A DNA stretch of 24,000 nt from Methanoculleus sp. UBA430. Lineage in GTDB: Archaea > Halobacteriota > Methanomicrobia > Methanomicrobiales > Methanoculleaceae. The translations under genes and the position numbers were made by a program. The stretch's first letter is position 1. Each line of letters starts with the position of its first letter. Below, piece after piece: positions 1 to 24,000 of this stretch. Location: positions 70,385 through 94,384 of the forward strand of contig NZ_DAXW01000016.1 in the NCBI RefSeq assembly GCF_002506585.1, written 5' to 3'. The notes under the pieces are model-generated. The model was not told the origin of the DNA. It saw only the letters and a list, made by a program, of their open reading frames with translations, and did not search any database.

Positions 1-1
1 G

Positions 2-1150
2 AACCCCAGCCTCGACCCGCTCCGCGAGCCGATAGAACTGGTGACCCATCTCGGCAAGAAGCCGGCGAGGCTCGACCTCCGGCGGCGGGAGAACGGCGAC
101 GTCGAACTCCGGACCCGGCTCACCCCGAACCTTCGCCTCGAGACCCCGATCATGATCGGGCACATGAGTTACGGGGCGATCAGCCTCAACGCCCAGGTGG
201 CCATGGCCCGGGCGGCAAAAGAGGCAGGGACGTTCATGGGGACCGGGGAAGGCGGCCTGCATTCGGCGATCTACCCCTACCAGGACCGGATGATCGTCCA
301 GGTTGCTTCCGGGCGGTTCGGCGTGAACATCGATTACCTGGAGCGCGGGGCCGCGATCGAGATCAAGATCGGCCAGGGCGCAAAGCCCGGCATCGGCGGG
401 CACCTCCCCGGCGAGAAGGTCTGCGAGGGGATCTCCCGGACGAGGATGATCCCGGAGGGGAGCGATGCGATCAGCCCCGCGCCGCACCACGACATCTACA
501 GCATTGAGGATCTCGCCCAGCTCGTCCGGGGCCTCAAGGAGGCGACGGAGTGGAAGAAACCGGTCTTCGTGAAGATCGCCGCCGTCCACAACGCGGCCGC
601 GATCGCCGCCGGGATTGCGCGGTCTCCTGCGGATGCGGTCGTCATCGACGGGTTCCGGGGCGGGACGGGCGCGGCGCCGAAGGTCTTCCGCGACCACGTG
701 GGGATCCCGGTCGAGGCGGCGGTCGCGAGCGTGGACCAGAAGCTCCGCGACCAGGGGATCCGGAACGACATCTCGGTCATCGCGAGCGGCGGGATACGGG
801 GGAGCGCCGATGTTGCGAAGGCGATCGCCCTCGGCGCGGACGCGGTCTACATCGGCACCGCGGCGCTCGTCGCGATGGGCTGCCGGGTCTGCGGGAACTG
901 CTACCGGGGCCTCTGCCCCTGGGGGATCGCCACCCAGCGCCCGGACCTCGTCGCGCGTCTGAATCCCGACGAGGCCTCGGGGCACGTCGCGAACCTGATC
1001 CACGCCTGGACGCTCGAACTCTCCGAACTGCTGGGTGCGGCCGGGATCAACAGCATCGAGAGCATGCGGGGCAACCGCGACCGGCTCAGGGGCTACATGC
1101 TCGACGAGGGCCTGCTGCAGGTCCTCGACGTCAAAACAGTGGGGGCGTAA
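2..1150 (+). CDS. Glutamate synthase-related FMN-binding protein (GltB domain-2 type, stand-alone archaeal form); the 5' end lies outside the window
   Basis: The frame is open from base 2 with no stop before the GTG at 41, so the listed 369-aa ORF is a C-terminal fragment. It carries GltB FMN-domain blocks: 'IEIKIGQGAKPGIGGHLPGEKV', 'ISPAPHHDIYSIEDL', 'DGFRGGTGAAP' and 'ASGGIRGSADVAKAIALGADAVYIGTAAL'. It also has the Cys cluster 'CRVCGNCYRGLCPWGIATQ'. Confidence 0.85.
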   Translation, partial: NPSLDPLREPIELVTHLGKKPARLDLRRRENGDVELRTRLTPNLRLETPIMIGHMSYGAISLNAQVAMARAAKEAGTFMGTGEGGLHSAIYPYQDRMIVQVASGRFGVNIDYLERGAAIEIKIGQGAKPGIGGHLPGEKVCEGISRTRMIPEGSDAISPAPHHDIYSIEDLAQLVRGLKEATEWKKPVFVKIAAVHNAAAIAAGIARSPADAVVIDGFRGGTGAAPKVFRDHVGIPVEAAVASVDQKLRDQGIRNDISVIASGGIRGSADVAKAIALGADAVYIGTAALVAMGCRVCGNCYRGLCPWGIATQRPDLVARLNPDEASGHVANLIHAWTLELSELLGAAGINSIESMRGNRDRLRGYMLDEGLLQVLDVKTVGA

Positions 1151-1162
1151 AGCCGCCCCCTC

Positions 1163-2323
1163 TCACGACGTCGCGACGTCGACGCACTCTCTCCTCGTCC
1201 CGATCTGGGCGAGCGCGCCGCACATCCCCGGAACGTAGGCGAGGGCCTTGCCGGAGTCGACCATAATCGAACTGAACTCGTCCATCCGGGGCGAGACGAC
1301 CATGCAGGTGTCCGGGATGACCCGGGCGCCGCTCCTCTCGATCGCGGCGACGAGGTCGGGGTTTGTCGTCGCAACCCCGCGGGCCACGAAGATGTAGAAG
1401 GGTCTGGTCGTCGTCTTTCCTTTGAGGAGTTCCGCGAGCTCCCGGAGTTCGTCCGCCGAGCAGTGCGGGCAGCCGACTGCGACCGCCTCGACCTCTTTCA
1501 CCGCAAAGAGGACCTCGACCTCGTCCCCGCTCACCGTCACCCGGTCGAGGCCATCGGTCGGGAACGAGAACACCCGCGCTTCGGGGGTGATCTTCTCGAC
1601 GTGGAAGAGCGCGACCGCCCCCGTCGCCGCCATTGCGGCGCCGAGCGCTTTCAGGCTGTCGCGGCCGGGCCGGATACCCTCAAAGATCGGGATCCGGTTC
1701 CCCACCTTTTTGCCCGCGACATACCCGATCGCGCCCCAGTGATCGGCGTGAAGGCCCTCCCCGCCCTCGACCTCGACGACGACCTGGGGCTGCCGGTTCT
1801 CGACGATATGGAGGCCGTAATAGGGTGTCTTTCCGATGATCGCCGCTGCGAGCGCACTCGGCCCGCCTTCCCGGTTCGTCCGGGCGCCGAGGACCGAGTT
1901 TGCGTAGGCGACTGCCGAGGACTCCGACCAGGCCAGGTGCTCCCCGTACTCCGTGATCCTGAGGTAGTAGGGGGTGCAGGTGCACTCGAGTTTGATCCCG
2001 AGCCGCCGGTAGGCCTCGATGACCTCCGTCTGATGACCGGCGAATTCCTCGGCGATCCCGAACTCCTGCCACCCCTCCCGCGGCATGCCGATGGGGTTCA
2101 AGACCGTCGGGACCGCCACACGGGCATCGAGGCTCCGGAGCCAGGATAGTCCCCATCTGCCGATGGTCTTGTAGGACGCACCGCTCACCTGGGCGCTCGC
2201 GATCGGGACGAGTTTCTCGGCCCCGTAGACATTTCCGAGCGCGACCAGGATCTCCATCATCTTCTGGCGTGTCTCGCCGAACTCGCCGGCGAGCACCTTT
2301 TCATCATCGTTATCGAGATACAT
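1163..2323 (-). CDS. Aconitase X (DUF521) large subunit; by context, the probable phosphomevalonate dehydratase large subunit of the archaeal mevalonate pathway
   Basis: The 386-aa ORF has AcnX-like blocks 'AQVSGASYKTIG', 'ECTCTPYY', 'SESSAVAYANSVLGARTNREGGPSALAAAIIGKTPYYGLH', 'GCPHCS' and 'DTCMV'. Its ATG at 2323 is 3 nt downstream of the UbiD-like stop (2327-2329), so the two are translationally coupled. Confidence 0.8.
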   Translation of the reverse strand: MYLDNDDEKVLAGEFGETRQKMMEILVALGNVYGAEKLVPIASAQVSGASYKTIGRWGLSWLRSLDARVAVPTVLNPIGMPREGWQEFGIAEEFAGHQTEVIEAYRRLGIKLECTCTPYYLRITEYGEHLAWSESSAVAYANSVLGARTNREGGPSALAAAIIGKTPYYGLHIVENRQPQVVVEVEGGEGLHADHWGAIGYVAGKKVGNRIPIFEGIRPGRDSLKALGAAMAATGAVALFHVEKITPEARVFSFPTDGLDRVTVSGDEVEVLFAVKEVEAVAVGCPHCSADELRELAELLKGKTTTRPFYIFVARGVATTNPDLVAAIERSGARVIPDTCMVVSPRMDEFSSIMVDSGKALAYVPGMCGALAQIGTRRECVDVATS

Positions 2324-2326
2324 GGT

Positions 2327-3568
2327 CTACGGCCACTCCGCTCTCCTGAATTCGTCCTCTTTCCCCATAACCATCGTGGCGTCGACCCCGACCTTGACGT
2401 TCGTCCCGTCCCCGAGGCGGGTCGGGTCGAGCGACGAGCCCCGGACACCGGTGATGACCATGATGTCGGTATCGCCCCGGACCCGGGTCGCGATCGCGTA
2501 CTCGACGTCGTGGGGGTCGCGGATATCGATGTCCTCATCGACCACCACGATATGCTTTAAGGATGTGTGGGCGGCGAACGCCGCCATGATGGCGTTCTTC
2601 GCGTCGCCCTGGGTGTTCTTCCGGACCTGGACGACCGCGTGGAGGTAGCCCGCGCCGCCCTTCGTGAGGAGGACGTCTCTCACCGTCGTCACCTCGCCGA
2701 CGGCCCGGTAGATCTTCGGCTCGTAGGGGGCGCCCATCAGGAGTTTGTGCTCGTCGCCGGCGGGGAGGATGCCGTGGTAGATCGGGTCCTCCTTGCAGTA
2801 CATCTTCGTGAACTCGATGACGTGCTGCTGCCGGATGGGATCGTAGGTCCCCGTTATGTCGACGAACGGGCCTTCGGCCGCTTTCTCCGCGGTGATGTAG
2901 CCTTCGAGCACGATCTCGGCGTCGGGGACCCTGACGCCGTTCTCGCATTCGCGGACGGCGAGCTCCCCGCCCATCAGCTCCGCTGCGTAGGCGAGCTCCT
3001 TCCCCTCCGGGACGCGGGTGCAGGCCGCGAACGTCACGAGGGGATGGGTTCCGATCGTGACCGCGACGGGGAGCTTCTCGCCCCGGGCCAGGGCTGCTTT
3101 CAGCAGCGTATGGGTGTGCCTCCCCTCCACCAGGCGGGCGACGACTCGCCGGTCGTCGAGGACCATCATCCGGTGGATGGAAGCGTTCTCGACGCCGCCG
3201 TAGCGGGAGAAGACGATCCCGGCCGTGAGGTAGCGGCCGGCGTCCTCCGGGAAGTGCTTCAGGATCGGGAGGCGGGAGAGGTCGGCGGCAACGCCGCCCT
3301 CCAGTCGCCCCGCGTCCGTGACGCGGCCGTTGTAGGTCATGGCGGCCAGATGTGGCACCAGCTCCCGCTCGCCGACGCCGAGCGCCGCTGCAAGCGATCT
3401 CCGGTCGCCGAGGAGGTTCATCACCGCCCGGTGCCCGTCGAGGTCGTGGAAGAAGAGGATCTTATCGGTCCGGCTCGCCATGCGGGGAGCCTCATACACG
3501 GTCGAGCAGGGGGTCTCGATCTCTTCGACCCTGCCCTGGTTTCGCATCAGTTTAATGAATTCGCGCAA
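2327..3568 (-). CDS. ubiD: UbiD-family (prFMN-dependent) decarboxylase; by context, probable trans-anhydromevalonate-5-phosphate decarboxylase
   Basis: The 413-aa ORF resembles the UbiD family throughout (N-terminal 'REFIKLMRNQGRVEEIE', 'ASIHRMMV', 'GGELAVRECENGVRVPDAEIVLEGYI', 'EGPFVDITGTYD'). The start is either TTG at 3568 (4 nt after the ubiX stop) or ATG at 3547. The TTG start keeps the conserved N-terminal helix. Confidence 0.85.
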   Translation of the reverse strand: MREFIKLMRNQGRVEEIETPCSTVYEAPRMASRTDKILFFHDLDGHRAVMNLLGDRRSLAAALGVGERELVPHLAAMTYNGRVTDAGRLEGGVAADLSRLPILKHFPEDAGRYLTAGIVFSRYGGVENASIHRMMVLDDRRVVARLVEGRHTHTLLKAALARGEKLPVAVTIGTHPLVTFAACTRVPEGKELAYAAELMGGELAVRECENGVRVPDAEIVLEGYITAEKAAEGPFVDITGTYDPIRQQHVIEFTKMYCKEDPIYHGILPAGDEHKLLMGAPYEPKIYRAVGEVTTVRDVLLTKGGAGYLHAVVQVRKNTQGDAKNAIMAAFAAHTSLKHIVVVDEDIDIRDPHDVEYAIATRVRGDTDIMVITGVRGSSLDPTRLGDGTNVKVGVDATMVMGKEDEFRRAEWP

Positions 3569-3571
3569 TTC

Positions 3572-4117
3572 TCATCCGCTCCATCGGGTGCCGAGGCTGT
3601 GCTCCACCTTCATGTGGTCGAGCACGCGGGCCACTACCATATCGACCAGGTCGTCGATGGTCTTCGGGTGCTGGTAGAAGGGGGGGCTTGCGACCATCAC
3701 GGTCGCGCCGGCCTCGTCGGCAGCAAGCATATTCTTTAAGTGGATCCGGGAGAGCGGCATCTCTCTGAGGAGGAGGAGGAGGGGCCGCCGCTCCTTGAGG
3801 CAGACGTCCGCCGCCCGGCCGATCAGGTTGTCGGCGAGGCCGTTACTGACGGCGGCAAGCGTCTTCATGCTGCAGGGGACGATCGCCATCCCGTCGTAAC
3901 GGAACGAGCCGCTCGCGATGTCGGCAGCGAGGTTGCTGTTCTCGGCGTATATGGCGTCGAATCCTCCGAGGTTTACATCCTCGATCCCGGCGATCTGCCG
4001 GGCGGTGTCGGAGATGACGATATGCACCGTTGCCTCTTCACAGAGCACCTCGAGCAGGCGGCGGGCGTAGATGACCCCGCTTGCCCCGGTGACCCCGACG
4101 ACGAACTCCTTTGTCAT
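3572..4117 (-). CDS. ubiX: Flavin prenyltransferase UbiX (prFMN synthase)
   Basis: The 181-aa ORF has the N-terminal 'VVGVTGASGVIYARRLLEVL', plus 'MAIVPCSMKTLAAVSNGLADNLIGRAADVCLKERRPLLLLLRE'. These are typical of UbiX/Pad1 flavoproteins. An 'aggag'-like RBS lies in the 14-nt gap after the upstream HD gene. Confidence 0.9.
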   Translation of the reverse strand: MTKEFVVGVTGASGVIYARRLLEVLCEEATVHIVISDTARQIAGIEDVNLGGFDAIYAENSNLAADIASGSFRYDGMAIVPCSMKTLAAVSNGLADNLIGRAADVCLKERRPLLLLLREMPLSRIHLKNMLAADEAGATVMVASPPFYQHPKTIDDLVDMVVARVLDHMKVEHSLGTRWSG

Positions 4118-4131
4118 GTGCTCCTCAACTG

Positions 4132-5340
4132 TTATGCAACTACGAGTTTATCCTGCTTTGTCGGTCGCTTCACCCGGAGGACCTCCATCGCCGCCTGCTC
4201 CACGGTGTTGCGGTGCTCCTGTGTCGTGTAGACGCCGAGCCGCCACTGCTGCCGCCGGGTGTCGTTCATGGTGTTGATGAGGGGCGAGACCTCCTCGAGG
4301 TCCAGCATCGTGTGGCTGTGCCGGACCCGGACCTCCATCGAGAGCGCCCGCGGGAGCGGGGGGATGTCGACGAGGACTTCATCTTCCGCGATTCCCGCGG
4401 TCTCGGCGATGGCCCGGGCGATCTCCCGCTCCCGTGCGGGGCCGGGGTCCTGCTGGAGGGCGGCGGCGTTCACCCGGTCTTCGCCGACGTAGAGCGCCCG
4501 TTTGTAGAGGTCCCTGGCGTAGACCCGGCGGGCAAGGTCGCGGGTGATGGGGTGCGGGGAGTGCTTCAGCCGCTCCATGCAGGCAGCGTCGTCCATCCGG
4601 GCGAACGCCTCCGCATCGGCGCCGGGGACGTTCAGGACCTCCTCGCGGAGGGCGTGGACGAACATGCTCGTCGCGATCCGGCTCACGTGATGGAAGTAGA
4701 CCGCCGGGCGCATCAGGGTCCGGGCGATGAGGAGCGACTCGGCGGCGTTGATCCCGCCCTCGTACAGCGCGACACCGGATGCGGTCAGGATCGTCGACCG
4801 GATCAGCCGGTGGGCGTCGACCGTCCCGTAGGGCACGCCGGTGTAGTGGGCGTCCCGCATCAGGTAGTCCATCCGGTCGACGTCGAGGCTCCCGTGGATG
4901 ATGCTCGCGAGCCGGTGTTCTCCGGAGACGACGGCGCAGACCTCGGCGGGGCTGATCCCCTCATCCTCGAGGACGGCGGCGATCGTTCCTTCCCCGACGA
5001 GGCAGTCGATCTGGTGGTGGCTCCGCCCGGTGAACTCCTCCATCACCGGCTCGGTGACGTGGGAGAAGGGGCCGTGGCCGATGTCGTGGAGGAGGGCGGC
5101 GGTGGTGACGAGTTTCGTCTCCCCGTCGTCAAGGCCGAGCTCCCGGCACATCAGGCCCGCGAGGTGCATCGTCCCGAGCGAGTGCTCGAACCGGGTATGG
5201 TTTGCGCCGGGGTAGACGAGGTTCGCGAAGCCGAGCTGGGAGACGTGGCGGAGCCGCTGCAGTTCCTCCGAGTCCAGCAGCCGGAGCGCCGTCGCATCAG
5301 CCTCGACGTAGCCGTGCACCGGATCCTTGATGATCTTCAT
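4132..5340 (-). CDS. HD-domain phosphohydrolase, SAMHD1/dNTP-triphosphohydrolase-like (COG1078 type)
   Basis: Blocks seen are 'KIIKDPVHGY', 'LQRLRHVSQLG', 'YPGANHTRFEHSLG', 'AALLHDIGHGPFSH' and 'LDVDRMDYLMRDAHYTGVPYG'. I place the start at the ATG at 5340 (MKIIKDP...). The 52 codons upstream in the 454-aa track ORF are Pro/Arg/His-rich and look non-coding. Confidence 0.85.
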   Translation of the reverse strand: MKIIKDPVHGYVEADATALRLLDSEELQRLRHVSQLGFANLVYPGANHTRFEHSLGTMHLAGLMCRELGLDDGETKLVTTAALLHDIGHGPFSHVTEPVMEEFTGRSHHQIDCLVGEGTIAAVLEDEGISPAEVCAVVSGEHRLASIIHGSLDVDRMDYLMRDAHYTGVPYGTVDAHRLIRSTILTASGVALYEGGINAAESLLIARTLMRPAVYFHHVSRIATSMFVHALREEVLNVPGADAEAFARMDDAACMERLKHSPHPITRDLARRVYARDLYKRALYVGEDRVNAAALQQDPGPAREREIARAIAETAGIAEDEVLVDIPPLPRALSMEVRVRHSHTMLDLEEVSPLINTMNDTRRQQWRLGVYTTQEHRNTVEQAAMEVLRVKRPTKQDKLVVA

Positions 5341-5579
5341 CCGTTCAATTAAGAATCTTCGGAGAGAAGTGATAAAGGTATTTGAGAGCGCGCGGGGTGG
5401 GAAATTGTGGCGTTCGTGCGGGTTCCCGGTTCTTCTATGGGGTCTGTGGTCCTCGTGCGGCGGGCTGGGACGTTCCGGCAGCGAAGGGCCGGGCATATCG
5501 ATTTTTGGGTGAATCTACGCGGACAGCTCGGGAAATGATCAAAAACGCCTGTGAGTTCGCTGACGATGCCGGGTATATA

Positions 5580-5810
5580 TCAGAATCCATAGATCTCAGC
5601 GAGGCTGCGCTCGCAGAAGCGCCTTGCCGGTTTGTATATCTGCTCGATACTTTTGAAGAAATCTATGTCCCACCCATGCTCGTTTTGTGCAATCCGCCCC
5701 TTGAAGACGCCTCCTGCGATTTCTTCCAATCCCTCTTCAATATAAACGGCAGCGGGCTGATCTTCCTTTATGCCGTGTTGCATTAACGTGCTTAGACGCT
5801 GGAACTCCAT
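5580..5810 (-). CDS. Hypothetical small protein (76 aa) in the low-GC island
   Basis: This ORF sits on the same strand as the ORF at 5825-6076, 14 nt downstream of it. In a sampled stretch (5641-5700), minus-frame codon position 1 is purine-rich (14/20) against 7/20 for the competing plus-strand ORF. I recognise no motif. Confidence 0.4.
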   Translation of the reverse strand: MEFQRLSTLMQHGIKEDQPAAVYIEEGLEEIAGGVFKGRIAQNEHGWDIDFFKSIEQIYKPARRFCERSLAEIYGF

Positions 5811-5824
5811 CGAGACCGACTGGA

Positions 5825-6076
5825 TCAGGTAATGCTCATCCTAGTATCCTTTATAGGTCCGTCTTCGGTCCCGGGATCCAGTCTGCCATAGTAATCTTCA
5901 GAGATCCTGGCGTTCAGGTAGCCGTATGCCCGCAGGTAATCTCTCAGTGCAAGAAGGTCCCTCTTCCGTGACTGCTGGAATGAGCCATATATTGCGATAT
6001 TGGTATTTTCCTTGAAATACCTGTATAGTTGAACCCGGCCTGCAATTTCGCTGGGTATCGGGTCTCTATGGCTCAT
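5825..6076 (-). CDS. Hypothetical small protein (83 aa) in the low-GC island
   Basis: The ATG is at 6076, with an AT-rich TATA-like 'cgttatgtat' (minus strand, about 6099-6108) some 25-30 nt upstream. The segment 'NIAIYGSFQQSRKRDLLALRDYLRAYGY' looks like a beta-strand/helix start of a Rossmann-like fold, but I cannot assign a family. Confidence 0.45.
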   Translation of the reverse strand: MSHRDPIPSEIAGRVQLYRYFKENTNIAIYGSFQQSRKRDLLALRDYLRAYGYLNARISEDYYGRLDPGTEDGPIKDTRMSIT

Positions 6077-6114
6077 TTGACAGGTTTTCGTCTGTGGGAT
6101 ACATAACGATTGAA

Positions 6115-6130
6115 GTTGCAGAAGTGCAAC
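6115..6130. promoter_or_regulatory. Perfect 6+4+6 palindrome GTTGCA-gaag-TGCAAC between two divergent promoters; candidate operator
   Basis: Read directly from the sequence. It lies between the TATA-like box of the minus-strand gene (about 6099-6108) and the TATA-like 'atataa' (6151-6156) of the wHTH gene. Confidence 0.3.
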
Positions 6131-6194
6131 TGATGATCCGGGAAAGATTGATATAAGTTACAATAATAGAACTATTCACTATGGAGGTGTCGGC

Positions 6195-6716
6195 ATGGAC
6201 CGGACAGTTGTAGAGGCTCACTTAAACCGGGTGCCCGTTGAGGTTCGTGAGTCCGTGATGGAACTCTCGTCGGATGCCAGATGGGCTGTATACATAGCGC
6301 TTGCACTCGGGGAGGAGATGTACTTCAACGAACTCAAGGATACCTTCGGGGCGAATCCTAGCGAGATGGACCGTATCCTGAAGTCTCTGGTTGACGGGGG
6401 CCTCATCGCGAAGAAGGTGAGGAGGCTGGAGGACGTCGGCGATCGGAGGAAGGTGTATTACACATCGACAGACTATGGAAAAAGGATGCTAAACGCCCTG
6501 TGCGGCGTGGTGCTTCCTCCCGAGAGCCTGGTCGGGCAGTATAAGCCCACTTCGAGCGATAGCGGAAAGTCCTGCACCCTGCATACGGGAGCGGTAAAAG
6601 GAAGCGGTGAGACCAATCCCGAGAACTGGCGATTCGACCGGACACCTGCCGGAAGGGACGCCTTCAATACGAAACCGACACTCACCGGCGCAAAGCAGGC
6701 AGAGACCAGGGTGTGA
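6195..6716 (+). CDS. Winged helix-turn-helix transcriptional regulator (ArsR/archaeal wHTH type) with a low-complexity C-terminal tail
   Basis: The wHTH pattern is 'ARWAVYIALALGEEMYFNELKDTFGANPSEMDRILKSLVDGGLIAKKVRRLEDVGDRRKVYYTSTDYGKRML' (helix-turn-helix plus a beta-hairpin wing). A strong SD 'ggaggtg' at 6183-6189 sits 5 nt before the ATG. TATA-like 'atataa' is at 6151-6156. Confidence 0.75.
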   Translation: MDRTVVEAHLNRVPVEVRESVMELSSDARWAVYIALALGEEMYFNELKDTFGANPSEMDRILKSLVDGGLIAKKVRRLEDVGDRRKVYYTSTDYGKRMLNALCGVVLPPESLVGQYKPTSSDSGKSCTLHTGAVKGSGETNPENWRFDRTPAGRDAFNTKPTLTGAKQAETRV

Positions 6717-6723
6717 GTTCAAC

Positions 6724-7020
6724 ATGGCTGCAGAAGACCCGGAGCAAGCGTTGAAACTTGAGATCGTGATGGACCCTGAGTTCAGGACGGTTCACATCGA
6801 CGGCGCTATCGTAACGCTAAACCCGAACTTCGGCCAGCTGGCACTGACCTACGATCAGCCTGAATTCAAAATCAGTCCGAACGGGGATATTTACACGGAT
6901 AAAATTCAAAAGAGGGTGATACTTGATGCACGGTTGTCGCCCGAGGCATTCAGGGCACTCGCCTGCACCATGATGGAGCATCTGCAGCAATACGACGAGT
7001 GGCTCAAGCAGCGGAAGTGA
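6724..7020 (+). CDS. Hypothetical 98-aa protein, co-transcribed with the wHTH gene (possibly DUF3467-like)
   Basis: The ATG at 6724 is 7 nt after the wHTH stop. The upstream part of the 137-aa track ORF overlaps the wHTH gene out of frame and is Arg/Pro-rich. The layout 'KLEIVMDPEF..VHIDGAIVTLNPNFGQLALTY...KRVILDARLSPEAFRALACTMMEHLQQYDEWL' reminds me of DUF3467 proteins. That comparison is from memory and was not searched. Confidence 0.55.
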   Translation: MAAEDPEQALKLEIVMDPEFRTVHIDGAIVTLNPNFGQLALTYDQPEFKISPNGDIYTDKIQKRVILDARLSPEAFRALACTMMEHLQQYDEWLKQRK

Positions 7021-7024
7021 ACTA

Positions 7025-7044
7025 CCCCGCCCTTCAGGGCGGGG
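7025..7044 (+). terminator. Perfect GC hairpin CCCCGCCC-ttca-GGGCGGGG followed by a T-rich 'cttcctgttt'
   Basis: Read directly, 5 nt after the stop at 7018-7020. It lies in the convergent gap towards the methyltransferase gene, so it could act in both directions. Confidence 0.45.
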
Positions 7045-7150
7045 CTTCCTGTTTCACCCTCCCTCTATTGAGGCAGGTCCTCAGGCTCTACGGCGCTGAT
7101 CCGTCACCTGCCAATACGCCGACAGGGTTCTCTCTCGTACAGCAAACAGG

Positions 7151-7876
7151 TTAGATCACTCTGGCAATCATTTGAATGAGATTATAGTAGTTTCCGTTTT
7201 CAGCCTTCCTCATCTTTATGTCTTCCTCGATCCCCTCCCAGTACGCGGTATGCCATTCATCCCACGCCTGGTTACAGCAGAGCATCTCGCGGATGTCAAG
7301 TATCTCAATGCCCTTTTCCCTGCTCCATAGCTCCTTCCACCAGTCAAGGGAGTGTATGGTCCTTGCCACCTCATCGTTCCAGAACGGCTTCATCTCGTCA
7401 GGGACATTCTCCCCGAACTCATACTTTATGCCGGGAATCGCCACGGCAATATAGCCGCCTTTCTTCACGAAAGGAATGAGCGACGGAAGCATCTCCTCCG
7501 TATCGCCGAAATGATGGTAAGCGTCCACGCTGAACAGCAGATCAAAGTATCTGTCTGCGAAAGGCAGCCCCTTAGTCGCGTCTACGGAGATCGGAACGGC
7601 CTTATCGTCAATCCCGAGAGATCGGAAACGCTCGTAGTTTTCAGTCGGCGAAATCCAGAGGTCGGCGGCGAAGACGGACGCGCCGTATTTTTTCACCAGA
7701 AACAGCGTGGATAGACCCTGCCCGCAGCCGAGGTCGAGGACTCGCATATTCTCATCGATCTTCAGGTGCGACGACAGTTCCTCTGACACCCGCATGGCGT
7801 TCGGCCCCATCATCGTGGCTTTCAGGAACTCGACATTTTCAGCGTTAGACATGAACCGGTCTGTAAATGGATACAT
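7151..7876 (-). CDS. Class I SAM-dependent methyltransferase (small-molecule type, Methyltransf_11/25-like)
   Basis: Motif I is 'VLDLGCGQGLSTLFL'; 'FDLLFSVDAYHHF' and 'VKKGGYIAVAIPG' follow. There is no (D/N)PP(Y/F) DNA-methylase motif. GC is markedly lower than in the flanks (sampled lines 35-52%). Confidence 0.8.
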   Translation of the reverse strand: MYPFTDRFMSNAENVEFLKATMMGPNAMRVSEELSSHLKIDENMRVLDLGCGQGLSTLFLVKKYGASVFAADLWISPTENYERFRSLGIDDKAVPISVDATKGLPFADRYFDLLFSVDAYHHFGDTEEMLPSLIPFVKKGGYIAVAIPGIKYEFGENVPDEMKPFWNDEVARTIHSLDWWKELWSREKGIEILDIREMLCCNQAWDEWHTAYWEGIEEDIKMRKAENGNYYNLIQMIARVI

Positions 7877-8229
7877 GATATTCTTCCTTTCTCATTTTCG
7901 CCTTATATCTCTTATCAGATTTTTAATCGCTCATTTATTCCGGCTCCCGGTGCACCCGGACCCCGTAGATGGGCGCCCCCGCGGCCGGCACTGCGACGCG
8001 GACCGCCGGGAACCATGTCGGGTCGGGGAGGCAGCACTGCCCGACGGCTTTTGCGGTCATCGGGAGGCTGAGTGCCGGGACAGCGACGAAGAGACGGATT
8101 CCCGTAGATAATTGGGACCCCTAAGTCGCAAGCATCAACAACCCCCGTCCGCCCCGGTCTCACATCCCCCACGCCGCGTAGGATGAAACTGTTAACCCCC
8201 CGGACGCCCCACATAAAAGGCATTCAGCC

Positions 8230-9138
8230 ATGATCACCTTCCTCTCGGCCGGGCCCGGGGCGCTCCCTCTCATCCGGGGCGCCCGGCAGATCCTCTACGA
8301 TTCCGAGATCGCCGTGGTCGCCTCCACCGCCGGGAACTGCACGGTCTCGGGGAGCCACGTCGCTCCCGAAACTGATACGGCCGTCTACCTCTTTGCCGGC
8401 ATCCTCGATACCGGCCGGTGGTGGGGGATCAAGGGGGACACCTACGCCACCCACAACTACCTCCCGAAGGTCGGGGGCGGCGAGCCCTTCCCGGTCGGCG
8501 ACCGGGCCCGGGCCGTCCAGATCGCCCGGGCGGGACTTCTCTCGCAGGGGATGAGCCTCACGGAGGCGGTCGGGGTCCAGTGCCGGGCGCTCAACATCGG
8601 GGCGACCGTCCTCCCGGCGACCGACGCGGAGGCCTCCGTCCTGGTCGATACCGGGACCGAGCGCCTCCCGCTCTTCACCTACCGGACGGCCGCCGGCAGC
8701 GATACCGAGGTGCGGGAACTCATCCGCACCGGACCCGCTCGCCCTCCGGTCACGGACGAGGTGCGGGCGGCGATCGAGGAAAGCGACGCCGTGGTCATCG
8801 GCCCGGCGAACCCGGCAGCAAGCGTCCTCCCCATCCTCGACTGCGAGGGGATGCGCTCTCTCCTTTGCGATGCCTTCGTCGTCGCGGTCTCGCCGTTCCG
8901 GGGCGACGTCGCGGCTGACCAAAAGGACGCCGCCCTGATGTACGCCGCCGGCGAGAAACCGACATCGCCGGGGGTCTTCCGGCTCTATGGGGACTTCGTC
9001 GACGTCTTCGTCCAGAGCCTCCACGACCCGGACCAGGTCGCGGGCTCGCTCCGCCTCGAGACCCGCCTCCTCCACGAGCGGCAGGCCGAGTCGCTCGCCT
9101 GGGACATCATGGCGGTCATCCGGCAGACGGTTTCGTAA
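8230..9138 (+). CDS. CofD-family paralog (2-phospho-L-lactate transferase-like) with degenerate N-terminal substrate-site motifs
   Basis: The 302-aa ORF is colinear with the downstream CofD, gap-free over at least the first 67 residues. Shared blocks are 'MITFLS', '[15 protein letters not shown]', 'SDAVVIGPANP' and 'VAVSPF'. It reads 'SAGPGALPLI' where the partner has '[10 protein letters not shown]', and 'VVASTAGNCT' where the partner has '[10 protein letters not shown]'. Confidence 0.8.
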   Translation: MITFLSAGPGALPLIRGARQILYDSEIAVVASTAGNCTVSGSHVAPETDTAVYLFAGILDTGRWWGIKGDTYATHNYLPKVGGGEPFPVGDRARAVQIARAGLLSQGMSLTEAVGVQCRALNIGATVLPATDAEASVLVDTGTERLPLFTYRTAAGSDTEVRELIRTGPARPPVTDEVRAAIEESDAVVIGPANPAASVLPILDCEGMRSLLCDAFVVAVSPFRGDVAADQKDAALMYAAGEKPTSPGVFRLYGDFVDVFVQSLHDPDQVAGSLRLETRLLHERQAESLAWDIMAVIRQTVS

Positions 9139-9211
9139 ACCGGGTGCGGTGTACTTCCCGGCATAATTGGTAAATTACATATACGGTTGTACCAGATACG
9201 CTAATTATCAA

Positions 9212-10114
9212 ATGATAACCTTCCTCTCGGGCGGAACCGGGACCCCGAAGCTCCTCCGCGGCATGCAGGAGTTGCTGGACGAGCGGGAGATCGCCGTCGT
9301 CGTCAACACAGCCGAGGACACGTGGCTCTCCGGCAACCACCTCTCACCCGATATCGATACGGTCATGTACCTCTTCGCGGGCATCCTCGATACCGGCCGG
9401 TGGTGGGGGATCCGTGACGATTCCTACATCACTCACGACCTCCTCGCGAGACTCGGCATCGAGGAGTTCATCGCCGTCGGGGACCAGGACCGGGCGGTCC
9501 ACGTTGCGCGCGGGGAGATGCTCCGGAGCGGCGTGCGGCTCACCGAGGCGACCACGACGCTCTGCAGGAGGTTGGGGGTCAAGGCTACCATCCTCCCGAT
9601 GACCGACTCTGTCGTGACGACCTACGTTCGCACCCACCGCGGAGAGATGCACTTCCAGGAGTACTGGGTGAAGCACCGGGGAGACGTGGCGATCGAGGGT
9701 GTCTTTCGGCGGTTCCGGGAGCCGCCCGTCGCGACCGCCGAGGTTATCCGGGCGATCGAGGCGAGCGATGCCGTGGTGGTCGGACCGAGCAACCCGGTCA
9801 CGAGCATATCGCCGATCCTCGAGTGCGCCGGGGTGCGGGAGGCGCTCCGCAACAAGCGCGTCATCGCCGTCAGCCCCTTCATCGGCGACGCGCCGGTCAG
9901 CGGCCCGGCGGCGGCCCTGATGCGGGCCTTCGGAAAAGAGGCCTCATCCGCCGGAACCTGCAGCCTCTACGAGGACTTTGCGGATCTCTTCATCCAGGAT
10001 ATCCGGGACCCGGTCGGGCTTCAAGGGGCTCTCCGCCTGGATACCCTCATGGTCAACCGGGGCAAGAGTCTCGACCTCGCAAAGACCATCCTGACCTTGA
10101 TCTACGGGTGCTGA
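9212..10114 (+). CDS. cofD: LPPG:Fo 2-phospho-L-lactate transferase CofD (coenzyme F420 biosynthesis)
   Basis: It has the canonical '[17 protein letters not shown]', 'VVNTAEDTW', '[11 protein letters not shown]', '[15 protein letters not shown]' and 'AVSPFIG'. I place the start at the ATG at 9212, which parallels the paralog's start. The 15 upstream codons of the track ORF lie in an AT-rich promoter-like spacer. Confidence 0.9.
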
Positions 10115-10119
10115 CCCGA

Positions 10120-10509
10120 TCACTCTTTCTTCTGTTTCTCCCGGTAATCCTCGATCGCCGCGTGGAGGGCATCCGCCGCGAGGTTCGAGCAGTGCATCTT
10201 CTTTGGCGGCAACCCCTCGAGTTCGGTCGCCACATCGTCGCGGGTGATCTTCAGCGCCTCCTCAAGCGTCTTTCCCCTGGCCATGTCGGTCACCATGCTA
10301 CTCGTGGCTATTGCCGATCCGCACCCGAACGTCCTGAACCGGATGTCCTCGATGACGTCGTCCTTGACCTTGATGAAGATCTCCATGATGTCCCCGCAGA
10401 CGGGGTTGCCGACCTTGCCGTAGCCGTCCGGGTTCTCGATCACCCCGACGTTGTGCGGGTTCATGAAGTGCTCCATCACTTTCTGGCTGTAGCCGATCTG
10501 GTCTGCCAT
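10120..10509 (-). CDS. iscU: Fe-S cluster scaffold protein IscU/NifU-N
   Basis: The 129-aa protein begins 'MADQIGYSQKVMEHFMNPHNVG'. Cluster ligands are intact: 'NPVCGD', 'FGCGSAIA', 'KMHCSNLA'. The ATG at 10509 is 13 nt after the iscS stop, and the longer 184-aa track ORF overlaps iscS. Confidence 0.9.
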   Translation of the reverse strand: MADQIGYSQKVMEHFMNPHNVGVIENPDGYGKVGNPVCGDIMEIFIKVKDDVIEDIRFRTFGCGSAIATSSMVTDMARGKTLEEALKITRDDVATELEGLPPKKMHCSNLAADALHAAIEDYREKQKKE

Positions 10510-10522
10510 ACCTCTTACCTCT

Positions 10523-11677
10523 CTATAACGGTGTAATAGCCCGGAGGCGTTTAACTGTTTCTCCGACTGCCCCGACGATTCGTGGCACCTCGTCCATGCT
10601 GTTTCTGCGCCCGAGCGTCGCGACCATCGACCCATGCGCCTCGGCGTGGGCGAGCCCGATGGCGAGGAGGACATGGGAGGCTTCGAGTGTCCTGGAAGTG
10701 CACGCCGACCCGGTGGCGACCGCGATCCCGAGCATGTCCATGGCGAGCTGGATGCTCTCGCCCTCGATCCGGGAGAAGCGGAAACTCGCGTGGTGCGGGA
10801 GGCGCTCTTCCGGGTGGCCGGTCAGGTAAGCCTCCTCGATACCCGTGATCCCGGCAATCAGCCGGTCCCGGATCGCGGCAAGGCGCTTGCTCTCCCCGGC
10901 CATCTCCTCCCCTGCAAGCCGGGCCGCCTCCCCCATACAGGCGATCGCAAAGACGTTCTCGGTCCCGGGCCGGAGGCCGCGCTCCTGCCCGCCCCCGACG
11001 AGGACCGGCTGGACCCGGACACCGGGGCGGATGTAGAGCGCCCCGACCCCGTCCGGTCCGCCGAGCTGGTTTCCGGAGAGGGTGAGAAGGTCGATGCCGT
11101 CACGCTCCACGTCGATCGGTATCCTCCCCGCGGCATCGGTGGCGTCTACGTGGAGGAGCCCGCCCTGTTCGTGGACGATCGCCGACACCTCCCGGATCGG
11201 CTGAATTGTCCCTATCTCATTGTTTGCGTGGTGGATCGATGTGATGACGGTCCCCGGTGTGACCGCCGCTGCGAGGGCATCGAGGTCGATCGTGCCGAAG
11301 CGGTCGACCGGAGCCAGCGTGAGGGCAAACCCGCCCTTCTGGATGTCTTTTGCCGGATTCAGGACCGATATGTGCTCGGTGGCGCTTGCAACGACTCTCT
11401 TCCCGAATTTCCGGTTCCGGAGCGCCGCTCCCCGGATAGCGATGTTGTTCGATTCGGTGGCTCCGCTCGTGAAGATGATCGAGTCCGGGGCGCTCGTGCC
11501 GACGAGCGCTGCCACCCTCTCCCGCGCCGTGGCGACGGCCTCCTGTGCCTGGAGCCCCTCCCGGTAGATCGTGGAGGGGTTGCCGGCAAAGCCGTCCGGA
11601 AACTGCCTGCAGAACCGGGCGACCCCCGGGTGGACCGGCATCGCCGCTGCGTGGTCGAGGTAGATCCGTTCCTCCAT
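10523..11677 (-). CDS. iscS: IscS/NifS-family cysteine desulfurase homolog lacking the PLP-binding lysine
   Basis: It is colinear with E. coli IscS as I recall it: 'IYLDHAA', 'FTSGATESNN', 'ATEH', 'HANNEIGTIQPI', 'HVDAT', 'GGGQERGLRPGTEN', 'GSACTS'. The SGHK motif reads 'SGNQ' (N203 at 11069-11071, Q204 at 11066-11068). I place the start at the ATG at 11677 (MEERIYLDHAA), which avoids overlap with the dsrE-like gene. Confidence 0.85.
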   Translation of the reverse strand: MEERIYLDHAAAMPVHPGVARFCRQFPDGFAGNPSTIYREGLQAQEAVATARERVAALVGTSAPDSIIFTSGATESNNIAIRGAALRNRKFGKRVVASATEHISVLNPAKDIQKGGFALTLAPVDRFGTIDLDALAAAVTPGTVITSIHHANNEIGTIQPIREVSAIVHEQGGLLHVDATDAAGRIPIDVERDGIDLLTLSGNQLGGPDGVGALYIRPGVRVQPVLVGGGQERGLRPGTENVFAIACMGEAARLAGEEMAGESKRLAAIRDRLIAGITGIEEAYLTGHPEERLPHHASFRFSRIEGESIQLAMDMLGIAVATGSACTSRTLEASHVLLAIGLAHAEAHGSMVATLGRRNSMDEVPRIVGAVGETVKRLRAITPL

Positions 11678-11690
11678 CTTCTCCAGCCTC

Positions 11691-12050
11691 TCAGAACGTG
11701 ATGACCGCGTCAGCATCGACCGCAAGATCGTTCAACGTCAGGGCGCCGACGACCTTCCCTTCCTCGATGAAGTCCCCCCGCTCAAGCCCGAGGAGCTGGG
11801 TGCTCTGCTCGCAGATGTAGATCTTTGCCCCCGCGGCGATCGCCTGGTCCCGCATCTCCGAGAGTTTCGGGAAGTTTCCGGCCTGGATCTGCTCTGCTGC
11901 GCCTCTCTTGACGACCGTCACCCCCTTGATCATGAAGTAGATGTCGGCGTCCATGTCCATCGAACGTGCCGTCATTGCGAGAACGAACGGCGCATACAAC
12001 CTCTCCGGGGTGTCGGCGCCGCTCGTCTGGATATACAGTATCCGTGCCAT
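11691..12050 (-). CDS. DsrE/DsrF-family sulfur-relay protein (COG2044-like)
   Basis: The 119-aa ORF has 'ILYIQTSGADTPERLYAPFVLA', 'DADIYFMIKGV' and the conserved Cys80 in 'KIYICEQS'. It sits in tight operon context with the TusA genes. Confidence 0.75.
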   Translation of the reverse strand: MARILYIQTSGADTPERLYAPFVLAMTARSMDMDADIYFMIKGVTVVKRGAAEQIQAGNFPKLSEMRDQAIAAGAKIYICEQSTQLLGLERGDFIEEGKVVGALTLNDLAVDADAVITF

Positions 12051-12055
12051 ACATC

Positions 12056-12286
12056 TCAGCCCCGTTTTTGGATGGAGAAGGTGGTCTTCTCCCCCTCCCT
12101 CTCCTCGCCCAGGATTTCGTGGCCCATCCTCCGTGCCCAGACCCTGACATCCTCCTCTGTGGGCGCGTTGTCCATCTCGACCTTCAGGATGCCACCGCTG
12201 ACGAGCCCGTCCATCCCCTCCTTGAGCAGGGTGATCGGCGCCTGGCAGTAGGCTCCTCTCGCGTCCACGTAGCCGTCGGCGTCCAT
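12056..12286 (-). CDS. tusA: TusA/SirA-like sulfur carrier, copy 3 (variant CQAP motif)
   Basis: The 76-aa ORF reads 'YVDARGAYCQAPITLLKEGM...ILKVEMDNAPTEEDVRVWARRMGHEI', which matches the TusA fold pattern. The Cys is retained, but the first Pro of CPxP is Gln. Confidence 0.75.
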   Translation of the reverse strand: MDADGYVDARGAYCQAPITLLKEGMDGLVSGGILKVEMDNAPTEEDVRVWARRMGHEILGEEREGEKTTFSIQKRG

Positions 12287-12290
12287 CCGC

Positions 12291-12551
12291 TCACCGTGCC
12301 TCTGTCGTGGCCGCCGCTCCCTTGCGCAGGATGAGTGTGGTCACGCCCGAGGCGACGTGCTCCTCCTCGATCGTATGTCCTTTCTCACCGGCCCAGGACC
12401 TGACCGTCTCGACAAGGTCCGGTTTGTCGGTTGTCACCTGCAGGATCTGGCCTGCGTTGAGCACGTCCATCCCGGTCTCGATCGAGAGCATGGGCGACTG
12501 GCAGATGCCCACGCAGCTCACGGTCTTATCCGCATACATCATTCGTATCAC
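12291..12551 (-). CDS. tusA: TusA/SirA-like sulfur carrier, copy 2 (variant CQSP motif)
   Basis: The 86-aa ORF reads 'VSCVGICQSPMLSIETGM...ILQVTTDKPDLVETVRSWAGEKGHTI'. Possible starts are 12551, 12542 or 12539. The first abuts the upstream stop with a 0-nt gap. Confidence 0.7.
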   Translation of the reverse strand: MIRMMYADKTVSCVGICQSPMLSIETGMDVLNAGQILQVTTDKPDLVETVRSWAGEKGHTIEEEHVASGVTTLILRKGAAATTEAR

Positions 12552-12806
12552 CTACTTCATCTTCCGGATGCAGAACCTCATGACCCCGTCATCCTTCTCG
12601 AACTTCACGATCTCATGACCCACCCGGTCTGCCCAGCGCCGGATATCCTCCTCCGCGGCAGGATCGTCTGCCTCGACCATGAGCACCTCTCCGATGTCGA
12701 GCTTCTCGATTGCCTCTTTTGTCATCGTGATCGGCATGGGGCAGTAGAACCCGATACAGTCCACGACCGCCATGGGTTTATCTTTCAGATCCATGTCCGT
12801 TACCAT
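12552..12806 (-). CDS. tusA: TusA/SirA-like sulfur carrier, copy 1 (canonical CPxP)
   Basis: The 84-aa ORF reads 'VVDCIGFYCPMPITMTKEAIEKLDIGEVLMVEADDPAAEEDIRRWADRVGHEIV', a canonical TusA signature. Confidence 0.8.
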   Translation of the reverse strand: MVTDMDLKDKPMAVVDCIGFYCPMPITMTKEAIEKLDIGEVLMVEADDPAAEEDIRRWADRVGHEIVKFEKDDGVMRFCIRKMK

Positions 12807-12887
12807 CCGTTGTGGGGCGCGTGGGAACCCGGGTGCCGTGACGTGTCAACGGTACACTCCCGGTTGCACCGGATCATGCACCCTCCC

Positions 12888-12893
12888 TTATAA
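12888..12893 (-). promoter_or_regulatory. TATA-like box (TTATAA) for the tusA-dsrE-iscSU operon
   Basis: This is the only AT-rich hexamer in the 12807-12900 spacer, about 82-87 nt upstream of the ATG at 12806. It lies 8 bp from the left IS target duplication. Confidence 0.3.
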
Positions 12894-12900
12894 GCGTTCC

Positions 12901-12908
12901 TCCGGAGG
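12901..12908. repeat. Target-site duplication, left copy (TCCGGAGG)
   Basis: It is identical to the 8-mer at 13947-13954 and directly abuts IR-L. Confidence 0.75.
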
Positions 12909-13946
12909 TGCAGTGTTGCATAACTCTGCTTCTTCGACCCAAACAGAAAAGGTGCCGGACGTCCCTTCCGCCCCTTCATGCCAAGAACCGAACGTTGGGG
13001 ACGCCCGTACCCTGACAATCGCGACTGGAGTATATATAATACACTCCTGGTCAAGCGCGGCGAGTTTTACCTTTCTTTGGACTTCATTGATCGGTGGGAT
13101 GAGCATCTCTCCCAGATGAACGCCGGCAAGCGTGGTCGGCCGTTTCAGTATCCTGAGTCATTCATTGCGTGGATGGTCGGGATTCACACCTTCCTGCAGA
13201 TGCCCTACCGCCAGATGGAAGGATTTGTCCGGAGACTCGCAGCATTCATTCCCGGCCTCAAAGCAGCCGATTATACCACGCTCTTCCGCCGGATCCAGCG
13301 TCTCGATCTCTCGTTACCGGTTGTTCCCGAGCTCCTCGGTGAGGATATCATCGTCGCCGCGGATAGCACCGGGATCAAGGTCACGAACCGGGGGGAGTGG
13401 ATGCGCGAGAAGTGGCGGGTCAGCCGCGGTTGGATCAAACTGCACGCCATGATCGACGTCGAGACCAACCAGGCTCTCGGACTGGAGATCACCGATGAAT
13501 CCGTACAGGATGACCAGATGTTCATCCCGCTCCTCGACCAAACCCAGCAGCACGGGAGCGAGGAACATCCGGTGTACCGGGTGCTCGCCGATGGCGCCTA
13601 CGACCGGAACGAACTCTTCAACACCCTCGAACAGCGGAGGATCGCCTCCGGCATCAAGACTCGGGTTGATGCCGCGACGCATTCGACCGGGTCGCCCTAT
13701 CGGGCTGAATGTGTTCGAGACCGAAACCGATGGGGCGGATATCCGAGGTGGTCGCGGGTAGTCACGTATGGTATGCGGTGGAAGGTCGAAGGGTTCTTCT
13801 CCGGCTTCAAACGGATCTTCGGGGAAGGAGTACAGGCGACATCGCAGGAGGGCATGTTTCGTGAAATCCGGATGAAGGTGAACTGCTATAATAGAATGCT
13901 GGCTCTGGCAGGAGGACAAGCATCATAGGGATTATGCAACACAGCA
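12909..13946 (+). mobile_element. Intact IS element (1038 bp), IS5 family (ISH1-group-like), with a single DDE transposase
   Basis: IR-L at 12909-12923 is 'tgcagtgttgcataa'. The reverse complement of IR-R at 13932-13946 is 'tgctgtgttgcataa', a 14/15 match. The element is flanked by an 8-bp direct repeat and holds one 316-aa transposase ORF. As I recall, this size and an 8-bp duplication fit the IS5/ISH1 group. Confidence 0.85.
12978..13928 (+). CDS. DDE transposase (IS5/IS4 superfamily)
   Basis: The N-terminus 'WSIYNTLLVKRGEFYL...GKRGRPFQYPESFI...LQMPYRQMEGFVRRL...ADYTTLFRR' resembles IS903/IS5-type transposases. Candidate DDE residues are in 'VAADSTGIKV', 'VLADGAYD' and 'RWKVEGFFSGFKR' (E followed by K seven residues later). 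Confidence 0.9.
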   Translation: MPRTERWGRPYPDNRDWSIYNTLLVKRGEFYLSLDFIDRWDEHLSQMNAGKRGRPFQYPESFIAWMVGIHTFLQMPYRQMEGFVRRLAAFIPGLKAADYTTLFRRIQRLDLSLPVVPELLGEDIIVAADSTGIKVTNRGEWMREKWRVSRGWIKLHAMIDVETNQALGLEITDESVQDDQMFIPLLDQTQQHGSEEHPVYRVLADGAYDRNELFNTLEQRRIASGIKTRVDAATHSTGSPYRAECVRDRNRWGGYPRWSRVVTYGMRWKVEGFFSGFKRIFGEGVQATSQEGMFREIRMKVNCYNRMLALAGGQAS

Positions 13947-13954
13947 TCCGGAGG
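13947..13954. repeat. Target-site duplication, right copy (TCCGGAGG)
   Basis: It is identical to 12901-12908 and directly abuts IR-R. Confidence 0.75.
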
Positions 13955-14282
13955 GGCGTCGACAGGAGGGGATGGGGTCGGCCGGCCCCGGAGGCTCCGG
14001 GAGTCCGACTCCGTGTTCTGCCGTCATGTATCAGCCGGAGAAGACCGATCTCCCCGGTGCGGCGGTCGGGCTCTGTGGGCGCGCACCGTCGCTCTCCCTG
14101 CAGATCCGCAAGAGTTTCCTATCTGGACGGTTCTATCGCCGATTTCTGTTCAGGCTCTTTTGCAGGAGAAGACCGGCGACCTCGATCGTCGTTGCGGTCG
14201 TCCTGGAGCACCGGGGAAACCCTTATTTTTTCGGTTATTTTGCCATTTGCCTGCACATTTTATCTCTAATGGCATATTGGGT

Positions 14283-14331
14283 GAAAATTTTGCTCCGTTC
14301 TCAAATTGTGCTTGTTATTACCGAAAATTTT
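14283..14331. promoter_or_regulatory. AT-rich pdaD promoter region with two copies of GAAAATTTT (14283-14291 and 14323-14331)
   Basis: Read directly. AAAATTTT is self-complementary. The second copy runs into 'ttttaaaaaa', about 25-35 nt before the pdaD ATG, and is a likely TATA box for a short-leader transcript. Confidence 0.3.
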
Positions 14332-14360
14332 AAAAAACTCAAACGATAAGAAGATCCTTA

Positions 14361-14903
14361 ATGTTCGTTCCGACCAAGTGTTTCTTTACGAAGGGTGTGG
14401 GTATCCACAAAGACAAACTGGCGTCATTTGAGCTGGCCCTCCGGCAGGCGGGCATCGAGAAGTACAATCTGGTCTACGTCTCGAGTATCTTTCCTCCGAA
14501 CTGCCAGTTGATCTCGCCAGAGGAGGGTCTAAAGGACCTCTCGCCGGGCAGCATCGTCTACGTCGTCATGGCCCGGAACGAGACCAACGAGCCGAGCAGG
14601 CTCGCCTCAGCCGCCATCGGCCACGCGATGCCCAAGGAGAGCAACGCCTACGGCTACCTCTCCGAGCACCACGCCTTCGGCGAGACAGCGGAAGTCTCGG
14701 GCGAATATGCCGAAGACCTTGCGGCAACCATGCTTGCGACAACGCTCGGCATCGAGTTCGATCCCGACCAGGCGTGGCAGGAACGGGAGCAGATCTACAA
14801 AGCAAGCGGCCGGATCATCAACACGACTCACACCTGCCAGGCGGCTGAAGGGGTTATGGACGGCCGCTGGACGACGGTCATCGCCGCAGCAGTCTTCCTG
14901 TAA
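14361..14903 (+). CDS. pdaD: Pyruvoyl-dependent arginine decarboxylase proenzyme (PdaD)
   Basis: The 180-aa ORF reads '[45 protein letters not shown]'. This is the PdaD-family N-terminus, including the Ser-Ser self-cleavage site ('VSSI'). Confidence 0.9.
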
Positions 14904-14928
14904 CGCTGCACCCTCTCCGGCAGTCGTC

Positions 14929-14933
14929 TTTTT
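14929..14933 (+). terminator. Oligo-T (T5) tract downstream of pdaD
   Basis: 'gtcgtctttttccc' lies 26 nt after the pdaD stop. Archaeal terminators are typically oligo-T runs. Confidence 0.3.
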
Positions 14934-15044
14934 CCCGCCCGCTGCCGGGGCCGGCCACTTCCGGCCATCCACCGAAGCGCTCTCCCGGGCTGGAGCGCAA
15001 GACAAAATACCTCCCGGGACCCACATTGTATCCAGGTTTTTCAT

Positions 15045-16334
15045 ATGCGTCTACCAATACGGGCCGTAACCCCGACAACCGAATCTGCCGAGGTCATCGG
15101 CTGGGTGCATGAGGTCCGCGATCTCGGAGGACTCGCATTCTTCCTGATCCGTGACCGGACCGGTATCATCCAGGTGACCATCCCCAAGAAGAAGGTCACG
15201 GCAGAGATCCTCGATGTCGCCAGGAACGTCTCAAAAGAGTCTGTGGTCAGGGTCCAGGGCAGGGTGAAGGCGATCGAGAAGGCTCCCGGCGGGCGCGAGA
15301 TAGTCCCGGACGAACTCGAGATCGTTAGCCTCGCAGGGAGCCCGCTCCCCCTCGACGTCGCCGAGAAGGTGCCCGCTGAGATGGATACCCGGCTCGACTC
15401 CCGGTTCCTGGATGCGAGGAAACCGCGTGTCCGCGCTATCTTCTTCATCCGCTCGGCGGTGACCTCGTCCGCGACCGCGTTCCTCGCCTCAAGAGGCTGC
15501 ATCAACATCACCACCCCCAAAGTCGTCGCGGCGGCGACCGAGGGCGGCACGGAACTCTTCCCGATCGCCTACTTCGAGAAGGAGGCGTTCCTGAATCAGA
15601 GCCCGCAGCTCTATAAGCAGATGATGATGGCTGCCGGGTTCGAGGCGGTCTTCGAGCTCGGCCCCATCTTCCGCGCCGAGGAGCACAACACCGTCCGGCA
15701 CCTCAACGAGGCGACGAGCCTCGATCTCGAGGTCTCGTTTGCCGACCACAACGACGTCATGGTGCTCCTTGAGGACCTGATCGTCCACGTCTACGAGTAT
15801 GTCCGGGAGAACTGCGCCGAACAGCTCGCAGAACTCGGTGTCGACCTCAAGACCCCGGCAAAGCCGTTCCCCCGGATCCCCTATACGGAAGCCATCGAGA
15901 TCGCGAACAGAACGATCGAGGAGAAACTCACCTTCGGCGACGACCTCTCCCCGGCTGCCGAGCGGGCGATCGGCGATACGGTCGGACAGCACTACTTCAT
16001 TGTCGACTGGCCGACCGATATCCGGCCCTACTACGCGATGCCCTACCCGGAGAGGCCGGAGTTCTGCAAGGCCTTCGACATGATGCATCCCCGGATGGAG
16101 CTCTCCTCCGGTGCCCAGCGTATCCACGACTACGACCTCCTCGTGGAGCGGATCCGCGCAAAAGGCCTCTCCCCGGAGAGTTTCGAGTTCTACTTAAAGA
16201 CGTTCCGCTACGGCATGCCCCCGCACGCCGGGTGGGGGCTCGGCATCGAGCGCCTGGTGATGACGATGCTCGACCTCCCTAACATCCGCGAGGCGGTGCT
16301 CTTCCCCCGCGACCGGCACAGACTGACCCCATGA
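15045..16334 (+). CDS. aspS: Aspartyl-tRNA synthetase, archaeal type
   Basis: The 429-aa ORF has an OB anticodon-binding N-terminus 'VIGWVHEVRDLGGLAFFLIRDRTGIIQV'. Class II motifs are 'FRAEEHNTVRHLNE', 'ELSSGAQRIHD' and 'GMPPHAGWGLGIERLVM'. Confidence 0.95.
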   Translation: MRLPIRAVTPTTESAEVIGWVHEVRDLGGLAFFLIRDRTGIIQVTIPKKKVTAEILDVARNVSKESVVRVQGRVKAIEKAPGGREIVPDELEIVSLAGSPLPLDVAEKVPAEMDTRLDSRFLDARKPRVRAIFFIRSAVTSSATAFLASRGCINITTPKVVAAATEGGTELFPIAYFEKEAFLNQSPQLYKQMMMAAGFEAVFELGPIFRAEEHNTVRHLNEATSLDLEVSFADHNDVMVLLEDLIVHVYEYVRENCAEQLAELGVDLKTPAKPFPRIPYTEAIEIANRTIEEKLTFGDDLSPAAERAIGDTVGQHYFIVDWPTDIRPYYAMPYPERPEFCKAFDMMHPRMELSSGAQRIHDYDLLVERIRAKGLSPESFEFYLKTFRYGMPPHAGWGLGIERLVMTMLDLPNIREAVLFPRDRHRLTP

Positions 16335-16399
16335 GTTTAATTACACCGGCGACGTAGCAGTTATCTGCCAGCCGTCTGACCGGCACAGGCCGTGACCCC

Positions 16400-17302
16400 A
16401 TGACCCTGATAAGCACGTGTCTCCCGACCACCGTTGTCGGGAGTTACCCGGTGGTGAAAGGCTCCGGGCTTCTCGCCCGCATGGACCCGCTGAAGCACGC
16501 GGTGGAGACAGCGGTCGCCGACCAGATCAGCGCCGGGATCGATATCATCTCGGACGGCCAGGTCCGGAGCGACATGATCCGGGCCTTCACCTCCCACCTC
16601 CCCGGCATCCGGGGGTCGTCGGTCGTCGGGAAGGTCGAGCCCGCCCGGCAGGCGATCACCCTCGCAGACACGAAGTACGCCCTCTCCCGGCACCCGAAGG
16701 TGAAGGGGATCCTCACCGGGCCGAGCACGCTTGCGCACGGGCTCTCGATCGAGACGCCGTTCTACCGGAACAAAGACGAACTGGTCCAGGACCTCGCCCA
16801 GGCGCTCGCGGTCGAGGCGGGCTACCTCCAGGACGCCGGGGTCGCGCTCCTCCAGATCGACGAGCCGATCTTCTCGACGGGGGCGGCAAACCTCGCCGTC
16901 GGCCGCGAGGCGGTCAACGCGATCGCCGCCCGGCTCCGGGTGCCCGTCTGCCTCCACGTCTGCGGAAATCTGGAGGCGGTCATCGACGATGTCTTGAAGA
17001 CGAATGTCGCCATCTTCGATTTTGAGTTTGCGAATAATCCTCATAACATCGAGGTGCTCTCGGCAAAGGATCTCCGTGGCCGGATGGTCGGCTACGGCTG
17101 CGTGGACTCGGCGAGCCCCGCGATCGAGAGCGTCGAGGTTATTCGCAAACGGATCGAGGCCGGAGTCGACGTCTTTTCGGCGAAAGCCATGCTCCTTGAC
17201 CCTGACTGCGGCCTCCGGATGCAGTCACGCGAAGCCGCGTCTGGAAAACTGAAGAATATGGTCGCTGCGGCAGGCGAGGTCCGGGCCGGGTATCCGGACT
17301 GA
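16400..17302 (+). CDS. metE: Cobalamin-independent methionine synthase family protein (short archaeal MetE, C-terminal-domain type)
   Basis: The 300-aa ORF has 'TTVVGSYP', 'ISDGQVR', 'LQIDEP' and Zn-ligand contexts 'CLHVCGN' and 'DPDCGL'. Confidence 0.8.
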   Translation: MTLISTCLPTTVVGSYPVVKGSGLLARMDPLKHAVETAVADQISAGIDIISDGQVRSDMIRAFTSHLPGIRGSSVVGKVEPARQAITLADTKYALSRHPKVKGILTGPSTLAHGLSIETPFYRNKDELVQDLAQALAVEAGYLQDAGVALLQIDEPIFSTGAANLAVGREAVNAIAARLRVPVCLHVCGNLEAVIDDVLKTNVAIFDFEFANNPHNIEVLSAKDLRGRMVGYGCVDSASPAIESVEVIRKRIEAGVDVFSAKAMLLDPDCGLRMQSREAASGKLKNMVAAAGEVRAGYPD

Positions 17303-17388
17303 GCCTTCCACCGTCTCACGCGAAGTGCGAGCGTAAGCGAGTTTGAGAAGACCGAAGGTCTTTGTGTGGCGCGAAGGCGGGTCCCGGC

Positions 17389-17973
17389 CTAGACCACCCG
17401 CGAGGTCGTCGAGAGTTCGAGGCCCCTGGCGATGATGTGGTAGGGGATCACCCGTTGCGGCACGTCCGCACCCTTGAGTTTCTCGATGGCGAGCGTCCGC
17501 TCGAACTCGTTGCCGTGGACCTGGTGTCTGAGGGTGATGAAGATGTCGGCGGCACGCATCATCCGCGCCTCCTCGAGGGGGCTGTGGAGACCGGTGTAGA
17601 GGAGGTAGACGATGGTTGCCCCGGAATCAACGATCCCCCGGGTATCCTCGAGGACAAACCGGGTGGCTGCATTGATCCCCCGGTCGGCGATCAGCGTGGA
17701 GAGTGAGTCCACGACGATCCGCTCTCCCTGCATGGCTCCGGCGAGCGTTACGGCGTCCATCCCCCGTGCGTCGGTCATCTCCTCGGTCGGCACGGCATCA
17801 AGCATCAGGTAGGTGCCTGTTTTCTCTCCGGCCTGCCAGAACTGCTGCGCCAGGAGTTCAAGGCCGCTTAAAGGAGATCCGGAGATGATGATGCGAGTGC
17901 CCGGCGGGAACCCCCCGTCGAGCGCAAGGTCAAGGCCCGCAATCCCCGTCGAACGTCTGGTGGTGTTTGCCAC
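17389..17973 (-). CDS. KaiC/RecA-superfamily ATPase-like protein with a degenerate Walker A motif
   Basis: The 194-aa ORF has a GTG start. 'STGIAGLDLALDGGFPPGTRIIISG' is the typical KaiC/Rad55-like entry. The P-loop reads 'SGSPLSGLE' instead of GxPGxGK[ST]. A Walker-B-like 'RIVVDSLS' is present. Confidence 0.7.
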   Translation of the reverse strand: MANTTRRSTGIAGLDLALDGGFPPGTRIIISGSPLSGLELLAQQFWQAGEKTGTYLMLDAVPTEEMTDARGMDAVTLAGAMQGERIVVDSLSTLIADRGINAATRFVLEDTRGIVDSGATIVYLLYTGLHSPLEEARMMRAADIFITLRHQVHGNEFERTLAIEKLKGADVPQRVIPYHIIARGLELSTTSRVV

Positions 17974-18046
17974 GTCTGTACCTCGGCTATCTCTCGGGAC
18001 TATCTATTCACGGCCCGTTTCTTAATACTACCCGTCGGGTACGGCT

Positions 18047-19588
18047 TCACGCACCGCTGGCGGTGCAGTATTCTTCCCGCAGGCGCTTCCTGAGGAGTTT
18101 CCACCCGTTCACCCGGGGGATCTCGGCGGTGAAGATGATCCGGCGGGGGACCTTGTAGCCCGCGAGGTGTTCGCGGGCGAAGGCGAGGATATCTTCGGCG
18201 GCGACGCCCTCTCCGGCGGGGACCACCACCGCCACCGGGACCTCCCCCCGGTGCTCGTCGGTGCACCCGAAGACCGCCGCGTCGCGGACGGCCGGGTGCT
18301 GGACCAGGACGTCCTCGACCTCGGTCGGGTAGACCTTCCAGCCCGACATGACGATCATGTCCTTTTTGCGGTCGGTGATGTAGAGCATCCCGTCCGCATC
18401 CAGGTGGCCGACATCGCCGGTCAGGAACCAGCCCTCAGGGAGGAAGGTGGCGGCGGTCTCTTCCGGCATCTGCCAGTAGCCGAGCGCCACCCCGGGTCCC
18501 CGGAGAGCGATCTCCCCGTCCTCACCGGCCTCGAGCTCCCGATCGGGGTCGTTCGCGTCCACGATCTTCACCTCCGAAAAGCCGACCGGGGTGCCGACAC
18601 TCCGGAATTCGTCGGCGGTCGCGTAGTGCTCCGGGCGGATGGCGGTCCCGGTCCCGACGACGACCGTCTCGGAGAGGCCGTAGGCGTTGACGACCGGGAT
18701 CTTGAACCGCTCGTGGAAGGGTTTCCAGACGCCGGGCGTCAGGGGGCCGCCGCCGCTGATCATCGCCCGTGCGGTGGCGAGCGCCGCTTCGGTCCCCGGC
18801 GGGGTCTGGAGGAGTGAGTGGATCACCGGCGGCATCCCGGCGACGATCGTCGCCCGGTGCTCATGGGCGAGGTCGAGGTAGCGGTCAAGGTCGAACCGCT
18901 CCATGACGACGTAGGTCCCGCCGGCCCGGAGGGTGGCGACGCCCCAGCTGATGCCGACGTGCCCCATCGGGTAGATGCCGAGGTAGATGTCGTCGGGGGT
19001 GATCCGGAGGACGTCCCGTTCGGCGTCCATTGCCGCGATCCAGTTTCCGTGGGTGAGCATGGCGCCTTTCGGCTTTCCGGTGGTCCCGGAGGTGTACTGG
19101 ATCTGGCAGAGGTCGTCGAACCGGCAGTGGGCGGCACGGCGGCACGGTTCGGCACGGAGGAGGTCAACCCAGGGGATTGCGCCCGCGGCATCCCCGCCGA
19201 CGGCGACGACGTGCCGGAGTGTTGGGGCCCGGTCGCGGATGCGGCCGACGAGGGCGGCACCCTCGACGTCGGTGATGACGGCGGCGGCTCCTGCGTCGCG
19301 GACGGCGTAGAGGACCTCGTTCTCCCGGTAGACCCGGTTCGTCGGGACCGCGACGGCGCCGATCCGCCAGAGGGCAAAGTAGGTGATGAGGTACTCCGGC
19401 GAACTGTCGAGATAGATGCAGACCCGCTCCCCGCGCCCGATCCCGAGGGCGAGGAGGCCGCCTGCGGCCCGGGCGACCAGGTCGAGGAGGTCGGCGCGGG
19501 TATAGGACTCCCCCCGGGAGGGGACGACGAGAGCGGTTTTTGTGGGGTTACAGGCGTTGGCGTCGAGAAACGTGGTGCAGTTCGGCAT
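18047..19588 (-). CDS. AMP-forming acyl-CoA synthetase / fatty-acid-CoA ligase family
   Basis: The 513-aa protein starts at the ATG at 19588 (MPNCTTFLDANA...). The AMP-binding signature is 'YTSGTTGKPKGAMLTHGN'; 'YGLSET', 'GWFLTGDVG' and 'DRKKDMIVMSGWKVYP' follow. The C-terminal A10-like segment is 'IPRVNGWKLLRKRL'. The 176 extra N-terminal codons of the track ORF run antisense through the GNAT gene. Confidence 0.9.
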   Translation of the reverse strand: MPNCTTFLDANACNPTKTALVVPSRGESYTRADLLDLVARAAGGLLALGIGRGERVCIYLDSSPEYLITYFALWRIGAVAVPTNRVYRENEVLYAVRDAGAAAVITDVEGAALVGRIRDRAPTLRHVVAVGGDAAGAIPWVDLLRAEPCRRAAHCRFDDLCQIQYTSGTTGKPKGAMLTHGNWIAAMDAERDVLRITPDDIYLGIYPMGHVGISWGVATLRAGGTYVVMERFDLDRYLDLAHEHRATIVAGMPPVIHSLLQTPPGTEAALATARAMISGGGPLTPGVWKPFHERFKIPVVNAYGLSETVVVGTGTAIRPEHYATADEFRSVGTPVGFSEVKIVDANDPDRELEAGEDGEIALRGPGVALGYWQMPEETAATFLPEGWFLTGDVGHLDADGMLYITDRKKDMIVMSGWKVYPTEVEDVLVQHPAVRDAAVFGCTDEHRGEVPVAVVVPAGEGVAAEDILAFAREHLAGYKVPRRIIFTAEIPRVNGWKLLRKRLREEYCTASGA

Positions 19589-19735
19589 GGAGGGGCTCCG
19601 TGTTACAGGGTTGCGCTTTAATGTATATGCTTGCGCATAGTGCTGTAAATAGGTTGCCCCCGGGGATATGGGAGCGGTCGGGACCCCGGCGGGTAAAACC
19701 AAAAGGAGATTACCGGAGAGGGAGAACCGGGGTAT

Positions 19736-20203
19736 ATGCAGAGCGACACGCCACTCGTCCGCGAGGCCGTCTCCGAAGACCTGAACCCGGTCCTCTCCCT
19801 CTACACCCATATGCACGACGCCGATGAGAGCGCTGATGTTCATACGCTCCAGGCGGCATGGGAGGCTATCCTCGCCGACCCCCGGACCTGTCTCTTCATC
19901 CTCGAGCACGGGGGCGTGCCGGTCTCCTCGTGCGTCCTCCACATCCTCCAGAACCTTACGCGGGGCGCACGTCCCTACGGCCTCATTGAGAACGTCGTGA
20001 CGCACCGTGAGTTCCGGAACCGGGGATTCGGGACGGCCCTCCTCGCCCATGCCCTGGACCGTGCGTGGGGGAAGAACTGCTACAAGGTGATGCTTCTGAC
20101 CGGCCGGAGGGAGCAAAACGTCTTCCGGCTCTACGAGAAGGCCGGGTTCGTCCGGGGCGTCAAGGAAGGGCTGATCGCGTATCCGCCGCCGGGCGGCTGG
20201 TGA
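19736..20203 (+). CDS. GNAT-family N-acetyltransferase
   Basis: The 155-aa ORF has the acetyl-CoA-binding motif A 'IENVVTHREFRNRGFGTALLAHAL' and 'FRLYEKAGF'. Confidence 0.85.
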   Translation: MQSDTPLVREAVSEDLNPVLSLYTHMHDADESADVHTLQAAWEAILADPRTCLFILEHGGVPVSSCVLHILQNLTRGARPYGLIENVVTHREFRNRGFGTALLAHALDRAWGKNCYKVMLLTGRREQNVFRLYEKAGFVRGVKEGLIAYPPPGGW

Positions 20204-20312
20204 CCCCGGGCTCCCTGTCCCGGCAATCTTTCCGGACGCCGGCCAAAAACTGCCGCAAAAACCGCAAAACCCAAATCACGCTGCACAAAATTGATATCTA
20301 AGGTAGAAGATC

Positions 20313-21971
20313 GTGCATGCAAGAAACTTACGCGGTATGAGGGCAGGACTGGCCCTGCTGGTTCTGCTTCTCTTCTCCATAACGTTGCCGGCATTCGCCG
20401 GCCTCTACACCGACTCCTGCGGGACGGTATGGATGGACGCCTCCATCCCGTTTGAGCGGAACAACGAGACGGCCTACAACGAGGAATTGACGGCGTCGTA
20501 CGCGCCCATCATGGCGAACCTGACGGAGGCTCCCGATCTCAGCAGCAGGTCCTGGAGCGACGCCTTCCGCGAGGCGTGCGCCTATATGGAAGAGCGCTAC
20601 GCCTTCACGGAGTGGCGCGGCGTCGACTGGGACGCCCTGTATGCGGCCTACGCGCCGGAGATCGCGGACGCCGAGAAGACCCGGGATAACGCCGCCTACT
20701 ACCGGACGCTCCGCGAGTTCGTGTATGCCATCCCCGACGGGCACGTCCTGGTCCTTTCTCCCGACGACTTCGGGACGAAGCATGCCGATATCGGCGGGGG
20801 TTACGGGCTCGCCGTCGCACGGCTCGATTCCGGAAAGGTGATCGCGATGTGCGTCGCGGACGGGAGCGAGGCCGAGCGGGCAGGGATCCGGTTCGGCGAC
20901 GAGGTGGTCTCCTGGAACGGCCGGCCGGTCGGGGAGGCGATCAACGCGACCTCGATCATCTGGACCCCGGTCAAGCCCTCGACCGCCGAGGGCATCCTCC
21001 TCCACAAACTGCGGTTCCTGACCCGGGCGCCGGTCGGGACCCCGGCAACCGTCGGCATCGCCGGCCCGGAGGATTCCGTCCCCCGCACAATCAACCTGAC
21101 GGCGACGGACGACGGCTACGAGACCCTCGCCCGGACGAGCATTTTCCTCGGCCGCGAGGTGAACGACGGAGCGGCCGGATCGTCGGCGGAGCTCAAGGCG
21201 ATGATCACGAACGAGAGCGTGACCGCCCGGACCCTCCCCGGAGGCATCGCTTACATCGCTGTCTACGAAGAGTCCTATAACGTCTACCAGCCCTTCAGGG
21301 CGGCGGTGGAGGGTGCCATCGCCGACGGTGCGCCCGGCATCGTCGTCGACCTCCGGTTCAACCGGGGCGGGGACGACAACCTGGCCGCCGCCTACGCCGG
21401 CTGGTTCGTGGACCGGCCGGTCTTCTACGAGTACGGCACCACCTACGACCCCGGGACCGGGGAGCAGGCGGTTCTCTGGGAGTCCTGGAGCAAGCCCCGG
21501 CCCGACCGCTACGCGGGCCCGGTTGCCCTCCTCGTCAGCCCTTACACCATCAGCTCGGGCGAGGGCCTCCCGAAGGTCTTTGCGGAATCCGGGACGGGCG
21601 CGATCATCTCGTGGTATGGGACGAACGGGGCGTTCGGGATGGAGTCCCTCGGCCCGGTGCTCCCTCTCGGGGTCATGACCGCCTTCCCGGCGGGTGCGTC
21701 GCTCGATGAGCACGGCCGGATACAGGTCGACAGCAACGCGTCGCTGGCCGGCGGGGTCGCCCCGACGGCCCGGATGCCGATGAACGAGGAGACCCTGGCA
21801 CGGGCGATGGCCGGGGAGGATGTCCAGCTCTCGTATGCGGTCGAGTGGATCTGGACGCAGGCGGAGAGCACGACCGCGGAGCCTTTGGCGGTGCCGACAC
21901 AGGCTGCGGCCGGGTGGGCTGCCGTGCTTGCGGCGCTTATGGGCGTCGCGGTCTGGTGCGGCCGGCGGTGA
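20313..21971 (+). CDS. Secreted or membrane-anchored S41-family peptidase with a PDZ domain
   Basis: An N-terminal signal or TM segment 'MRAGLALLVLLLFSITLPAFAG' is present. The PDZ-like segment is 'GKVIAMCVADGSEAERAGIRFGDEVVSWNGRPV'. S41 blocks are 'VVDLRFNRGGD' and 'ALLVSPYTISSGEGL'. A C-terminal hydrophobic helix with a basic tail reads 'WAAVLAALMGVAVWCGRR'. The start is either GTG at 20313 or ATG at 20337. Confidence 0.8.
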   Translation: MHARNLRGMRAGLALLVLLLFSITLPAFAGLYTDSCGTVWMDASIPFERNNETAYNEELTASYAPIMANLTEAPDLSSRSWSDAFREACAYMEERYAFTEWRGVDWDALYAAYAPEIADAEKTRDNAAYYRTLREFVYAIPDGHVLVLSPDDFGTKHADIGGGYGLAVARLDSGKVIAMCVADGSEAERAGIRFGDEVVSWNGRPVGEAINATSIIWTPVKPSTAEGILLHKLRFLTRAPVGTPATVGIAGPEDSVPRTINLTATDDGYETLARTSIFLGREVNDGAAGSSAELKAMITNESVTARTLPGGIAYIAVYEESYNVYQPFRAAVEGAIADGAPGIVVDLRFNRGGDDNLAAAYAGWFVDRPVFYEYGTTYDPGTGEQAVLWESWSKPRPDRYAGPVALLVSPYTISSGEGLPKVFAESGTGAIISWYGTNGAFGMESLGPVLPLGVMTAFPAGASLDEHGRIQVDSNASLAGGVAPTARMPMNEETLARAMAGEDVQLSYAVEWIWTQAESTTAEPLAVPTQAAAGWAAVLAALMGVAVWCGRR

Positions 21972-22064
21972 GGGCGGGGATTACCCCATCCCCATGATGC
22001 GTAACGGAGACCGTTCAGCCCGTACAAAAAAGAGTTCTCCGGGGGTCTCCCCCCGAAGATCCGC

Positions 22065-24000
22065 TCACTGGTATTCCGGCGGCTGGATCTCCTTCGGGAG
22101 CCCGCCCTTGAAGTGCTGCTGCACCTTCCCGTAATACTGCCGGAGCCGCTCGTTCATCGTCGCGTGCACCTTCTCCCGTGCCCGGTCAAAGTGCGTCTGG
22201 TTCACGACCGCGACGCCTTCGCGCATCGCGAGCATGGCCGCCTCCCGGCCGAGCGCCTCGAGGTCCGAGCCGACGAACCCCTCGGTATCGGTCGATACCT
22301 TCTTGAGGAGCCGGGCTCGTGCGGGATCGTCGAGGGTCACGCTCTGCTGGGCGAGGAGGTCGACGAGCTTCTTCCTCCGGAGATGGCTCCGGAGCCCTTC
22401 ATCTTCGTTTGCCTGAATCGCAGCGCGATGCTGCCTCAAATCTTCGACGTTCACCCGGCGGTTGGCCCCGACGGCGAGGATCAGGTCCTCGATCCCGTTC
22501 TCGGCGAGTCCCTCCGTCATCGCCACGAGGTCTTCGACGGTGGAGCCCTCGATCGGCATGTACCGGGTGTGAATGGCGAGGATCTTCTCCCGGTCTTCTC
22601 GTCCGGGCTCGCCGATGTAGACGAGCCGGTCGAACCGTCCGGGCCGGAGCAGCGCCGGGTCGACCATGTCGGGACGGTTGGTCGCTCCCATCACGACGAC
22701 GCCCCTGAGTTCCTCAAGGCCGTCGATCTCGGTCAGGATCTGGTTCAAGACACTCTCGATGACGTGCGACTCGGTCCCACCGCCCCGGGCAGGGGCGAGG
22801 GCGTCGAGTTCGTCGAAGAAGATGATGGACGGTGCCACCTGCCGGGCCTTTTTGAAGATCTCGCGGACCGCCCGCTCGCTCTCGCCCACCCACTTCGAGA
22901 GGAGTTGGGGACCCTTCACGGGCACGAAGTTCGCCCCGCTCTCGCTCGCGACCGCTTTTGCAATCAGGGTCTTTCCGGTCCCCGGGGGGCCGTAGAGGAG
23001 GACACCCTTCGGGGGCTCGATACCGAGATTCTCGAACCGCTCGCGCTCGGTGAGCGGGTACTCCACCGCCTCGCGGACATCCTGCTTTGCCTCTTCAAGC
23101 CCTCCCACATCTTCCCAGACGGTGTGCGGCACTTCGAGGAGGACCTCCCGCATGGCGCTCGGGCCCACGTCACGGAGGGCGTCGCGGAAGTCCCTGCCCT
23201 GCACCTCCATCTTCTCGAGGATCTCCGGCGGGATCTCCTCGGCCTCCAGGTCGATCTCCGGGAGGTAGCGCCGCAACGCCTTGATTGCCGCCTCTCGGGC
23301 GAGGGCGGCAAGGTCCGCCCCGACAAATCCGTGGGTCTGCTGGGCGATGGAGGAGATCGCCACGTCGTCCGCAAGCGGCATACCGCGGGTGTGGATGTGG
23401 AGTACCTGGGTCCGGTCGTCCTCTGAGGGGACTCCTATCTCGATCTCCCGGTCGAACCGGCCGGGCCGGCGGAGGGCGGGGTCGATGGCGTCGAGCCGGT
23501 TCGTGGCCCCGATCACCACGACCTGCCCCCGTTCCTCCAGTCCGTCCATCATCGTCAGGAGCTGGGCCACCACGCGCCGCTCGACCTCCCCGGTCACCTC
23601 TTCACGCCGGGGAGCGATCGAGTCGAGCTCGTCGATGAAGATGATGGCCGGCGCATGCTGCCGGGCGTCTTCAAAGACCTCACGGAGCCGCTGCTCGGAT
23701 TCACCGTAGTACTTCGAGATCACTTCCGGCCCCGCGATCGAGATGAAGTGTGCCCCGCTCTCGCTTGCGACCGCCTTCGCGATCAGGGTCTTCCCGGTTC
23801 CCGGCGGGCCGTAGAGGAGGACGCCCTTCGGGGGCTCGATCCCGAGCTTCCGGAAGATCTCCGGATGGCGCATGGGGAGCTCGATCGTCTCGCGGACACG
23901 CTGCAGTTCGCCCTTCAGGCCGCCGATGTCCTCGTAGCTGATCCTTTTGACGCCCTCAAACCCGGCCGCCGGCTTCTCGGAGAACTCGATCTTCGTGTTC
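22065..24000 (-). CDS. cdc48: CDC48/VCP-type AAA+ ATPase (tandem D1 and D2 domains); the N-terminal domain lies beyond the window edge
   Basis: The frame stays open upstream of the listed Met at 23873 as far as base 23999 ('...[30 protein letters not shown]'). There are two Walker A blocks '[25 protein letters not shown]', Walker B 'IIFIDELD' and 'IIFFDELD', and SRH 'ATNR...[12 protein letters not shown]' twice. Confidence 0.95.

Follow-up and report, generated by a model that had tools for sequence, protein, structure and literature searches.

A conserved tusA-dsrE-iscS*-iscU cassette with a lysine-less IscS in Methanoculleus and other anaerobes, and its possible role as a sulfur relay for Fe-S cluster assembly

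The window analyzed here is a 24,000-nucleotide stretch of the genome of the methanogen Methanoculleus sp. UBA430 (contig NZ_DAXW01000016.1, positions 70,385 to 94,384), and it contains a compact operon with a conserved upstream region. The relevant features, in window coordinates, are the following.

10120..12806, minus strand: operon of six genes encoding three TusA proteins, a DsrE3-like protein, an IscS without lysine (IscS*) and IscU
12552..12806, minus strand: TusA1, orthologue of the cassette TusA, motif DCIGFYCPMP (Pfam TusA, 85.6 bits)
12291..12551, minus strand: TusA2, Methanoculleus-specific paralogue with the CQxP variant SCVGICQSP (Pfam TusA, 34.3 bits)
12056..12286, minus strand: TusA3, second Methanoculleus-specific paralogue, AYCQAP (Pfam TusA, 56.3 bits)
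11691..12050, minus strand: predicted DsrE3-like sulfur-carrier protein of 119 amino acids (Pfam DsrE, 67.3 bits)
10523..11677, minus strand: IscS* (MisS-like), class-V aminotransferase fold without the PLP lysine (Pfam Aminotran_5, 227.5 bits)
10120..10509, minus strand: IscU scaffold with an LPPKK motif (Pfam NifU_N, 169.3 bits)
12889..12901, minus strand: likely archaeal BRE/TATA promoter element of the operon, AGGAACGCTTATA
12860..12872, minus strand: conserved palindrome, CCGGTGCAACCGG, just downstream of the TATA element
12909..13946, plus strand: IS element, not part of the cassette, recognized by its inverted repeats and a DDE transposase gene at 12978-13928

All six open reading frames proposed in an earlier, sequence-only reading are present on the minus strand, and its family assignments hold, every protein scoring above the curated Pfam cut-off (28.6 bits for TusA, 22.7 for DsrE, 21.5 for Aminotran_5 and 22 for NifU_N). 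The reported intergenic gaps of 0, 4, 5, 13 and 13 nt are reproduced, except that the first probably measures 9 nt, since alignment with orthologues places the likely true starts of TusA1 and TusA2 at ATG 12794 (MDLKDKP...) and ATG 12542 (MMYADK...), respectively. Compared with 14-19 other Methanoculleus loci, the six genes show median dN/dS values of 0.08-0.24 (TusA1, 0.19; TusA2, 0.24; TusA3, 0.17; DsrE, 0.10; IscS*, 0.22; IscU, 0.08). Purifying selection acts on all of them and, judged from these ratios, they appear to be functional.

The element AGGAACGCTTATA is invariant in all nine aligned Methanoculleus upstream regions, precedes the conserved ATG 12794 by ~95 nt and, from its likeness to archaeal BRE/TATA elements, is likely the operon promoter. 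The palindrome CCGGTGCAACCGG is nearly invariant in the same alignment and is possibly a regulator site; RNAalifold found no covariation in favor of a folded RNA at this position, and no Rfam family matched it. The IS element, inserted 7 nt upstream of the BRE/TATA block, has inverted repeats of 15 nt (12909-12923 and 13932-13946) and an open reading frame matching DDE_Tnp_1_5 and DDE_Tnp_1; it is missing from the syntenic pdaD-tusA interval in all other Methanoculleus loci.

A scan of 185,579 species genomes produced 80 DsrE-anchored loci in which only four families recur, DsrE (80), TusA (78), IscS (75) and IscU (70); their genes share strand and order and sit close together. The conserved unit is these four genes, tusA-dsrE-iscS*-iscU, and the operon in the window is a Methanoculleus elaboration of it, with three TusA genes against one. 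The presumed fixed combination of TusA/DsrE with IscS/IscU is found in 75 of the 80 loci, whereas the six-gene form is specific to Methanoculleus. Instead of being confined to this strain, which would have spoken against the earlier reading, the linkage spans many phyla. Its archaeal hosts belong to Methanoculleus, Methanothrix, Methanoregulaceae, Methanophagales (ANME-1), Bathyarchaeia and Hadesarchaea, further loci come from bacterial phyla (WOR-3, Aminicenantes, Krumholzibacteriota, Gemmatimonadota and Chloroflexi), and all the hosts are anaerobes of sulfidic habitats. The linked IscS lacks the PLP lysine in 75 of 75 cases (Asp in 54, Gln in 18, Glu in 3). When loci were anchored on lysine-less IscS, TusA and/or DsrE lay directly upstream in five of five, compared with none of four loci of canonical, lysine-containing archaeal NifS-NifU (Fisher's exact p = 0.008).

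The cassette is not uniform. The Archaeoglobus fulgidus (A. fulgidus) locus has no adjacent TusA and a 5'-truncated upstream DsrE-like gene, with no start codon to cover the first ~25 residues, whereas the TusA-DsrE module is complete in the window and on a related Archaeoglobi contig; TusA occurs without DsrE in Ferroglobus placidus and one Bathyarchaeota genome; Methanoculleus methanifontis (locus L019) has lost IscS* while keeping TusA2, DsrE and IscU; and an adjacent IscU is missing from four bacterial loci. The accessory genes are not all obligatory, and this counts against the sulfur relay that we propose below.

The TusA motifs are as originally read (FYCPMP, ICQSP and YCQAP for copies 1, 2 and 3), and the copies with the CQxP variants, TusA2 and TusA3, are genus-level paralogues. 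TusA2 is found in 19 of 19 Methanoculleus-type loci, with the motif CQSP, CQAP or CEAP, and in none of the other 61 of the 80. TusA3, 45% identical to TusA1, is intact in ~12 loci; decay or shortening affects L007, L011, L015 and L016, and L014 and L017-L019 have no copy. TusA1 shares 61-66% identity with the TusA encoded, as the only copy, in Methanothrix and WOR-3 cassettes; among solved structures its best relative is E. coli TusA (1DCJ/3LVJ_C). In 76 of 77 cassette TusA sequences an extra cysteine precedes the CPxP cysteine by five residues (DCxGxxCPxP), where E. coli TusA has alanine.

The DsrE-like protein keeps the family cysteine, as had been noted, in the form of Cys80 (YICEQS), which is its only cysteine, is invariant in the family alignment and aligns with the active-site cysteine of 3MC3 (S. 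solfataricus SSO1125, a DsrE3A protein), a structure that the family profile matches with E = 6e-20. An AlphaFold2 model (pLDDT 87.6) superimposes on 3MC3 with a TM-score of 0.86 and has TusBCD among its fold matches. By sequence and predicted fold, the protein is closest to DsrE3A.

These cysteine patterns bear on the idea that TusA and/or DsrE do not carry sulfur but serve the minimal IscS*-IscU pair as chaperones, iron donors or carriers of Fe-S clusters, which we regard as unlikely. No member of the TusA or DsrE family is known to bind an Fe-S cluster; the DsrE-like protein has its one cysteine at the persulfide-carrying position of the family, and purifying selection acts on TusA3 although it does not have the extra cysteine. 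In favor of the idea, a dimer of TusA with the second cysteine would offer four cysteines, and such a role would fill the "no carrier" gap of the MIS (minimal iron-sulfur) systems, which according to reviews have no known carrier (PMC12192291, PMC13066941).

IscU contains every cluster ligand, Cys38, Asp40, Cys63, His106 and Cys107, as first described, and these residues are kept in 69-70 of 70 cassette IscUs. It scores 212 bits against TIGR03419 (cut-off 187.9), and its closest solved structures are Methanothrix IscU (7C8M, ~82% identity) and, after it, A. fulgidus IscU (4EB5_C). IscS* scores 400 against the NifS equivalog, below the cut-off of 530.75, and has A. fulgidus IscS2 as its best solved relative (4EB5/4R5F, E = 1e-115). 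The two noted peculiarities of IscS* are borne out: Gln204 replaces the PLP lysine (SGNQ versus SGHK in E. coli), and the cysteine of the mobile persulfide loop, Cys326, is kept. Across 191 IscS* sequences, H205N is found in all, K206 is replaced by Asp, Gln or Glu, Q183 by Ala or Asp, and R354 by Leu, Val or Ile, and the loop cysteine C328 is kept in every one. In more distant lysine-less lineages, the residue at the former lysine position varies. Judging from the alignment, the family as a whole has lost the lysine, along with His205, Gln183 and Arg354, and because all four are gone, IscS* would be unable to make persulfide from cysteine.

The E. coli relay IscS -> TusA -> TusBCD -> TusE -> MnmA employs the same three families (IscS, TusA and the DsrE-fold TusD), and in it sulfur originates in PLP-dependent cysteine desulfuration and leaves IscS toward tRNA. 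In parallel with this relay, sulfur could flow outward in the cassette as well, with IscS*-IscU or its cluster as the source and TusA/DsrE as acceptors that pass sulfur on for thiolation, for example of tRNA (thiouridine), of molybdopterin or tungsten cofactor, and of thiamine. The kinship of TusA1 with E. coli TusA, the IscS-TusA complex (3LVJ) and the appearance of TusBCD among the DsrE fold matches agree with such a direction. We nevertheless find it improbable: all 191 IscS* sequences lack the residues for drawing persulfide from cysteine, the constant partner is IscU, an Fe-S scaffold, and the 80 loci share no conserved acceptor gene, be it for TusE/DsrC, MnmA, a MoaD/ThiS-type protein or another. 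The cassette differs from the E. coli relay in having an IscS* that would be unable to desulfurate, no linked TusE or MnmA, IscU as its constant endpoint and a flow that would run toward IscS*/IscU.

The losses of components in L019, A. fulgidus and L053, together with the variable residue at the former lysine position in distant lineages, might instead indicate a decaying remnant, in which IscS* is a pseudo-enzyme and gene order reflects shared ancestry only. This reading is already disfavored, and we give it very little credence, given the low dN/dS of IscS* and the other five genes, the invariance of the loop cysteine, the retention of gene order across archaeal and bacterial phyla, and the ability of A. 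fulgidus IscS-IscU to build a defined cluster-bearing complex.

The lysine-less type of IscS is itself not new, being known from A. fulgidus (PDB 4EB5, 4EB7 and 4HVK; D199K variant, 4R5F). A. fulgidus IscS2 and the window IscS* have in common an SSN-D/Q signature with no PLP lysine and Asn for His205; the lysine position is Asp in the former and Gln in the window protein. A. fulgidus IscS is reported to be inactive as a desulfurase and to coordinate, through its loop cysteine, the [2Fe-2S] cluster on IscU (PMC7585200, PMC13066941). The system has been published as two proteins whose sulfur source is unknown or free sulfide. The novelty claimed for the module also has to be qualified by Methanosarcina acetivorans, although the arrangement has never been interpreted. 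A supplementary figure on its isc1 cluster (MA0806-MA0811) labels MA0809 "DrsE superfamily" and MA0810 "SirA-like", neighbors described as genes of unknown function, and the paper points out that the lysine is absent from IscS1, as it is from A. fulgidus IscS (Deere et al. 2020, PMC7585200). The isc1 cluster comprises the cassette's four families (IscU1, lysine-less IscS1, MA0809 and MA0810) but also encodes a HIT protein and a hypothetical protein, and its IscU1 is longer (24 kDa); the window has three TusA genes. Only the lysine-less iscS1/iscU1 pair is flanked by MA0809/MA0810; isc2 and isc3 are not (PMC7585200 supplement).

This restriction to lysine-less IscS, even within one genome, would be left unexplained if TusA and DsrE were protective, buffering or detoxifying reactive sulfur species (persulfides, polysulfide) in a cytoplasm rich in sulfide and thereby sparing nascent IscU clusters from damage, without supplying cluster sulfur. 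A detoxifying function has been proposed for the DsrE4 group (PMC11094781), and the sulfidic habitats of the hosts and the individual loss of accessory genes in places would suit it; the window protein is nearest to DsrE3A, a sulfur donor to TusA, and not to DsrE4. We consider a protective role unlikely.

Among assembly systems, MIS (MisS-MisU) is likewise an IscS-like plus IscU-like pair of anaerobic archaea, and HscAB, ferredoxin and IscA are absent from it; the window's IscS and IscU are of the NifS and NifU_clost types. MIS is described as having a functional cysteine desulfurase and nothing beyond the pair (Garcia et al. 2022, via PMC12192291, PMC12442378 and PMC13066941), whereas the IscS* of the cassette has lost the desulfurase residues and is constantly accompanied by two families of sulfur carriers. 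DsrE3 also pairs with TusA for sulfur transfer in Metallosphaera cuprina (DsrE3A-TusA) and in the sHdr-associated DsrE3B/C-TusA pairs (PMC11094781). Those pairs of sulfur oxidizers feed dissimilatory sHdr/rDsr sulfur oxidation, while the cassette pair is linked to an Fe-S scaffold in methanogens and other strict anaerobes, and the cassette TusA has the extra conserved cysteine. SufS-SufE/SufU -> SufBCD similarly places a dedicated small sulfur-transfer protein between source and scaffold, although its protein families are unrelated and its sulfur still comes from a PLP-dependent desulfurase.

On balance, we lean, with moderate confidence, toward the cassette being a widespread Fe-S unit of ISC/MIS type in which a relay from DsrE via TusA to the IscS* cysteine and IscU replaces PLP-dependent cysteine desulfuration. 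The initial proposal had the order TusA -> DsrE -> IscS; DsrE -> TusA -> IscS is likelier, because DsrE3-type proteins give sulfur to TusA, with DsrE3 -> TusA as the preferred direction (PMC11094781), and E. coli TusA docks on IscS in a solved complex (PDB 3LVJ). Judged by these relatives, both carriers look competent. Cys80 of the DsrE3-like protein would load sulfane sulfur from polysulfide or from persulfides derived from environmental sulfide and pass it to the CPxP cysteine of TusA. TusA may then dock on the IscS* dimer, as its E. coli counterpart does on IscS, and hand the sulfur to Cys326 of the mobile loop or straight to IscU. IscS* would give sulfur to IscU and, on the model of the A. 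fulgidus (IscS-IscU)2 structure, would also provide the cluster with its fourth ligand.

The sulfur that TusA and DsrE transport is sulfane sulfur (S0), while strict anaerobes meet sulfide (S2-), so that the proposed relay requires an oxidizing step or a polysulfide source, neither of which is encoded in the cassette. Against it stand also the direct feeding of Fe-S assembly by free sulfide, abundant in such habitats, in the SMS system (PMC12192291), and the proteomes of M. acetivorans, in which only IscS2 and IscU2 are consistently detected (PMC7585200). Nor does the proposed fit with isotope evidence hold, as this evidence concerns Methanococcus maripaludis, which has neither IscS nor IscU (PMC7585200), so that the cassette cannot be the route in that species. 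If the relay is real, the findings suggest that the cassette provides a previously undescribed, cysteine-independent supply of sulfur for Fe-S clusters.

The six open reading frames on the minus strand between positions 10120 and 12806 of the window have exactly the coordinates put forward in the sequence-only reading, with gaps of 0, 4, 5, 13 and 13 nt, and the families assigned there (three TusA proteins, DsrE, Aminotran_5 and NifU_N) all score above the curated Pfam cut-offs. The motifs singled out there were likewise all found: FYCPMP, ICQSP and YCQAP in the TusA proteins, Cys80 in the DsrE-like protein, Cys326 in the IscS-like protein and the ligands of IscU. Alignment with orthologues places the probable starts of TusA1 and TusA2 at ATG 12794 and ATG 12542, respectively, which suggests that both proteins are slightly shorter than the ORFs called. 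The flanks consist of ordinary housekeeping genes, namely two CofD paralogues, a pyruvoyl arginine decarboxylase, AspRS, a MetE-like protein and AcnX/UbiD/UbiX. The CofD (2-phospho-L-lactate transferase) paralogues lie in tandem at 8230–9138 and 9167–10114; the upstream copy is divergent (Pfam score 74 vs 169 bits; N-terminal glycine-rich motif FLSAGPG, not FLSGGTG), and the pair is found in Methanoculleus methanifontis (locus L019) too. The GC content drops to 0.53–0.57 at about 5500–8100, against about 0.65 elsewhere, and this island, in which a methyltransferase gene, a weak PadR-like ORF and several short ORFs lie, may be a horizontal acquisition.

The approximately 110 nt upstream of the operon are conserved across Methanoculleus. 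The features of this region and of an IS element that lies nearby are the following:

within 12802–12911, minus strand: invariant AGGAACGCTTATA, a likely BRE/TATA block conserved in Methanoculleus
within 12802–12911, minus strand: palindrome CCGGTGCAACCGG of the conserved upstream region
within 12802–12911, minus strand: second, imperfect inverted repeat, GCCGTTGAC..GTCACGGC
12909–13946: IS element of 1,038 bp, between pdaD and tusA1
12909–12923 and 13932–13946: 15-nt inverted repeats of the IS element
12978–13928: DDE transposase gene of the IS element

A structured 5' leader RNA was considered for these 110 nt and rejected, as the RNAalifold covariation term is positive (unfavourable); an Rfam scan of 9900–14400 gave no match. 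The region is treated here as a promoter with a palindrome rather than an RNA element and, because neither covariation for an RNA fold nor an Rfam match was found, it possibly holds a regulator binding site. The upstream edge of the invariant BRE/TATA block lies 7 nt from the end of the IS element, which is missing from the same interval of all other Methanoculleus loci compared and may alter expression of the operon.

The distribution of the operon was explored by scanning an alignment of 20 DsrE homologues (A1) against one genome per species for 185,579 species. This yielded 256 stretches with a DsrE relative, of which the best 80 were retained for neighbourhood work. In nearly all of these best 80 of 256 loci, tblastn with the six window proteins recovered the order TusA-DsrE-IscS-IscU on one strand, and all-against-all clustering of their ORFs returned only four recurring families, DsrE (80 loci), TusA (78), IscS (75) and IscU (70), the next commonest neighbour being lineage-specific and present at 21. 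A sulfur source, a reductase, a transporter and a cluster carrier were sought among the ORFs of the same 80 loci, where no further family reaches more than 21 of them; HscAB, ferredoxin, IscA and IscR are not among the recurrent families, and neither TusE/DsrC-like nor MnmA-like genes are conserved in the vicinity. The hosts among the best 80 loci are archaea of the genus Methanoculleus (19 loci), Methanoregulaceae, Methanomicrobiaceae, many Methanothrix/Methanotrichaceae, Methanophagales (ANME-1), Bathyarchaeia and Hadesarchaea, together with about eleven bacterial bins including WOR-3, Aminicenantes, Krumholzibacteriota, Gemmatimonadota and Chloroflexi/Dehalococcoidales; an adjacent IscU is absent from four bacterial loci. 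The fixed combination of genes claimed from the window alone holds for this four-gene core, hereafter the cassette, which is conserved across archaea and bacteria, but not for TusA2 and TusA3, which are confined to Methanoculleus. A cassette in decay fits the data less well than a working one: within Methanoculleus all six operon genes are under purifying selection (median dN/dS 0.08–0.24), on which a pseudogene reading was rejected.

Several loci depart from the common arrangement. At L019 (7464–8899), IscS is missing and IscU begins 150 nt after DsrE, with TusA1 degraded and TusA2, DsrE and IscU intact; the loss of IscS there is either natural or an assembly fault. One Methanosarcinales contig (L074) carries two inverted copies of the cassette, at 5677–7867 and 10858–13049; in the second, DsrE is disrupted and IscS shortened. 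In a Dehalococcoidales locus (L080, 2–1119) the order is IscU-TusA-DsrE; a Cys-rich, zinc-ribbon-like stretch extends IscU at its C-terminus, and the gene for the [4Fe-4S] enzyme NadA lies beside the cluster on the opposite strand. The cassette proteins of a bin labelled Syntrophomonas sp. (L038) are nearly identical to Methanothrix versions and probably reflect binning contamination rather than a bacterial copy.

The IscS-like protein of the window matches the aminotransferase class-V domain of fold-type I (PF00266, 227.5 bits, residues 5–365). Its best NCBIfam scores are to NifS and IscS, yet they fall below every equivalog cut-off (NifS, 400 vs 530.75). The loss of the PLP lysine, noted earlier, was borne out: Gln204 occupies the position of E. 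coli K206 (SGNQ vs SGHK), and Asn, Asp and Val stand at the positions of His205, Gln183 and Arg354, respectively, while Cys326, at the position of E. coli C328, is embedded in TGSACTS (SGSACTS in E. coli). Because the PLP and substrate residues are replaced and the scores lie below the equivalog cut-offs, the protein should not be classified among the cysteine desulfurases; judged by its sequence, it is inactive as one. Among the best 80 of 256 loci, the residue aligned with K206 in the 75 DsrE-linked IscS proteins is Asp in 54, Gln in 18 (all Methanoculleus) and Glu in three. Alignment of 191 members of this lysine-less family against E. coli IscS gave the following signature:

His205: Asn in 191/191
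Lys206: Asp, Gln or Glu, the lone Lys being that of an engineered D199K sequence
Gln183: Ala or Asp
Arg354: Leu, Val or Ile
His104, Asp180, Thr76 and Ser203: kept
Cys328 (loop cysteine): kept in 191/191

A wider survey took in the 150 cluster representatives (50% identity) closest to the window IscS: 129 were canonical, and 21 lacked the lysine, with many different replacement residues; Gln183 and Arg354 are also missing from most of these 21. Among solved structures the nearest is that of A. fulgidus IscS2 (4EB5, E = 1e-115; SSND motif), which has in common with the window protein the SxN[DQE] signature, the loop cysteine and the pairing with IscU, encoded directly downstream in the window, and differs from it in having Asp instead of Gln at the lysine position. 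According to PMC7585200 and PMC13066941, A. fulgidus IscS has no bound PLP and no desulfurase activity, and its cysteine serves as the fourth ligand of the [2Fe-2S] cluster of IscU.

In the converse test, with loci anchored on a lysine-less IscS, a sulfur-carrier gene was located directly upstream in 5/5:

A. fulgidus: DsrE-like
Ferroglobus placidus: TusA, no DsrE
complete Bathyarchaeota genome: TusA, no DsrE
Archaeoglobi-like contig: TusA-DsrE
JGI contig: ferredoxin-TusA-DsrE

By contrast, sulfur-carrier genes were found at 0/4 canonical, lysine-containing archaeal NifS-NifU loci (Aenigmatarchaeota, Parvarchaeota and relatives), which have an HTH gene upstream instead (Fisher's exact p = 0.008). 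An independent within-genome control is provided by M. acetivorans: in PMC7585200, MA0809 ('DrsE superfamily protein') and MA0810 ('SirA-like protein') adjoin the lysine-less iscS1/iscU1 pair, whereas the PLP-containing isc2 and isc3 clusters are without neighbours of this type. One canonical NifS locus, on a DPANN-like contig (L089, 3660–5745), has a 2-thiouracil desulfurase-family gene between NifS and NifU, and its NifU_N gene is interrupted by an intein that bears a LAGLIDADG endonuclease. The A. fulgidus DsrE-like gene (L081, 5653–5991, AE000782), upstream of iscS2/AF0564, lacks a start codon for the first ~25 residues, is closely preceded by a stop codon and is overlapped in another frame by a DtxR-like ORF; it looks like a 5'-truncated remnant.

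The DsrE-like protein of the window scores 67.3 bits against Pfam DsrE (PF02635; cut-off 22.7 bits) and has its best matches in Methanoculleus (91–99% identity), with the Asgard 'Freyarchaeota' also represented at the protein level. Its family profile matches 3MC3, the DsrE3A protein SSO1125 of S. solfataricus, at E = 6e-20, and its AlphaFold2 model (pLDDT 87.6) has a TM-score of 0.86 to the same structure, followed by 3PNX, 2QS7, YchN, DsrEFH and TusBCD. Cys80 is invariant in A1 and aligns with the active cysteine of 3MC3 ('yvCvqs'), at the position of DsrE Cys78 and its DsrE3A counterpart; the label DsrE3-like reflects nearest-structure evidence, at 31% identity to 3MC3. PMC11094781 reports that DsrE3-type proteins donate sulfur to TusA and that this direction is preferred.

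Against Pfam TusA (PF01206, cut-off 28.6 bits), TusA1, TusA2 and TusA3 score 85.6, 34.3 and 56.3 bits, and none reaches the NCBIfam equivalog cut-offs for TusA, YedF or YeeD. A selenium-related, YedF-like reading was rejected, YedF models scoring far below their cut-offs and no selenium-related gene being linked. All three proteins keep the CPxP cysteine, as had been noted; the motif itself is intact only in TusA1 (CPMP), TusA2 (CQSP) and TusA3 (CQAP) having the first proline replaced and the second kept. By analogy, persulfide or thiosulfonate transfer is a putative function of all three. Outside Methanoculleus the single TusA is an orthologue of TusA1 (61–66% identity), and CPxP is intact in 77/77 cassette orthologues. 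TusA2 (GICQSP) and TusA3 (xYCQAP) occur, among the best 80 of 256 loci, in Methanoculleus only, the former at 19/19 of its loci and the latter intact at about 12, decayed at L007, L011, L015 and L016 and absent from L014 and L017–L019. A feature previously unreported is a second cysteine five residues ahead of the CPxP cysteine in 76/77 cassette TusA proteins (DCxGxxCPxP; window 12741–12770, residues 13–22 of TusA1); the corresponding residue of E. coli TusA is Ala. In TusA2 both cysteines are present and stand one residue closer together, and TusA3 lacks the first. Either this C-x4-C pair, as a disulfide, could capture HS-, forming a persulfide, or, as a dithiol, it could allow reductive release of sulfide at the scaffold. 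A role of the two-cysteine TusA as a cluster carrier fits the data less well than sulfur transfer. The closest solved structure to TusA1 is E. coli TusA, crystallised on IscS in 3LVJ.

The window IscU exceeds the cut-off of the 'NifU_clost' scaffold equivalog TIGR03419 (212.4 vs 187.9 bits) and has Cys38, Asp40, Cys63, His106, Cys107 and an LPPVK-like motif, LPPKK; the ligands are conserved in 69–70 of the 70 cassette IscUs of the best 80 of 256 loci. In the cassette, as in the minimal iron-sulfur system (MIS, MisS-MisU), the genes for the IscS-like and IscU-like proteins are neighbours, and the accessory genes of bacterial ISC are missing. Unlike MIS, defined by an active MisS desulfurase and no further components, and still described as desulfurase plus scaffold without a carrier (PMC13066941, PMC12192291), the cassette has lost the catalytic residues and has TusA and DsrE as fixed partners. 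It is predicted to work like the MIS scaffold pair, outside the published definition. Nor does it belong to an E. coli-type Tus relay for tRNA thiolation, in which TusA, TusBCD, TusE/DsrC and MnmA act downstream of an active IscS: it has a single DsrE-like gene, no TusE/DsrC or MnmA-like neighbour, and an IscS with an inactive sequence. An outflow of sulfur from the cassette to thiolation targets fits the data less well than an inflow.

Read most economically, the cassette would be an ISC/MIS-type assembly unit supplied with sulfur by a carrier relay instead of by cysteine. The DsrE3-like protein would hand sulfur to TusA, and TusA would pass it to the loop cysteine of the lysine-less IscS or to IscU, on which the cluster would be built. 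This relay is based on the linkage and residue patterns found here and, from elsewhere, on A. fulgidus IscS, DsrE3-to-TusA transfer and the docking of TusA on IscS; from these we infer each step, which way it runs and where the sulfane sulfur originates. Protection against reactive sulfur species would be another use for such proteins, and it fits the data less well. Some observations weaken the relay reading. There are lineages that do without one or other of the components (in A. fulgidus the DsrE gene is 5'-truncated and TusA is not adjacent), no step converting S2- to S0 is encoded, and free sulfide demonstrably supports the SMS system (PMC12192291). In its full form, the proposal sees in the cassette the sulfur-input arm that has been missing from an ISC/MIS-type machinery independent of cysteine, in which the lysine-less IscS, once a PLP enzyme and now fed by the DsrE3-like protein through TusA, acts as transpersulfidase and cluster ligand, and IscU clusters are made from environmental sulfide or polysulfide in anaerobic archaea and some bacteria; we regard this as a serious possibility, somewhat short of probable.

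PLP-less IscS and TusA/DsrE relays are each already known separately, and the combination is drawn once, in a supplementary figure of PMC7585200. No functional description of the cassette was found in the full-text literature searched on TusA/DsrE/SirA with IscS/IscU, NifS/NifU or MisS in methanogens, ANME and Archaeoglobus, in which citing papers stand in for Garcia et al. 2022 and for the papers on the A. fulgidus structures, and the M. barkeri proteomics study (PMC10846266) says nothing of these genes. Within the literature searched, it appears to be new that four genes form a conserved cassette and that this cassette goes almost exclusively with PLP-less IscS; the functional proposal drawn from the linkage appears to be new as well. 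Isotope labelling had been invoked in favour of a sulfide route in the sequence-only reading; that work was on M. maripaludis, which is without IscS and IscU, so the appeal needs care. Where strict anaerobes without a working desulfurase obtain their Fe-S sulfur has been a question since that work of 2010, and the role of the crystallised A. fulgidus PLP-less IscS is a second of long standing. The specific and almost universal coupling of PLP-less IscS to TusA and DsrE3-like carriers offers a concrete candidate pathway for both, for which purified components (A. fulgidus IscS-IscU, Methanothrix IscU) and a genetically tractable host (M. acetivorans MA0806-MA0811) already exist. The cassette corrects the current picture of MIS as a two-protein machine without accessory factors and, if sulfur is transferred within it as proposed, would add Fe-S biogenesis to the uses of TusA/DsrE relays, next to tRNA thiolation and the oxidation of sulfur.
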